A stretch of 64,000 nucleotides of DNA. Origin: Podarcis muralis. Taxonomy: Eukaryota. Below the pieces are notes generated by a model. It searched no databases and was not told the DNA's origin. It was given only the letters and a program-made list of their open reading frames with translations. How positions within the stretch are numbered: position 1 is the stretch's first letter; the number at the start of each line of letters is the position of its first letter. The stretch lies in NCBI RefSeq assembly GCF_964188315.1, contig NC_135670.1, forward strand, positions 868,001 through 932,000, given 5' to 3'. This document shows positions 1 through 64,000 of this stretch, piece after piece. The position numbers and the translations under genes are program-made.

Positions 1-1497
1 GAGGGGCCGGCCGGAGAAGCGGCTGGGCTGGGCGTCCTCAGTGGGCGAGTGGCCGTCCAGTGGGGAGAACTGGAAGTGGGACGAGGCCGACGGGACAGGA
101 GGGGCGCTTTGGGGGACGACACCTGAGGAAGAAGGAGACGGAGGGGCGTGAGGAATGGAGGCCTGTCTGAGCGATACGTGGGGCAGGTGGGCTTCTGCAG
201 AGGCTTGCCCACCAAGTCTCACAACCCCCCTCTCAAAGCTCCAGCCCACAGAAATTATCATCCTCATTCTTATTTATTCAACTTCTTGCCTGCCCTTCAC
301 CATCAGGTGCCAGGGCAGGTGGCAACAGTTTAAGGTTCAATTATCCAAAACAGTTTAAAACAAATTGCAGGAATATGGTGGGAGCTGGAAACACACAGAG
401 GTATCTCCAGGGTCAAAGGCCCAGAGTGGAAAGGTGAGGCTGCAGTGTATCAGGAAGGTGCCAAACGCACTTCTGTGGAAAGGGGACACCACAACTAGGG
501 GGCTGCCAAGGAGAACCCAGCCACACCCTGAACACAGCCATGAGGCCCCCACTCTGCCAACTGTAATGCCCAAGAGGGTGGGCAAGGGGCCTTTCGCATG
601 CTGCTGCTGACCTTGAAAGCCCTAAACGGCCTCAAAGGCCCAGTAGACCTGAAGGAGCGTCTCCACCCCCATCGTTCAGCCCGGACACTAAAGTCCAGCT
701 CCGAGGGCCTTCTGGCAGTTCCCTCTCTGCGAGAAGCCAAGTTACAGGGAACCAGGCAGAGGGCCTTCTCGGTGGTGGCGCCTGCCCTGTGGAACGCCCT
801 CCCACCAGATGTCAAGGAAATAAACAACTATCAGACTTTTAGAAGACATCTGAAGGCAGCCCTGTTTTGGGAAGTTTTTAATGTTTGATGTTTTATTCTG
901 TTTAATATTCTGTTGGGAGCCGCTCAGAGTGGCTGGAAAAACCCAGCCAGATTGGGGGGGGGGGAGGGTGTTATTAAATAAATCATCCTCATCATCGTTG
1001 TGTTGGACTAGGGCGTGGGCGAGACCAGGGCTTGAATTCCCACTCAAGCCAGGAAAGCTCACCAGGTGTCCTTGGGAGCCAGTCTCTGCCTCTCGGCCTA
1101 ACCTACCTCATAGGGTTGTTGTGGGGATTAAATTGGAAGAGGGGAGAACTATATATGCCACCTTGTGAGATAAAAAAAGCAGCAGCAGCGGCAGCAGCAG
1201 CAACAGAAAAATCATCTTTGGCCAGGAATGGCTGGTGTGGCCTCCCATTTTCCTGCGTAGGGGAAACCCTCAGGCACAAAGACCCCACACGCCACCTAGG
1301 CTGCCACTTCCCCCAAGAAAGGAAGCGCCAATATCTGGGGCGAGGGCAAAGGAGGCAAGGGCCAAACAGGTTTGTTGCGTCAACCTCCCCACAGGGGAGA
1401 AGAAGGAAAACAAGCTGCAATCATACTGGGAGGCATTCCAGGACTCCAGCACCTTCCTTGCCTGCTCAGTGCCAGCCCCAGGCAGCCAGGAGGGAGG

Positions 1498-1542
<45 letters not shown>

Positions 1543-4500
1543 GAGGCGAGTGCAGGGCGGACCCGAGAGGAAGAAGAAAGGGAGCTGGAACAAGCAACAC
1601 CAGGCAGCAACTGCCCAGACTTGTTCCTGCAGGAGCCCTAATGTTGTTCCAAGACAGCAGCTTCTTTCCTCCGCGGTAACAGGAACAGAGAATTGTAGGG
1701 TTTGAAAACCACCAAGGGAGGAGAGTCCTCCACCTTCCAAGGGACTCCGTTCTGCTGTCCAACGGCTCTTTTGGAAAGTATGAGTTGGCGCTAGTTTGCC
1801 TTTCCGTGGGAAGTGAACTGAAGTTCTCCCTTGACCTCCGTGGTCCCCGTATACCTTCCCCTGCTCTTGGGATGGACCCGCAATGGGTGGCCCCACGTCC
1901 TCCGACCTGACTAGGAGGAGAGGCGCTCAACGCCCTTCTTCTTACCTGTTGGCCGGATGTTGATGAAGGGGTAGTTGGGCATCACCAGCTTGTTGAAGTT
2001 GAACTTGTAGGTGAACCTCTTCCCTTTCGTCTTGTGGAGGATCCGCTTGTTATAGTAGTATCTGCCAAATAAAGTAAGGGAGGATATAAGGGCGCCAGCC
2101 AGCCGTGAGGAATGCTCCGTCCAGGCAGCTCAGTGGGGGAAGCACTGGGGTTGCCTGCAGAAGTCCCTGGGTTCAATCCCCAGAAGCCTCCCACATTCCT
2201 TTATTTGGAAACACAAGGACTGGAATCTTAGTTGAGATTCTGTAAGACAGGGGCCGTAATTCAGTGGTGAGAACACCTGCTTTGGCTGCAGAAGGGTTCC
2301 ATCCCTGGCATGGCCAGCTAGCGCTGGGAACGTCCCCGGCCTGAAACCCTGGAGAGCCGCTGATGCCAGTCAGTGTCTACAATACTGAGCTAGATGGACC
2401 AAGAGTCTGCCTTGGCATAAGACTGCAACACCTAGAACCTGCCTTTGTTTTTACAGGGAGGGTTGGAGCTCATTAATGGAACATCTGCTTTGTACGCAGA
2501 AGATTCCTGGGCCCAGTCCCCACGGGGGTCTCCAGGCAGGGCAGAGGAACGTCTTCGCAGACCACAACCAGGCAAGCTGCTAATTCTGCCAATCCGTGCT
2601 GTCAATACTGGGTAAGACAGAAGGCAGCTTCCGCTGTTCCTGAAAGAGGCGCCTGAAGGGAAGAGCACAATGGGAGACGGGTTTCCTCCTGTCAACCTGT
2701 TGGGCCAGCCGTGCTGCTTTGTCTCCCCGGTGCCATTTAGAGGCTCCTGGAGGCGGCGAGGGCAGGGCTCTGCCTCTCCTCCTCCCTGGGATCAATGGCT
2801 GGGCCTGCATCCTCCGACCTGTCACTTCCTTCCTCTCCCATTAGGCACAGGTTGCCGCCTTGTTTGCTGATCTCGGCCTCCGCCACCGAGGAGTTGAGCA
2901 GAGGGCAGAGCAGCGGCCAAGTCCGTGGGCTCCCCTCTGCTCAGCCACCACCTCCCGGGGACAGAAGCCAGAGGAAAGAGGCAACCTGTTCACCACTTGG
3001 CGTGGGCCCTCAGGTCTTGGCGCTGGCTCAACAGCTCTGGCTGCCTCGTCGGGAGGAGGAGGGGGCGAGAGGGCCAGAAGAGGGGGGGGGGGCAAGGACA
3101 GGGAGCCTTGCAGAGGACCAAGAAGAGGCACCCCAGCAGCCCTAACAGAGGACTGCCTAGGATGAATCGTGGAAGCAGAGCCCATGGCAGGAACCAGCCA
3201 GACTCCTGCACTAGATACAGCACCCAGATCTGCAGTGGGCCTGTCCCAACCACCCCCCTCCTAGAGTCACAGAAACACAGAATTGTAGGGCTGGAAGGGA
3301 CCACCTCAGGGGTCACCTAGCCTAACTGGAATGCAGGAATCACAACTAAAGGATCCCTGGCAGGTGGCCAGCCAACCTCTGCTTAAGAACCTCCACAGCG
3401 GAACAGCTCTTACTTTCAGAAAGTTCCTCCTGATGTTTAGTCAGAATATCCTCTCCTGTCATTTGAATCTATGGATTGGGTCCTATCTCCTGGGTCAGCC
3501 GAAAACAAGCTTGTTCCATCTTTCATGTTGACAGCCCTTCAGATATTTTGAGCATGGCTCTCGTGCCACCTCTTCTCCTGTCTGAACAAGCCTGTTCCCC
3601 AGTTAGCCCTCTCTAGCCCAGAGAGAGTCCAGGGGGGCTTCTCAGTCAAGGACTGCCCCCTCCCCAAACAGCCAAGATTGTAAGACCCTGAACCTTTCAG
3701 CTAAGAGAGACCTCTGAATGGTTGCTGCGAACGCTGATGGCTCTGTTCTCCCGCCTCTGAGTGACAGCTGCTGGAAACTTCAGGGCTTGTGAGCTTCCCA
3801 ACAAGGAACCTGACTGGCCACTGTGGGGCAGGATGCTGGACTAAATGAGCCCCCAGGACCTGAGCCAACCGTCAGGCTCTGCCAATGTTCTTATGACTTG
3901 ACTGCAGTTCCGGCACTGCAGCGGGTTGGACTAGATGACCCTTGGGATCCCTTCCAAATTTGCAAGCCTGAAACTTGGTGTGCCACCCTAAACAGCACGC
4001 TACATTCAAGCCTCACTTCCACAACGAGGGAACTGAATCCCAGGAAGCCAGCTGTGGCTGATCAAGGGATCCATTTTGTACCCTCCACCCTCTGGACTTT
4101 CAAGAGCAGACACAGAACAGGATTGGGAAACTTCCTGGAAGGCTGACAGCACAATTCTCAGAGGAAAACCTTCTGCCTTCGAAAGGACTCCTTATCGCTT
4201 GGAACACAGGCCTAGGATTGCACCCGAAGCACTTCAGATTGCAGAACCCTGCAAACCACAGAGAGCAAGTCCCATGTTGACCTAGTTAGGAGCCAGAGAA
4301 GAGCCCAGCCTTCTGCCCTTGCAGAAATCTCACCCAGGGCCCATTTCAGACCTGACAGGGGTGACTTTGTTGACAAGACAGGCCAAGCTCCTCTTACTCA
4401 GGCCCTCAACTCCCACATTCCCTGGGCCTGCACCCTGCTACCCCTCACCTGAGGGCCCGGCTGAGCTTGTCGTAGTTCATCTGGGGCTTGCACTTCCTCC

Positions 4501-4687
4501 GGCCCCACAGCCGCGCCACCTCGTCGGGGTCCTTGATGACGAACTCCCCGTACTCCCCCTGCTGCCAGGCAATGACGTGCCGGAACTCCTCCTTCTGCAG
4601 AAGCTCCAGGATGAAGTGCCAGAGCTGGATCTGGCGGGAGCCTGGGCTGGACTCCGTCTTGTAGGCCCAGTCTGGGAAGTGGTAGGC
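1..4687 (-). CDS. ETV3: ETS variant transcription factor 3, partial. Coding exons 4687-4449, 2061-1946 and 122-<1; the ATG exon was not found and the last exon runs off the window.
   Basis: Exons translate to [80 protein letters not shown] / [38 protein letters not shown] / [36 protein letters not shown], with GT-AG boundaries. [15 protein letters not shown] and [11 protein letters not shown] match ETV3 rather than ETV3L or ERF. Confidence 0.95.
595..985 (+). mobile_element. L2-clade LINE 3' fragment
   Basis: Encodes [16 protein letters not shown]...[10 protein letters not shown], followed by the family 3' UTR and a (TCA/TTA)n tail. Many copies occur in the window. Confidence 0.85.
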
Positions 4688-5168
4688 CTAGAGAGAAGGC
4701 CAAAGACAGAGGGAGCTTCAGGGGCAGAAGAGAATGAGGGTCCCAACTGCTGAAGAACCACTTTCTCTCCACGGAGAGAGCCTCTGCAGTGGTCACCTGG
4801 CTATTAAAACTATTGCTGCTTCTTTCTTTATTATTATTATTATTATCGTCATCATTTATTATTATTATTATTCTGAGGTGCAAGATCCCAGGAGGAAGCA
4901 TTGTGCAGTCCCTGGCTCTTGCACCGTTTTGGCTTCTTTGACACGAGGGATCAGGGACCTGTGAGGTCCTCTAGACCCTGCAGGGCTCCACCTCCCAGCA
5001 ACCAGCATGGAAATTGACCAATGGCGAGGAGGACGGTGGCAGCTGAAGTCCAGTTCCTCCGTCCTGCTTCACATCATCAACAGTTCCAAGCGGTCTCAAG
5101 ACTCGTGGACTGATATGGTCACCGCTACGCAGTCAGAGCGCCTCTGCAGTGTCTTTCCACGCCCCCCC

Positions 5169-5368
5169 NNNNNNNNNNNNNNNNNNNNNNNNNNNNNNNN
5201 NNNNNNNNNNNNNNNNNNNNNNNNNNNNNNNNNNNNNNNNNNNNNNNNNNNNNNNNNNNNNNNNNNNNNNNNNNNNNNNNNNNNNNNNNNNNNNNNNNNN
5301 NNNNNNNNNNNNNNNNNNNNNNNNNNNNNNNNNNNNNNNNNNNNNNNNNNNNNNNNNNNNNNNNNNNN
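5169..5368. other. Assembly gap (200 N)
   Basis: Run of N between a poly-C tract and a CT-rich tract, between the ETV3 promoter and its first visible coding exon. Confidence 1.
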
Positions 5369-5454
5369 CTTCTTTCCTTCCTTCTTTCTCTCTCTTCTCT
5401 CTCTCTCTCGCTTCCCCCCCTCCAAAGTCCCTCGCCCACCCCCAGCCTCCACAC

Positions 5455-5640
5455 ACCGGAAACGGAAACGCCTCGTCGGCCGCCCACTGGGCCCTGACTC
5501 AACCCGCGCGTCACTTCCGCCGGAGGGAGGATGCCAGGCCCCGCGCAGGCCGGCGGGCAGGAGGACGACGTCACTTCCGCCGGGAAGCCCAGCGGGAGGC
5601 GGCGGGCTGTTTTGCGTCACTTCCGGGGCCGGAAGGAGAA
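5455..5640 (-). promoter_or_regulatory. CpG-rich ETV3 promoter with three ETS-CRE composite motifs
   Basis: CGGAAGTGACG on the minus strand at 5508-5519, 5567-5579 and 5613-5626, plus CCGGAAG at 5629-5635. CpG-rich and immediately upstream of ETV3. Confidence 0.75.
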
Positions 5641-5646
5641 AAAGGG

Positions 5647-5689
<43 letters not shown>

Positions 5690-5719
5690 AGCCCCTTAAA
5701 GAGATGCTGATGGGAACAT

Positions 5720-5923
5720 AATTGTCATTATAATAATTATTTTTATAATAATTATCTCTTATAATAATTATATTATATTATTATTATATTATATTATTAT
5801 TTTTATAATAATTATCTCTTATAATAATTATATTATTATTATATTATATATTTATTTTTATAATAATTATAAGTAATTATAAGTAATTTCGTTGTCCCCG
5901 AGAGGGGGCAATGACAATAAAGA

Positions 5924-5957
<34 letters not shown>

Positions 5958-6021
5958 AATAATAATTATCATCTCTATTATCATGGCTGTTAATAAGCTA
6001 AGATTTAGGGTGTTGTTGTTA

Positions 6022-6059
<38 letters not shown>

Positions 6060-6075
6060 GCTGCTGCTGCTGCTT
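5720..6075. repeat. AT-rich minisatellite (60-bp period, about 2.5 copies) followed by (TTA)n/(CTG)n microsatellites
   Basis: TTTTATAATAATTATCTCTTATAATAATTATATTA recurs at 5741 and 5801. Confidence 0.85.
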
Positions 6076-6899
6076 TCATCTTGCTGTTGTTCTGAATAGT
6101 CCTCTGATGCTGACGATTTCTCCTTTCATAATCTCTATTATGGCCGTGTCATTATTTACTATTGTTGCTATTCCTGCCCTCCTGAATTTCTCCTGTGTCC
6201 GGCTGAGAGTGCAGCAATTCTGCTGCTCCTAAGGGGGAGAGTCCCAGCACTGACCACCATAAGAGCAGAATCCCCTTGCGCCTGCCTCTCCCTTCGAGGC
6301 TCCAGACTGGAGGGTGGCGGGAGTTTTGTCCAGCTTTTGTGCTTTGGCTCAGCACTGATCCTGTTCTGGTAGTCAAAATGTGCTTCTATGTTGGCTTCGC
6401 CTTGTAGCTGAATTATGTCTGGTTGCCGCTGTCTTTAAGGACGCAGTTGCCTGTGTAAATATAAATTATATTTATATAATTTATAATGAATTTATAATTT
6501 ATAATGAATTGTATAATGAAGAGCCTTGCTGGATCAGGCCAAAGGAGGCCCTCCTAGCACCCAACTACACCCCTCTCCCGCAGGAGGCTGTGATGCCCAC
6601 CAATTGGGTGGCTTCGAAAGGGATTCGGACAAATTCATGGAGGAGGAGAGGGCTACCAAGGGCTAGTAGCCTCCATAGCGAAGAGGCAGCCATGCTTCTG
6701 AATCCCAGTTTCTGGAAACCACAGGAGGGAAGAGTGCTGCTCTTGTGTTCGAATCCTGCTTGCTGGTTTCCCATAATGGCCCCCCCCCAGGGCTGCGATA
6801 TGTTTTGACCCCCGAGGCGAACCACAAAATGGTGCCCCACCTGCCCCCATCAGGAAAGGGGAAGGGTGAGTGAATATCTGTTTGGGATAGCTCAGAGTC

Positions 6900-7400
6900 A
6901 AGTGCTAAACAGGGCTGCCTTCAGATATCTTCTAAAAGTAAAATAGATGTTTATTTCCTTGACATCTGCTGGGAGGGCGTTCCACAGCTCAGGTGCCACC
7001 ACTGAGAAGGCCCTCTGCCTGGTTCCCTGTAACTTGGCTTCTCGCAGGGAGGGAACCGCCAGAAGGCCCTCAGCGCTGGACCTCAATGTCTGGGCTGAAT
7101 GATGGGGTGGAGACGCTCCTTCAGGGATACTGGACCGAGGCTGTTTAGGGCTTTCAAGGTCAGCACCAACACTTTGAATTGTGCTCGGAAACATACTGGG
7201 AGCCAATGTAGATCTCTCAGGACCGGCGTTATATGGTCACGGCGGCCACTCCCAGTCACCAGTCTAGCTGCCACATTCTGGATTAGTTGTAGTTTCCGGG
7301 TCACCTTCAAAGGTAGCCCCACATAGAGCGCATAGTCCAAGCGGGAGATAACTAGAGTATGCACCACTCTGGCAAGACAGTCCAAGGAGTGTGCCGGAGC
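6900..7400 (-). mobile_element. L2-clade LINE 3' fragment (end of ORF2)
   Basis: Minus-strand ORFs give LVISRLDY..LYVGLPLKVTRKLQLIQNVAARLVTG...HWLPVCFRAQFKVLVLT and [16 protein letters not shown]. Confidence 0.9.
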
Positions 7401-7725
7401 TTTTACCACCGTGGCAGCGGGCGATGCGCCCCTTGGAGGCCAGACCTGCTGCCCGTGGATCCTGCCGCGCGAGGCGGTCACTTCACCTTGCCTCATGAGT
7501 GGGTCAGCCCTGCCTAGGGCTGTTGAATGACTACAGGAAGCTACTGGGAGCGGTCATTGTGAGGTTTGGGGCAGGGTGTTGTCAGTACGCTGCTGACACC
7601 CTGTTCTGTTTCTCTGTGACATCTGAATCATTCAGGAGAGGCTGTGACTGTTTAAAACAGGTGCTTGGGTGCTCTGGCGCGCTGGACAAGGGCCAGCAAA
7701 CTTGACCCTGAATCCTGGTGTTATA

Positions 7726-8014
7726 GGTTCGAATCCCCATGACGGGGTGAGCTCCCATTGCTCGGTCCCTGCTCCTGCCAACCTAGCAGTTCAAAAGCAC
7801 GTCTAAGTGCAAGTAGATAAATAGGTACCACTCCGGCAGGAAGGTAAACGGCATTTCCGTGCGCTGCTCTGGTTCGCCAGAAGCAGCTTAGTCATGCTGG
7901 CCACATGACCCGGAAGCTGTACGCCGGCTCCCTCGGCCAATAAAGCGAGATGAGCGCCGCAATCCCATAGTCGGCCAAGACTGGACCTAATGGTCAGGGG
8001 TCCCTTTACCTTTA
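7726..8014 (+). mobile_element. Sauria SINE, 5'-truncated
   Basis: Begins at the B-box GGTTCGAATCC, has the family body, and ends in an ACCTTT tail. Confidence 0.9.
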
Positions 8015-8080
8015 TCTTTAAGGTCTCATATATATAAATCATATGTTCATAAATTTGCAAGGCGAACACATACATAAGTA

Positions 8081-8298
8081 TACCTCAGGTTAAGTACTTA
8101 ATTTGTTCTGGAGGTCCGTACTTAACTGAAACTGTTCTTAACCTGAAGCACCACTTTAGCTAATGGGGCCTCCTGCTGCAGCCCGATTTCTGTTCTCATC
8201 CTGAAGCAAAATTCTTAACCTGAAGCACTATTTCTGGGTTAGCGGAGTCTGTAACCTGAAGCGTATGTAACCTGAAGCGTATGTAACCCGAGGTACCA
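8081..8298 (+). mobile_element. Tc1/mariner-pogo MITE with trimmed termini, inside the LTR
   Basis: Same body as 22801-23264 and 54226-54456; the outer bases of both TIRs are missing. Confidence 0.8.
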
Positions 8299-9343
8299 GG
8301 AAAGCAATCCTGAAACCATTTTGACCCTCCCAAATTGACCTCAAATGTTTCTCTGCAAGGAGGGAGGAAATGGGAAAAACCTCCCCATTGTCTCTTTGCT
8401 CACAAATCCTGTCTTGAGGGCGTATCTGTGTGTGAATAGGGTGAGCCTGTGACCTGGATTCAGGAACTGAGTATTTACCACCACAAAAGAATGACCAGGA
8501 TGCCCAAGTAAAAGCAATCAGTGACCATTATGAGATATCCTGGCAGACAGGTTTTCTGCTGTAGACCACCCCTTCAGTGACGTATGTGTGATGTTTTGGG
8601 GGGTGGTCTTGAGCTACAGGGGAGGCAATTTTCAAATGTCTATATATGAGATTGAACACCATAGTTCTAGGTTCCTCTCCTCCTGCGTGGGGTGAGCGGG
8701 GAACCCTGTTGCAACAGTTCAATAAAGATCAGGCTTGCTAGCTGCTTTGCTTCTCAATATTCTCTGCTTGGCCTGTCACTTTCTCCTAACGATAGAAAAC
8801 CTACATAAGGACCCTATATGGGCTCTTGGATACCCCATAAGGGATAAAGGAGCAGGTTTTTGTCTTATAACACTGGTAGGATGGAGACTTTGTGGTTGAG
8901 AAGTTCTCAGGTCCTGGAGTTAAGGAGTTCAACAGTTCAGGGTTGCTGTGCCCCTGAAGGGACAGTTGTGTAGTTTAAAGGGGTCTCCTAGATTCACCTG
9001 TGTCCCTGAAGGCTCAACTGACTTCTGTGGGGAGGGGGAGCACCTTATTGCCAGTGGGAACCCCCTCCCACATGAGGCAGGGATGGCCACCAATCTGGAA
9101 TGGCTTTAAAAGAGGATTAAACAAATGCGTGGAGGTGGAGAAGGCTTTGCCCAAGGGCTGCACGTATTCTCAGCTGCACACAGACAAACACACAGTTCCC
9201 GCAGTAGTGGTGTCCAAACTCTTTTCAAAGAGGGCCAGATTTGATGAAGCGAAGGGCCGTGAGGGCTGACCAAAGTTGTTTACCTTTTTTGAAGTTTGTT
9301 GAGCTTTCTTATGATTTTACCCCAAAGTAGTTGAGCTTAAAAA

Positions 9344-9698
9344 GGGATGCGAGTGGTGATGTGGGTTAAACCACAGAGCCTAGGGCTTGCTGATCAGAAG
9401 GTCGGCGGTTCGAATCCCCGCAATGACAGGGTGAGCTCCCGTTGCTCGGTCCCTGCTCCTGCCAACCTAGCAGTTCGAAAGCACGTCAAAGTGCAAGTAG
9501 ATAAATAGGTACCGCTCCGGCGGGAAGGTAAACGGCGTTTCCGTGCGCTGCTCTGGTTCGCTAGAAGTGGCTTAGTCATGCTGGCCATATGACCCGGAAG
9601 CTGTACGCCAGCTCCCTCGGCCAACAAAGCGAGACGAGCACCACAACCCCAGAGTTGGCCATGACTGGACCTGATGGTCAGGGGTCCCTTTACCTTTA
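9344..9698 (+). mobile_element. Sauria SINE, full length
   Basis: tRNA-like head, ACCTTT tail, and TSD TAGTTGAGCTTAA on both sides. Confidence 0.92.
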
Positions 9699-10169
9699 GT
9701 TGAGCTTAAGTTGTTGAGGTGGTTTTTTTTTTTTTTAGGATTTTACTCCAGGAAATAAACTGCCACAGGGGCCAGATTCAACCAACCGGCCGGCCGATTG
9801 AGAGTAAGTTCTCTTGAGGCAATTAGGGTTGGATGGCAATTTGTGCTTGAGGCAGCAGCGCCTCACTGTGGCGAAGAGAGGAAATGGCAGGCTGTGATGT
9901 CCAGGAACCTTTATAATCAAGAGAAACTTTTTCGTCTGCCTTGAAAACATCCAGTGCTATTTTTCTAGAAAAAGAGGTGCCAGAACTCACCATAAACTTC
10001 CCCCTTGGTCTCTTATAATGGCAATGGCGCCCACCTGAGAGGTGCTGGAGCTGAGTTCTGGCGAATTCTGGCTGGGGGCGGGAAAACCCTGAAAACACCC
10101 TACCTTGACTTTTGGATATTGCACCCAATTGCATCTATTTTATGGTCCTCATCAAAAAATAGATGTGAG

Positions 10170-10745
10170 TGAGCATATTGTGACAAGTCCTTCTTACTTC
10201 AGGAACCAGCTTTTTTGAATGTTTTTTATTAAGAATTTCAACATAACAATTTATCAAAAATACATTATCCTCATTTTCCCCCTCCCCATTTCCCCCCTCT
10301 AATCCCACCCCCAGACTTCCCTCAGCTCCTTTCTCTGGTTTTTCAGCACATATTATTCTCTGCATGTTATAAAATTGTAAGGATCCTTAATTTATCTATA
10401 TTACCAATAAAAAGTTTGTGTATGTTTATTCAAACCCTGCCAAGGAGTCCAGTTCATTTTGTTGTTTCTTTAAGTACTTCGTAAAAGGTTCCCATTCTTC
10501 TTTAAAATCACAGTTGTCCTTATCATGTAGTTTGTGTGCCAATTCCGCATAGTCCATCAGTTTTTCTTGCCATAGTCCTTTAGTCGGGATTTCCTCGTTC
10601 TTCCATCCTTGTGCTATTAAGACTCTTGCCACCGTTGTCGCATACATGAAAATGTAATCCCTAACAAGAATGCTTCAGGCTTTTTTACAAATGTTAATTG
10701 GAACATTTTCTTCAACTCATTGTATATCCTTTCCCAGAATTTTTA
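10170..10745 (-). mobile_element. L1 LINE 3' fragment
   Basis: MYATTVARVLIAQGWKNEEIPTKGLWQEKLMDYAELA...EEWEPFTKYL resembles the squamate L1 ORF2 C-terminus, followed by a G-rich 3' UTR and AATAAA. Confidence 0.8.
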
Positions 10746-10925
10746 AATTTTACTACAGTCCCACCACATATGGCACTGTGTGGTGGGTTCAAGCCGCAGC
10801 TTCTGTGGCCCACGATTGACCAGGCGGTGACCTCACAACTGGCCACAGATTCTGGCACTCTCGGTTCCCCAGAGATCCACGAGGATTCCAGGATGATTTC
10901 CTCTGCTCTCCTCCTCCGTTGCGCG

Positions 10926-11402
10926 ATGAAGTGCTGGTTCTCGTGCAACCACCGCTGCCGCAGGTAAAGCCCAGGAGAAGCATCAGGAATGGTCCTCAAG
11001 CCGAGGTGTTGCTGTGGTTCGTTCTCGGGGTTCATTCTGGTTCCCAGCTCAGCTTGCGTGGTTTTGCACACTTTTGCTTCAGGTCCTGAAGGAGCATCTC
11101 CACCCCCATCGCTCAGCCTGGACATTGAGGTCCAGCTCTGAGGGCCTTCTGGCGGTTCCCTCATTGTGAGAAGTGAGGTTACAGGGAACCAGGCAGAGGG
11201 CCTTCTCGGTGGTGGCACCCGCTCTGTGGAACGCCCTCCCGTCAGATGTCAAAGAAATAAACAACTACCAAACTTTTAGAAGACATCTGAAGGCAGCTCT
11301 CTTTAGGGAAGCTTTTAATGTTTAATAGGTTATTGTATTTAATATTCTGTTGAGAGCCGCCCAGAGTGGCTGGGGAAACCCAGCCAGATGGGCGGGGTAT
11401 AA

Positions 11403-11447
<45 letters not shown>

Positions 11448-12106
11448 TGCACCAATGCAGACCTCTGGCTTTGGGGGTGGGGGGATCAGTGTGGCCCTCC
11501 AGACCTCTTCCTGAGCTACACTCCTTGCCTGCCCTGCTTTGCACCCTGTCTGGGAATGGGTCTGATCCTGCCTTTTGCTTGCCTGGACGAAGAGAGGTGT
11601 TTGTGTGTGTACAAAGGTAAAAGTGAATGCTGGTTACTCCGCCCACTTCCACCCCTGGCCCAGCCCACCACCAGCATGCGGCCCTCAGAAGGGAGTCCAG
11701 AAAGGAATGCAGCCCTCAGGCTGGATGAAGCTTCCTGCAATGCATTATCGTGTCTCAGAACTGTAAAGTCGGAGGAGACCTCCAGCGGTCATCTAGTCCA
11801 ACCCGCTGCAGTGCGGGAAGCACAGGAGTCCCAACCATAGCTGTCAACTTTTCCCTTTTCTCGTGAGGAATCCTATTCGGAATAAGGGAATTTCCCTTAA
11901 AAAAAGGGAAACGTTGACAGCTATGGTCCCAACCTCTGCTTAAAATCCTCCAGGGAAGGAGAGTCCACCAGCCTCCAATAAGTCCATTCTAACACAATTT
12001 TAATCCTGTTGGGAGTTTGCTTTTTAACAATTGCATTTCATACGTATTTTGTCCGTTTGGAGTTGTGTAAGTTGCCTTGAGTTCCAATCCAGGAAAAAGG
12101 CAGGAG

Positions 12107-12140
<34 letters not shown>

Positions 12141-15100
12141 GTAGTAGTAGTAGTAGTAATGTAATAATAGCCCTGTTCCCACTCGGGTTCTAACCCTAAC
12201 CCTGCAGGGCAGGCCCCTTCCTCTGAGCCTGCCTTGGCAACTCCCCGCATGTGGGTCGGCTAGTTGACTGGGATCCTTTCTGAAGGGCCTGTCTGATCCG
12301 CCTCCTTTCCCTCTTCCAGATCCCGCTACGAGGAAGACCACAGGTGAGGAGGTGGGCGTCTCTGGGACCCTCGACTCGGGACCCTTTGGCTCTGTTGGGC
12401 CAAGGGTGGGAGGTGGAAGGCAAGAGAGACCATGCGGTTGGGGCAACATTTGGGGCTGGAGTGGGAACCCTCTGAAAAGCTCCCCGGGATTCAGTGGCTC
12501 TCTTGGAGGGGGAGAAACACACATCAATGCAATAAAGAAATAAATGAATGAAATACAATTACTGTGCGAATATTCGCTGCCATGAAGACTCCCGCTCTTC
12601 CTCCCAGGCTGTCAGAAATCAGGGAGGAGGGAAAGCGAGAGAAGGGGAAGCAGGATTGTGGGCCAAAGGAGGCGGCTGTCGGAGAAGGTGAGGAGCGGGT
12701 CTGGGGTGGGTGGGGGCTCAAAAGCCCCCCAAGGGTTTGCTCTCTGGAGAACTGCCTGCCCTGGATCGGGGCACCTGGGCAAGGCTTCCTGTGGGAGTCA
12801 GGCTGGGCGCTGGCGCAGACCCCAGGAGAGAGGAGCCTGGCGGACGAGGTGGCTGAAGGGGAAAGGCCTTGGCAGACAGGTGGGTGGGATGGAGGCTCAC
12901 CTGCAAACACAGGTGGTGCTTTACTTCAGCAGAGGCCCCTCCTTGGATCTCCATTGGGGGCGATGGCCCAGGAGAACCTTCTCCTCCCTTACTGCTGTAA
13001 TAAACAAAAATCTGCCCTTATTCCCTTACAGGGGACACAAGAGCCCTCATAGAGTCCTTTGCAGGATCTCCTTCAGTCAGAGAAAATAATAGAGGCCAAG
13101 CAGAGACTATTGAGAAGCAAAGCAGCTAGTAAGCCTGATCTTTATTGATCTGTTGCAACAGGGTGCTCCCCTCACACGCAGGAGAAGGAGGAGGACTCAG
13201 AACCCAGGTGTACCCACCCTTATAAAGATATTTTGAATTGCCCGCCCTGGATCTCCATACATCATACCTACATCACAGAAAGGGCAGTCTACAACAGAAA
13301 TCTGAGTGCTTTGTTTATCTCCTGTCTGCCAGCTTATCTGATAATGCCTTATCTGATTGCCTTTCCTGGTAGTCTGCCCGTTCCTTTGAAATGGTGAATA
13401 ACCAATTCCTGCCCTCCCTCCTTGCAGAGAAAACATTTTGTCCGTTTGGGAGTCAAAATGGTTTCAGGGCGGTCTATGTTTGTGCTTGGTTGGTACATTT
13501 ATGAACATTTATCATATATATAAGACCTTAATTTTTTTATTTCACTGCATACCCCCCCCCCCAGCACTTCTCCGATGAAAACAGGGACGTCCTCAGAAAA
13601 AGCGAGACGTTCCAGGATCAAATGGGAAACTGGGGCGGCTTCTGTAAATCCGGGGCTGTCCCTAGAAAATAGGGAGACTTGGAGGGTCTGTTGTTTTCTT
13701 TTCCAGGCTGTCCCCCTCGACGGGCGCCCAGAGCTGAGCCCCAGCCAGATGGGTCAGTTGAGGATGGTAAGCCCAGAGAGAGGGTGGGTGGGGGGACAGA
13801 GGGGGGTCGGGAGCAACCGGCCACCCTTCGCTTCCTGGCCTGCCGGGTTTCTCTTTTAGGTGACGATCCGGAAAGCCCTGCCAAGGCCCCCCAGCCCCTG
13901 GGGACCCTCCCCTCCAAGGAAGCACCCGCAGAAGCCCAGTCACCCTCTTCCCAACCTGCTTTCCCCATTCCCCATCATGAGATTCTGGGCTTCATTCAAG
14001 AGCTGGGGGCAGCACAGGAGCGCCAGTCTCGCCACCGCCGGGAGCGTAAGTAGGGGAGGGTGGGGCGCTCCCCCTCCGTCCCCCCACAAGACCCCTGTGC
14101 CTTCCTCCTCCTCCTCCGGGAGAAGGGTCTGCTCCAGCTTCCTGAGCATCTCTACTTCCGTAATAGTAACAACAACAACAACAACAACAACATATTATTT
14201 GTACCCTGCCCATCTGGCTGAGTTTCCGCAGCCACTCTGGGCGGCTTCCAACACCATATTAAAATACAATAGTCTATTAAACATTAAAAGCTTCCCTAAA
14301 CAGGGCTGCCTTCAGATGTCTTCTAAAAGTCTGGTAGTTGTTTTTCTCTTTGACATCTGGTGGGAGGCTGTTCCACAGGGCGGGTGCCACCACCAAGAAG
14401 GCCCTCTGCCTGGTTCCCTGTAGCTTTGCTTCTCGCAGGGAGGGAACTGCCAGAAGGCCCTCGGATCTGGACCTCAGTGTCCGGGCAGAACGATGGAGGT
14501 AGAGATGCTCCTTCAGGTATACTGGGTTGAGGCCGTTCAGGGCTTTAAATGTCAGCACCAACACTTTGAATTGTGCTCGGAAACGTACTGGGAGCCAATG
14601 TAGGTCTTTCAAGACCGGTGTTATATGGTCTCAGCAGCGGCTCCCAGTCACCAGTCTAGCTGCCGCATTCTGGATTAGTTGTAGTTTCCGGGTCACCTTC
14701 AAAGGTAGCCCCACGTAGAGCACATTGCAGTAGTCCAAGCGAGAGATAACTAGAGCATGCAAGATGCTAGTCCTTAAGGAAGCTGCAAAGATCTGGGGTG
14801 TGTGTGTGGGGGGGTTTTGGCGGTGGTGGTGGGGAGACAACAGCTGCCGAAACCTCAGGAGCCACAGAGGGGCAATGGATGAATGTTTTGGGGGGCTTCG
14901 GTGCCCTGCCTTGCCCCTCCCGGGGTCAAGTGAGACTAGAGCAACTCACACAGAGGCTGGGTGGCCAATTGTCAGGGATTGTTTTGCTGTGATCCTTGCA
15001 TTGCAGAGGGTGGGTTTACATGACCCGCTGGGGTCCCTTCCAATTCTATAAAAATAGCAAAAGGGGTTTTTTTTTGGCTTAGGGCCCTCGTATTCTACAG

Positions 15101-16037
15101 GACGGCCTCTCCTGGTCTGCTCTGCAGAGGACCTTCTTAAGGTCCATGAATAACCATAGTTTAGAGGTCCTGGGCCCAAAGGAAGTCAGATTATCCTCCA
15201 CCAGGGCCAGGGCCTTCTCAGTGGTGGCTCCAACCTGGTGGAATGCTCTGTCCCAGGAGACCAGGGCCCTGCAGGATTTAACCTCCTTCCGTCGGGCCTG
15301 TAAGACAGAGCTATTCCGCATGGCCTTTAATTTGAATTCAGCCTGATCTTTTATTTCTCTTCCCTCCCCCTCCCCTTTTATGAAGATCACCTGCTCTGAG
15401 ACCCCACAGCTAATTCTCCCCTGGTCTCCTCGCTGGCCCAAGTAGGACCAATTCAGCCAGCTAGCCCTGGGGATTATCTAATTGATTTTTGATTTTTGAA
15501 TTTTATTGTTATTCATTGTTTTCATACTGTATTTTATGCTGCATTTATAATTGTTTTAAATATGTTGTTAGCCGCCCCAAGCCCAGTTTTTGAACCGGGA
15601 AGGGCGGGGTATAAATAAAAAAATATTATTATTTATTATTTTTAAAAATCCACCTTGCTTTTTGCAAATTGACGCAAGCCTTCCCCCCACGCCAGCTGCC
15701 AATGTTCCTCCTGTTCTGTTTGCAGCAAGCGGGGTGCCGGATCTGCCCCTCCCTGAAGGCTGCTCCTCTCCCCGCAGGGAAAAAGGACCTCCGCAGCTGC
15801 CACGACTGCCTGAAGTCTGTCAAGACCTTAAAGGAGAACCTGCAGGAGGTCCAGGGGCGGCTCTGGAAGGTGGAAGCCAAGCTGGGCATCCGCGTGCCCC
15901 CCCACGAGCTGGAGCTGGAGGAGGACGAGAAGGAGCCCCCCAAGGAAGGAGGAGGGGAGGGCGAGGAGAGCCCCCCGGCCTGGGCGCCCCTTCCAGTGCC
16001 CCCCCAGCCTGGAGGTGGGGCAGAGGGCAGCTGGTGA
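10926..16037 (+). CDS. Unidentified six-exon protein-coding gene with a C-terminal coiled coil. Exons 10926(or 10770)-10963, 12320-12343, 12608-12687, 13707-13766, 13860-14045, 15778-16037.
   Basis: All five introns are GT-AG with pyrimidine tracts, and phases 2-2-1-1-1 chain without a stop into 215 aa (267 aa from ATG 10770). The last exon has GC3-rich codons (LKENLQEVQGRLWKVEAKLG). AATAAA lies at 16155 and 16172. The first exon is the least certain. Confidence 0.7.
11085..11450 (+). mobile_element. L2-clade LINE 3' fragment
   Basis: Same sequence family as 595-985, with an (AAT)n tail. Confidence 0.85.
11836..11925. mobile_element. 90-bp hAT MITE
   Basis: TIR CATAGCTGTCAAC / GTTGACAGCTATG; 8-bp TSD GTCCCAAC at 11828-11835 and 11926-11933. 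Confidence 0.85.
12996..13544 (-). mobile_element. Solo LTR in an intron of the unidentified gene
   Basis: TG...CA termini on the minus strand, 4-bp TSD CTGC, AATAAA and TATA-like motifs on the minus strand, homologous to 7719 and 60976. Confidence 0.88.
14165..14770 (-). mobile_element. L2-clade LINE 3' fragment
   Basis: MKDLHWLPVRFRAQFKVLVLTFKALNGL...[15 protein letters not shown]...[10 protein letters not shown]. Confidence 0.9.
15060..15630 (+). mobile_element. L2-clade LINE, second family, 3' fragment
   Basis: [38 protein letters not shown]; same family as 24715-25180. Confidence 0.8.
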
Positions 16038-17181
16038 AGATGCCAAGCCAGAGACGGAAGCAGGCGGACCCAGCCCACCGTTCCAGCGGCCGGGGGGTGG
16101 GGGGGGGGTGGGCTTCCTGAAAACAACAAAAGAAAGGCCTTTATTTTTTCATTTAATAAATATATACCTTGAATAAACTTCCCACGGTCAGTTTGCAGAC
16201 AACCCCCCCAAAAGGTGAAATACCATGTGAGCGATCAATAACTACACTGGTTGGGTAGCCACTTCTCAGGTGGAGATACCTGCATTGCGCGGGGTCAGAC
16301 TAGATGGCCCTTGGGGTCCCTTCTGACAATCCTGCGGCTCTAAGCAGCCTTAACCTTGTTCTAGCCCCAGAGCCCCACCGGGTGACCCTCCAGGGGCCAT
16401 GTGCCAGAATGGTGGGAGGGCGTCTCTGTGGCTGGAAGGGCATCCAGCCTTTGATTCTCATATCTGAAGATTTTTCTTTTTTTGAATATGCTTTTTATTA
16501 AGTTTCATTTTAGATACACCAACAAACAAATATATCAAATATTTTTACATCTATCTTACTTTATGCTCCATAGAGCCATTGACTTCCCTCCTTCCCTTCC
16601 GCAGGTTTTCTTATTCCAATCTTTAATTCACTGATTCATTAGTAAAAGACTAAACCATGACATAAGATTTATTTCAGTCCTGCTAACGTCTTCAGATTTC
16701 TACAGTTCTCACTTACACAGACCATAAATTTGCTCCATTCTTTTTGGTACCTGAAGATTTTTCAGTCTTTATCACTTAATCTACATTTCTTAATTTCTCT
16801 ATTACTTTTAATTTCCCTTAACTAACAATTCTCTTCATAATCCTCTCTGCAATATTTAGCATAGTCCTACTAGCGTGATCTGTTTATTACAATTGCTTCT
16901 CAAGTAGTTCAGCTATCCCGCAGGATCCTTCCTGTCATTTTATCTAATTCTGCACAGCCCATTAATTTCATCTGCCTCCCCCCCCCCTCTTCTTTTTGGG
17001 TTCATTATTGACATTTGATTGTATTTGATTGTCCAATTAATAAATCTTATTAAAAAGAAAGAAAGGAGCCTCACGAAACGCCATCCCTAAAAGAAACCTC
17101 CACCTGCGCCTCCCAGATGCAAAGAGCACCTCTCTCCTTCCACTTCCCTCGGCAAACAGCTGTTTTCCTCCCTCCCGGGTT

Positions 17182-17279
17182 ACTACAAGTCCCAGAATGC
17201 ACCGCGCCCGCCCTCCCCCTTTCCCCTCCCTTTGCGCGTGCGCAGTCTTCCCGGCGAGGCTGCGAGGCAGAAGGTGAGT
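17182..17279 (+). promoter_or_regulatory. MRPL24 promoter and non-coding first exon
   Basis: ZNF143/SBS motif ACTACAAGTCCCAGAATGCACCGCG at 17182-17206, NRF1-like TGCGCGTGCGCA at 17233-17244, and donor AAG|GTGAGT at 17273/17274. Confidence 0.75.
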
Positions 17280-18037
17280 TGGGGGAGGGAGCGCGTGGGG
17301 CAGGAGGGGTTTTTTTGGGGGGGCACCTTCTTCTTCCCTGCAAAACGGGGGGGGGAGCAGAGGGGGCCCTGAGGCCAGGGTCCGGGGTGCAAATGGGCAT
17401 CAGGGTCGGGAGGGGGCCTGCCCTCCTCGGGAGTTCGCTTTCAAGGTTCTAGTCCTCAAGGAGGACCAGGGAAATTCAGGGAGGAGGAGGAGGAGGAGAG
17501 GGGCTGTGCTCTGCCCCCCCCCCCCATCGTGCAGGGCCGAATTTAGATATACTACTACTAATAATAATACATTTTACTTATACCGCGCCCTCCCTGGCCA
17601 AAGTCGGGCTCAGGGCAGCTAACACCAGTAAAATTACAGTAAAAACATAATTGGGGGGGGGGGGGGAGAAAAACCAATTTAATGTTCGCTTTCACGGTTC
17701 TAGTCCTCAAGGAGGACCGGGGAAATTCAGGGAGGAAGAGAGGGGCTGTCGAGGGCTGCAAGCCCCTGGGGCTGTGCTCTGCCCCCCAATGGTGCAGGGC
17801 CGGCTCCCCTTCTTTTTTTTTCCTTTTTCCTTTTCTTTTCCTTTCCCATACTGGCTTATGTTTTATGCCATGTACTTTGATATTTTTTGTAGTTTCCCCC
17901 CATTACTATTATTAAGGAATTTTCTTTTGTAATTTTGGTTGTCTCTATATGTACTTGTTTAACGCAAAATAAAAGTATTTTAAAAACCCACAGCGGACTG
18001 ACTGACCTCCCTGAGCCTCCCTTTCCTCGCAGGGACC

Positions 18038-19563
18038 ATGAGGCTCTCCGTCCTCCTTGCCGCGGCGGAGAAATTCAAGCCGCACCCCGGCTACCGCTAT
18101 GGCATGAACCGGCCCGGCTCTGTCGCCGACAAGGCCAAGAACCCTCCGTGGGTCTGGCGGAAGAAGATCCCCGTGGAGCCCATCAAAGACGAGGACTGGA
18201 AGTTCTTCAAGGGCGACACGGTGAGGTCTCTCCCTGCTCTCAGCTACCCGCTTTGTCTGTGCCCACTCGCTTCCGCAATGCCCGCCTCCCAAGGCTTGAC
18301 CGCTACCATGGGAACTCCGTGGGGCAGCCCTTGGAGGTCAGGATCCAGAACGGTCCCTTGCTTGCCCCCAAACGGGGCAGCTGACCCAACCGGGGGTCTT
18401 CCCTTCCTGCCGACCCCCAACCCCACGTGGCATGCCTTTCTCTCGTCCTTTTAGGTCCAGATTCTGAAGGGGAAGGACTTGGGCAAGCAAGGCATGGTCT
18501 CCCAGGTGATCCGAGAGCGGAACTGGGTCGTTCTGGAGGGCCTGAATGTGGTAAGTGATGATGATGATGGTGGTGCCCTTGGGCTCCCCCCCCCAGGAGA
18601 GAAGTGGGGTGTTCTGGGGGCTTTGGCACACTGAGACCCTTATGTGCTCTTTGGCTCAGCCTTCTCGGTGGTGGCCCCTGCCCTGTGGAACTCCCTCCCA
18701 CCAGATGTCAAAGAGAACAACAACTACCAGACTTTTAGAAGACATCTGAAGGCAGCCCTGTTTAGGGAAGCTTTAAATGTTTGATGCATTACGGTATTTT
18801 AATATTTTGTTGGAAGCTACCCAGAGTGGCTAGGGAAGCCCAGCCAGATAGGCGGGGTATAAATAATAAATTATTATTATTATTCCTTCCCTCCCCTTTC
18901 CGGTAGCACTACCGATACACGGGCAAGTCCGGCGCCTACGGTGGGATGTACATGGCCAGTGAGGGTCCACTGCTGATCAACTGGGTGTCCCTGGTCGACC
19001 CCACTGACAGGTAAGGGGGCAGGGCAATACTAAGAATTTGCCCCTTGATTGCCATTCCTGAATTCGTTGCTTGTGATCCCTGCGTGGCCAAGGGTTGGAC
19101 TTCAGGGGCCAGCAAACTTTTTCAGCAGGGGTCCGGTCCACTGTCCCTCAGACCTTGTGGGGGGCTGGGCTATATTTTGGGAAAAAATTAATGAACGAAT
19201 TCCTATGCCCCACAAATAACCCAGAGATGCATTTTAATTAAAAGGACACATTCTGCTCATGTAAAAACACGCCGGTTCCTGGACCATGTGCAGGTCGGAT
19301 TTAGAAAGCGATTGGGCCAGATCCGGCCCCCTGGCCTTAGTTTGACTACCCATAGACTAGATGGCTCTTTGGGTCCCTCCAAACTCGATGATTCTGTGAT
19401 CCCATGATCTGCGGGGGGCAAACGGCGTCCCCCTGAAAGCACCGTGGATTCGTTTCCAGAGGTTAGGCTCCTCTTCGTTTATTTAAGAGCTTTTCTAAAC
19501 AGCAGGCTCGTTCGCTGGAAGAAGAGGAAAACCCTTTCTAGCCTTCCATCGTAATTTGTTGTA

Positions 19564-19602
<39 letters not shown>

Positions 19603-20897
19603 GCTGGCTTTCACCCCAAGGTCCCAGGACCGTTTCCAGAGATTAAAACTCAATCTTAAAAACAGTTTTGAACAAGTTAGCTCACAGAAATAAGTTGGGG
19701 CATAAAAATATATTTCTCAAGTGTCCAAAGATAAGAGGTCTGTCTCCAGAAGCTGTAGAATGAAAGTCTCAGGGGTTTTTTAAATGAACATTTAATATTA
19801 TTTGTAAACCAGCCGGTGATATTAAGGATGATTAAGAGGTATTTAAATCCTGCTAGGTAAATGAAATATCGATTGTTCTCCTTTTTTGTTACGACAACAA
19901 ACACTTGGGTACTTATTTCCCCTGTGAGCCATATACTCAGAGACTGAAGACTTTGGTGTTTTTAAGCGAGGCCAGGTGGGCAGGGTATTAATAATAAAAC
20001 TATTATTATTATTAGTGTTTTTCTTCTAGAAAAAGGGTGCCAGTACTGCGTAACCTTGAGCACCCCCAGAAAAAAGCACTGATATTTGTATTATTGTTGT
20101 TTAACAGTTTGACGATTGATCCGCAGGCTAAGTTTAGATATTTATATTTCGTGAACACTATACGCCACTCAGTTGTAAAAAAATTACAGCATGCAGAAAA
20201 TTTAAACCCACACCAACTTCTGAAGCATCTGGGTGGCTTAAGCAAGAATGTTTTGAGCAGATGCTGAATTTCAGCTTGAGCTTGCTTTCAAACACGCCCC
20301 CCCCAAACCCCACTTCCCCATCCCCGCTGGACTCTCCCTGGCCTCCCCTCTCCCTTCTCGTCTGGCCCTTGCCCCCCCAGGCTGCCCACCGAGGTGGAAT
20401 GGCGCTACACAGAGGAAGGAGAGAGGGTCCGCGTCTCCCTCCGGACCGGCAGGATCATCCCGAAGCCCTTGGAGCAGAGAGACGATGGCATCATCCCAGA
20501 ACAATGGACAGGTGAGTGGCTCTTGCATTTGGGAGTGGAGCTGGCATGGAGCGGATTTCCATGGGGAAAAGGGAATCCTGACCGCCTGTTGCCTCAGGCG
20601 GACCCTGCCTTGGTTCTGAGCTGTCCTCTGTCATGTGGACTAGAAACTTGGTTCTGGGTTTACAGAACCCGCACCATAGCATTAAAAAAAACACCCAGTC
20701 TCCTAATTTCCTGCACCCCGTTTTCTCTTCTCCTCTTTCCCCCCTGCCTTGCTGCTGAAGACTGCCCCAAGGACACGTCGGTGGAGGACGCCCTGGAGAA
20801 GACCTACGTCCCTTCCTTGAAGACGTTCCAGGAGGAGATCATGGAACTCATGGGCATCGTGGAGACACGCCGCTTCAGGAAGTCCTACTGGTATTGA
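18038..20897 (+). CDS. MRPL24: Mitochondrial ribosomal protein L24 (uL24m). Exons 18038-18220, 18455-18550, 18907-19010, 20381-20511, 20761-20897.
   Basis: Exons sum to 651 nt (216 aa): [28 protein letters not shown]...[18 protein letters not shown]...[11 protein letters not shown]. Includes the KOW motif; canonical splice sites. Confidence 0.97.
18655..18885 (+). mobile_element. L2-clade LINE 3' end in MRPL24 intron 3
   Basis: Family 3' sequence GCCTTCTCGGTGGTGGC...GGCGGGGTATAAATAATAA. Confidence 0.8.
19103..19354. mobile_element. hAT-type MITE
   Basis: Ends CAGGGGCCAGCAAACT / AGTTTGACTACCCAT; same family as 32330-32591. Confidence 0.75.
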
Positions 20898-22081
20898 GGC
20901 CTTTCATCCCGCGGATCGGTGCCCCGCTGCCTGGACCCCAAAAGACTCTCAGCTTTGGGGGGAGATTGAGGAGGAGGCTGAGATGGGGGCTGTTGCCTCC
21001 TGATAAGGGACCCTCTAAACCGCAACCTGTGTCTTTGAGTCTGTGGATGTGGCCGTTCTCCTTCTCCTCTGGCAAGTCTATCTATACCGCCTTTCTTTAT
21101 TGCTACCCGCCATGAGGCGGTTTATAAGCCATAGAAGCAAAGGTCACACGTCTACGGAACAATCTGATCCAAGGCAGAGAAGGTCACAATAAAAGATAGG
21201 ACTTTGGGATAGGCAACTTGTATCAAACGAAGGTAATAGTCAAGAATAAAATAGTACAGTCATATCTCGGGTTACAGATGCTTCAGGTTGTGTTTTTTTT
21301 TGGGTTACGGACCGCCGAAACCCAGAAGTACTGGAATGGGTTATTTCCAGGTTTCGGCGGTCACGAAGTGCCGAATTGCAACCCGTGGGTTGCGGACGTG
21401 CATCCCGCACGGATCACGTTCGCAACGCAAACGTCCACTGTACACGGTAATAATAGAACAGCGACACAATAGTACACGGTGAAACTCATTCTGGAAATAT
21501 CAGATAAGCAGAAATCTGCTCTCAACAGTTATATTAATAAATTAAAAAATGTTCAACATATTACTAAAAACAGTGGCAAAGTTACAATGCATAAAAGTCC
21601 ACAGTGCATGGAAAAAACACAGAAAACGATGGAAATGAGCACACTTGTGAAATTTATGAGTAACTAGAATTTCCGGAAGTCCTCCCTTCCCAGCTGCTTT
21701 CTGCCGCTCTTAAAGTCCTGGGAGAGTCTGTTCCTCAGTTGGACTTGGTGGTGGGTAAGGGTCTTTTGCCTTCCTCTGCATTTCCTTACTGAGGAGGGGG
21801 CCAAGGAGGAAGGTGTCAGGCTGTTCACATCTCCATGCCTCTTCTGAGAGCCTGTTTGCCTCCATGGCGCAGATGGAAAGGGGAAAACCTCTCCAGATCT
21901 CCTCCACCCTCTCTGACCCATACCTGGCCAGGGATGATGGGAGCAGGAGGCCCCTTTGTGGCTGAATCCGGGTGTCCAGAGTGCCCACGCCCTGCTTTTC
22001 CCCTCGTGGGTATTCCTGTTCTCTGGCTCCCTGGGGTGCGGGGCAGGGTGTGTGGGTCCAGACATCGCCAAGCGGTCCCCT

Positions 22082-28335
<6,254 letters not shown>

Positions 28336-28584
28336 CGCAAGGAGACTCTGCAGAAGGAAAGGCGAAAGAGAGGAAAGTTATTTCACTGTGGTTTAATTGA
28401 TGTTGTGCCCTGCAGTGGTGGAAAGCAGGAAATAGTAATAGTAATAATAATTAATGTGTACTCTGCCTCTTCCCCTGACTCAGGGCAGCTTACAGATAAC
28501 ATAAGAGCAGTTGAAAACATATGGGGAAGACAAAAACGAACACAAATAAGTGTTAATCGAATGAAAAGTACGTATGTACATGTA

Positions 28585-28908
28585 TGGCGCTGTGGGTTGA
28601 ACCACAGAGCCTAGGACTTGCCGATCAGAAGGACGGTGGTTCGAATCCCCGCGACAGGGTGAGCTTCCGTTGCTCGGTCCCTGCTCCTTCCAACCTAGCA
28701 GTTTGAAAGCACGTCAAAGTGCAAGTAGATAAATAGGTACCGCTCCGGCGGGAAGGTAAACGGCATTTCCATGCGCTGCTCTGGTTCGCCAGAAGCGGTT
28801 TAGTCATGCTGGCCACATGACCCGGAAGCTGTACACCGGCTCCCACGGCCAATAAAGCGAGATGAGCGCCCAGAGTCGGCCATGACTGGACCTAATGGTT
28901 TACCTTTA
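28585..28908 (+). mobile_element. Sauria SINE in RRNAD1 intron 1
   Basis: Family body and tail, with GTACATGTAT duplicated on both sides. Confidence 0.9.
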
Positions 28909-28967
28909 ACGTACATGTATTATATATGTCCCTATCTATCTCCCATCAGATGTCAAGAAGATGTCAA

Positions 28968-29221
28968 CAGTGGTACTTCTGGTTGCGAATGGGATCCATT
29001 CTGGTGGCCCGTACGCAACATGAAAAGAGCACAACCCGCAGCGGCGCATCTGCGCACACACGGGTTGTGATTCGCCGATTCTGCGCATGATGTCATTTTG
29101 TGCTTCTGCGCATGCGTGAGCAGCGAAACCTGGAAGTAACCATTTCCGGTACTTCTGGGTTGCCGCAGGACATAACCTGAAAGAAGGTAACATGAAGCAA
29201 ACGTAACACAAGGTACCACTG
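28968..29221. mobile_element. Tc1/mariner-pogo MITE nested in an L2 fragment
   Basis: CAGTGGTAC...GTACCACTG termini that split an L2 3' sequence. Confidence 0.75.
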
Positions 29222-29364
29222 TATCCGACTTTTAGAAGACATCTGAAGGCAGCCCTGTTTAGGGAAGTTTTCAATGTTTGAAGTTTTATTCTGTTTTCAA
29301 TGTTCTGTTGCCCAGAGTGGCTGGGGAAACCCGGCCAGGTGGTTGGGGTAGAAATAATAAATTA

Positions 29365-29422
<58 letters not shown>

Positions 29423-29599
29423 CACCATTATCTATCATTTAAAATCATTTAAAAACACACAGGTAATTCCAATAAAAAGCGGCACATTCCAAGCAGCCTT
29501 AAAAAGAGATCCCTTCAGGGCCCCGATCCGAGGAAGGCCTTCTTCACTCCAGGCGGGGCACCCAGAGAGTAAGAGATTTTGTGGGAGGAGAGGAGGCCG

Positions 29600-30100
29600 C
29601 TCTATCCCGCGCCACGTCTATGGTCCTGCGTCCCCACAGAGCGACGGGAAGGGGGAGGGAGGGCCTTTCCAGGAGGCGCGACCCGCCTCCCCGGACCCCC
29701 CCCCCGCCCCGTGAGCCTGGCGGGCCGCGCCCCCCCCCCCCGCTCGAAAGCCCGCCGGGGCAAAGAGAGAGAGAAGCCGGTACCGTCGCGGCCTTTCCCT
29801 CGCGCCGGAAGTAGTTGCGTCCTGACCCGGAAGAGCTTCCTGCGCCCAAGATCCGGCCCCCTGGGCCTGAGGGCGCCATTTCGTCGCCGCCTTTGCCTGG
29901 AGCGGTGCGCCCGGAGGTCCCTCTTCTCTCTCTCTGCGCCTTCTCTCCCGAAGAAGAAAGGCCTCTCCGTCCCAGGCGGGACTTGGGAAGTAAGTGGCTC
30001 GTCCGCCAAGCTCGCTTTCCCGGCCGGGCCTCGCTCTGACTCGGGGGCGAAAAGCCGCCTCAGAAAATACCCCCCGCCCCCCCCCCCCCAATCAATAACT
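29600..30100. promoter_or_regulatory. CpG island, RRNAD1 promoter (probably bidirectional)
   Basis: CCGGAAGT at 29805-29812, CCGGAAG at 29827-29833, a YY1-like motif (AAATGGCGC on the minus strand) at 29873-29881, and a plus-strand donor GTAAGT at 29990. Confidence 0.75.
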
Positions 30101-30539
30101 AACTAACTGACTCAAATCAGTCCATCGCCCCAAAGTCTTTTGCTGGAACTTATTAAGGCTGGCGTGAAAACCTCGCTTCCGTTGGTTTGGCTCGGCGCCA
30201 GGGAACCTCCCGAGTTCCAGATAATAATAACAATAACAATAATAATAATAATAATAGAAAACAACATGGAAAACTACAGAACTTTTACATAACGCAGTCC
30301 TTCTTTATGACATAGGCATCAAAGAAAGAACAAGCATTTAAACCACCTAACACACATGGGAGCATGTGGAATGATAGTTTTTTTTAAACCAGCAACTAGA
30401 AATAATTTTTGATTTGATTATATTACTAATGTAATTACCTGGACATAGTTGGGGCTGCTTTTTTGGGGGGGTAGGGGAAAACTGTATTTGATTGCTTGTA
30501 TTTGATTATATGTTGTTCTTATATGCAACTAATGAATGA

Positions 30540-30850
30540 ATGAAATACTTTATTGTCACTTGTTCAACTTGTATACAGCGAGATTACAGGAGCTCCCCCC
30601 ACTCAGCTCTCTTAGTCTTAATTCCCCTCGTTTACTGACACCCACCCACCAAACCCGAAACTCAGTTGCCCTGTTGTTATCTTTTCATTCAGCAGCCTAA
30701 CAGCCCACAGATAGAAGCTGTTCTTTACCCTGTTGGTGCGACTAATCCTGCTTCTATATCTTCTGCCCAAGGGCAGGAGATTTCTGGGTTTGGATTTCTG
30801 TGTGGTGGGTGGCTGGGGGAATAGTTGAGAAGGGGTTTGCAAGAATCTGG
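30540..30850 (-). mobile_element. Rex1/Babar LINE 3' fragment
   Basis: LLPLGRRYRSRISRTNRVKNSFYLWAVRLLN matches the Rex/Babar C-terminal motif LPSGRRYRS...NSF...A.RLLN. Confidence 0.75.
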
Positions 30851-30865
30851 AAGCTTGTGTGTTTT

Positions 30866-31614
30866 CTAGGAGGTTTGGTGCTTTTGAATTTTTTGGATCT
30901 GAAGCACTGATTTATTTATTTTTTGGGTTTGCGAAGGTAGGAGCTGTGCTGCCATGGGGCCCAAGAAGACTGCTGCTGCAGAGGCCGGCGAGAGGAAGAA
31001 GGACGGCCACGAGCTGACCACCCAGGAGCTGGTCGAACTGCAGGCAGAGGCTGCGCAGGAGCAGGCCTTGCTGGAAGAGGAACGGCTGTCCTCCAAAGAA
31101 CTGGCGGACATTTGCCAGAAGTGGGAAGAGGTGCAGGCTTTTGCACAGCAGTACCACCCTGACAAGGACCTGGCACGTGACCTTGGGAACACTTTGGATA
31201 CGAGGGTCATGTCGTCTTTCAGGGAGGTGCTGAAAAGGCGGATGAAGCAGCAGACCGTGGACAGGTTCTTCAGCAAGAAGCAAAGAGTGGAAGAGGAACC
31301 TTCTTCGAGTTGTCCCCCAGAGTCTTAGAAAATGTATGTACAGTACTGTACACTTTGGTGATTTTTAAATGCTTTTCTGTCATGTTTAGAAACTTAAATT
31401 ATTGTTCCTTCAATTTTTGAAATGCTCTTTACAGTATGTGTGGCTTTAAAGAGCACTTAATAAACTCTTTTTGTACCAAATTTGGCTTTGTTTGGACTTT
31501 TTTTGACCATAGGGACGCATTAATTGATTTTCAATGCATTCCTAGGGGAATCCGTGCTTCGCAAGACGAAAAAACTCGCAGAACGAATTAATTTCGTCTT
31601 GCGAGGTACCACTG
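30866..31614 (+). mobile_element. Internally deleted Tigger/pogo transposon lacking its left end
   Basis: Right TIR ends at 31614 and matches the MITE at 26390; carries transposase N- and C-terminal remnants. Confidence 0.8.
30954..31328 (+). CDS. Intact 124-aa ORF: Tigger transposase N-terminal peptide fused in frame to its C-terminal domain
   Basis: MGPKKTAAAEAGERKK joined to HELTTQELVELQ...ICQKWEEVQAFAQQYHPDK...MSSFREVLKRRMKQQTVDRFF; Kozak GCCATGG; AATAAA at 31459. Expression is unknown. Confidence 0.45.
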   Translation: MGPKKTAAAEAGERKKDGHELTTQELVELQAEAAQEQALLEEERLSSKELADICQKWEEVQAFAQQYHPDKDLARDLGNTLDTRVMSSFREVLKRRMKQQTVDRFFSKKQRVEEEPSSSCPPES

Positions 31615-32329
31615 TGCTTCTGTTTAAGAACAGTTTCAGGTTAAGAACCGACCTCTAGAACGAATTAAGTACGTAACCAGAGGTACCACTGTACTGTCCC
31701 ACCATCTTGTCCTCTGTCGTCCCCTTCTCCTTGTGCCCTCCATCTTTCTTTAAAAATGTTTAGGGGTACTCTCATTCTCCTACTCATATTGAAATATTGC
31801 TCCTCAATGAGGCCAAAAATAGATTCACAAAATGTTTAGGGGTGTGCATACCCCAGAAAAAAAGCACTGCTCTCACCTGTCTATGTCTATTGATACCTCA
31901 TGGTATATTTTGTTGTTGTTTAATGACACTAATTTAGATAAGTCTCATGGTGTTAATGTGCCCAGATATTTAATGTTGTATTTGCAAACATGAAACTGGT
32001 ATTGTTTAAACCAGTGCTTTTTTCTGGGGGGGGCGCAGGGTTGGGTGGGTGTGTTTCTCTACTTGCCCCCGGAACACCCCCAAGAGGGTGAGAAGGTGCA
32101 AGAGGGCAGCCCAGGGGCAAGTAGAGGAGTGCCTCCCCCCACCCCCTCCTGTCCATGAATATCTGGTGAGCAGTGGGTGCACCGGGGTGGCAGTTTCTTC
32201 ACTCTGCCTAATCAGGGAGCTGGCCCTGCCACACTCTTCAACTTCAAAATAAGGAAAGCTGGTCAAAGTCATTGACAACCCTCGCTTAAATATACATTCA
32301 TGTACAGCCCCACAAACCACTCCATAGAA

Positions 32330-32591
32330 TAAGGGTCAGCAAACTTTTTCAGCAGGGGGCCGGTCCACTGTCCCTCAGACCTTGTGGGGGGGGGCGGACT
32401 ATATTTTTTTTGGGGGGGGGGAGAAGAAAGAATGAATTCCTATGCCCCACAAATAACCCAGAGATGCATTTTAAATAACAGGACACATTCTACTCATGTA
32501 AAAACACACTGATTCCCGGACCGTCTGCGGGCTGGATTTAGAAGGCGATTGGGCCGGATCCGGGCTCCGGGCCTTAGTTTGCCTACCCATG
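32330..32591. mobile_element. hAT MITE
   Basis: 8-bp TSD CCATAGAA at 32322-32329 and 32592-32599; imperfect TIRs. Confidence 0.85.
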
Positions 32592-32609
32592 CCATAGAAT
32601 GATAGAACT

Positions 32610-34185
32610 GCAGTGTTGAAAGAGACCCTAAGGGCCATCTAGTCCAACCCCCTTCAATGCAGGAAACGCAGCTGAGTTTGCGTTCAAGGGAGAGGCATAG
32701 AAGACTCAGCTCCTGGGATTCTGGCCGGGGGAGCCATGGAGGTTGAAGGAAACAGAGGGGGCATTAAGTGGAGGGCGTGTGGCTCACAGAAGCTGGAAGG
32801 GACCCCCAAGAGTCATCTAGTCAACCCCCTGCCATGTGGGAAACCACCAAGTTCCTGGGGAAGCTGCCTGCCATGGCTTGGACCAGAGGGACTGGCCCCC
32901 GCCCCCTCCTCAGGAAGCCAGGACCCTCTGCAACACACCACATCCCATCCCCACCCCTGATGTTCCGCCTTCTCACCTGCCCTCCTCGCTTGGCCCCCTC
33001 TTTCCTCAGCGCCTGCACCAGCCGGGGGTCTCCCTCGATGGCGGTGACGGAGAGGCCCAGGCCGAAGGACAGGAAGCGCGAGAGGTGGCCCTGGGGGAAA
33101 GGGGGGAAAAGACACTGCAAATAAAGCAGCCTTTGTGAGACTTCGAAAAGGAAGAGGAACCCCAGAGGCCTCCTCCCTCCCTACTTACCTGGCCAGCGCC
33201 CACGTCAACCACCTGGCGGCACCCCGTGAGCTCACTCAGCCGTTTCACCATCTGCGGGGGAAACGGGAGTCAGGGAGGCCCCTGTGGAGCTGCCCCCCAG
33301 GTAGAGGGACCCTCTGGTGGCTTCAGCAAGGGGCAGCGGCCGCTTCCCAGGAGAGGGAGAGGAGGAGGATGGGCAGCAGCAGCAGCAGGAGAGGAAACCA
33401 GGTGTGGCTGGAGGAAGAGGTGGAAGGGAGTGTGCAAAGGTAAGAAATAAAAAAAAAAATAATACTAACAAATATATACCCTGCTTTTCCCCTGACTCAG
33501 GGCAGCTTACAGATAACATAAGAACAGCTGTATGAGGCAGAAAAACATAAGAACAACGTATGGGGCAGAAAATAAAAACAAAACAAGCATTAACAGAATT
33601 AAAACTATGTATCTATATGTATGTACAGTCATACTTCGGGTTACAGATGCTTCAGGTTGCGCACTGTACCATACCCGGAAGTACCGGAACGGCTTACTTC
33701 CGGGTTTCAGCACATGTGCAGAAGTGCTAAATTGCTCTTTGTGCATGCGCAGAAGTGCCAAATTGTGACCCGTGCGTGCGCAGACGTGGCACTGCAGGTT
33801 GCAAATGTGCCTCCTGCACAGATCACGTTCGCAACCCGAGTGTCCACTGTATATATGTCTCTATCTCCCATCAGATGTCAAGAAAATAAACTACTATCCA
33901 ATTTTTAGAAGACATCTGAAGGCCGCCCTCTTTAGGGAAGTTTTCGATGTTTGAAGTTTTATTCTGTTCTTAATGTTCTGTTGAAAGCCGCCCAGAGTGG
34001 CTGGCGAAACCCAGCCAGATGGGCAGGGTAGAAATAATAAATTATCATCATCATCATCTATCAATGCATGTTCTGTTAAAAACACAGATAATCACAATAA
34101 AAATGGCACATTAAAAGCAACATTAAAAACAAATCCCTGCAGGAAAAATCCAAGGAAGTCATTGTTCACGCCCGGCATAGCTGAC
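32610..34185 (-). pseudogene. Partial duplicate of RRNAD1: copies of the exons at 25946-25884 and 25785-25639, plus a copy of intron 1 sequence
   Basis: 32610-33440 closely matches 25275-26135. Exon copies lie at 33251-33189 and 33090-32977, the second with a 33-bp in-frame deletion. 33460-34185 is a more diverged match to 28440-29555. Confidence 0.88.
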
Positions 34186-34425
34186 TTGTGGATCTCTCTA
34201 CCGCAGGAGGCAGCAATGGCCGCCAGTACCAGGGCCTCTGCTTTGCCTCCACTGTCAGGAGGCAGACGTGCTTCTGAAGGCTGGGCTCGCCCTTTGGCCT
34301 GATCCAGCAGCCAGGCTCTTTTGCCGTCCTCATGGAACCTCCAGGTGCAGAGGCAGTCTATCTCGATTCCTCGTTTCTTGGGAATTGACTAGGCGGGGCA
34401 CTGGCTGGATCCAGGGGCTTTTACG

Positions 34426-34573
34426 CATAGCTGTCAACCTTCCCCCTTTTTGCGGGAAATTCCCTTATTCCAGCGCTGTTTCCCGCTGCTATCCCGCATT
34501 GTTAGATATCCCGTACCCGGGACAGGAGAGGCTGCTGATCCCTTATTTTCAAATCTGAAAGTTGACAGCTATG
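34426..34573. mobile_element. 148-bp hAT MITE, same TIR as 11836
   Basis: TIR CATAGCTGTCAAC; 8-bp TSD CTTTTACG at 34418-34425 and 34574-34581. Confidence 0.85.
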
Positions 34574-37281
34574 CTTTTACGCTCCATGAATGTGTAAATA
34601 CAGGGGCTGGCAGAAGCCGCTCTCCTCTATTGAAAGGGGGTTTTATGGCAGCCGGAACTCAGCATTCTTGGAGCCTCCACGAGGGTCTGCCGGGTGGCTG
34701 ATGATGCCTGGCTATCGATTTCGCTTATGAAAATTCTATATGTTTATTATTTTGGGGTTTTTCTTTCTAATGGCCGTGCCTCTTCCTGTTGCAACTGAGC
34801 TGCCTTGTAGGGAAACGTTTCAGGAAACCACACGGGCAAATTCTCAATCAATGGGCTGCAAAGCAAAACAAGGCGGCTTCTGGGAGAGCGCAGAGGAGCC
34901 GAGGCTGGGCGGATCAGTTGGCAACCCTCCTCAACCCGCCGGAGAGCCCCGCGCCTGCGCAGTCGTAACCGGCCCTGCACGCGAAGGCGGAGCATGCGCA
35001 CTTTGCCCCGTCGGTCCCTTCGGCTCCCTTCCTTCCCTTCTAGGCGAAGCGGGCATAGAGGGGGGAGAAGGAGGAGCGAGAACAAACCGCCTCTATTGTG
35101 CGCAGAGAGGGATTTTGCCCTAGACAAGCTTCCGGTCTGAACCGGAAGCTGTGGCTTTGGGGTGGACGCTCTCGTGGCACGTCTCTGGTCCGCCTTCCTC
35201 GCCCACCTGGCTGGGCTTCCCCGGCCCCTCCGGGCAGCATCCAAGAAAGCCTTAAAAGACAGGAAGGCATCAAGGAGGAGCCGCCTTCTCCGGGCTTGAA
35301 GCGAGGAGCATTGCAGTGTGTTGGGCCAAACTCTGTGCAAATGCTTCCTCGGCGGCACAGCTGCCAAAAGGGAAACCCCCTTATTCCGAGTAGGATTCCT
35401 CGCAAGAAAAGGGGGAAAGTGGGCAGCTCTGCTTCGTGGGCTTGGGGGGATCTGGCCCAGGGCGGAGGCAAATCAAGATCCATTCTTTCCTTCCTTCTCT
35501 GAGCTGATCCTCCCTTCTGACGCTGCAGAAATGATGCGGTGCTGGTGGGAGGGGGCACTGGAAATGGGGCACTCATAAAAGTGAGGAGGGGTCTGGCTCG
35601 GCTCTTTGCAAGGAGGGCGGACCCTGCGAGGGCAGTTCTGCTTGCAAGGACAGGTCCGGCTTCTTCGCCTTGCTTTTGCCTGTTTCCTTGAAGCCCTCCG
35701 ACCTAGCGGGGGTCCCGGAATCCCCCTAAGGACTGGAGAGCAGCCGGTGAGCATTTGGGGTTCTTTCCCGTTCCTTCCTTCTCTGAGCCCTTCCTCTTCT
35801 CTGGAAGAAGGGGCGCCCCCCGCCATCCCCCCTCCTCCATCATCTCGTCACCCCCCCAGTCCTTGACAAGGCGCTCGGACTAGATTAGGGTTGCCATGTT
35901 CCCAAAGGGGGAAATCTTTGCAGCTGTTAAAACCCCCAACAAAACAATGAATGGGGGGGGGGGGAAGCCCCAAAGAATTCAGGGGCGCAGGATCCGGAAA
36001 AGGACTGCGGGTGGGGAGTCTCCTCCCAGGCAGAACTTTTGGGGCGAGTTGCCCCGGGTCTCTTTTTCCGGAGGGATGGGGGGTCGTTTTGCACATTGCG
36101 GGGCGATCCCCTTTCTGACTCGGTGACGCAGGCGCGCGAGAAATATCCCCCCCTGAAGATAACTCCCCCCCCCCCCGGTGCTTGCAGGGGGAGCTCCGCC
36201 CATGGGCAGCCTTGCCTCGGAGAGGCTGTCTCCGAAACATGCTCGCGTTGGGGCCAAATCCAGCCGGCATGACTCCTGGTCCTGGAGAAAAGCAGATCTC
36301 TGCACCGCTCCCGACTTGATGCGGGTGTGTGTGTGTGTGTGCGGGGTCTGGCATCCTTTCTCCTCTGGCCCCCTCCTTCTGTTCCAGTGTACTGTATCTG
36401 TGCATGCACACAAAAGCTCACACCAAGAACAAACTTCCTTGCTCTCTAAGGTGATACGGGACAATTTTTTTTATTTTTTAATACATTTCCACCCAACATC
36501 CGTGTGCGACGTTTCTTCTCCTCTTCCCAGCTGGTCTCCCCCCCCCCTCTCTCTCCTCGCCCCTGGACCACCCCAAGGAAGCAAGGGGGCAGGCCAAGGG
36601 AGAAGTAGAGGAGTCCAGGAGCAGCTGCTGGGGCGCAGGGGGCGCACTGGGCTGGCAGCCCTGACCTGGGGCAACTTGCCACGCAGGCAGGTTTCTCTAG
36701 AGCAGTTTTGCTTGCAAATAAAGGTGCGGCTTCTTCGCCGCTTGGCTGCAAGTTTCGCCTTGGTCTTGCCCTCCGAGCGCGGGGGATCCTTTCACCTGGG
36801 GGGCTCACGGATCCCCCTAAGGACTGGAGAGCAGCCGGTACTTTTCCATTCCTTCCTTCTCTGAGCCGTGACCTCCGGCAATCCTGCCTCCTCCTTCTCT
36901 GGACGCTTCAGGAGGAGGAGAAGGGGCGGACCCCATCCCTCCTCCTCCATCTCGCCGCCCCTCCAGTCTCAAAAACATGCCTCCCATTTGGTTGCCGGAT
37001 CAGGAGCCGCAGAAGCGCGCGGCTCATTGGCCGCCGCCTTCCCTTTCTTGCCCGTCCCTTTTCTCTGCACATGAGTCATGTGCCTTGGAAAAGCAAATTT
37101 TCGCTCCGGCACACCACGCCGGGTTTTCCATTCATGCACTTGCGCTTTTTTCTCCTCTCAATCCCTTCTTCGCCGTGCAGAGGCGAGAGCGGGGATCTCC
37201 GATCCGCAAAGGTAAGATCGTAGCGCCTCGGCCGCGAAGAAAGTTTGCAGGGAATGTCACACGCCGATGTTGGGTGGAAAA

Positions 37282-37338
<57 letters not shown>

Positions 37339-37472
37339 TCCTGTAGCACCGTAGAGACCAGCGAAGCTGTCAACGTTTCGCTTTTCTCAAGGGAAGTTCC
37401 CTTACTCCTAATAGGATTCCTCGCAAGAAAAGGGAAAAGTTGACAGCTAAGATGCACACTTCTTCAGATACA

Positions 37473-37509
<37 letters not shown>

Positions 37510-37730
37510 AAGAAGTGTGCATGCACACAAAAGCTCACACCAAAAACAAACTCAGTTGGTGTCTAAGGTGCTACTGGAAGGATTTTTTTTTTTCCAGTTT
37601 GGAGAAAAGGCTCATGGAACTCCCTGTCGTTTTGCCTTGAGTCTCGCTCTCCCGACTTAGCCGCCTTGGGGAGTTGGTGAAGTTATATGGGCAGAGAAGT
37701 TTTCTTCCCTCTCTCCTGACACTAGAACTG

Positions 37731-37768
<38 letters not shown>

Positions 37769-38293
37769 CAACACAGCCAGTGAAGTTGAACGTGGAAAAA
37801 AAAAAAGGACAGATATTTTTAAAAAACCCGATCCTTCTTGACGCAGCGCAGAGTTAAACTAACAGAGCTCCCTCTTGCATGTGGCTGTGATGGCTCTCAA
37901 ACTTAATCAACTGTTTGTTTGGTGTTTTGTTTGGAATGTTTTTTACTGTATTAATATTCGGTGTTTGCCGCCCTGAGACCGGTCTTGGCCGGGGAGGGTG
38001 GGGTATAAATAAAACATTATTATTATTATTATTATTATTACTAAAAGGGGTTTAGGCAAATTCATGGAGGAGGAGAGGGCTGTGGATGGCAACTAGGCAA
38101 GAGAGCTATATTCTCTCTGCCTCTTCAGTCTGGGGCTGCAGCCAGCAGTTCCTCTGAATGAGAGTTGCAGGAAACTTGGAAGGCAGGGTGCCTGAGGGCA
38201 GAGTGGCAGCAGAGTGGTATTGTGTTTACCTCTCATTGCAACGGCTCCAGTCCATTCTTGGCTGTTTGCAGGACCATTTATATCACGCCACCC

Positions 38294-39949
38294 GGACCTC
38301 CGGGTTGGCGCCAGCGCCGAATGGCGGACTCCCTCCGAGCTCCGGAGGGAGCCTGCTTGGCAGGGGTTGGGTCCTCCCGCGCCGGCGACGCGGGGACCCT
38401 CAAAAACCATGGGCGCTGAAACCCATGGGCATGGTGACTTGGCTGGCACCTTTTAAGCCCCCCCTCGACCCGCGAAGGAGCCTTTTTAAAGGCTACGGAA
38501 CGGGTGACAGGGGGGGGTGGTGCTTTGAGTACTCCGCTTCCCCTGCCGAGCGAAGCCGCATGCCATTCGACGGAGAGCGCTGACTTCTTCCATTGGAAAT
38601 TCGGACTTAAAGTATAACCCGTGAGTAATTGGAACTTGGATTAAAAAGGACAAAATTTATATAAAAAATTTGGAACGAGCGGGGAGGGCGTAAAAAGGAA
38701 GTCAGCCCCCCCCTGTTGTAGAGGAGTTAAAGCAAAGGACTTAACATCTAAGATCGAGTGCAACCCTATTTTGAAAAAGTTATTAAATTTCGCGATGGAA
38801 AATTATAAGACTGAGCTGGAGGAGAATAGTGGAAGTGAATTATAAAGCAACCCCCCCACGGAACCTGGGAGCGTTTTAGCTAGAGCGCCTGGAGAAGACA
38901 AGGAGAGGTTTTGACAGCTGTCAAAGAGCTGTCAAAGCAGAAGAACAAAAAAGAACTTTGTTGCAAGGACTTTACCGGTTACATTTGTTATAATTTGGAT
39001 TTAGAATGTTTAAAACAAGGAATACTAAGTTACTATGATTGCTGGTTGTGATCTGGAAGGGAGCTGAGTTATTGCAAGTCACCTAGAGGAGCTGAGGGAT
39101 ATTACAAGTTGTCAGCACTGAATTGAACAGAACTCTTTATCTCCTGGGAAACTGCAGAAATGGAACACTATTTTGGCTACAGAGGCTTACATATGTAAAG
39201 CAGACAATGGATTTATCTACCGATGTTTGGTTCCTGAATAACAGAGCCTTTGCAGAGGAATTCAGAGACTTTTTGAATTGGAACATCTGTGCAGGAAAAT
39301 AGGAAAAGAAAAGGACGGGAAAAAGAGGAGACAGATCAACAAGAACAACAAGAACAATCGACAATTGGATAAAGCTGGAAGCGGGAACATTTGGAACATC
39401 CAGAAAAAGTATAAAGAAGTAAAACTGGAGTTTTCACTCCCAAGTATAAAAAAGTCTGGATGGGAAAAATGGGCCCTTTCGAGATAGACTCCTTCCAAGA
39501 TTGGATATACAAAATTAAAAATGACTGGTAAAGGACTATGGTTTTAAAAAAAAATGTGGGAGCTGCAGGAAGACATCAGATTCGAGAAATATTGGGGACG
39601 CAACCGGGGAAAGGGGGAGGGAAATTTGGAATCCAAAGGGTGTAAAACTACATTTTATTTTATTATATTTTAATCTATTATGTATATTAAAGGGGAGAAC
39701 GCGTGGAAGGGACTAAGTCGATTTTAGGAGGTGGGCTAATATTTTTAAATTGGGATAATGACACTAAGTTTAAAATCTGGGATAAAAAATTGCTGAATCT
39801 ATTTGTAAGAATTGGAATGCAAGAGGGGGAGGGGAGGGGAAGTCCTGGAAAGATGATATGGAAAATAAGATTCTAAATTGGGATGTTTTGTTTTTGATAT
39901 TGTTATAATTGGAAATGCCTAATAAATATTATTAAAAATATATATATAT
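38294..39949 (+). mobile_element. 1.66-kb non-autonomous L1-like retroposon
   Basis: 14-bp TSD ATATCACGCCACCC at 38280-38293 and 39950-39963; CpG-rich 5' end with ATGGCGG; G-rich 3' end, AATAAA near 39921 and an A/TA tail; no long ORF. Confidence 0.7.
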
Positions 39950-42376
39950 ATATCACGCCACCCAACGTCAGTGAAACAGTGATGTCTCTCAAGAAGTGTG
40001 CATGCACATAAAAACTTATACCAAGAACAAACTTAGTTGGTCTCTAAAGTGCTACTGGACAATTTTTCATTTTTTTATATTTTTCCACCCAACATCAGTG
40101 TGTGACGTTTCTTCTCCTCTTCCCAGCTGGTCTCCCCCCCTCTCCCCCCTCACAGTTTCATCATCAGGTAGCTCAGCTCATTGAAATGGGAAAAGACCAG
40201 CCTTTGACAAGAGCGGAGCTTCTGGTATAAGGCTAGCTTCCTTTTGTGGTGCTGTGTGGCAGCTTTTACATTGCCGCCACCACCTCCAAGCTTCCCCCCC
40301 CCCCCCATCGCAGGCACCACCAAGCACTCCCAACAGCTGCTTATGGAGGCCAGCAGGGGTGGGTGGGTTCCCCCCCCTCTCATAATATTTTTTATTGGTT
40401 TTTACAAATATTTCCATCATAACGTCAATTTTACAAATAAAATAAAGCAACATTTGGCTATATTAGCCGGGAACTTCCCTCATCCTCGACTAATGGTTTT
40501 CCAACTTAATCTCTAATATGCATTTTATAAATAATAAATAGTTTTTTATTTATAAATAGTTTTTATTTATACCCCGCCCTTCCCGGTTCAGAAAACCCGG
40601 CTCAGGGCGGCTAACAACAAACTTAAAACACTTAATTGATGCAACAAAAAAACCAGCATAAAATACAGTATAAAACGTGAATAACAATAAATTCAGAATT
40701 CAAAAATCAATTTTGGGTGGAAATCCATCCAATAAACATTAGATGATCACCAGGGCTAGCTGGCTAAATTAGTCCCATTTGGGCCAGCGAGGAGACCAGG
40801 GGAGAATTAGCTGTGGGATCCCAGAGCAGGGAATCTTCATAAAAAGGGGAGGGGGCGTTTTTTCGGGTGGCGGACTCCTAAAACCTGGAAGTACCGGAAT
40901 GGGTCACTTCCAGATTACGGCGGGCGCGCATGCACAGAAGCGCTAAATTGCGCTTTGCACATGCACAGAAGTGCTAAATTGCGTTTTGCGCATGCGCAGA
41001 AGCGCTGAATCGCAATCCATGCATGCGCAGACACAGGTCCTCCAAGACCGTGATGAACAATAATGGAGGTAACGGACAACTCTGCCAGGTACCTTTTGTA
41101 ATTTCAAGGCGTGGGTGGGTTTCTCTCCTCGCCCCCGGACCACCCCAAGGAAGCCGGGGGGCAGGCCAGGGGCAAGAAGAGGAGTCCAGGAGCAGCGTCC
41201 GGAGTGCTGGTGAGCAGGGGGCGCACTGGGCTGGCAGCCCTGACCTGGGGCAGCTGGCCACCCAGACAGATTTCTTCACTCTGCCTCATCAGGGAGCTGG
41301 CCCTGCCCCACTTTTCAACTTCAAAATGAGGAAAGCTGGTCAAAGTCATTGACACCCTTGCTTATCCGGACTCCCCCCCCCCCCTCCATTGAATCATAGA
41401 ACTGCAAAGTTGGAAGGAGTCCTGTGGGTCAACCCCCTACAACGCAGGAATCTCAACTGAACTATGCTCGGAGTCAAGAGTGGATTTCATGCTCTTTAGT
41501 GGTGAGGAGGAATGGAAGTTCCCCCAGGATGTCTGCTTTATACTTTATCACCTCTCCGTATTCCTTGGGTGTGATCACGAACTAGACAACTCTATAGATG
41601 GCTTGCGAAAATTCGTTCACAATAATGTAGGACATTTCAACTCCTTCTAATACATGGAATCTTAAACAATATCTACAATGCAAAAATTTCAATAACAATG
41701 ACAGACACAGCTCACGATTTTGAAGCCAAACAGTCCAGGTATTCCCGAAATAAGTCCGTGAGAATGACTATGTATACTTGTGCTGGTGTGATCCCAACGG
41801 AACTCCAACAACGAGGGACCCAGATTTCAATCCCTGTTTCGTGATTCTCCTTCTGGCCGGCCCAAAAAGGGACTCTAAATGATGCCTAACTTGCTTATAA
41901 GAAGTTATTCATTATATAGTAGTTCCTTGAGATGCATTGTGGGGAATGTATGTGGGAGAACAACAGCATGAACCAGAACGAATGTAGCCTTTGCTGGGGC
42001 CAGGACAAGTTCCCTGTGCTGGGGTTAAGCCATGGGACAGGTGCAGTCCCTTTGAGCATGTGCAGAGTGCATGTTACGGAGCGCCATTAGCCATCCTCCA
42101 TACAGTTAGCATTAGAAGAAATACCTGTATTCTCCAGACTGAATTCCAGGCAGACTTGGTGAACGGGGAAAGTGGTGTCTAGGCCGGGGCTTTCCTGGGG
42201 GAACCCAGAATGGAGAGAGATTTACACCCTTACACCCCCTACATTTAGGATGTCTTCTCTTTTCGGACAGGTGCTTGCTGCTAGAGGGACTGAAGATGTG
42301 AATCTCTGAGCCAGACTCCCAAGTTCTGATCTGCAGAGACCAAAATCGTGTGCAATCGCCTTCTGATGGGCAAAGC

Positions 42377-45300
42377 ATGGGTGGCAGAAGATTCAAGTTT
42401 TTACTTCGCTTTGGAATAGTCATCAACCTTCTCTTTGGTAAGTTGTCCAATTGCCATAGAAGGTCTGTCGCTCAGGTCTGATGGCATTGCCAAGGAGGGT
42501 TGATAGGGCCCACCCCTATCAAAGCCTGCAGAAGTTCTGCCAGTCTGTACACAAAACAAAGCTAAATATACCACATCAAGGGAAGTCATGTTGTTGTTGT
42601 TGTTTAGTCGTTTAGTCGTGTCCGACTCTTCGTGACCCCCTGGACCAGAGCACGCCAGGCCCTCCTGTCTTCCACTGCCTCCCGCAGTTTGGTCAGACTC
42701 ATGTTTGTAGCTTTGAGAACACTGTCCCACCATCTCGTCCTCTGCCGTCCCCTTCTCCTTGTGCCCTCCATCTTTCCCAACATCAGGGTCTTTTCCAGGG
42801 AGTCTTCTCTTCTCCTGAGGTGGCCAAAGTCTTGGAGCCTCAGCTTCAGGATCTGTCCTTCCAGTGAGCACTCAGGGCTGATTTCCTTCAGAATGGATGC
42901 GTTTGATCTTCTTGCAGTCCATGGGACTCTCAAGAGTCTCCTCCAGCACCAGAATTCCAAAGCATCCATTCTTCGGTGATCCAGTGGGTAGGGTAGGATA
43001 TAATTTTGATAGTTATGTTTAAGAGTGACGCTTATGATGCAATTTGTGCATTATACAGTAAGTCTAATGAATTTAAGGAAAATTCAGTCTTTATAATGGT
43101 GATAGGCAGTGCTGTATTTCTAGGAAAAGGTGCCAAAACACTTCTCTCGTTCTCTTAGAATGGCAATGGCACCCACCTGAGAGATAAACAACCCACAAGT
43201 TTCGAGGTTTCCACATTTAAACCCATTAGTGAATATTCCTGGGTTATCTTCCAGAAGTCTGAGGTTTAAGGATTTCCAGCCGAGGAGCATGTCCCTCTAC
43301 CAGTGGGGGGAGGAAAATTGCTGCCGCACCTGCCACCCACTGGGTGTGTGTGTGTGTGTGTTGTATTGTGTGCTGAGATTCCTCCTGTCTGGTTGATGGA
43401 GCTCCTTTGTAGCACCATGTCCAGGACGCCAGTTGTGCCTGGGTTTAGGTGGGCTCAATTCTGTTTTAGGAGCTGGTGCCAGGCCCAGCACACTAGATCC
43501 TCTGAAGTCTCATCCAAGGATCCTCACCATCAACTTAATTAATTTATATCTGCATATCCATTCATTATCTAAATATTTTGTCCCTCTAAATTATCCATAA
43601 TTTTTGTTACTTTACAAGTGTGGTTAAAATCCTGCTAATGTTTTCGTCTGGCTACAATGGTCTCGTAGATATATTATAATTTTCCCCCATTCTTTTTTTA
43701 AAGTTCTTGTTCTTTTGGTTTCTGAGCTTCCCAGTTAATTTTGCCATTTCAGCATAGTCCATCAACTTGGTTTGCCATTCTTCCCTGTATACATTGTTTC
43801 TTCCTTCCATCTCTGGGCTAGTAAAGTCCGTGCGGCTGTTGTTACATACATAAAAAGCCTTTTCTGGTCCTTTGTGATCTCAGTACATGTAATTCCTCGG
43901 TACATGTAATTAATTTCTTACTTAATTTTCCCTCCCCAAAAAACACCTAGGCTTTGTAAGCAATCGGGTACCAAAGACTCCTACGATTCAGCTGAACAGG
44001 ATCCTGGAAGAATCTGCCTTGCTTTCTGTACATATAACCTCGAACAATACTGTGTCCATCGTTAAATGGATATTCCACCCTCGACAAGGCGAGGCAAACG
44101 ACCTTGGGCGATTCAGCAATGGCACATGGGAGCGTTGGAATAAGAGTGACAGTTTGGGGCAGCGTCTGGAAATGGTTGATGGCACCACGCTGAAGATAAG
44201 CAATTTGGTGGTGAAGGACAGTGGGAACTACACGGCTTATGTGACGTTTTCCACAGGAGTGACAGAATCACACACATTCAGCCTCACTGTCTATGGTATG
44301 TACTTGTTTCACCATCCCACACTGTAAGGATGTGGGAGAAATTCAATCCAGTTCACTTTCACCTGCCTTTCACCTGCCCAGACAATGAGGTCCAGTGCCG
44401 AGGGCCTTCTGGTAGTTCCCTCCCTGCGAGGTTACAGGGAACCAGGCAGAGGGCCTTCTTGGTGGTGGCACCTTCCCTGTGGAACGCCCTCCCATCAGAT
44501 GTCAAAGGGATAAAGAACTACACAACTTTTAGGAGACATCTGAAAGCTGCCTTGTATTGGGAAGATTTTAATGTTTGGTGTTTTACTGTGTTTTTATATT
44601 CTGTTGGAAGCCTCCCAGAGTGGCTGGGGTAACGCAGTCAGGCATACAAAGAATAAAATATTTTTAAAAATTCATTTCTAACAGAGCCAGTGCGGGAGCC
44701 GCAGGTCACCCATAAACTGATCTCCAACGCGCCTGATGGCTGCAATGTATCCCTGCGGTGCCAGGCATCAGGAAAGGGAGACTTCCGTGTCTCCTGGAAA
44801 AGAGGGAATCCCCTCAGAGCCCTAGGCGAGAGCCCAAACTGGCACCAACTCTGTGACAGTGGGGAAGATCTCCATCTGTTCTGGCATCGCAACGCCTCAG
44901 ATGCCAACATCACCTGCCTGGTGAGCAATCCGGCTGATCAGAAGAACATTTCCATCAACCTCCTCAGCCTCTGCCCAGCTGAAGGTAAGGAACCCCTGGC
45001 CCATTTCCCCATTAGCCTTCCTTTATTTAATGGATTTGTATCCTGCCTTTCTCCAAGTTTGTTTTATTTGTCAAAATATTTGTATACTGCTGGCCGCAAA
45101 AAAGATATCAAAGCGATTTACAGCAACAAAACCATAAAACCGTATAAGAAAAGTTAAAAAGAGACATCAGTTAACTGTCTGGATTAATTAATTAGCTCTG
45201 GAGCCCACTGAAGATTCCCAGACTCCTCCCTCTATTGTGTGGGCAGGTATTCCCTCTCCCTACCTGGCCTGGTCACCTTGGCAACGCCTCCCTAGGCTGG

Positions 45301-48300
45301 ATTGGGCAACTGGCTGAGGTAGGCAGAGACCTCCAGGTATCTCACCTGGGGAAGGCGAAGCCAAGCCTGTGCTAATGGAGCCTCACTGGGTCCAGGGGCT
45401 GCGTGTGACCCCACAAAGGGCGCCCCCCCGTTTAATGTGGGGAGCGGTCATTGTGAGAGGATCAAAATGATTGTAAAATCAGTGGAGTGTATAAATCTGA
45501 AAAGGATAAATAACATTTTTTTGACAAAAAAGACCCGAGCAATTAAAACTGCAGTTTCCCCTGATATCAGCCCAGCAGTCAAGCAGTGCCTGCGTTTTAG
45601 TTTCCAAAGGCCTGTTTGAACGGGAAGGTCTTAGTCTGCCGGCAGACTAAGGAGACCAGAGAGGGAGCCAGTCAAACCTCTTCCCAGGTCACCACCAGCT
45701 CTGATTGTGATGGCCTGGGATTCGGACTCGGAGGCTGAACCTGAAGGATTCCCCACCTCCAGAACCAGCTGAGCCGGGGGATGAGCCTGAAGGGTCCTCA
45801 CCTGTGCCGGATCCTCAGGTGCAGGCACCAGCTGAGCCTGCTCTGGCTCCTGAGGTGATGGAAGACCCATTGCCTGCAGGTGCTCCACTCCCAGCCCCGT
45901 CAGGGGAAGCTGAGGTTGCCTCTGGGTCCGGTCACCCTCCAGCCTCTCTTGAGCTGCAGAGGCTCAGGGCAGAGAGGCGAAGGGAACTAAGTTCCCTCAG
46001 GAGGAGTGCTCGCCTTAGGTGAGTCACCTGAGGATTGGGGCCGCCCTATGCCTCGGGGCAGATAAAAACCACTCAGCCCCAGTCCCAGCTTGCGGGAGCA
46101 ACTTTGTAGGTTGCTCGTTCCTGCCTGAACCCAGCCCTGCGTTCCTGCCCTCACCTGACTCTCTGCCCTGCACCCAGCTCCAGCTTTTACAGACTGCCTC
46201 CAAATTGCACCTTCGACCTTGGCCTGGACTCGGACCTCGCCTCTTGGTTGCCCCACCGGACCAGCACACTGATGGTGTTGGGACCGAGAGGAGGTGCTCA
46301 TCTGAGGGACTTGGCACCCGGCCAGCTCCGTAAAGGGAGATACAATATTTTGGGTAACCTGGATCTAAGCCACGTAGGTCTTTAGAAGTCAAAACCAGCA
46401 TTCTTCTTCTCTTTCTCACAGGGAGGGACGAAGCAAGCACCATGGGGGCACGTGTTGGCGGGTGTGTGGTGAACACACAGGGTCCCCGGACGTTTCACTG
46501 TCTACTGATTCCTGTGCCACCACTTTATTTCTCGCTGCCCCCACCCAGGCCCTACCTGGGACAATACTGAATCCAGTCAGAGTTAAATTGGAACGTAAAC
46601 TTTTGTTTATTTACAGTGGTACCTCGGGTTAAGTACTTAATTCGTTCCAGAGGTCTGTTCTTAACCTGAAACTGTTCTTAACCTGAAGCACCACTTTAGC
46701 TAGTGGGGCCCAATTAGCTAATTGGTGGTGTCACCCTCCCTGTGGAACGCCCTCCCATCAGATGTCAAAGGGATAAAGAACTACCAGACTTTTAGAAGAC
46801 ATCTGAAGGCAGCCCTGTTCAGGGAAGCTTTTAATGTATTTTAATATTTTGTTGGAAGCCACCCAGAGTGTCTGGGGAAACCCAGCCAGATGGGCGGGGT
46901 TATGTATGTATGTATACATAAATAATAAAAAAATATTAACAATAAAATAATAATAAGAAGAAGAATAAGTTCTGGAAAGCCCTGGTGCAAAAACAGCATA
47001 AGTTTTTCATTCATTTAAGGAGGGTAACCAAGATGACCAAGGGTCTGAAAACCAAGCCTTATGAGGAAGGTTGAGGGAGTTGGGGATGTTTCGCCTGGAG
47101 AAGAGCGGAGGGACGGGTGATATGAGACCCACCTTGGCGATTTGATGGCAATTTGGATGGATTCTTGAGCTGGGATTCCTGCATTGCTGGGGGCTGGACT
47201 AGATGAGCCCTGGGGCTCCCTTCCAGTTCTGCAATTCTATCATGTCACCTCCTCTGCAAGTGTATTAAATAAGTTGAAATGAAATGATGCTTATCCCTTA
47301 AAGCACTGTGCAGTGCTACCTCTGGATGCGAGTAGACCGTAATATGTGACTGCGCGTGTCGCGTTTTGCCGCTTCTGCGCATGTGCGTGACGTCATTTTG
47401 AGTGCGCATGCGCGAGCGGCAAAACCCGAAAGTAATGTGCTCCGTTACTTCCAGGTCGCCGCGGAGCGTAACTTGAAAACACTCAACCTGAAGCATATTT
47501 CATAGAATCCTTGAGTTGGAAGAGACCACAAGGGCCATCGAGTCCAACCCCCTGCCAAGCAGGGGGTTTTAACCCGAGATATGACTGTATTCAGTTTGAG
47601 TAATGAGCCGTTAAGTTGGTTCCCTGAAAACTGGACTTTGGCTTCCTGTATTCCAAAACTGCAAAATTGGGATGGAGTGTTCGGCAGTCCAGGCAGCTGT
47701 GTGGTATATACTGCATTTGCTCAGCTAGAAAAGCAAATTAAGGTTTTGTGACAGCCCAGCTCTCATTCTGCCTGGAGAAAAGCTGAAATCAGTTCACTAT
47801 CTTTTCTGATGCCCTCCGTTGTTGTTGCTGTCGCCCTCAAGGGACAATTTTTGCTTATTATTGCAGGTGCAAATCAGAATAATTTTTGGATTATTTTGGG
47901 GAGTATTTTTGGGCTCGTTGTTGCTCCCGTTGCTCTCGTTGCTCTCGGACTCCTCATCTATTGGAAGTGGGAAGCATTAACATCCAGATTTCAAACGGTA
48001 GGAATGTGTGTGTGTTATTCTTCTGCCCCTCTCATCTGAGTTTGGGTTGCCACTTATTGTTTTCCCTTCCTCTTTGTTTATCCTGAGCGGCAGAATCTGG
48101 GCAGTTCCTCCAAATGATGTGTTTCATTTTACGTGCCACAGTTTTTACATCCGCAAGGCCAAAGGCACAGTTGGGTGCCAACTGTAATGCTTCCTCTAGT
48201 GCTTTCTCTCAAGTATTTCCGAATAAGGTTGGAACTCCACGAAGATTGGAATCCTCTTTACAAAACTGCTTTTAAAAAGAAGGGTGTGTGTGAAGGAGGC

Positions 48301-48855
48301 ATGTTCTTTGTTCTGCCTGCCAAAATGGGAGGCTTTTGGCTGATAAACAACCCACAAGTTTCGAGGTTTCCACATTTAAACCCATTAGTGAATATTCCTG
48401 GGTTATTTTCAGGAAGTCTGGAAGTCAGGAGCATGTCCCTCTATCAGTGGGGGGAGGAAAAGTGCTGCCGCACCTGCCACCCACTGGGTGTGTGTGTGTG
48501 TGTTGTATTGTGTGCTGAGATTCCTCCTGTCTGGTTGATGGAGCTCCTTTGTAGCACCATGCCCAGGACGCCAGTTGTGTCTGGGTTTAGGTGGGCTCAA
48601 TTCTGTTTTAGGAGCTGGTGCCAGGCCCAGCAAACTAGATCCTCTTAAGTCTCACCTAAGGATCCTCACCATTAACTTAATCAACAGCCCTGTTTCTTCC
48701 TTTGCCTGCAGGTTTTCTGCCGCAAGAATTCCACATCCAACACAACTGAATTGCAGGAAGTGGTAACTTCGCCAAGTGCCTCTCAAAATGGCTATTTAGC
48801 ATGTCCACCTTCGGAGCCAGACGAAACCAGTGACTCCACCCCACAGACCACGTGA
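42377..48855 (+). CDS. CD2/SLAM-family receptor A (signal, V-Ig, C2-Ig, TM, tail). Exons 42377-42437, 43951-44295, 44685-44984, 47867-47997, 48712-48855.
   Basis: Phases 1-1-1-0 give 981 nt (326 aa). Disulfide-less V domain (TLKISNLVVKDSGNYTAYVT); C2 domain CNVSLRC...ITCLVSNP...SLC; TM FWIILGSIFGLVVAPVALVALGLLIYW. The exact SLAMF ortholog cannot be assigned. Confidence 0.85.
42590..42978 (-). mobile_element. RTE-BovB LINE 3' end
   Basis: FWCWRRLLRVPWTARRSNASILKEISPECSLEGQILKLRL...GVTKSRTRLND followed by a (CAA)n tail. Confidence 0.93.
43545..43935 (-). mobile_element. L1 LINE 3' fragment
   Basis: Reverse strand resembles the L1 ORF2 C-termini at 10170-10745 and 63540-64000. Confidence 0.7.
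44385..44660 (+). mobile_element. L2-clade LINE 3' end between the Ig exons
   Basis: [36 protein letters not shown]. Confidence 0.85.
45706..46268 (+). mobile_element. Solo LTR, probably Gypsy, inserted in an older L2-like fragment
   Basis: TGTGA...GCACA termini; 5-bp TSD CTGAT at 45701-45705 and 46269-46273. Confidence 0.8.
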
Positions 48856-50209
48856 AAACTCCTGAGGGGTCTTGGCAGACCTCTTTCTGATTTTTGCAGA
48901 GTACCATGCCACGGACTGTTTTTAATTCGATTTTTACTACTTCCCTTATTTCTTATATTGCACTTTGTTGCATTACAATTTGCACTGGATATAATTTAAA
49001 TTGCAATGCAGTACAATGCAATACAAGGAAGTTCAATGTGAATATTTAATGTGATGGACGGTGCCATCTCCTGCCTTCAAGCACAAATTCGCAGACAACC
49101 CACAGGGCTCCTGTCTGCTCAAAAGATTTCAAAATACTCTTCTTGGAGGTTCTGTTAATTGGGACTGTGTGAATCATATCAGTTCATTTTTGGGATTGCT
49201 TCCTTTCTCCTTTTTATAAGCTCACATTTGGTTCATCACATTTTCACATTGATTTGCTGGGGAAGCCCTAGACTATGTCCAAGCACTGATTGTGGCTTGG
49301 GGGACCATCCAGTCATATGGAAGGCTTCCTGATCTGCTTGCGGTTCTCCTAGAAGCATTTCAGCAGCTGTCACGCAGAGTACACTGTGGGACGCAATGGA
49401 CCTCCTGCCTGATGTCCTGTGCAATAAGCTGCGATCAAATGCCATTTTCTTCTCTGACATTTGAATGTGTTTTTATTTTTAACTATAGCGCTTTTATCAC
49501 TATAGCATTCTTGGTCTTCCTGTAGGACTTCCAGTGGGTGGGGTAGGATATAATTTTGACGCTTATGGTGCAATGAATTTAAGGAAAACTCAACCTTTGT
49601 AATCATGATTGGCAGAGCTGTGTTTCTAGGAAAAGGTGCCGGAACACCTCTCTCGTTCTCTTAGAATGGCAATGGCACCCACCTGAGACGTGTCAGAAAT
49701 GAGTTCTGGCAAGTTCTAGCTGAAAAAATATCCCATATTTATTAAAGTAATATACAAAGTTAATATACAGCATTATTTATTAAAGCATTATATTATAGTA
49801 TTTGCACATTTTATACTGAGCTCTATTTTTTTATCTTGGTGGTATAACTCTAGACTTGAAGTGCCTGCCCGTGCAGCAATTTCAGTGAGATCTTTGGATT
49901 TAAAATAGGACAAATTTCTGACAGGCCTTTTAAAGAAAAAGCTTTGAAGTTCAAATAGTGTGTAGTTTTCAATGTCTTTTATTCCTGTTTATGGGCTGCA
50001 CAGCTTTGAATTGTTTTAAAATGTCTCTTCTGGGGAAAAATAATAATTTGCACTGCTTTAAAATCTGGTCCAAGTCATTTACAAATTAGCCTCTATGCAG
50101 GTGATGTAGATCTAATATTGGAAGAGCCAGGAATATTAGTACCACCACTGAAAATCTTGGGGGCATTTAGAACAGGTTTCTGGATGTAAAATTAATCAGA
50201 ATGGCTATA

Positions 50210-50450
50210 CACTGGTACCTTGGTTTAAGAACAGCTTAGTTTATGAACGGCTTGCATTAAGAACGCTCGAAACCCGGAAAAAGGTGTTTTGGTTTGTGAA
50301 CTTTGCCTTGGAAGCAGAACATGTTCTGCTTCCTGTTGAGTGTAAATTGAGTCCCCCGTTGCTATGGGAAAGCACCCCTTGGTTTAAGAACGCTTTGGTT
50401 TAAGAATGGACTTCTGAAACGGATTAAGTTCGCAAACCAAGGTACCACTG
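50210..50450. mobile_element. Tc1/mariner-pogo MITE
   Basis: CACTGGTACCTTGGTTT...AAACCAAGGTACCACTG inverted termini. Confidence 0.75.
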
Positions 50451-51046
50451 TGCTGTATACAACAAATGTGGCATCTCCAAGGAAACGCCCATTAAAAAAT
50501 TAGGTATATGGGTAATTGAGTCCTCTGGACGACGTAACATCTTGTAATCTACCCTGAGAGGTTAAAATGGATATGAAGAAGTCTTAAAACATTTCAGTAA
50601 CTGAAAGGAACTTGCTTCCATGCACTTTGTATTACTTTTTAGATTATACCATTGGAAGTGAATAACTCCTTGCTTACCTCTGCTATGCGTCCAGTAGCCT
50701 AGAAAAACAATTTAGCCTTAAAAACCAGGACAACCTTTTCTGGAACACCTTGGCAGCTGCAAAACGTTGGTTGATCCTACCAGCACTCCTGACCAATCTT
50801 ACAGGGATGGAATTGTTTAACGCTACATAAACTGGTGAAAAATTGTAATTGTATTCAGGTTACTGTGAAAAAGGGCTGTATTTTAAACACTGATCATAGG
50901 ATTTGGTAAGGTCTAGTGTTTTACCATTGCAAAGGTAGGGGGTGAGTTAACCCCAAGGGCTTGGTCTTGAGCTCCTGGATAGAGTTTGAAAGTGTTTGCA
51001 CACGGTTTCAACCGGCTTGCTAAACCCTCTGTGATTTAGGCCTTGC

Positions 51047-51215
51047 CAGTGGCGTAGCGTGGGGGGTGCAGGGGGGGCTGGCTGCACTGGGCGCAACATC
51101 TGGGGGTTAGGGTTAGGGGGCGCAAATCCACAGGTTAGGGGGCGCAAATCCACGGGTTAGGGGGCGCAAATTACTTGCCTTGCCCCGGGTGCTGACAACC
51201 CACGCTACGCCACTG
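51047..51215. mobile_element. hAT MITE with internal GGTTAGGG tandem repeats
   Basis: TIR CAGTGGCGTAGCGTGGG; TSD GGCCTTGC / GGTCTTGC (7 of 8 match); three 23-bp repeats. Confidence 0.8.
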
Positions 51216-53045
51216 GGTCTTGCCCTGCATGCAAAGACAGGCTCTGGCGAACTGAGCGGGCCAGACCAAGGGTGGCTCCAGCAGTCGAGAAGGCGGTTTC
51301 CACACATGCTGTAGAGGGAAGTTGAAAGGCTCCTTTGCCTCTGTGATATTGATTGGCTACTTCCTCTAATGTTGTATCGACTGAATGTTATCCTTTGTGA
51401 ATCCACTGTACATTTCCTGCTTAAGAACTGTGAAATAATGCGTGCTAGCAATATTTTGTTAGGCAAAAAGCTGCTAATAATGTTCTAATTGTTTAGAGTG
51501 AAGGGAGCCAATCTTAATGGAAGGAAAACACTGGTGCTCAATCTCCGCTGTATTACTCAGGAGTAAACCCTGCACAAAATGGCTCAGGAATAAACCCTGC
51601 ACAAATCCAGAGTGGAGTCCCTAAGGCAGTTGGAGGGTGCCTTGTACGTCCCCTTCCTCAAACTCCTGCAGCCAAGCTGGTGCTCTGCTTTTCTTTGGGG
51701 TCTTCTCTTCTGGGAAGCCCTGGACCTCCAAGCGCATTGTCCAGGCTTCTGCCCCAGGGAGACAGCTTTGGTGCTACTCGAGACAGATGGATGCCAACTG
51801 AGGATGCCAATAGCAATAAAATATGCCAGTGAAGTATCTTTTAGAGTCTTAAGAGACGAAGAATGCACATATACACCTCGTCTCTTTGTCTTAGTGTTAG
51901 CTCCTTGGAGCCAACCAGCTTGAAGCAAGCTGTGAAAATGGAGATAGAAGGAAGTCTACGTTTTCTTTTCCTTCTCTCTCTCTCTCTCTTGTTTATGTAT
52001 CTGTTCTTTCCAATTCCTTTTTCTACCTTGTAGTTTTGTAAGCTTTTTTAATGTATATTTTTGTGTTTTTAATTTCATAATTCATTTAAATGTATTTGTA
52101 TGCATGTAGAAATTAAAATAAAATAAAGGACAAAAAGGGAGGTAGAATTACCAGCTGTGCCTTACACGACGACCAGCAATGTATGAACAAATTTATGTAG
52201 CTGACACCCTGTATCTTTTGTTGGTTTTGTAATGTTTGAAACTCAAGTCCTTTTAAGTAAAGCTTTGAAAACCATATTTGGGATCAAAGAGTTTTATTTC
52301 CACACAAAAGTCAGCAGAGATTAAAAAAACAAACAAACTCCATTTGCTTCAACACTCTCAATACATTTGCCATGTTGGCAGCTGGAAGAAGGAGTCCAGC
52401 AGCATCGGAAGGAGGGCATATTCCCCAAAGGTTTGGAGCCTGGAGCGCCATGGAATGAGGTTTGGCCACAGAGTGGCCCCTAAGTCTCAGGTTGCCTGCC
52501 TGTGCCACCCGGGGCCATCCCTGCCTTTGGCTACAGAGAACGGTGCCTAGTTAGTGGCCTTAGTTTGCAGATCGGGGCCAGAGAACAGGGCGTTTGTGGC
52601 CCCCAAGTCCTCTCCATCACCCTACTGAGCTTGGGGGTGTTGTGGGACTCTCCACACCAGCCACCGTCCCTGACCATGTGCCACGCTGGCTGCTGGGGAC
52701 AGTGGCTGTTGGGAGTCCGGGAACACCCAGAGGGCAGCATGTTGCACAACACACCAGTCAAAACCAAATAAAAAACATTCCTTCCAGTAGCACCTTAAAG
52801 GGACCTCCCCAGAGTCGGCCATGCGTCCCTTAGTAGCACCTTAGAGACCAGCTAAGTTTGTTCTTGGTATGAGCTTTCGTGTGCATGCACAGATACACTG
52901 AAGCAGAAGTCACCAGACCCTTATATATAGTGAGAGGGCGGGGAGGGTTCACCCATTCCCACCACCCTTCTGAGTAATACCCTTCCCTGGTCCCTGAGTC
53001 AAGTCAAATACACCCCTTTGTTTTGTCTAGGCTTTATCCCACTAT

Positions 53046-53397
53046 GGGACGCGGGTGGCGCTGTGGGTTAAACCACAGAGCCTAGGGCTTGCTGATCAGA
53101 TGGTTGACAGTTCGAATCCCCACGACAGGGTGAGCTCCCGTTGCTCGATTCCTGCTCCTGCCAACCTAGCAGTTCGAAAGCACCTCAAAGTGCAAGTAGA
53201 TAAATAGGTACCGCTCTGGCAGGAAGGTAAATGGCGTTTCCGTGCGCTGCTCTGGTTCACCAGAAGCGGCTTAGTCATGCTGGCCACATGACCCGGAAGT
53301 TGGACGCCGGCTCCCTCGGCCAATAAAGCGAGATGAGCTCTGCAACCCCAGAATTGGTCACAACTGGACCTAACGGTTAGGGGTCCCTTTACCTTTA
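53046..53397 (+). mobile_element. Sauria SINE
   Basis: Full head GGGACGCGGGTGGCGCTGTGGG through the ACCTTT tail. Confidence 0.92.
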
Positions 53398-53726
53398 CCA
53401 TCCCATTATGGGGCAGGTAAGCATTGTGATTGAGATGGTTATCTGTCTAACACTCTTGGAGCAGGATATCACTAGTTATGACTTCAGTGATTATGGTGGG
53501 CTCTCACCCACTTCCCTGGGTCCTAAATGCCGTTGGAACTGAGAAGATACAACAGGTGATTTCTTATGAATGTCTAAAGTTTTCTCACTGAGCCTGTACA
53601 TAGATACATTTATCAGCAAATTGCTGCATTTGGTAATGTGCAGCGGAGGCTCTTCGTCTTTGCCTTGCGGTGTGCAGAGGGAAGGCTCGTGAGACAATAT
53701 CTCGGTAACAATGCCAAACACACACA

Positions 53727-53780
<54 letters not shown>

Positions 53781-53856
53781 TCTGCCTCACGGCACAGTTC
53801 CCTGAATCAAGAAGCATTGCAAAATAACCTTTGCAGAGAAAAAAAGAAAAGAAAAG

Positions 53857-53956
53857 AAAACAGGAAGTGGTGATGTTATCCACATCAAGACGCACAGATA
53901 ACCGCCCTTGTCTCAGGCAAGCTGCTGGTCTCTCCAGGTCCTTTGGAAGGGTAAGT
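53857..53956 (+). promoter_or_regulatory. Candidate promoter and non-coding first exon of receptor B
   Basis: PU.1/ETS-type AAAACAGGAAGTGG at 53857-53870, donor AGG|GTAAGT at 53950/53951, and a matching acceptor CCGCAG| at 56288 just before the ATG. Confidence 0.5.
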
Positions 53957-54225
53957 TCTGTTCTGGGACTGGGGAGGAGGGTCAGCTGATTCACCAAGGT
54001 CCAGTCTTTCTGAACTTGGTGCACCTTCATCACTGAACCCAGAGCAGCTGGGCTGATCCCTTGTGCTCCATCTTGACCACTGAGATCATCTGATGGGACA
54101 CGTCTGGGGGTTTCTCAGGCAGGGCTTTGCTTGGCACAGGGCCTTGTGGGTGGCAGGTCCTACTCTGGAACTCCCTGCTGGCAGAAGAGGTTCAGCAGGA
54201 ATCCTTGCTGCCTGTGAGCCAAGTA

Positions 54226-54456
54226 CTGTGGTACCTTGGGTTACAGACGCTTCAGGTTACAGATGCTTCAGGTTGCAGACTCTGCTAACCCAGAAATAGT
54301 GCTTCAGGTTAAGAACTTTGCTTCAGGATGAGAACAGAAATTGTGCAACGGCAGCAGGAGGCCCCATTAGATAAAGTGGTGCTTCAGGTTAAGAACAGTT
54401 TCAGGTTAAGAACGGACCTCCGGAATGAATTAAGTTCTTAACCCGAGGTATCACTG
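54226..54456 (-). mobile_element. Tc1/mariner-pogo MITE
   Basis: Same family as 22801-23264; TA flanks. Confidence 0.85.
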
Positions 54457-55062
54457 TAGTTGCATGAAGTGGGGAAGGAGGCTAATGTGGTGGGATGGCT
54501 GGAGGTTGGTGGGCAGAGCCAGCCCCTAGGACTCACATAACTTCGCAAAGTCATCCCCCCAAATAGAATGCCTGAGTTCAAAGCCCCCACTTGGCCATCA
54601 TGAAGCTCCCTGGAGGTCATGATCTTGGGGTCCAGCCACTGCCTCTCAGCCTAACCTACCTCACAGGGTTGATGTGGGGTTTAAATGAGGAGGGCAAGAA
54701 CCATCTATGCCACCTTGAGCTCCTCAAGAGAACAGGTGAGATAGAAAGGCAATAAGAAAGTGAATAAGATTAAGCCCTGAGATGTGTAAGATGGCAACTC
54801 GGGAGAAGAGAGCCCCTGAGCATCTAACCCAGTGCTGCTGTTGTTTTAAATGAGCTAATAACAACAATAATAATAATTTATTATTTATACCCCGCCCATC
54901 TGGCTGGGTTTCCCCAGCCACTCTGGGCGGCTTCCAACACAATATTAAAATACAATAATACAGTAATCAAACTTCCCTAAACAACTATTGTTGCACTCAG
55001 TGCAGAAATTAGGGAAAGGCTGTATTATGGCTAGGTCCAGTGCTTTCCCCCCAAGACAAATA

Positions 55063-55295
55063 CAGTGGAACCTCGGTTCTCGAACGTCTCCGTTGAGCAG
55101 CGTTTCGGAACCTGAACGCCGAAACCCCGGAAGGAAATGCTTCCATTTTCAAACGCGCCTCGGAAGTCGAATTTTCTCAATTTTCAATTCTCTCAAATGA
55201 ATTTGCTGACAGCCCTTTGTGCCTTGGTTTCCGAATGTTTCGGAAGTCGAACGGTCTTCCTGAATGGATCACATTTGAAAACTGAGGTTCAGCTG
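55063..55295. mobile_element. Tigger-like MITE
   Basis: TA|CAGTGGAACCTCGGTT...AACTGAGGTTCAGCTG|TA. Confidence 0.7.
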
Positions 55296-55666
55296 TAAGT
55301 GCTGGAACTTACCATGAAGTGGTTAGAGTAAGTCGACTTGGGGCAGCCCTGAACAGATGCTGGTTTGACTACAGCCGGGTTCTCCACTGGTAGAGGTGTT
55401 ATCAAGTATGCTTTGGGAGTTGCCCCTGGTTCTGGTGCAGGTCCGTTAAATGTGCCCTGACTCCTTTCTGTAGACTCGCATGCGCTGGCCAGCTTCTGTT
55501 CTGACTTGAAATGTTCGTTTGGGGCTTCTCAGAAGTACATAAAGGCAAGAAGGGGGCAAGGGGAGTGCTGACCTGCAATGGTGCCCACCTGAGAGGTGCC
55601 AGAAATGTGCTCTGTTGCCCTCTGGCTGGGAAGAAAGACTGGGTAGGTCACTAATGCAGGCGAATA

Positions 55667-56018
55667 AGGTAAAGGTAAAGAGACCCCTGACCATTAGGTC
55701 CAGTTGTGACCGACTCTGGGGTTGCGGCGCTCATCTCGCTTTACTGGCCGAGGGAGCTGGCGTGCAGCTTCCGGGTCATGTGGCCAGCAGGACTAAGATG
55801 CTTCTGGCGAACCAGAGCAGTGCACGGAAATGCCATTTACCTTCCCGCCGGAGTGGTACCTATTTATCTACTTGCACTGACGTGCTTTCGAACTGCTAGG
55901 TTGGCAGGAGCTGGGACCGAACAACGGGAGCTCACCTTGTCGCAGGGATTCGAACCACTGACCTTCTGATCGGCAAGTCCTAGGCTCTGTGGTTTAACCC
56001 ACAGCGCCACCCGCATCC
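55667..56018 (-). mobile_element. Sauria SINE
   Basis: Full length; TSD CTAATGCAGGCGAATA. Confidence 0.93.
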
Positions 56019-56294
56019 CTAATGCAGGCGAATATGTAACATCAAAAAAGGATGTACTGTATAGTGGTGATAAGGGGACAGGAAGTGTGTTTGGAGAGAT
56101 GGAGCGTGACATGAGCGTGATGAAGGAAATCTCACCCCCTCCACACCTCAGTGGCTCTCCTGGACTTGCACCACGTGCCACCGCTTGTGCCTTTGCAGGA
56201 GAAGGAAAGCAGAAGTCTTGTTTCTTGAACCACCACTTCAAATTGCTTCCTCAATAAAGTTGTTGATGCATCTATCTGTCCACCGCAGGGCAAG

Positions 56295-59200
56295 ATGAGT
56301 GCGGGAGGTTCAAGCGAAGGCTCCCTCACCCTCTTGGGGGTCCTCATCGGCTTGTTCTTTGGTGAGTTACCAGAGGTTCACCTCAGAGGTTTCCCTGGAT
56401 AGGTTTTCTTTAAAATGTATGAGCAATCACACGGGGCTGCTTAAGAAGATTGGGAATATGTTTATGAAATATACTCAGAGTCGAGAGTGCTTTTTATTCA
56501 GCTCATAGTGGTGAGGAGGAATGGAAGCTCCCCCAGAATGTCTGCTTATATACCATATTTTTCGCTCTATAACACGCACACGACCATAACACGCACATAG
56601 TTTTTAGAGGAGGAAAATCCATAGGCATGCTACCCGTAGGCATTCCCTCCATAACACGCACAGACATTTCCCCTTACTTTCTAGGAGGAAAAAAGTGAGT
56701 GTTATGGTGCCCAAAATACGGTACATTATTTACACAATGGGCCCCACGTGATTGGCCAATTCCAGGATTCTCCTGCACGCCAATCAGGTCACGGATTCAC
56801 TTCCACCTGGAGCTGGATTGGGTAGCTCCTGTGGACCAGTCAGACTGCTGTATTCTGGGCCCTATTGTTCTAGGACCAATCAGACTGCTGTGTTTTGGAT
56901 CCTATTCAACTCAGTACATAACAGTTTAACTCTGTCATATGCCATTTTCCCGGTCAAAATCCTCCCTAAAAACAGCCGCTGTTAGACTCTGTGTGCCAGG
57001 GCCCCTCTCTTCAAAAGCCTCAGGAGCTACTAGGTTGCGGTGGCTGAATAGATCCTTCATGTTCAGAAGCACTCTACCTTGGAATATCATTCACTGCCGG
57101 GGGGGGGGGGGGGCAGAGAGAGACAGAAGAGAGCAAGGAACACCTCTTCCTCTCCTCCTCCTCCTCCTCCTCCTCCTCCTTGATTTTCCTCTTCTTTCTA
57201 GACCTTCTTGATTTTTTCCTCCTCCTCCTCCTCCTCAATTTTCTCGTTCTTGTTCTCTGGATCTTCTTCTCCTCCTCAACTCTTTCTTCTTCCTCTTCTT
57301 CATTAGGTGCTGTTGCTAACCCGAATAAAGCTCCTCTGCATCAGGTTACTGGGATGGCTGGAAAACCAGTCCTTTTCCCTTTAAACATAACTGCTGGGAA
57401 AACTGTGCTGTGGATCAAATGGGACTTACACCCCCGAAATGGCACCCCCTTTGAGCTTGCTGTGCTCAGGAATGGACAACTGAGGACTTCCAACCCGAAA
57501 GACATGGACAGACTAGACGTGCTTAATGAGACCACGCTGCGGATCAAGGCCTTGCAGGAAAACGAGACTGGGGTTTTGAAATCTCGAGTGACATACACCA
57601 CCTCCAAGATGGAAATATTCGAATTCAATCTCACTGTCTTTGGTAAGTCATGACGAATCCGTCCATTTTTGTCCATCCTTCTGAGCAATTAATAAGATGG
57701 CTGCAACTTCCCCCTTGACAGTTCCTGCACCAGAGAGTGACCCACCTGATGTGCCCAGCGTTTCCCAAAGTGAAGGTAAGCAATTCATTGTTCCCCTACC
57801 CCATTCTCCACATTTTCTGCCTGGGAAATTTAAGTATTCATATATAATTCATAGGGACACAGGTGGCGCTGTGGGTTAAACCACAGAGCCTAGGACTTGC
57901 CGATCAGAAGGTCGGCGGTTTGAATACCCACGACGGGGTGAGCGCCAGTTGCTCGGTCCCAGCTCCTGCCAACCTAGCAGTTTGAAAGCATGTCAAGTGC
58001 AAGTAGATAAATAGGTACCGCTCCGGCGGGAAGGTAAACAGCGTTTCCGTGTGCAGCTCTGGTTCGCCAGAAGCGGCTTAGTCCTGCTGGCCACATGACC
58101 CACAAGCTGTACGCCGGCTCCCTCGGCCAGTAAAGTGAGATGAGCGCCGCAACCCCAGGGTCACCTGCGACTGGACCTAATGGTCAGGGGTCCCTTTATC
58201 TTTACCTTAAGTTGTGTTTTGCTGGAAATTCTGTTGTGTGTAACATAATTTGCACCCTGTTCTCTCGAAACTGAAGCCCCTTGTGTTTTCAGTGTTCCTA
58301 CATGCTTAGCTTTGGAGCACACAGAGCAGCTCTGCCTCAGTGCCCCCCCTTGTCCCCCCTTGCCTCTTATTCCACAGCCTGCCAGGGGTGCTGCCACCCA
58401 CTCTGGGAACTACTAAGTTAAAGCTATTTCCAAATGCGTACATACCATGCAGGGACAGTTATTAATTCACACCATTAAGGTGCACCAAATTCCTGAGTTT
58501 TTATCACTTTGATGGCTTTGTCCTGTCCAGCAATCTATAAACATTTTAATAGAACAAAACCCTTCAGTTTAAAGCTAAAGGTAAAGGTACCCCTGCCCGT
58601 ACGGGCCAGTCTTGACAGACTCTAGGGTTGTGCGCTCATCTCACTCTATAGGCCGGGAGCCAGCGCTGTCCGCAGACACTTCCGGGTCACGTGGCCAGCG
58701 TGACAAAGCTGCTCTGGTGAGCCAGCGCAGCACATGGAACGCTGTTTACCTTCCCGCTAGAAAGCGGTCCCTATTTATCTACTTGCACCCAGAGGTGCTT
58801 TCGAACTGCTAGGTTGGCAGGCGCTGGGACCGAACGACAGGAGCGCACCCCGCCGCGGAGATTCGAACCACTAACCATGCGATCGGCAAGTCCTAGGCAC
58901 TGAGGTTTTATCCACAGCGCCACCCGCGTCCCTCAGTTTAAAGCTATGGAGAACTTAATAGTTTTGGATTGCAAATTGAACCCATTTGCTTATTTTCATC
59001 ATTTTATCCCCTCATTTTACCTTGGGATGCGCAAACTGGCATTTTGATTGCAGAAGCCCCTAAGGAATAACGTTTGTTCATTGCAGGGGAATGGAGGACG
59101 ACTCTGGTGTGCTTCATTGTTGCCATGACGGCTGCAGGTTTTCGCTTCATGCAAATAGTTTTCAGAAGGTCTGAAAGAGGTAGGGAAGAGGCGTGTTTTT

Positions 59201-61813
59201 GTTTATTCATAAGACTTCTCACCTGCCCTTCGCCATAAGGTCCCAGGGTGGGTTACAGCCAGGCCTAGGCCATTGCAAGGACAGATTAGAAAGGCCCCAA
59301 CCAAAATGATGATGATGGGGATGGAACAACTCCCCGATGAAGAACGGTTGCAGCATTAGCTCAGTTGGTTAGAGGGTGTTGTTGATAATGCCAAGGTCGT
59401 GGGTTCGATCTCTGTACAGGCCAGTTGTGTATTCCTGCTTTTCAGGGGTTGGACCAGACCTGCCTTCCAACTCTATGATTCTGTGAGTGGCAGCCAGTGT
59501 CATTCTGAACATTTGGAACTTTTTAGTTTGGAGAAGAGGCGAGGAAGAGGCTGTCAAGAATTCTGCTCATATGGATCCAGAGCAGATCCCAATGTATAGT
59601 TAGCAGAGTGAAAACTTAAAACACGTTGCAGGATTCCCCCCAAAATAGACCAGAGGCAATTCGTATTTCATTCAGCAAAGCTACTGAAGGCAAAAGAGCA
59701 TAATGGTCACAAATCCATATACATTCAGAATGGTCCATAAGAAACCCAGTTGCAGCACACTTAACTTAAAACTTTGAGAGAGCCAGTGTGGTGTAGTGGT
59801 TAAGAGCAGTGGACTCGTAATGTGGTGAACCGGGTTCGCTTCCCTGCTCCTCCACATGCAGCTGCTGGGTGACCTTGGGCCAGTCACACTTCTTTGAGGT
59901 CTCTCAGCCCCACTCACCTCACAGAGTGTTTGTTGTGGGGGAGGAAGGGAAAGGAGAATGTTAGCCGCTTTGAGACTCCTTCGGGTAGTGATAAAGTGGG
60001 ATATCAAATCCAAACTCCTCCTCCTCCTCCTCCTCCTCCTCCTCCTCCTCTTCTTCTTCTTCTTCTTCTTCTTCTTCTTCTTCTTCTTCTTCTTCTTCCA
60101 ATAACTTATAGTAAGACTAAAATCTTAACACTAAGCATACTATAAACAGAACACCACACCAAATGCAAACTGACAGAGGCAACACAATAGAAGTTCATTA
60201 AAAATGTACATGGCATGGGAAATGTGGTTAGAGAAAGGGTTTTCTCCCTCTCTCATCACACTGGAATTTTTTGGCCTCTGACAAAGCTGAACATTGGAAG
60301 ATTCTGGACAGATAGAAGGCAGCCCTCCTTCACACAAACTATGGAACTCCCTGCCACAGCATCCATCAGCATGGATTCCTTTAAGAGGAGATGATAGACA
60401 TTCATGGAGGACAGGGCTATTGATGGCTACTAGCCACAACAGCTTCACTCTTGTCTCCACAGTTGGAGGCAACAAAGCTTCTGACGACCAGTTGCTGAAG
60501 AGCACAGGAGAGGACGGATCCTGACTGTGGGTTTCAGCCACTGTGAGAAGAGGATGCTGGGCTAGATGGGCCGCTGGCCTGATCCAGCGAGCTCTTCTTG
60601 TATTCTTATGTACTTATGACTCCCTCCCTGAAACCCTCAAGAGCTCTTCCTGGTTCAAGTAGGTGATATTGAGCTGGATGGACCAGGGTCTGAGGTAGGA
60701 CAAGGCAGCTTCCTCTGTCCTACCATGAAGGCATTTGGTACACCTCTGGGGGGGGGGAGTTCCACAATTTGGGGGCCACCCCCTCTGCTCTCTTGCGGAT
60801 CTAGGGAGGCCGACTGGTCAATGCAGTGAGATGATCTGTATGTATTTCATTACACCCCACAGTGCCGAATAATAGACCTCCCCTGAGCTTCATTATGGGG
60901 AAGAAGCGGAGGAAGAAGAGGAGATCCTCCACAGACAAGAATTGTGACCAGGTGAGGTGATCTTGCAGAGCGGCGTGTAATAAACGAAATTCTGCCCTTA
61001 TTCCCCTATGGGGGACACAAGAGCCCTTATAGAGTCCTTTGCAGGTTCTCCATCGGTCGGAGAAAATAACAGAGGCCAAGCAGAGAATATTGAGAAGCAA
61101 AGCAACTAGTAAGCCTGATCTTTATTGAACTGTTGCAACAGGGTGCTCCCCTCACACGCAGGAGAAGGAGGAGGACCCAGAACAAAGGTGTGCCCACCCT
61201 TATATAGACATTTTAAATTGCCCGCCCTGGAGTCAAAGACCACCCCCAGAAACATCATACATACATCACAGAAAGGGCGGTCTACAACAGAAATCTGAGT
61301 GCGTTGTTTACCTCCTGTCTGGCAGGTGACCTGTTAATGCTCACTTGATTGGATGCCCTGGGGAGACTGGCCAGTCTTTTGTAATGATAAGTACTTAGTT
61401 TCTGAGCCAAGTCACAGGCTCACCCTATTCATACACAGAGAGACTTACCCTTAAGACAGGATTAGTGAATGAAAAGGCAATGAGGAGGCTTTTCCATTGG
61501 AGCTTGCAGAGAAAACACCTGGTCAGCCTGGGAGTCAAAATGGCTCCATGGCTGCTCTCCTGTGCAGCTTCAGACGTGTGGCCTATATAACTATGGACGT
61601 GTTTGCTTGGTACATTTATGAACCTTTATTATATACATAAGACCTTAACTTATTTATTTCAGGCGGAACACTGGGGTGCTTTTCATTCACTCCCTCCATC
61701 AGGTGGTGCATGCACTGATAGGAACAGAGCCCAAACCAGAAGGAAGTCTCCAAGTGTTTGGGAGAACCTCAAAGTTTTCTGAAGAAGAAATTAAAAGTGA
61801 AGAGGGCAAATGA
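56295..61813 (+). CDS. CD2/SLAM-like receptor B (signal, single V-Ig, short stalk, TM, tail). Exons 56295-56361, 57307-57642, 57722-57775, 59087-59179, 60863-60951, 61703-61813.
   Basis: Phases 1-1-1-1-0 give 750 nt (249 aa). Signal MSAGGSSEGSLTLLGVLIGLFFG; Cys-free V domain (VLWIKWDL...TTLRIKALQENETG...FNLTVF) with several N-glycan sequons. The first three exons are firm; the TM and tail exons are less certain. Confidence 0.7.
57854..58208 (+). mobile_element. Sauria SINE
   Basis: Family head, body and tail. Confidence 0.9.
58577..58932 (-). mobile_element. Sauria SINE, divergent subfamily
   Basis: Variant head and 3' region; TSD TCAGTTTAAAGCTA. Confidence 0.88.
59352..59490 (+). mobile_element. 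tRNA-Ile-derived SINE with a CR1-like tail (Squam2-like)
   Basis: TTAGCTCAGTTGGTTAGAG...GGTTCGATC head followed by TTCCAACTCTATGATTCT. Confidence 0.6.
59778..60098 (+). mobile_element. Squam3-like (MIR/Ther1-derived) SINE with a (CCT)/(CTT)n tail
   Basis: GAGAGCCAGTGTGGTGTAGTGGTTAAGAG...GGGTTCG head, GGGTGACCTTGGGCCAGTCAC core, and a long CTT tail. Confidence 0.75.
60976..61661 (-). mobile_element. Solo LTR in an intron of receptor B
   Basis: TG...CA termini, 4-bp TSD GGCG, homologous to 12996-13544. Confidence 0.88.
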
Positions 61814-62211
61814 AGCCCAGAATTAGGCTTCCAAGCAGGGGAAGGGGGAGCCAGGCTGGGGCCCTCCAGATATTGATGGACCCCAGTTCCCATCCTGCTT
61901 CCTGACCAATGGTCCTGCTGGCTGCTGGGGCTGAGAGGGAGTGGGGAGTCCAGCAACCATGATGGTCATTTCAGGCCAAATTGCCCCCCCCTGCAACTGC
62001 CACTTCCCACAAATTCCAGTAACTCTTGCCAACCTTGCCCAGAACTGTCTCAGCCTTAACTGGTCACATGGACTGAGCCCCCCAAAAGAAACACGAAACA
62101 AACTTCTTATCACAAATCTGTGTGTATAAATATGCACCACCGGCCTCAGAGGTCAGGAAAGAGACACACACAGAGAGGTGGTTTATTTGGTTGGCCTAAT
62201 AAAGTTATTAT

Positions 62212-62563
62212 GGGACGCGGGTGGCGCTGTGGGTTAAACCACAGAGCCTAGGACTTGCCGATCAGAAGATTGGCACTTCGAATCCCCGCGATGGGGTGAG
62301 CTCCCGTTGCTCGGTCCCAGCTCCTGCCAACCTAGCAGTTCGAAAGCACATCAAAGTGCAAGTAGATAAATAGGTACCACTCTGGCGGGAAGGTAAAGGG
62401 CGTTTCCGTGCGCTGCTCTGGTTCGCCAGAAGCGGCTTAGTCATGCTGGCCACATGACCCGGAAGCTGTATGCTGGCTCCCTCGGCCAGTAAAGCGAGAT
62501 GAGTGCCGCAACCCCAGAGTCGGTCACGACTGGACCCAATAGTCAGGGGTCTCTTTACCGTTA
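62212..62563 (+). mobile_element. Sauria SINE
   Basis: Full length; CCTAATAAAGTT duplicated on both sides. Confidence 0.92.
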
Positions 62564-62933
62564 CCTAATAAAGTTTTTGCCTTTTGGATTTTTTCCCTAC
62601 AGGCCAGACTTTACTATTTCTGGATTTGTGGGACATGGTTTCCAGAAACGTTTTAAAAAGAAATGTAGAACAGAGTAAAGTGGAAGGAAGATGTTCATTG
62701 ATCTAGTAGCAGAGCACACTGTCCAGGGTTCGATTTATGGACTTGGGTCACCTGAACCTTTTCTAAGCTGCCGCCTGGGCCTGCATTCTGGATCCGGTCA
62801 GGTCCTGCATAGCTGATCCTTCGTTCTTCAGCTGCTCCGTTCATTCATAGCTGGTTCTGCATGCTAGAGTGGCTCAGGTCCTGCACAGCTTGTTCTGTTT
62901 CTCTCTGTCCTTGCAGGTGGATCAGAATGGAGA

Positions 62934-63293
62934 CAGTAAAAGGTAAAGGACCCCTGGACGGTTGAGTCCAGTCAACGGCGACTATGGGGTTGTGGCGCTC
63001 ATCTCGCTTTCAGGCCGAGGGAGCCGGCTTTTGTCCACAGACACGTGGCCAGCAGGACTAAACTGCTTCTGGTGCAATGGAACGCCGTGACGGAAACCAG
63101 AGTGCATGGAAATACCGTTTACTTTCCCGCCATAGTGGTACCTCTTTATCTACTTTCACTGGCGTGCTTTCGAACTGCTAGGTTGGCAGGAGCTGGGACA
63201 GAGCAACGGGAGCTCACGGGGATTCGAACCACCAACCTTCTGATAGGCAAGCCCAAGAGCCCAGTAGTTTACACCACAGCGCCACCCGCATCC
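62934..63293 (-). mobile_element. Sauria SINE, variant
   Basis: TSD CAGAATGGAGA at 62923-62933 and 63294-63304. Confidence 0.88.
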
Positions 63294-63539
63294 CAGAATG
63301 GAGAACGGCAGTAGCTTTCTCCCTGCCAATGAACTGCTTCTCTCCACAAAGTTTGGAGTTGATTCAGGTGTGCATCTCAGGAGTCACTATTGTTGACATC
63401 CAGCCGGCTGATGGCTTTTCTATTTTTCTTTTTAAAGAAAAGGCTACCTGAATCAGTATGCAAACTGAAGCACAGCTGTCCTTTGAAAGGTGCTAGAGGT
63501 GATTTCATTAAGAGCTTTCCCTGTGTATGGAATTGCCCC

Positions 63540-64000
63540 CAAAAGATGCTAGACTGTTTTCGTATGCCACTACAGCGGCATGACTTTTATTAGCTAAAAA
63601 TTGGAAATTGCAAGAAATATCAACAATAGAAGAATGGCAGGTGAAGATGTTGGACTTTTTGGAGCTGGCCGACCCGACTGGAAGAATCCACGACCAGAAA
63701 GAAGAGGAGATACAAGAGGATTGGAAGAAATTTAAAGAATATTTAGCTAAATATTGTGATATAAGATAAATAGAAAATTCTTGGAAGTAATAAATAGGCT
63801 TAGGGGTAGAATAAGAATATGTGGTAGTAAATATTAAGGATTAGAATATTAATAAAGGAGAAGAGGTTAGTTAATGAAAGGAATCAACGTAATTAGAAAT
63901 ATGAATTTGGAGAACTGTTATATAGGGTGATATAATGAAATTCAGTCAGAGGGGATTCGAGGAAGTCAGTTATCAATGTAAGGAGAATTAGGTATTTGAA
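63540..64000 (+). mobile_element. L1 LINE 3' fragment
   Basis: Translates to YATTAA..LLAKNWKLQEISTIEEWQVKMLDFLELA...EDWKKFKEYL, followed by the 3' UTR. Confidence 0.8.

What the first reader, a model, noticed from the sequence alone, without database searches (positions are those of the whole stretch)
10770..16180. Unrecognised six-exon gene between ETV3 and MRPL24
Seen: six segments with canonical splice sites chain in phase into MKCWFSCNHRCRRSRYEEDHRLSEIREEGKREKGKQDCGPKEAAVGEGCPPRRAPRAEPQPDGSVEDGDDPESPAKAPQPLGTLPSKEAPAEAQSPSSQPAFPIPHHEILGFIQELGAAQERQSRHRRERKKDLRSCHDCLKSVKTLKENLQEVQGRLWKVEAKLGIRVPPHELELEEDEKEPP...GSW*, followed by two AATAAA signals. The protein has a Cys/Arg-rich N-terminus, a disordered Pro/acidic middle, and a helix-CxxC-coiled coil. 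It is invisible in the ORF track because it is split and includes a 24-nt microexon. I recognise no family, and it has no PWWP domain, so it is not the HDGF found at this position in mammals. Inference: a lineage-restricted or fast-evolving gene, possibly lipid-anchored through the N-terminal cysteines and oligomerising through the coiled coil.
Basis: partly seen in the sequence, partly recalled or inferred. Interest (0 to 1): 0.85.

Follow-up and report, generated by a model that had tools for sequence, protein, structure and literature searches.

The report
Uncharacterised lizard-and-snake coiled-coil gene
The six-exon gene is real and under coding constraint, and it is already predicted as an unnamed locus in a sister wall lizard. 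It belongs to an unstudied protein family found so far only in lizards and snakes, and its function is unknown.

Summary
Six GT-AG exons (10926-16037, +) join into an intact 215-aa ORF followed by two AATAAA signals.

- **Existing annotation:** the same model exists in RefSeq as "uncharacterized protein LOC128404213" of Podarcis raffonei (95% identical), also between ETV3 and MRPL24. The gene is unnamed, not unrecognised.
- **Coding constraint:** dN/dS against that species is 0.21 (14 synonymous, 10 non-synonymous changes; p=2e-4).
- **Transcription:** an RNA-run contig from a related lizard starts exactly at the exon-6 acceptor and ends at the poly(A) signal. No junction-spanning read was seen, and two bulk RNA runs were silent.
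- **Family range:** homologues turned up only in squamates, from geckos to snakes. None matches Pfam, PDB or a known fold.
- **Two ancient paralogues:** a short one (this gene; ETV3–X–MRPL24) and a long one with a duplicated module (HDGF–X–NES).
- **Conserved features:** an N-terminal Cys-rich basic motif (MGGC[WF]SC in long forms); a roughly 60-residue helix with CxxC on core heptad positions; and an invariant VPPxEL plus acidic tail exactly 32 residues after the CxxC.

My functional reading is inference only: an acylated, oligomeric scaffold with a metal or redox Cys site. Interest is moderate.

The parts
10817..10835 (.). Conserved upstream element TGACC-N6-TGACC, about 90-110 nt before the ATG. 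Possible promoter element.
   Evidence: Identical in P. raffonei. It lies inside the only block upstream of the ATG that still aligns with Sceloporus. Its function was not tested.
10926..10963 (+). Exon 1, coding part: the start codon and the Cys-rich basic N-terminus (Cys3, Cys7, Cys11).
   Evidence: Same start as RefSeq P0001. The Met is conserved at this motif in the snake, iguanian, skink and gecko orthologues, and it is the first residue of many long paralogues. In-frame ATGs at 10770 and 10893 are not excluded as starts.
12320..12343 (+). Exon 2, a 24-nt microexon encoding S-R-Y-E-E-D-H-R.
   Evidence: AG/GT sites in the window and in L001. The S-x-Y...R motif recurs in Vipera, Sceloporus and the gecko long paralogues.
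12608..12687 (+). Exon 3, a charged and probably disordered segment.
   Evidence: pLDDT is about 55-60 beyond residue 32.
13707..13766 (+). Exon 4, Pro/acidic linker. The conserved V-G-E-G-C motif spans the exon 3/4 junction.
   Evidence: Intron 4 (13767-13859, 93 nt) is in frame and free of stops.
13860..14045 (+). Exon 5: Pro-rich linker, then the first half of the conserved helical module (from 13973).
   Evidence: Exon-5 words are held by 12 presumptive RNA runs. One contig (X5) crosses both borders unspliced.
15778..16037 (+). Exon 6: second half of the module, the acidic/Pro tail and the stop codon (16035-16037).
   Evidence: 96% identical to P0001. The same intron position just before K-[KR]-D-L-R is seen in Sceloporus and in unspliced Logan ORFs. 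The X1 contig starts at 15778.
15798..15809 (+). CxxC motif (Cys137, Cys140) on heptad positions a and d of the helix.
   Evidence: The first Cys is invariant and the second is present in at least 90% of 20-32 family members. Heptad register.
15894..15911 (+). V-P-P-x-E-L motif that opens the acidic tail.
   Evidence: G, V, P, P, E and L are nearly invariant. It lies 32 residues after the CxxC in every member that has both.
16038..16177 (+). 3'UTR with AATAAA at 16155-16160 and 16172-16177.
   Evidence: The RNA-run contig ends at 16177. It diverges 9% from P. raffonei, against 3.7% for the CDS.

Best explanation
**Shown.** This is an intact, spliced, protein-coding gene. It is the orthologue of RefSeq LOC128404213 (Podarcis raffonei) and the "short" member of a two-paralogue protein family found here only in squamates.

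The 215-aa (about 24 kDa) product has four parts:
1. A basic N-terminus with three cysteines.
2. A poorly conserved acidic, Pro-rich linker, probably disordered.
3. A conserved helical module of about 60 residues, with a CxxC pair on core (a/d) heptad positions.
4. An invariant VPPxEL motif followed by an acidic tail.

The long paralogue carries a second, degenerate copy of the module. It lies between HDGF and NES.

**Inferred (about 0.3).** The N-terminal cysteines are S-acylated. The ancestral form, still seen in long paralogues, also had a myristoylated Gly2. This would tether the protein to membranes. The helix would oligomerise as a coiled coil or a hairpin dimer. The four or more clustered thiols would then bind a metal ion or form redox-sensitive links. 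The VPPxEL-acidic tail would dock a partner. On this reading the protein is a small membrane-associated scaffold, not an enzyme.
For: - **Gene model and annotation:**
- **Purifying selection:** dN/dS 0.21 with 14 synonymous and 10 non-synonymous changes. The module is 54-64% identical to the snake, iguanian, cordylid and skink orthologues and 39% to the gecko one.
- **Transcription:** the X1 contig runs from the exon-6 acceptor to the poly(A) signal, and its coding differences are all synonymous. At least 14 presumptive RNA runs hold exon 6 plus the UTR.
- **Family range:** 23 phmmer hits among 1.84 billion representatives, plus 32 profile hits. Every named one is a squamate.
- **Synteny, short paralogue:** ETV3(-)/short/MRPL24/RRNAD1 in Podarcis and Crotalus; ETV3/short in Sceloporus.
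- **Synteny, long paralogue:** HDGF/long/NES in Eublepharis and Anolis; the same layout in Thamnophis, where the upstream 266-aa gene has no Pfam hit on record.
- **Internal duplication:** hhalign of module 1 against module 2 gives probability 92.7 and E 4e-7, with the Cys in register.
- **Structure:** AlphaFold2 gives helix 108-167 at pLDDT 86-94. The heptad register is continuous, with Cys137 at a and Cys140 at d.
- **N-terminal motif:** shared with long paralogues that begin MGGC[WF]SC.
Against: - None of the five predicted junctions was seen in reads. Two bulk RNA runs were silent, and two contigs are unspliced at the exon 4 and exon 5 borders.
- The start codon is not fixed. In-frame ATGs at 10770 and 10893 sit in an open frame that shows 5 synonymous-type against 2 non-synonymous-type changes versus P. 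raffonei.
- The N-terminal cysteines are lost in the snake and Sceloporus orthologues, so acylation cannot be essential for every member.
- No signal peptide, enzyme fold or known domain gives a handle on function.
- The AlphaFold2 model is a monomer, so the oligomeric state and any metal binding are pure inference.
- Module 1 of the long paralogue is modelled as a helix-Pro-helix hairpin. A continuous helix through the CxxC is therefore not assured.
Confidence: 0.8

Rival explanations
1. It is a strongly diverged orthologue of a named vertebrate gene, so the family is not squamate-restricted. Candidates are CCDC184/DUF4677-like proteins or the unnamed chordate cluster typified by zebrafish si:ch211-153b23.7.
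For: - The language-model search puts CCDC184 first among named clusters (score 0.80-0.81, 155-170 shared features).
- The structure search of the long paralogue puts the chordate cluster "Si:ch211-153b23.7" first (TM 0.49).
- The only profile search depended on shared 5-residue words, so distant relatives could have been missed.
Against: - Scores under 0.9 and TM under 0.5 lie within the range the tools report for chance hits.
- PF15726 matched none of 20 members at E<=1.
- phmmer read all 1.84 billion representatives and returned only squamate proteins among the named hits.
- No fold hit is significant.
Confidence: 0.12
2. It is a nuclear basic-region plus zipper type regulator that binds nucleic acid or chromatin, not a membrane scaffold. 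The Arg/Lys-rich stretch just before the CxxC would be the binding surface and the zipper the dimeriser.
For: - The helix region has pI 9.7, with an Arg/Lys-rich stretch (R-H-R-R-E-R-K-K) directly N-terminal to four regular heptads.
- One long paralogue was auto-named "myb-related transcription factor, partner of profilin-like".
- The snake and Sceloporus orthologues lack the N-terminal cysteines.
Against: - No bZIP, Myb or other DNA-binding Pfam family matched any of 20 members.
- The basic stretch is weaker and variable in the paralogues.
- The N-terminal MGGC[WF]SC motif of many paralogues is an acylation-type signal.
- Other automatic names in the family (caskin-like, FOXC1-like, MamJ-like) have no matching Pfam domain on record.
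Confidence: 0.12
3. The chain is a chance or annotation artefact, or a decaying gene. On this view the locus makes no functional protein in this species.
For: No junction-spanning reads were seen. Two bulk RNA runs had zero depth, and some contigs are unspliced. Gnomon-type models can be partly ab initio.
Against: - The ORF and all ten splice sites are intact in two species.
- dN/dS is 0.21 with p=2.5e-4.
- The module is conserved across squamates in a syntenic position.
- A contig from an RNA run starts exactly at the exon-6 acceptor.
Confidence: 0.03

Closest known systems
RefSeq LOC128404213 (Podarcis raffonei), with the uncharacterised squamate homologues (for example Crotalus tigris LOC120296655, Sceloporus undulatus LOC121915604, Anolis carolinensis LOC134294356)
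   Same: Same six-exon structure, start and stop. 95% protein identity. Same position between ETV3 and MRPL24. Same module, CxxC and VPPxEL motifs.
   Different: Ten substitutions and a 2-aa indel. None of these proteins has a name, a Pfam family, a structure or a paper.
Dually acylated or palmitoylated small scaffold proteins (GAP-43-type N-terminal Cys cluster; Src-family-type MGC N-terminus). Comparison from general knowledge.
   Same: An N-terminal Cys cluster beside hydrophobic and basic residues. Paralogues have Gly2, a small residue at position 6 and nearby cysteines.
   Different: No sequence homology. Acylation is untested. This gene has Lys, not Gly, at position 2. The snake and Sceloporus orthologues lack the cysteines.
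Coiled coils with core or apex cysteines: the Rad50 zinc hook (CxxC at a hairpin apex) and the COMP/thrombospondin CxxC disulfide ring. Comparison from general knowledge.
   Same: A CxxC pair embedded midway in a long helical segment with two arms of about 25-29 residues. The homologous module 1 is modelled as a hairpin that breaks at exactly this point.
   Different: No homology. AlphaFold2 models this module as a continuous helix. There is no signal peptide, so constitutive disulfides are unlikely. Metal binding is untested.
   Same: Genomic neighbourhood only. In mammals (from my knowledge of the human map) HDGF abuts MRPL24. In squamates HDGF abuts the long paralogue.
   Different: No PWWP domain in this gene and no HDGF-like sequence in the window. 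One Gekko kuhli model joins HDGF and the long paralogue.

Membership tests
Unnamed squamate family (LOC128404213-like), short paralogue | C-terminal helical module with R-x-C-x-x-C and conserved Leu/Arg/Glu positions | tested here: met
   Exon 6 is 96% identical to P0001. The invariant and near-invariant columns (R, C, C, L, R, L, E) are all present in the window protein.
Unnamed squamate family (LOC128404213-like), short paralogue | G-x-x-V-P-P-x-E-L motif 32 residues after the CxxC, followed by an acidic tail | tested here: met
   Cys137 and Val169 in the window protein are 32 residues apart. The same spacing holds in every member that has both motifs.
Unnamed squamate family (LOC128404213-like), short paralogue | Position between ETV3 (opposite strand) and MRPL24 (same strand) | tested here: met
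   The window is collinear with the annotated P. raffonei locus L001. Crotalus has the same order.
Unnamed squamate family (LOC128404213-like), short paralogue | Phase-1 intron immediately before K-[KR]-D-L-R | tested here: met
   Junction 14045/15778. The last exon of Sceloporus starts at the same residue. Unspliced Logan ORFs change character at the same point.
HDGF / PWWP family | N-terminal PWWP domain (PF00855) | tested here: not met
   No PF00855 hit in the exon translations or in the orthologue and 19 relatives. tblastn with a PWWP-containing protein found only the module in the window.
CCDC184 (PF15726, DUF4677) | Match to the DUF4677 profile | tested here: not met
   None of 20 members matched at E<=1. 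The only link is a language-model score of 0.80-0.81, within the chance range.
MYPOP (Myb-related transcription factor, partner of profilin) | Myb/SANT-like DNA-binding domain | tested here: not met
   No Myb-type Pfam hit in P0006 or any other member. The name is an automatic label on one snake paralogue.
bZIP transcription factors | bZIP profile match, including the basic-region signature | tested here: not met
   No bZIP Pfam hit. The basic stretch is not conserved in the paralogues.
N-terminally acylated proteins (functional class) | Covalent palmitate or myristate on the N-terminal Cys or Gly | not testable with these tools
   Only the motif is seen. This needs acyl-exchange or metabolic labelling.

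The most novel reading that the evidence does not exclude
A protein family that arose in or before the squamate ancestor and has no detectable relatives elsewhere. Its two founding copies sit at the two junctions (HDGF|NES and ETV3|MRPL24) of the rearrangement that separates the squamate gene order from the mammalian one. It encodes lipid-anchored coiled-coil or hairpin proteins with a buried CxxC metal or redox site, and it has expanded to dozens of copies in at least one lizard lineage (Hemicordylus).
Probability: 0.25. Interest if true: 0.55.

Novelty: new member of a known kind. Interest (0 to 1): 0.35.

Why it matters
For annotating this genome, it adds a real protein-coding gene where a plain ORF scan shows none.

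More broadly, it points to an undescribed family restricted to squamates. The family has a sharply conserved module (CxxC plus VPPxEL), no Pfam entry, no structure and no paper. It has two ancient syntenic paralogues and a large expansion in one cordylid lizard.

Such lineage-restricted families are candidates for clade-specific biology. Nothing here points to a particular process, so the present value is descriptive.

Tried and rejected
- **Pfam:** scans of the exon pieces and of 20 family members gave nothing at or near threshold.
- **PDB sequences:** a profile search gave nothing significant. The best hits were mL77 (E 0.02) and CsoR (E 0.83).
- **Fold searches:** Foldseek of the long-paralogue model against PDB, Swiss-Prot AFDB, AFDB clusters and the Atlas gave no significant match. 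The short-paralogue model was not searched, because one long helix is uninformative.
- **Atlas leads:** CCDC184, and the si:ch211-153b23.7 cluster. CCDC184 is rejected at the sequence level. The zebrafish-type cluster could not be tested, because no sequence was returned and no paper mentions it.
- **BLASTP:** comparing the short module with module 1, and comparing the N-termini, found no significant alignment. Profile-profile comparison was needed to show the module duplication.
- **Literature:** searches by locus names and by topic found nothing.
- **Other copies in the window:** a search for a second family member or HDGF in the window found none.
- **Known short motifs:** reading the VPPxEL tail as a TRAF, B56, SIM or clathrin-box motif was considered and dropped, because the variable position does not fit any of those consensus patterns across the family. 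This judgement rests on memory of the motifs, not on a tool.
Full report
**1. The observation**

The six segments were read from the window and joined by script. They are 10926-10963, 12320-12343, 12608-12687, 13707-13766, 13860-14045 and 15778-16037.
- Every acceptor is AG behind a pyrimidine tract, and every donor is GT (GTAAAG, GTGAGG, GTGAGG, GTAAGC, GTAAGT).
- Exon 2 is a 24-nt microexon.
- AATAAA lies at 16155-16160 and 16172-16177.
- Intron 4 (93 nt) is in frame and has no stop, so its retention would keep the frame.

**2. Independent gene model and context**

A search with exon 6 found one protein, at 96% identity: RefSeq "uncharacterized protein LOC128404213 [Podarcis raffonei]" (P0001, 217 aa).
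- It has the same first and last residues as the window protein and is 95% identical overall.
- Its locus (L001) reads ETV3 (Ets, minus strand), this gene, MRPL24 (KOW/L24), then RRNAD1-type methyltransferase.
- All splice dinucleotides are conserved in L001.
- The gene is therefore unnamed, not unrecognised.

**3. Coding constraint**

The window CDS differs from P. raffonei by 24 substitutions and one 6-nt indel.
- Fourteen changes are synonymous and ten are not. This gives dN 0.021, dS 0.099 and dN/dS 0.21.
- Under neutrality 23% of changes would be synonymous. The excess has p=2.5e-4.
- CDS divergence is 3.7%, the well-aligned introns 3.1-5.4%, and the 3'UTR 9%.
- Deeper in the tree the N-terminal and linker parts drop to 30-42% identity. 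The module stays at 54-64% in snake, iguanian, cordylid and skink orthologues and at 39% in the gecko orthologue.

**4. RNA evidence**

- Two bulk RNA runs of the window's species label had no depth on any exon.
- A presumptive RNA run of a related organism (X1) holds a 395-nt contig that begins at 15778, the first base of exon 6, and ends at 16177, by the poly(A) signal. A de Bruijn contig starting exactly at an exon's first base is what is expected when two upstream contexts, spliced and unspliced, meet there.
- The three coding differences in that contig (15818, 15830, 15848) are all synonymous third positions. The 140-nt UTR carries four substitutions and two indels.
- Other contigs cross the exon-4 acceptor (X1) and both borders of exon 5 (X5) unspliced.
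- No junction-spanning record was listed.
- Exon-5 words are held by 12 presumptive RNA runs, and words from exon 6 plus the UTR by at least 14, under four organism labels.
- Transcription is thus supported. The five junctions rest on comparative evidence, not on reads.

**5. The family**

- phmmer with P0001 against 1.84 billion representatives gave 23 hits. A profile search gave 32.
- Every hit that carries a name is from a squamate: Podarcis, Hemicordylus, Lerista, Sceloporus, Anolis, Vipera, Crotalus, Thamnophis, Liasis, Candoia, Eublepharis, Paroedura, Sphaerodactylus and Gekko. Names such as "MYPOP-like", "caskin-1-like" and "FOXC1-like" are automatic labels. No matching domain was found.
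- There are two types. Short proteins of about 200 aa are orthologues of this gene. They lie next to ETV3 in Sceloporus, and between ETV3 and MRPL24-RRNAD1-ISG20L2 in Crotalus.
- Long proteins of about 260-450 aa lie between HDGF and nestin in Eublepharis and Anolis. Thamnophis has the same layout, but there the upstream 266-aa gene has no Pfam hit on record. One Gekko kuhli model even joins the HDGF PWWP domain to the long paralogue.
- The long form contains a second, N-terminal copy of the module. Profile-profile comparison of the two copies gives probability 92.7 and E 4e-7 over 56 columns, with the cysteine in register.
- Hemicordylus capensis has dozens of long-type copies on several chromosomes and three short-type loci.

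From my own knowledge of the human map (NES-CRABP2-ISG20L2-RRNAD1-MRPL24-HDGF), the two squamate paralogues sit at the two junctions made by moving the MRPL24 block. The long one kept HDGF as its neighbour and the short one kept MRPL24. This suggests a single ancestral copy between HDGF and MRPL24 that was duplicated with the rearrangement. That is inference.

**6. Anatomy of the protein**

- *N-terminus.* It reads M-K-C-W-F-S-C-N-H-R-C-R-R-S-R-Y. The same motif opens gecko and cordylid long paralogues as MGGCFSCQRCRSKY and MGGCWSCVAC, and a snake one as MGSWLSC. Gly2 with a small residue at position 6 and nearby Cys is the classical myristoylation-plus-palmitoylation pattern (general knowledge). 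This gene has Lys2, so only S-acylation is possible. The snake and Sceloporus orthologues have lost the cysteines.
- *Structure.* AlphaFold2 on the orthologue, with a 32-row alignment, gives helix 4-32 (pLDDT about 80). Residues 33-107 are disordered. Residues 108-167 form one helix (pLDDT 86-94), and the tail is disordered.
- *Heptad register.* The register is continuous along that helix. It places Cys137 at a, Cys140 at d, and Leu/Val at the following a/d positions. In any parallel oligomer the thiols would face the core.
- *Long paralogue.* Module 1 is modelled as a helix-Phe-Pro-helix hairpin that breaks exactly where module 2 has its CxxC. Module 2 is modelled as one helix. A hairpin with the CxxC at its apex is therefore an open alternative.
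- *Tail motif.* G-x-x-V-P-P-x-E-L is nearly invariant. It always starts 32 residues after the first Cys, and an acidic run follows.

**7. Comparison with known families**

- No Pfam family matched.
- No PDB sequence matched.
- No fold matched in PDB, Swiss-Prot AFDB, AFDB clusters or the Atlas.
- Language-model neighbours (CCDC184 at 0.80-0.81) and a structural neighbour (the si:ch211-153b23.7 cluster at TM 0.49) are within the chance range those tools state. The first also fails the Pfam test.
- No paper mentions the loci.

**8. Open points**

- The start codon. The frame is open from 10698, with ATGs at 10770 and 10893. In the 67 upstream codons the two Podarcis species differ by 5 synonymous-type and 2 non-synonymous-type changes (p=0.013).
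- Against an extension: the Met at the motif is conserved in all orthologues, it is residue 1 of many paralogues, and RefSeq starts there.
- Only a roughly 25-nt upstream block (including TGACC-N6-TGACC at 10817-10835) still aligns with Sceloporus. That looks more like a promoter element than like coding sequence.
- Tissue of expression, oligomeric state, acylation and metal binding are all untested.

**9. Verdict**

The gene is real, intact, constrained and already predicted in a sister species. It belongs to an undescribed family that appears restricted to squamates. Interest is moderate.

Noticed in passing
window 10698-10925: The reading frame of exon 1 stays open for 76 codons upstream, with in-frame ATGs at 10770 and 10893. 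Against P. raffonei this stretch shows 5 synonymous-type and 2 non-synonymous-type changes. A longer N-terminus is not excluded.
   Followed up: partly
window 10817-10835: TGACCAGGCGGTGACCTCA, two TGACC half-sites 6 nt apart, is identical in P. raffonei. It lies in the only upstream block that still aligns with Sceloporus. It could be a nuclear-receptor-type promoter element.
   Followed up: partly
window 13767-13859: Intron 4 is 93 nt, in frame and free of stops. Its retention would insert 31 residues without breaking the ORF.
   Followed up: no
window 11080-11410, 11835-11925, 14193-14761 (introns 1 and 5): Interspersed repeat copies, some beside (AAT)n, (AAC)n or similar simple repeats. They recur at many places in the window and in L001. 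They attract deep RNA coverage with loose ends, which is reads from other copies and not expression of this gene.
   Followed up: partly
L003, L006, L007 (Eublepharis, Anolis, Thamnophis): The long paralogue lies between HDGF and nestin in all three (in Thamnophis the upstream gene is HDGF by position only). Together with ETV3-short-MRPL24, the two paralogues sit at both junctions of the rearrangement relative to the mammalian order.
   Followed up: partly
P0047 (Gekko kuhli, 493 aa): This deposited model joins a complete HDGF PWWP protein to the long paralogue. It is either a merged annotation of adjacent genes or a read-through transcript.
   Followed up: no
Hemicordylus capensis proteins P0016-P0021 and P0034-P0057: A large expansion of long-type copies on several chromosomes. 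Many carry tandem repeats of about 20 aa (ILEEELNEE-TSVPGSLPGP-like) between the N-terminal MGGCWSC and the modules. Some copies lack the CxxC or VPPxEL.
   Followed up: no
window 5169-5368: A run of 200 N, an assembly gap or masked stretch, between the ETV3 side and this gene. It was left untouched.
   Followed up: no

Follow-up and report, generated by a model that had tools for sequence, protein, structure and literature searches.

Whether the CpG-island promoter of RRNAD1 in the wall lizard Podarcis muralis also drives a second, Tigger-derived gene, and whether such a gene encodes a domesticated protein, is the question raised by this locus. We addressed it in a 64,000-nucleotide stretch of the P. 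muralis assembly (NC_135670.1, positions 868,001 to 932,000, hereafter the window; all coordinates are those of the window, which contains a run of N at 5169-5368). The original prediction, made from the sequence, held that an orphaned bidirectional promoter may be spliced to a gutted Tigger copy whose intact ORF possibly acts as a dominant-negative through a dimerisation domain.

A spliced RNA initiates at the promoter shared with RRNAD1

The features of the promoter and of the transcript are as follows.

29540..30080, no strand: CpG island and bidirectional promoter (GC 0.69, CpG o/e 0.83; unique in the window)
29805-29812: CCGGAAGT in the CpG island, read from the sequence, function putative
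about 29873: GCGCCATTT in the CpG island, likewise read from the sequence, function putative
28240..28347, minus strand: first coding exon of RRNAD1 with ATG 28335, its borders predicted from sequence only
29866..29989, plus strand: exon 1, non-coding and free of ATG, 5' end approximate (RNA contig, read depth)
29990..30936, plus strand: intron of 947 nt, GT..AG (junction reads)
30937..31480, plus strand: exon 2, terminal and Tigger-derived, 3' end approximate at about 31425-31500 (RNA depth)

The RRNAD1 ORF starts at 28335 on the minus strand and is followed further down the same strand by a Pfam match to Methyltransf_32; its first coding exon, as the divergent partner, was the control against which strand and depth were judged. 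Transcription starts in both directions from the CpG island, at sites within 1 kb of each other. Minus-strand RNA in the stranded runs was present at 29543-29741, absent at 29742-29940 and continued down to the RRNAD1 coding exon, and plus-strand RNA was found from about 29866. The RRNAD1 side was seen at a depth of only 1-3 (1.2 and 3.1 over the exon, on the read orientation opposite to the mini-gene RNA), and the steady-state depth of the mini-gene was about 13-20 times that of this exon. Human ISG20L2 and RRNAD1 have a CpG island in common (PMC5979289). Consistent with the promoter being orphaned, Pfam revealed no exonuclease domain in plus-strand ORFs of at least 90 aa within 35-56 kb, which is a weak negative for ISG20L2; following a rearrangement, this half of the promoter apparently lacks the gene that usually accompanies it.

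All of the sequence features listed for splicing and translation lie at the predicted coordinates, including the donor GAA/GTAAGT at 29989/29990, a CTGAT at 30907-30911, a T-rich tract at 30910-30925 and the AG dinucleotides at 30935-36 and 30939-40. Raw RNA reads from three runs of two studies confirmed base-exactly that the CpG-island donor is used: the foreseen junction of 29989 to 30937 was crossed by 26 reads (21 starts) in run X23, 32 (27 starts) in X24 and 70 (44 starts) in X21, and the two stranded runs placed the spliced RNA on the plus strand. A contig of the fourth run, X1, spans 29866-29992 at a depth of 193 and stops at the junction, and about 157 reads of X21 cover 29896-29906. 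Over 30936-31333, exon 2 was read in the plus RNA orientation at depths of 39-47 (X23) and 63-84 (X24), with about 0 in the other orientation, and the X1 contigs 31039-31245 and 31216-31442 reach a depth of 267-359; intron depth was about 4-8% of exon 2 depth. A candidate poly(A) signal, AATAAA, is present at 31459-31464, and read depth drops beyond about 31333-31440, a fall due in part to the large difference between the 3' UTR of the window and that of the sequenced animals. About 20 runs from 6 studies contain part of the stretch, and under a second organism label 21-23% of its sampled words are present. The spliced RNA that starts at the promoter shared with RRNAD1 and ends in the gutted Tigger copy is real, and is apparently unannotated. 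A snoRNA or miRNA host gene was considered and rejected, Rfam having found no such RNA in the transcript and no match to any known family in exons or intron.

The ORF is an in-frame deletion derivative of a Tigger transposase

Exon 2 is laid out as follows.

30954..31328, plus strand: 124-aa ORF starting at the first AUG of the spliced RNA, GCCATGG (translation, Tigger1-like homology)
31002..31007, plus strand: internal-deletion junction at codons 17-18, where parent residue about 17 is joined to about 455 (alignment)
31329..31615, plus strand: Tigger 3' non-coding part with AATAAA and right TIR, ending in ...GGTACCACTG at 31615 (repeat match, sequence)

The ORF lies entirely within exon 2, the acceptor being 17 nt upstream of its start codon, and 29800-29989 contains no ATG. 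As predicted, the ORF is intact and joins the N-terminus of a transposase to its C-terminal part: it corresponds to residues 1-17 and 456-566 of a 566-aa lacertid Tigger transposase, with residues 19-124 being 83% identical to 456-566 of P0160, annotated in Lacerta agilis as 'tigger transposable element-derived protein 1-like', and residues 1-16 identical to the N-termini of two P. muralis Tigger derivatives. Parent residues about 18-455 are deleted by alignment, and both deletions of the copy are in frame. Pfam found neither CENP-B_N nor HTH_Tnp_Tc5 nor DDE_1 in the ORF, only sub-threshold noise, in agreement with the predicted loss of the HTH and DDE regions. A protein library search returned 175 homologues at E<=0.001; among the long ones that were checked, most have DDE_1 and HTH_Tnp_Tc5, and three have CENP-B_N in addition. 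The 566-aa relative has all three transposase domains and belongs to a 45-member 90% cluster of Lacerta agilis. The protein collection searched does not contain the exact ORF, and no annotated orthologue was found.

No left TIR was found between 26728 and 30954 (within 4 kb upstream), and the right end at 31548-31615 is 95.6% identical to the end (26389-26456) of a separate MITE at 26389-26728. The right flank adjoins another repeat, so a TA duplication is unreadable. The Tigger copy is 5'-truncated, internally deleted and immobile.

Two annotated P. muralis loci, LOC144327444 (189 aa) and LOC144327885 (204 aa), are in-frame deletion derivatives of the same family that join the N-terminus to the same tail, over which they are 86% identical to the ORF; a 317-aa 'major centromere autoantigen B' of Pogona vitticeps is a Tigger1-like in-frame deletion derivative of the same design. 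Their breakpoints differ from that of the ORF; all three keep the CENP-B_N HTH, and the Pogona protein HTH_Tnp_Tc5 as well. The annotation of P. muralis derivatives with different breakpoints shows that such ORFs arise repeatedly.

The tail carries a PIP-box-like motif

One further feature was recognised in the tail.

31248..31271, plus strand: PIP-box-like motif Q99-Q-T-V102-D-R-F105-F106 (QQTVDRFF), fitting Qxx[LIMV]xx[FY][FY]

The ORF is built from the 17 transposase N-terminal residues, an acidic linker, a helical hairpin predicted with confidence and the PIP-box-like motif. Its AlphaFold model has a mean pLDDT of 77.5, with values over 90 across about residues 50-100. The dimerisation domain of the original prediction was not borne out by sequence or fold: Pfam gave no CENP-B_dimeris match in the ORF, only 1 of 41 tail homologues reaching E=0.0075; the PDB, searched by sequence with the ORF and with a profile of 41 sequences, returned nothing relevant; and Foldseek comparison of the AlphaFold model with the PDB gave no match at E<=0.001. 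A wide VIA-align search returned generic helical hairpins only (Z<=7.5), so the fold is uninformative on dimerisation.

Judged by its sequence, the recognisable feature of the tail is the PIP-box-like motif and not a dimerisation domain. Across the 41 tail homologues the motif columns hold Q in 33/39, L/M/I/V in 36/39, F/Y in 34/38 and L/F in 34/37. Residue 102 is V in the window allele; the paralogues and the other haplotypes have M there. The PIP box is defined as Qxx[L/I/M]xxF[F/Y] (PMC5371812), V at position 4 being allowed in broader definitions. The Drosophila pogo transposase is reported to bind PCNA, with the motif conserved in Tigger, and what the PIP box does in pogo/Tigger transposition is described as unclear (PMC5371812).

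Variation in the ORF gives mixed evidence of selection

Between the window and the X1 haplotype, the ORF differs at 1/290 positions, as against 23/882 in exon 1, intron and 3' UTR together (Fisher p=0.015; p=0.03 for ORF versus intron alone). This lower divergence than in the flanks hints at constraint on exon 2. At least two further haplotype groups under one species label, which show about 2.5% non-coding difference from the window, carry the ORF intact in a spliced transcript, and no stop or indel was seen in it in four RNA runs. At the deletion junction, 31006 G>A was carried by 46/46 and 61/61 reads of two bulk runs in the RNA orientation; there and at every variable ORF site, each run shows a single allele.

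The differences in the ORF among haplotypes comprise three nonsynonymous and no synonymous changes, one of the three being M102V at the hydrophobic position of the PIP-box-like motif. Of the 12 differences from lacertid relatives, nine occur in this copy alone, some of them at the family-invariant positions D18, H67, F81 and M102, and a permutation test gave no sign that amino-acid changes avoid conserved columns (P=0.36). The evidence for selection on the ORF is mixed, and near-neutral evolution of the protein is suggested; domestication of the ORF and a dominant-negative role are hypothetical.

Probable capture by a non-coding host exon and its alternatives

We somewhat favour, over all else, a transposase capture by a non-coding host exon, giving a young near-neutral proto-gene and not an established domesticated regulator. 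The plus-strand side of the RRNAD1 CpG-island promoter initiates the transcript near 29866, and the host donor at 29989 is spliced to an acceptor that closely precedes the start codon of the Tigger copy, the whole terminal exon being supplied by the transposon. Both the acceptor and the poly(A) signal probably derive from the transposon, and the RNA may be translated by ordinary scanning. The locus would then be a young, lineage-restricted proto-gene with a protein now evolving near-neutrally, perhaps the by-product of a strong promoter half that, lacking its usual partner, met a transposon-borne splice site. Hints against near-neutrality are the lower divergence of the ORF than of its flanks, the in-frame deletions, and the intact ORF and PIP-like motif.

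Alternatively, the candidate product would be a small domesticated protein under selection, working through the PIP-box-like motif, the helical hairpin or both, and competing with Tigger transposase or host PIP-box proteins for PCNA, or poisoning transposase complexes; as a repressor it would work by way of PCNA or the tail instead of a CENP-B-type dimerisation domain. This we regard as possible but unlikely. Strong and well-spliced expression, an ORF whose ATG is the first AUG in good context, its integrity in every haplotype seen and its low divergence relative to the flanks all speak for it, as do the intact, family-conserved motif and the published PCNA binding of the pogo transposase (PMC5371812). 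A target may also exist, since a full-length, three-domain relative of 566 aa is found in Lacerta agilis, in a 90% cluster of 45 members. However, all three recent ORF differences are nonsynonymous, M102V falls within the very motif, unique changes occur at family-invariant positions and conserved columns are not avoided; moreover, there is no dimerisation-domain match, no orthologue is annotated as a protein and the contribution of the PIP box to pogo/Tigger transposition is itself called unclear (PMC5371812).

It is still less probable that the ORF is irrelevant and that the RNA, or transcription itself, is what functions, by tuning the shared promoter or RRNAD1. An origin at a bidirectional CpG island and a depth far above that of RRNAD1 would suit a non-coding role, and differences are few in exon 2 overall and not merely at nonsynonymous sites; but exons and intron match no Rfam family, nothing links the transcript level to RRNAD1, and a first AUG in strong context with no upstream AUGs makes translation hard to avoid. 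That no transcript exists here, the ORF reads stemming from other Tigger copies, is highly implausible even for a multi-copy family with nearby terminal repeats that gather thousands of reads, because the junction reads carry 69-75 nt on the shorter side, exon 1 is unique within the window, a single allele is found per run (e.g. 53/53 and 97/97 reads at 31257), nearly all of the bulk reads have one orientation, and the known paralogues share only 86% protein identity with the ORF and have other deletion breakpoints.

Comparison with known systems

Host-transposase fusions are known to arise by transposase capture, as in KRABINER (Cosby et al., bioRxiv 10.1101/2020.05.07.082677). As there, an upstream host exon is here spliced to an acceptor immediately before the transposase start codon, and the transposon supplies a coding terminal exon. 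Unlike in such fusions, the host exon is non-coding, so that no host domain is fused, and the captured part is devoid of DNA-binding domains, which predominate in known captures (76.5% of transposon-derived domains; 10.1101/2020.05.07.082677).

The pogo/Tigger genes considered domesticated include CENP-B, TIGD1-7, JRK/JRKL, POGK and POGZ (PMC7386202, PMC4231638). With CENP-B, TIGD, JRK, POGK and POGZ the locus shares its pogo-superfamily (Tigger1-like) origin, its immobility and expression from a host promoter. Those genes are long conserved and keep CENP-B_N and HTH_Tnp_Tc5, usually with DDE_1. The ORF, in contrast, keeps only 17 N-terminal residues and a tail of roughly 105 aa, and is known only from closely related wall-lizard haplotypes.

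The P-element KP and type II repressors, and defective mariner copies, are internally deleted elements that encode a truncated, interfering protein; KP retains the regions for DNA binding and dimerisation and is carried by a mobile element. The locus resembles KP and defective mariner as a deleted copy with a truncated ORF that could interfere with the full-length enzyme, but differs from KP in having no DNA-binding part and in being immobile, and interference is purely hypothetical. PIP boxes occur in the Drosophila pogo transposase (Warbrick 1998, as cited in PMC5371812) and in the small proteins p21 and PAF15 (PMC4103810). The ORF shares with these a C-terminal motif of the type Qxx[LIM]xxF[FY], after which come basic residues; it departs from them by the V at the hydrophobic position of the window allele, and its PCNA binding, as for any lizard Tigger, is putative.

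Implications

The locus can be viewed as early gene birth, in which a promoter half and a transposon fragment are joined by an acceptor upstream of a start codon. We think it rather improbable that a host-driven protein consisting of the tail alone binds PCNA or the transposase tail and thereby restrains the recently active lacertid Tigger family, or alters replication or repair. If so, it would be the first pogo-derived domestication to keep the clamp-binding tail alone, with no DNA-binding domains, and would open a natural way to study the unexplained part that the PIP box plays in pogo/Tigger transposition. Should the ORF be unselected, the locus documents the ease with which deletion derivatives of young Tiggers become expressed ORFs, and exemplifies those that annotation pipelines call, or miss, as genes. 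If its protein is made and selected, this young gene candidate would extend transposase domestication to the PIP-box tail and offer a natural tail-only test protein.

Transcription and splicing of the Tigger-derived mini-gene

About 20 runs from six studies contain part of the stretch, and raw-read RNA runs exist in addition under the same coded species label; four runs (X1, X21, X23 and X24) were compared with window positions 28150-34100. X23 and X24 are stranded bulk RNA; the data type of X1, a set of Logan contigs, is only guessed, but X1 behaves like RNA. The features concerned are:

23680-24498, minus strand: ORF containing the RRNAD1 Methyltransf_32 match
28335, minus strand: ATG of the first coding exon of RRNAD1
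29540-30080: CpG island
~29866-29989, plus strand: exon 1 of the mini-gene
29990-30936, plus strand: intron
30937 to ~31480, plus strand: Tigger-derived exon 2
30954-31328, plus strand: 124-aa ORF, wholly within exon 2
31548-31615: right terminal repeat of the Tigger copy

The original prediction assembled a captured-transposase transcript from a donor GAA/GTAAGT at 29989/29990, a CTGAT (30907-30911) preceding a T-rich tract, AG at 30935-36 and 30939-40, a GCCATGG whose ATG at 30954 opens the 124-aa ORF, and AATAAA at 31459-31464. All of these elements are readable in the sequence, and spliced RNA joining 29989 to 30937 and carrying the ORF was observed. The joint, which skips 947 nt with GT..AG ends, occurs in three runs, namely X23 (26 reads, 21 distinct starts), X24 (32 reads, 27 starts) and X21 (70 reads, 44 starts), with at least 69 nt on its shorter side. 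In X23 and X24 the first mate of junction reads always lies on the minus strand, the orientation opposite to that of reads on the minus-strand RRNAD1 exon, so the mini-gene RNA comes from the plus strand, as the GT..AG ends also indicate. In this orientation the ORF bins had depths of 39-47 (X23) and 63-84 (X24), against ~0-2.5 in the other, and the intron just upstream of exon 2 stood at 4-8% of the ORF value. The RRNAD1 coding-exon bin reached only 1.2 and 3.1, respectively, making the mini-gene ~13-20 times as abundant as RRNAD1 with exon length allowed for. An X1 contig (29866-29992, depth 193) ends at the junction, and X1 depths were 267-359 for ORF contigs and 20-44 for intron pieces. 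The predicted spliced transcript is thus real.

No ATG was found in exon 1, and the first of the RNA is therefore the one that opens the ORF, 17 nt into exon 2. Depth of mapped reads drops between ~31333 and 31440, and the 3′ end is approximate; differences from the window cluster in the 3′ UTR (31356, an insertion after 31395, 31443, 31456, 31467 and 31470) and bring reads nearer to the 95% cut-off, and an X1 contig of similar depth runs on beyond 31470. Within 28 nt (31443-31470) the sequenced animals differ from the window by four substitutions, which flank the AATAAA and leave it untouched, a local divergence far exceeding that of the ORF. Rfam detected no small RNA for which the transcript would serve as host gene. 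Within the intron, 30538-30736 (plus strand) shows same-strand depth of 6-14 versus 0.3-2.6 in the bin just upstream; a repeat, or an alternative exon of minor use, could account for this, and the listed junctions include none into this stretch. Between the CpG island and the RRNAD1 coding exon lie SINE-like repeats (28548-28945 and 29145-29343) with RNA depth of 40-240 in both orientations; multi-copy relatives, and not this locus, are the source of these reads.

The promoter island and its neighbours

The island has a GC content of 0.69 and a CpG observed/expected ratio of 0.83, and no second copy was found within the 64-kb window. In the stranded runs, minus-strand RNA gives signal in 29543-29741 and none in the next bin (29742-29940), and its low coverage extends down as far as the RRNAD1 exon. 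Together with the plus-strand mini-gene RNA, this establishes that the island fires in both directions. ETS-like CCGGAAGT and CCCGGAAGA and YY1-like GCGCCATTTC motifs (29805-29812, 29826-29834 and ~29873-29882) sit at the apparent plus-strand start and shortly before it; such motifs are typical of bidirectional housekeeping promoters.

Human ISG20L2 and RRNAD1 have one CpG island in common (PMC5979289). No exonuclease-type ORF of at least 90 aa was found on the plus strand at 35-56 kb of the window; that region and the downstream side of the mini-gene hold a partial RRNAD1 duplicate and Ig-domain exons. As a weak negative, this is consistent with an orphaned half-promoter. The partial duplicate (32615-33443 versus 25277-26138, same orientation, 92.5% identity over 862 aligned columns) is located just downstream of the mini-gene. 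An ORF at 44690-45154 (plus strand) with weak Ig and C2-set matches, presumably a SLAM-like receptor exon, precedes a SLAM-like gene at 56295-59179.

Origin of the ORF

The ORF matched nothing in Pfam or among PDB sequences. A word-based protein search returned only two matches, Podarcis muralis 'uncharacterized proteins' of 189 and 204 aa (86% identity), which have their first 16 and last ~105 residues in common with the ORF but, unlike it, keep the CENP-B_N helix-turn-helix between the shared parts and have other breakpoints. An exhaustive library search yielded 175 relatives at E<=0.001, among them 'tigger transposable element-derived protein 1-like' of Pogona, Pelobates and other species, and the ORF aligned to the extreme C-terminus of 545-590 aa proteins with CENP-B_N, HTH_Tnp_Tc5 and DDE_1. 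A Pogona-seeded search reached full-length lacertid proteins, the closest of which has 566 aa, comes from Lacerta agilis and stands for a cluster of 45 members at 90% identity. Minus five residues, the ORF equals residues 1-17 plus 456-566 of this protein (83% identity), bearing out the predicted join of transposase N-terminus to C-terminal part; the codon at the deletion junction is readable as a fusion of the codons on either side of it. The left terminal repeat, predicted to be gone, was not detectable, and the right repeat without the left, together with the internal deletion, marks an immobile, 5′-truncated Tigger1-like copy. The exact 124-aa ORF is absent from the protein collection searched, and no protein annotation was found for any orthologue.

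In the alignment with the Lacerta protein, the two Podarcis proteins and the window ORF appear as three independent in-frame deletion derivatives, all with the tail retained and with right breakpoints within ~25 codons just upstream of HELTTQ; this shared zone could reflect ascertainment, or a hotspot or preference. The RRNAD1 region contains a complete MITE of ~340 bp (26389-26728, CAGTGGTGCC...GGTACCACTG) with TA at either side, whose terminal repeats are those of the Tigger copy. Adjoining the Tigger right end is a short repeat of a different family (31614-31693; other window copies at 8081-8151, 22800-22865, 23187-23267, 46612-46691, 50382-50456 and 54379-54458); since this family likewise ends in GGTACCACTGT, it could be a further group of MITEs mobilised by Tigger.

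The retained tail and its evolution

A structure model built with 41 homologues predicts helices at residues 23-41, 47-67 and 71-109, with pLDDT >90 over about residues 50-100. Foldseek found nothing in the PDB at E<=0.001, VIA-align gave generic helical hairpins only (Z<=7.5), a profile search of PDB sequences with the tail recovered no CENP-B domain, and Pfam CENP-B_dimeris was touched by only one of the 41 homologues (E=0.0075). The dimerisation domain suggested in the original prediction is therefore a hypothetical feature of the tail. QQTVDRFF (residues 99-106), with basic residues after it, fits the PIP-box pattern. Drosophila pogo transposase binds PCNA via a PIP box, a motif conserved in Tigger whose functional relevance is called unclear (PMC5371812), and a pogo-derived PIP peptide has high affinity for PCNA (PMC4103810).

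A selected tail-only protein, which would work by way of PCNA or of the transposase tail, is a possible but less likely alternative. It would fit the intact PIP box, each key column of which is conserved in 85-92% of homologues, and the haplotype data in part. The runs contain at least two haplotype groups besides the window's, and none carries a stop or indel in the ORF across the four runs. Between window and X1 haplotype the ORF differs at one of 290 nt, against 23 of 882 nt in exon 1, intron and proximal 3′ UTR (Fisher p=0.015; p=0.03 versus the intron alone), hinting that exon 2 is constrained. However, all three sites varying among haplotypes change amino acids (G18D at 31006, E49Q at 31098 and V102M at 31257), with the window state derived relative to the family at residues 18 and 102; no synonymous difference exists, and dN/dS therefore cannot be formed. 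Of 12 differences from eight lacertid relatives, nine are unique to the window copy, several of them at sites where these relatives show no variation (D18, H67, F81 and M102), and changed positions are at least as conserved as average, with no signal of avoiding conserved columns (permutation P=0.36). These observations point away from constraint. With 4.6% of point changes in the 375-nt ORF creating a stop, its staying open at the observed divergence is unremarkable.

The locus is built like a transposase capture, a kind of event already known, although here the upstream exon is non-coding and no host domain is fused; unlike the pogo domestications CENP-B, TIGD, JRK, POGK and POGZ (PMC7386202), the captured part lacks any DNA-binding domain. 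The mini-gene transcript would be a by-product of the strong promoter half of a CpG island meeting a transposon-borne acceptor, and its RNA is probably translated into a protein that would evolve near neutrally. The likeliest reading, held with moderate confidence, is a young, lineage-restricted proto-gene, probably translated, whose protein is near-neutral in evolution.

Follow-up and report, generated by a model that had tools for sequence, protein, structure and literature searches.

Receptors of the CD2/SLAM family are textbook molecules of one V and one C2 domain. In the window, a 64,000-nt stretch of DNA from the wall lizard Podarcis muralis, a gene for a SLAM-type V domain on a short stalk (referred to as receptor B) lies within a SLAM-family gene cluster, between two V+C2 paralogues (referred to as A and A'), and the gene order A, B, A' is the same in P. 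muralis, P. lilfordi, and P. raffonei. In the earlier note, B was read as a SLAM-derived activating receptor: its arginine in the transmembrane (TM) segment would pair with the aspartate of an ITAM adaptor such as FcR-gamma, CD3-zeta, or DAP12, and B might be the activating counterpart of A. The question raised by this locus is whether a single-V SLAM-like protein of this kind is such an activator or something else.

The V exon of receptor B showed a 100% match (HMMER, full library) to an uncharacterized RefSeq protein of P. muralis, XP_077776728.1 (LOC144325846; 222 amino acids). Translation of the four exons proposed in the earlier note yielded its peptides, and all four together corresponded to residues 1-183 of this protein; the RefSeq model has six exons, adding E5 and E6 (Table 1). 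The E1-E4 junctions are all phase 1 with AG/GT sites. Since E4 itself ends in phase 1, it could serve as the final coding exon only by read-through of its donor, which adds 23 residues. For full-length comparisons, the RefSeq database protein was used instead of exons joined by ourselves. B is a genuine immune gene of the wall lizard, present in RefSeq but hitherto unstudied. Read-through of the E5 donor leads to a stop after two codons, and the nearby AATAAA is a possible alternative 3' end of B. If the 79-nt intron 2 were retained, the frame would stop after three codons, giving a secreted V-only product. The window as a whole is SINE-rich lizard DNA, with a run of N at positions 5169-5368.

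Table 1. Features of receptor B and its neighbours, in window coordinates.
Feature	Position	Strand	Remarks
A	43926-48036		V+C2 paralogue; V domain at 43926-44300
A tail exon	48709-48840		one Tyr
E1	56295..56361	+	start codon and signal peptide, 22 codons + 1 base, phase 1; donor GT at 56362; residues 1-23
E2	57307..57642	+	SLAM-type V domain; 111 full codons, 0 Cys, five N-x-S/T sequons
In-frame TGA	57651..57653	+	intron 2 of B
E3	57722..57775	+	Pro/Ser-rich stalk, 18 residues; 54/54 identical in P. lilfordi; homologous stalk in Sceloporus
E4	59087..59179	+	transmembrane segment, ends in phase 1; splice sites intact in three Podarcis species
Arg172 codon CGC	59143..59145	+	TM exon; kept in P. 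lilfordi and P. raffonei
E5	60863..60951	+	polybasic cytoplasmic segment, phase 1 to 0; intact in three Podarcis species
AATAAA	60979..60984	+	28 nt past the exon 5 donor
E6	62917..62946	+	last nine codons and stop; final codons and stop overlap a SINE end (overlap as read from the sequence)
A'	about 67700-69300		V+C2 paralogue, just past the window end

In Pfam, the V domain of B matched Receptor_2B4 (17.2 bits; cut-off, 21) and V-set (17.0 bits) over the full domain, both below the threshold, and NCBIfam gave no relevant match. When the V domain was searched against solved structures as a single sequence, SLAMF6 ranked first (5.5e-5), and a profile of 20 relatives returned SLAMF6 (2.4e-12), JAML, and CD84, with CD2 further down; chains of CD300 or TREM were absent from the best 60 of the 65 matches with E up to 0.01. 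The domain was modelled with AlphaFold2 (pLDDT, 90.4), and a Foldseek search with this model placed NTB-A and 2B4 best, with CD48 and CD84 in the top 14, nectins interleaved, and no CD300 or TREM in the top 50. The profile-HMM placement suggested in the earlier note, together with the Foldseek ranking, bore out its assignment of the V domain to the SLAM type, and an origin of B from CD300 or TREM was rejected. As judged from the sequence and the predicted model, the V domain of B is of the CD2/SLAM type and is without the canonical inter-sheet disulfide. CD300, TREM, NKp44, and NKp30 likewise combine a stalked single V domain with a short tail and a basic TM residue (central or outer in these proteins); however, their V domains carry the canonical disulfide, whereas that of B has no Cys.

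The stalk exon was considered in the earlier note to stand in place of a C2 exon, and this was confirmed. When C2 exons, taken from A and from a gecko relative, were used as tblastn queries, no C2-like sequence was detected between 56295 and 62946; the same queries hit A and A' in their C2 exons and nothing else, and the RefSeq model of B contains no C2 domain. A C2 remnant in the introns of B was also rejected, intron 3 consisting mostly of two SINEs.

The closest relative of B outside Podarcis was an uncharacterized gene of Sceloporus undulatus, LOC121915771 (XP_042296214.1 and isoform X1), with 53% identity in the V domain. This is a stand-alone 3.6-kb gene in the order signal, V, stalk, TM, and tail. 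Like B, it has no C2, its F-strand motif is of the 'NETG.LK' variant, its stalk is homologous, and its TM segment starts with EW[KR]. On the other hand, its TM segment has no internal charged residue, unlike B, its tail is ~190 residues long (43 in B), and its genomic neighbour is a different one (a VWA/UIM gene). Models in which a SLAM-type V domain is directly followed by a TM segment were found in Zootoca, Eublepharis, Paroedura, Gekko, and Sphaerodactylus, and the TM segments of Gekko and Eublepharis were similar to that of B in the alignment. In Sphaerodactylus, the B-type V domain (with the 'G.LK' variant replacing 'DSG.Y') also occurs together with C2, so that this type of V domain is older than the loss of C2. 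No B orthologue was detected in Zootoca or Lacerta within the protein length band searched; the proteins named 'Ly-9' and 'SLAMF6' in Zootoca fall into a different subfamily. The layout of V, stalk, and TM common to Sceloporus and the gecko relatives marks a squamate branch of the CD2/SLAM family that is so far undescribed, and no description of SLAM genes in squamates was found in a literature search. B may be a CD2/SLAM member that lost C2, within a long-standing group of squamate SLAM-like genes with a single V domain; this is one part of the overall explanation given below, and shares its joint confidence.

The tail of B after the TM segment (43 residues in the RefSeq model) is polybasic and contains no Tyr, so that the earlier reading of B as lacking an ITSM or ITIM holds; no ITSM (TxYxx[VIL]) was found in an open frame from 59180 to the window end. 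In the family, the ITSM (TxYxxV/I) for SAP/EAT-2 is present only in SLAMF1 and SLAMF3-7. A GPI signal was rejected because the TM segment is followed by a hydrophilic basic tail, and read-through of the E4 donor also adds residues. Similar to SLAMF8 (BLAME), SLAMF9, and CD48, B has a disulfide-less SLAM-type V domain with heavy N-glycosylation (as sequons in B), has neither an ITSM nor a SAP/EAT-2 docking site, and is located among other SLAM genes; its relatives are named 'SLAM family member 8-like' and '9-like' in databases. B differs from these three proteins in having no C2, a short Pro/Ser stalk instead, and a polybasic tail, and from the GPI-anchored CD48 in its TM anchor. By analogy with CD48, SLAMF8, and SLAMF9, which have no ITSM, B would most likely serve as a ligand, decoy, or cis-modulator, and not as an activator coupled to an ITAM adaptor.

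The expression of B was assessed in four RNA runs at 95% likeness: three contig runs from three studies (X1, X4, and X8) and one raw-read run (X22). One contig (depth 5-8) covered the V exon in each of X1, X4, and X8. All three left the genome at 57305/6, and those of X4 and X8 also at 57639, after which they carried further letters; these departures at the edges of the V exon showed the RNA to be spliced. Both splice sites of the V exon were used in X4 and X8 (two studies), and only the 5' site in X1, whose contig extended into intron 2 for 21 nt. At the 3' end of the exon, the three bases left unmatched fit a T-to-C allele at 57640, seen in the sister species. The V-exon alleles in the RNA depart from the reference mainly in amino-acid-changing positions. 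By depth arithmetic, ~57 nt were covered in the 57650-57849 bin in X8, corresponding to the size of the stalk exon, and the X4 contig ended exactly at the stalk-exon end. The X8 contig continued for ~73 nt after the stalk exon, with a sequence not on 59087-59179 at 95% likeness and outside 56250-62249. Depth was zero in the TM exon bin and the E1 bin in all four runs, in which contigs indicate presence and not absence, and a diverged allele could drop below 95% likeness; X22 was uninformative on junctions because its depth on the V exon was <1. Among the junctions put forward in the earlier note, use of the 57642 donor was confirmed in X4 and X8, with the stalk exon apparently covered by depth, but 57775/59087 had no direct support.

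This pattern bears on a different view of the gene, in which the V and stalk exons are mainly cassette exons of a read-through into A' (perhaps from A), producing multi-domain Ly9-like proteins, and the TM and tail exons of B itself are rarely or never used. All three RefSeq isoforms (X1-X3) of P. raffonei LOC128404415 join the V and stalk exons of B to the V and C2 exons (and in part the TM) of A', and a 703-residue product was called across the whole P. muralis locus, the composition of which we estimate from domain lengths as A-B-A'. The junction between the B stalk and A' is in frame because all of these exons are phase 1, and the missing depth on the TM exon (in runs of which X22 barely covers even the V exon) and the extension of the X8 contig beyond the stalk also favour this view. 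However, the P. raffonei products begin at Met16 inside the V exon of B without a signal peptide, and look partial or non-productive. The splice sites of E4-E6 are also good, with open frames in three Podarcis species, the stalk-TM arrangement is common to the stand-alone Sceloporus gene, and B is treated as its own gene by RefSeq in P. muralis and in the annotation of P. lilfordi, in which B and A' are separate. We consider this view possible but doubtful as the main account of B. In its weaker form, the P. raffonei isoforms and the 703-residue P. muralis product suggest that the V and stalk exons probably also take part in read-through transcripts; together with the zero depth on the TM exon, the P. 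raffonei models leave use of the 59087 exon unproven. Since phase-1 Ig exons of tandem paralogues may be mixed by read-through splicing, automatic gene models in such clusters are unreliable.

Concerning the arginine, the most hydrophobic 19-residue window of B in a hydropathy analysis comprised residues 159-177 and contained R172 and Q175. The earlier note was correct in describing E4 as a hydrophobic segment with an Arg codon, but this residue is found only in Podarcis and is located at ~position 16 of ~22 TM residues, in the inner third of the helix. In the TM alignment, R172 was present in P. muralis, P. lilfordi, and P. raffonei only, and the column was hydrophobic in Sceloporus and four gecko relatives, while a Trp at the outer TM start was common to all relatives. 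The arginine is thus derived and, as far as the data reach, restricted to Podarcis. The column of Q175 is occupied by Lys in Sceloporus, Eublepharis, Paroedura, and Sphaerodactylus and marks the inner boundary; R172 is three residues deeper than this boundary Lys, in the inner leaflet. On this alignment, Arg172 arose by substitution in the Podarcis lineage and lies roughly one helical turn within the cytoplasmic boundary, from where its side chain can reach lipid head groups.

FcR-gamma, CD3-zeta, and DAP12 pair via outer-third or central TM residues, and a centrally placed basic residue serves for pairing with DAP12 and DAP10. R172 is therefore not at the depth of the Asp of known adaptors, and B has no NxxR motif, with no Asn at position -3 of R172. 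The NxxR of the FcR-gamma type is at an N-terminal position in the TM segment (PMC2413239). Xenopus CD2/SLAM-like receptors with NxxR TM segments are reported to associate with FcR-gamma (Guselnikov et al. 2011, as cited in PMC4536121 and PMC6557307; PMC2413239), and adaptor-coupled SLAMs are therefore no new idea. As described there, these receptors combine a SLAM-family ectodomain, a charged TM segment, and a short tail, as in B, and form a precedent for the activating receptor of the earlier note; B differs from them in the absence of NxxR and in its Arg near the inner end. The basic residue and Gln inside the most hydrophobic window, the short tail without Tyr, and a further basic residue, at the outer border of the TM segment (EW[RK]), which B has in common with Sceloporus, also favour this reading. 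Nevertheless, the R172 column is hydrophobic in every relative outside Podarcis, and the recent origin of the residue and its position near the inner membrane edge make coupling to activating adaptors unlikely. The zero RNA depth on the TM exon, the use of which is unproven, counts in the same direction.

The proposed partnership with A fared no better. The V domains of A and B were only 33% identical, unlike those of paired receptors. Those of A and A' are about 87% identical. No ITSM was found in an open frame downstream of the TM exon of A (a scan for the TxYxx[VIL] motif only), and the single Tyr of its mapped tail exon has a context that fits neither ITSM nor ITIM. These results argue against B as the activating partner of A, and the SLAM-derived activating receptor coupled through its TM Arg to an ITAM adaptor is improbable. 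A broader form of the idea, in which a TM segment made marginally hydrophobic by Arg172, Gln175, and the outer basic residue would assemble with an ITAM adaptor or some other chain, leaving B partner-dependent, likewise has a slim chance of being correct. If it were true, B would give amniotes their first known example of a SLAM-family receptor coupled to an adaptor, and one with a single V domain; the activating receptor is the part of most interest to immunologists, and is not supported. B is probably not an adaptor-coupled activator.

All six exons of B and their splice sites were intact in P. muralis and P. raffonei; in P. lilfordi, exon 1 has a 1-nt deletion causing a frameshift. Intron divergence was 4.6% between P. 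muralis and P. raffonei, 5.7% between P. muralis and P. lilfordi, and 5.4% between P. raffonei and P. lilfordi; the corresponding exon divergence was 2.75, 4.5, and 4.05%, i.e., 0.6-0.8 of that of introns. Indel events per nt of intron were 0.50, 0.56, and 0.69%, respectively, and in the three-species tree, one exon indel was seen against about six expected from the intron rate (an estimate; Poisson P about 0.02). The dN/dS values of B (exon-by-exon Nei-Gojobori) were 0.92 against P. lilfordi and 0.65 against P. raffonei, suggesting weak constraint, and five of the six changes in the TM exon among Podarcis were nonsynonymous. Taken from these comparisons, B evolves fast with its frame kept and its protein weakly constrained, which fits the pattern of the family and also relaxed selection. 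High dN/dS is usual for V domains of the SLAM family. Polymorphism in this family has been noted (PMC11882424). That B is decaying in Podarcis under relaxed selection after cluster duplication, with the TM Arg and Gln as damage and not function, is compatible with these dN/dS values, the nonsynonymous TM-exon changes, the P. lilfordi deletion, the low RNA depth, and a tail ending in a SINE, but is hardly likely given the absence of stops and frameshifts in P. muralis and P. raffonei, the depletion of exon indels, the exon divergence below that of introns, and the usual rate of SLAM V domains.

The explanation that we prefer is that B is a six-exon CD2/SLAM gene that lost C2. Its protein would start with a signal peptide, followed by a single glycosylated V domain without a disulfide, a Pro/Ser stalk of 18 residues, a TM helix, and a Tyr-free basic tail of 43 residues. 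The gene would belong to an old lineage of squamate SLAM-like genes with one V domain, in which Sceloporus has the nearest relative and geckos have TM-type ones. B may function as a non-signalling ligand, decoy, or cis-modulator of the neighbouring two-domain SLAM receptors; Arg172 would be a Podarcis substitution near the cytoplasmic boundary with its side chain reaching the head groups, and in some transcripts, the V and stalk exons seem to be spliced into A', the paralogue lying downstream. For this explanation as a whole (a C2-less, non-adaptor SLAM member with some splicing into A'), our confidence is about even. The zero depth on E1 and the TM exon, the 73-nt extension of X8 off the TM exon, the P. 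raffonei isoforms joining A', the dN/dS values, and the P. lilfordi exon 1 frameshift were counted against it.

In a family known for its V+C2 structure, a single V domain on a short stalk would sit nearer the membrane, altering the intermembrane distance for ligand contact. This distance bears on receptor sorting at immune contacts, in a B-type lineage that is distributed across lizards and geckos.

Receptor B (LOC144325846), with a V domain, a stalk and no C2, lies between its V+C2 paralogues A and A'. When RNA contigs from three studies were compared with the P. muralis reference sequence, the differences clustered in the V exon of B over residues 28-41, and most of them changed the amino acid. 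K31E, W35M and H41Y were present in all or most runs, and run X4 additionally carried A29S, V33L, L34Q and H41F. The same states over these residues were found in P. raffonei and P. lilfordi. To account for this cluster, the reference allele may be divergent, or the ligand face may be under diversifying selection.

Coordinates of the features discussed (window positions unless a locus is named)
Feature	Position	Strand	Remark
ETV3 exons	1950-2063 and 4448-4687	minus	97-100% match to the ETS part of P0068
V-exon variant cluster of B	57390-57431		
Intron 2 of B	57643-57721		79 nt
Second SINE in intron 3 of B	58572-58937		
SINE at exon 6 of B	62936-63294		
A' (V+C2)	L001:21390-23416; about 67700-69700 in window coordinates		downstream of B, past the window end
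Exon 1 of B, P. lilfordi	L002:12756-12881		

One RNA contig (X1) extended into the very short intron 2 of B; retention of this intron would yield a secreted V-only product that ends three residues past the V domain. At the 5' end of the gene, exon 1 of P. lilfordi is 1 nt short in a CCC run, which places the start codon and the signal peptide in different frames, and the gene model makes up for this frameshift with upstream exons, from which no clear signal peptide was obtained. The deletion may be an assembly error or the mark of a pseudogene.

The terminal part of a SINE that all three Podarcis species carry overlaps the stop codon of exon 6 and the two codons before it; since the tail of the Sceloporus relative is long and unrelated, the short tail of B may have originated by SINE exonisation. 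The second SINE of intron 3 was missing from this site in P. lilfordi, and seems to be there in P. raffonei, in which the distance between exons 3 and 4 is unchanged.

A predicted 703-residue product covers the whole P. muralis locus, and RefSeq isoforms of P. raffonei fuse the V and stalk of B to A'; read-through of phase-1 Ig exons chains gene models in the SLAM cluster around B. In a UniParc entry (P0068), the ETS domain of ETV3 is fused to a SLAM-like protein of the V-then-TM type, and this fusion hints that a V-only SLAM-like gene adjoins ETV3 in another species too.

LOC118076043 of Zootoca vivipara, at the position syntenic to receptor A (compared with window 31752-54857), is V-only: it carries a V, a stalk exon and an A-type TM but no C2 exon, and its V is 35-36% identical to A and B alike. 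V-only and V+C2 forms thus substitute for one another at a single locus in lacertids.
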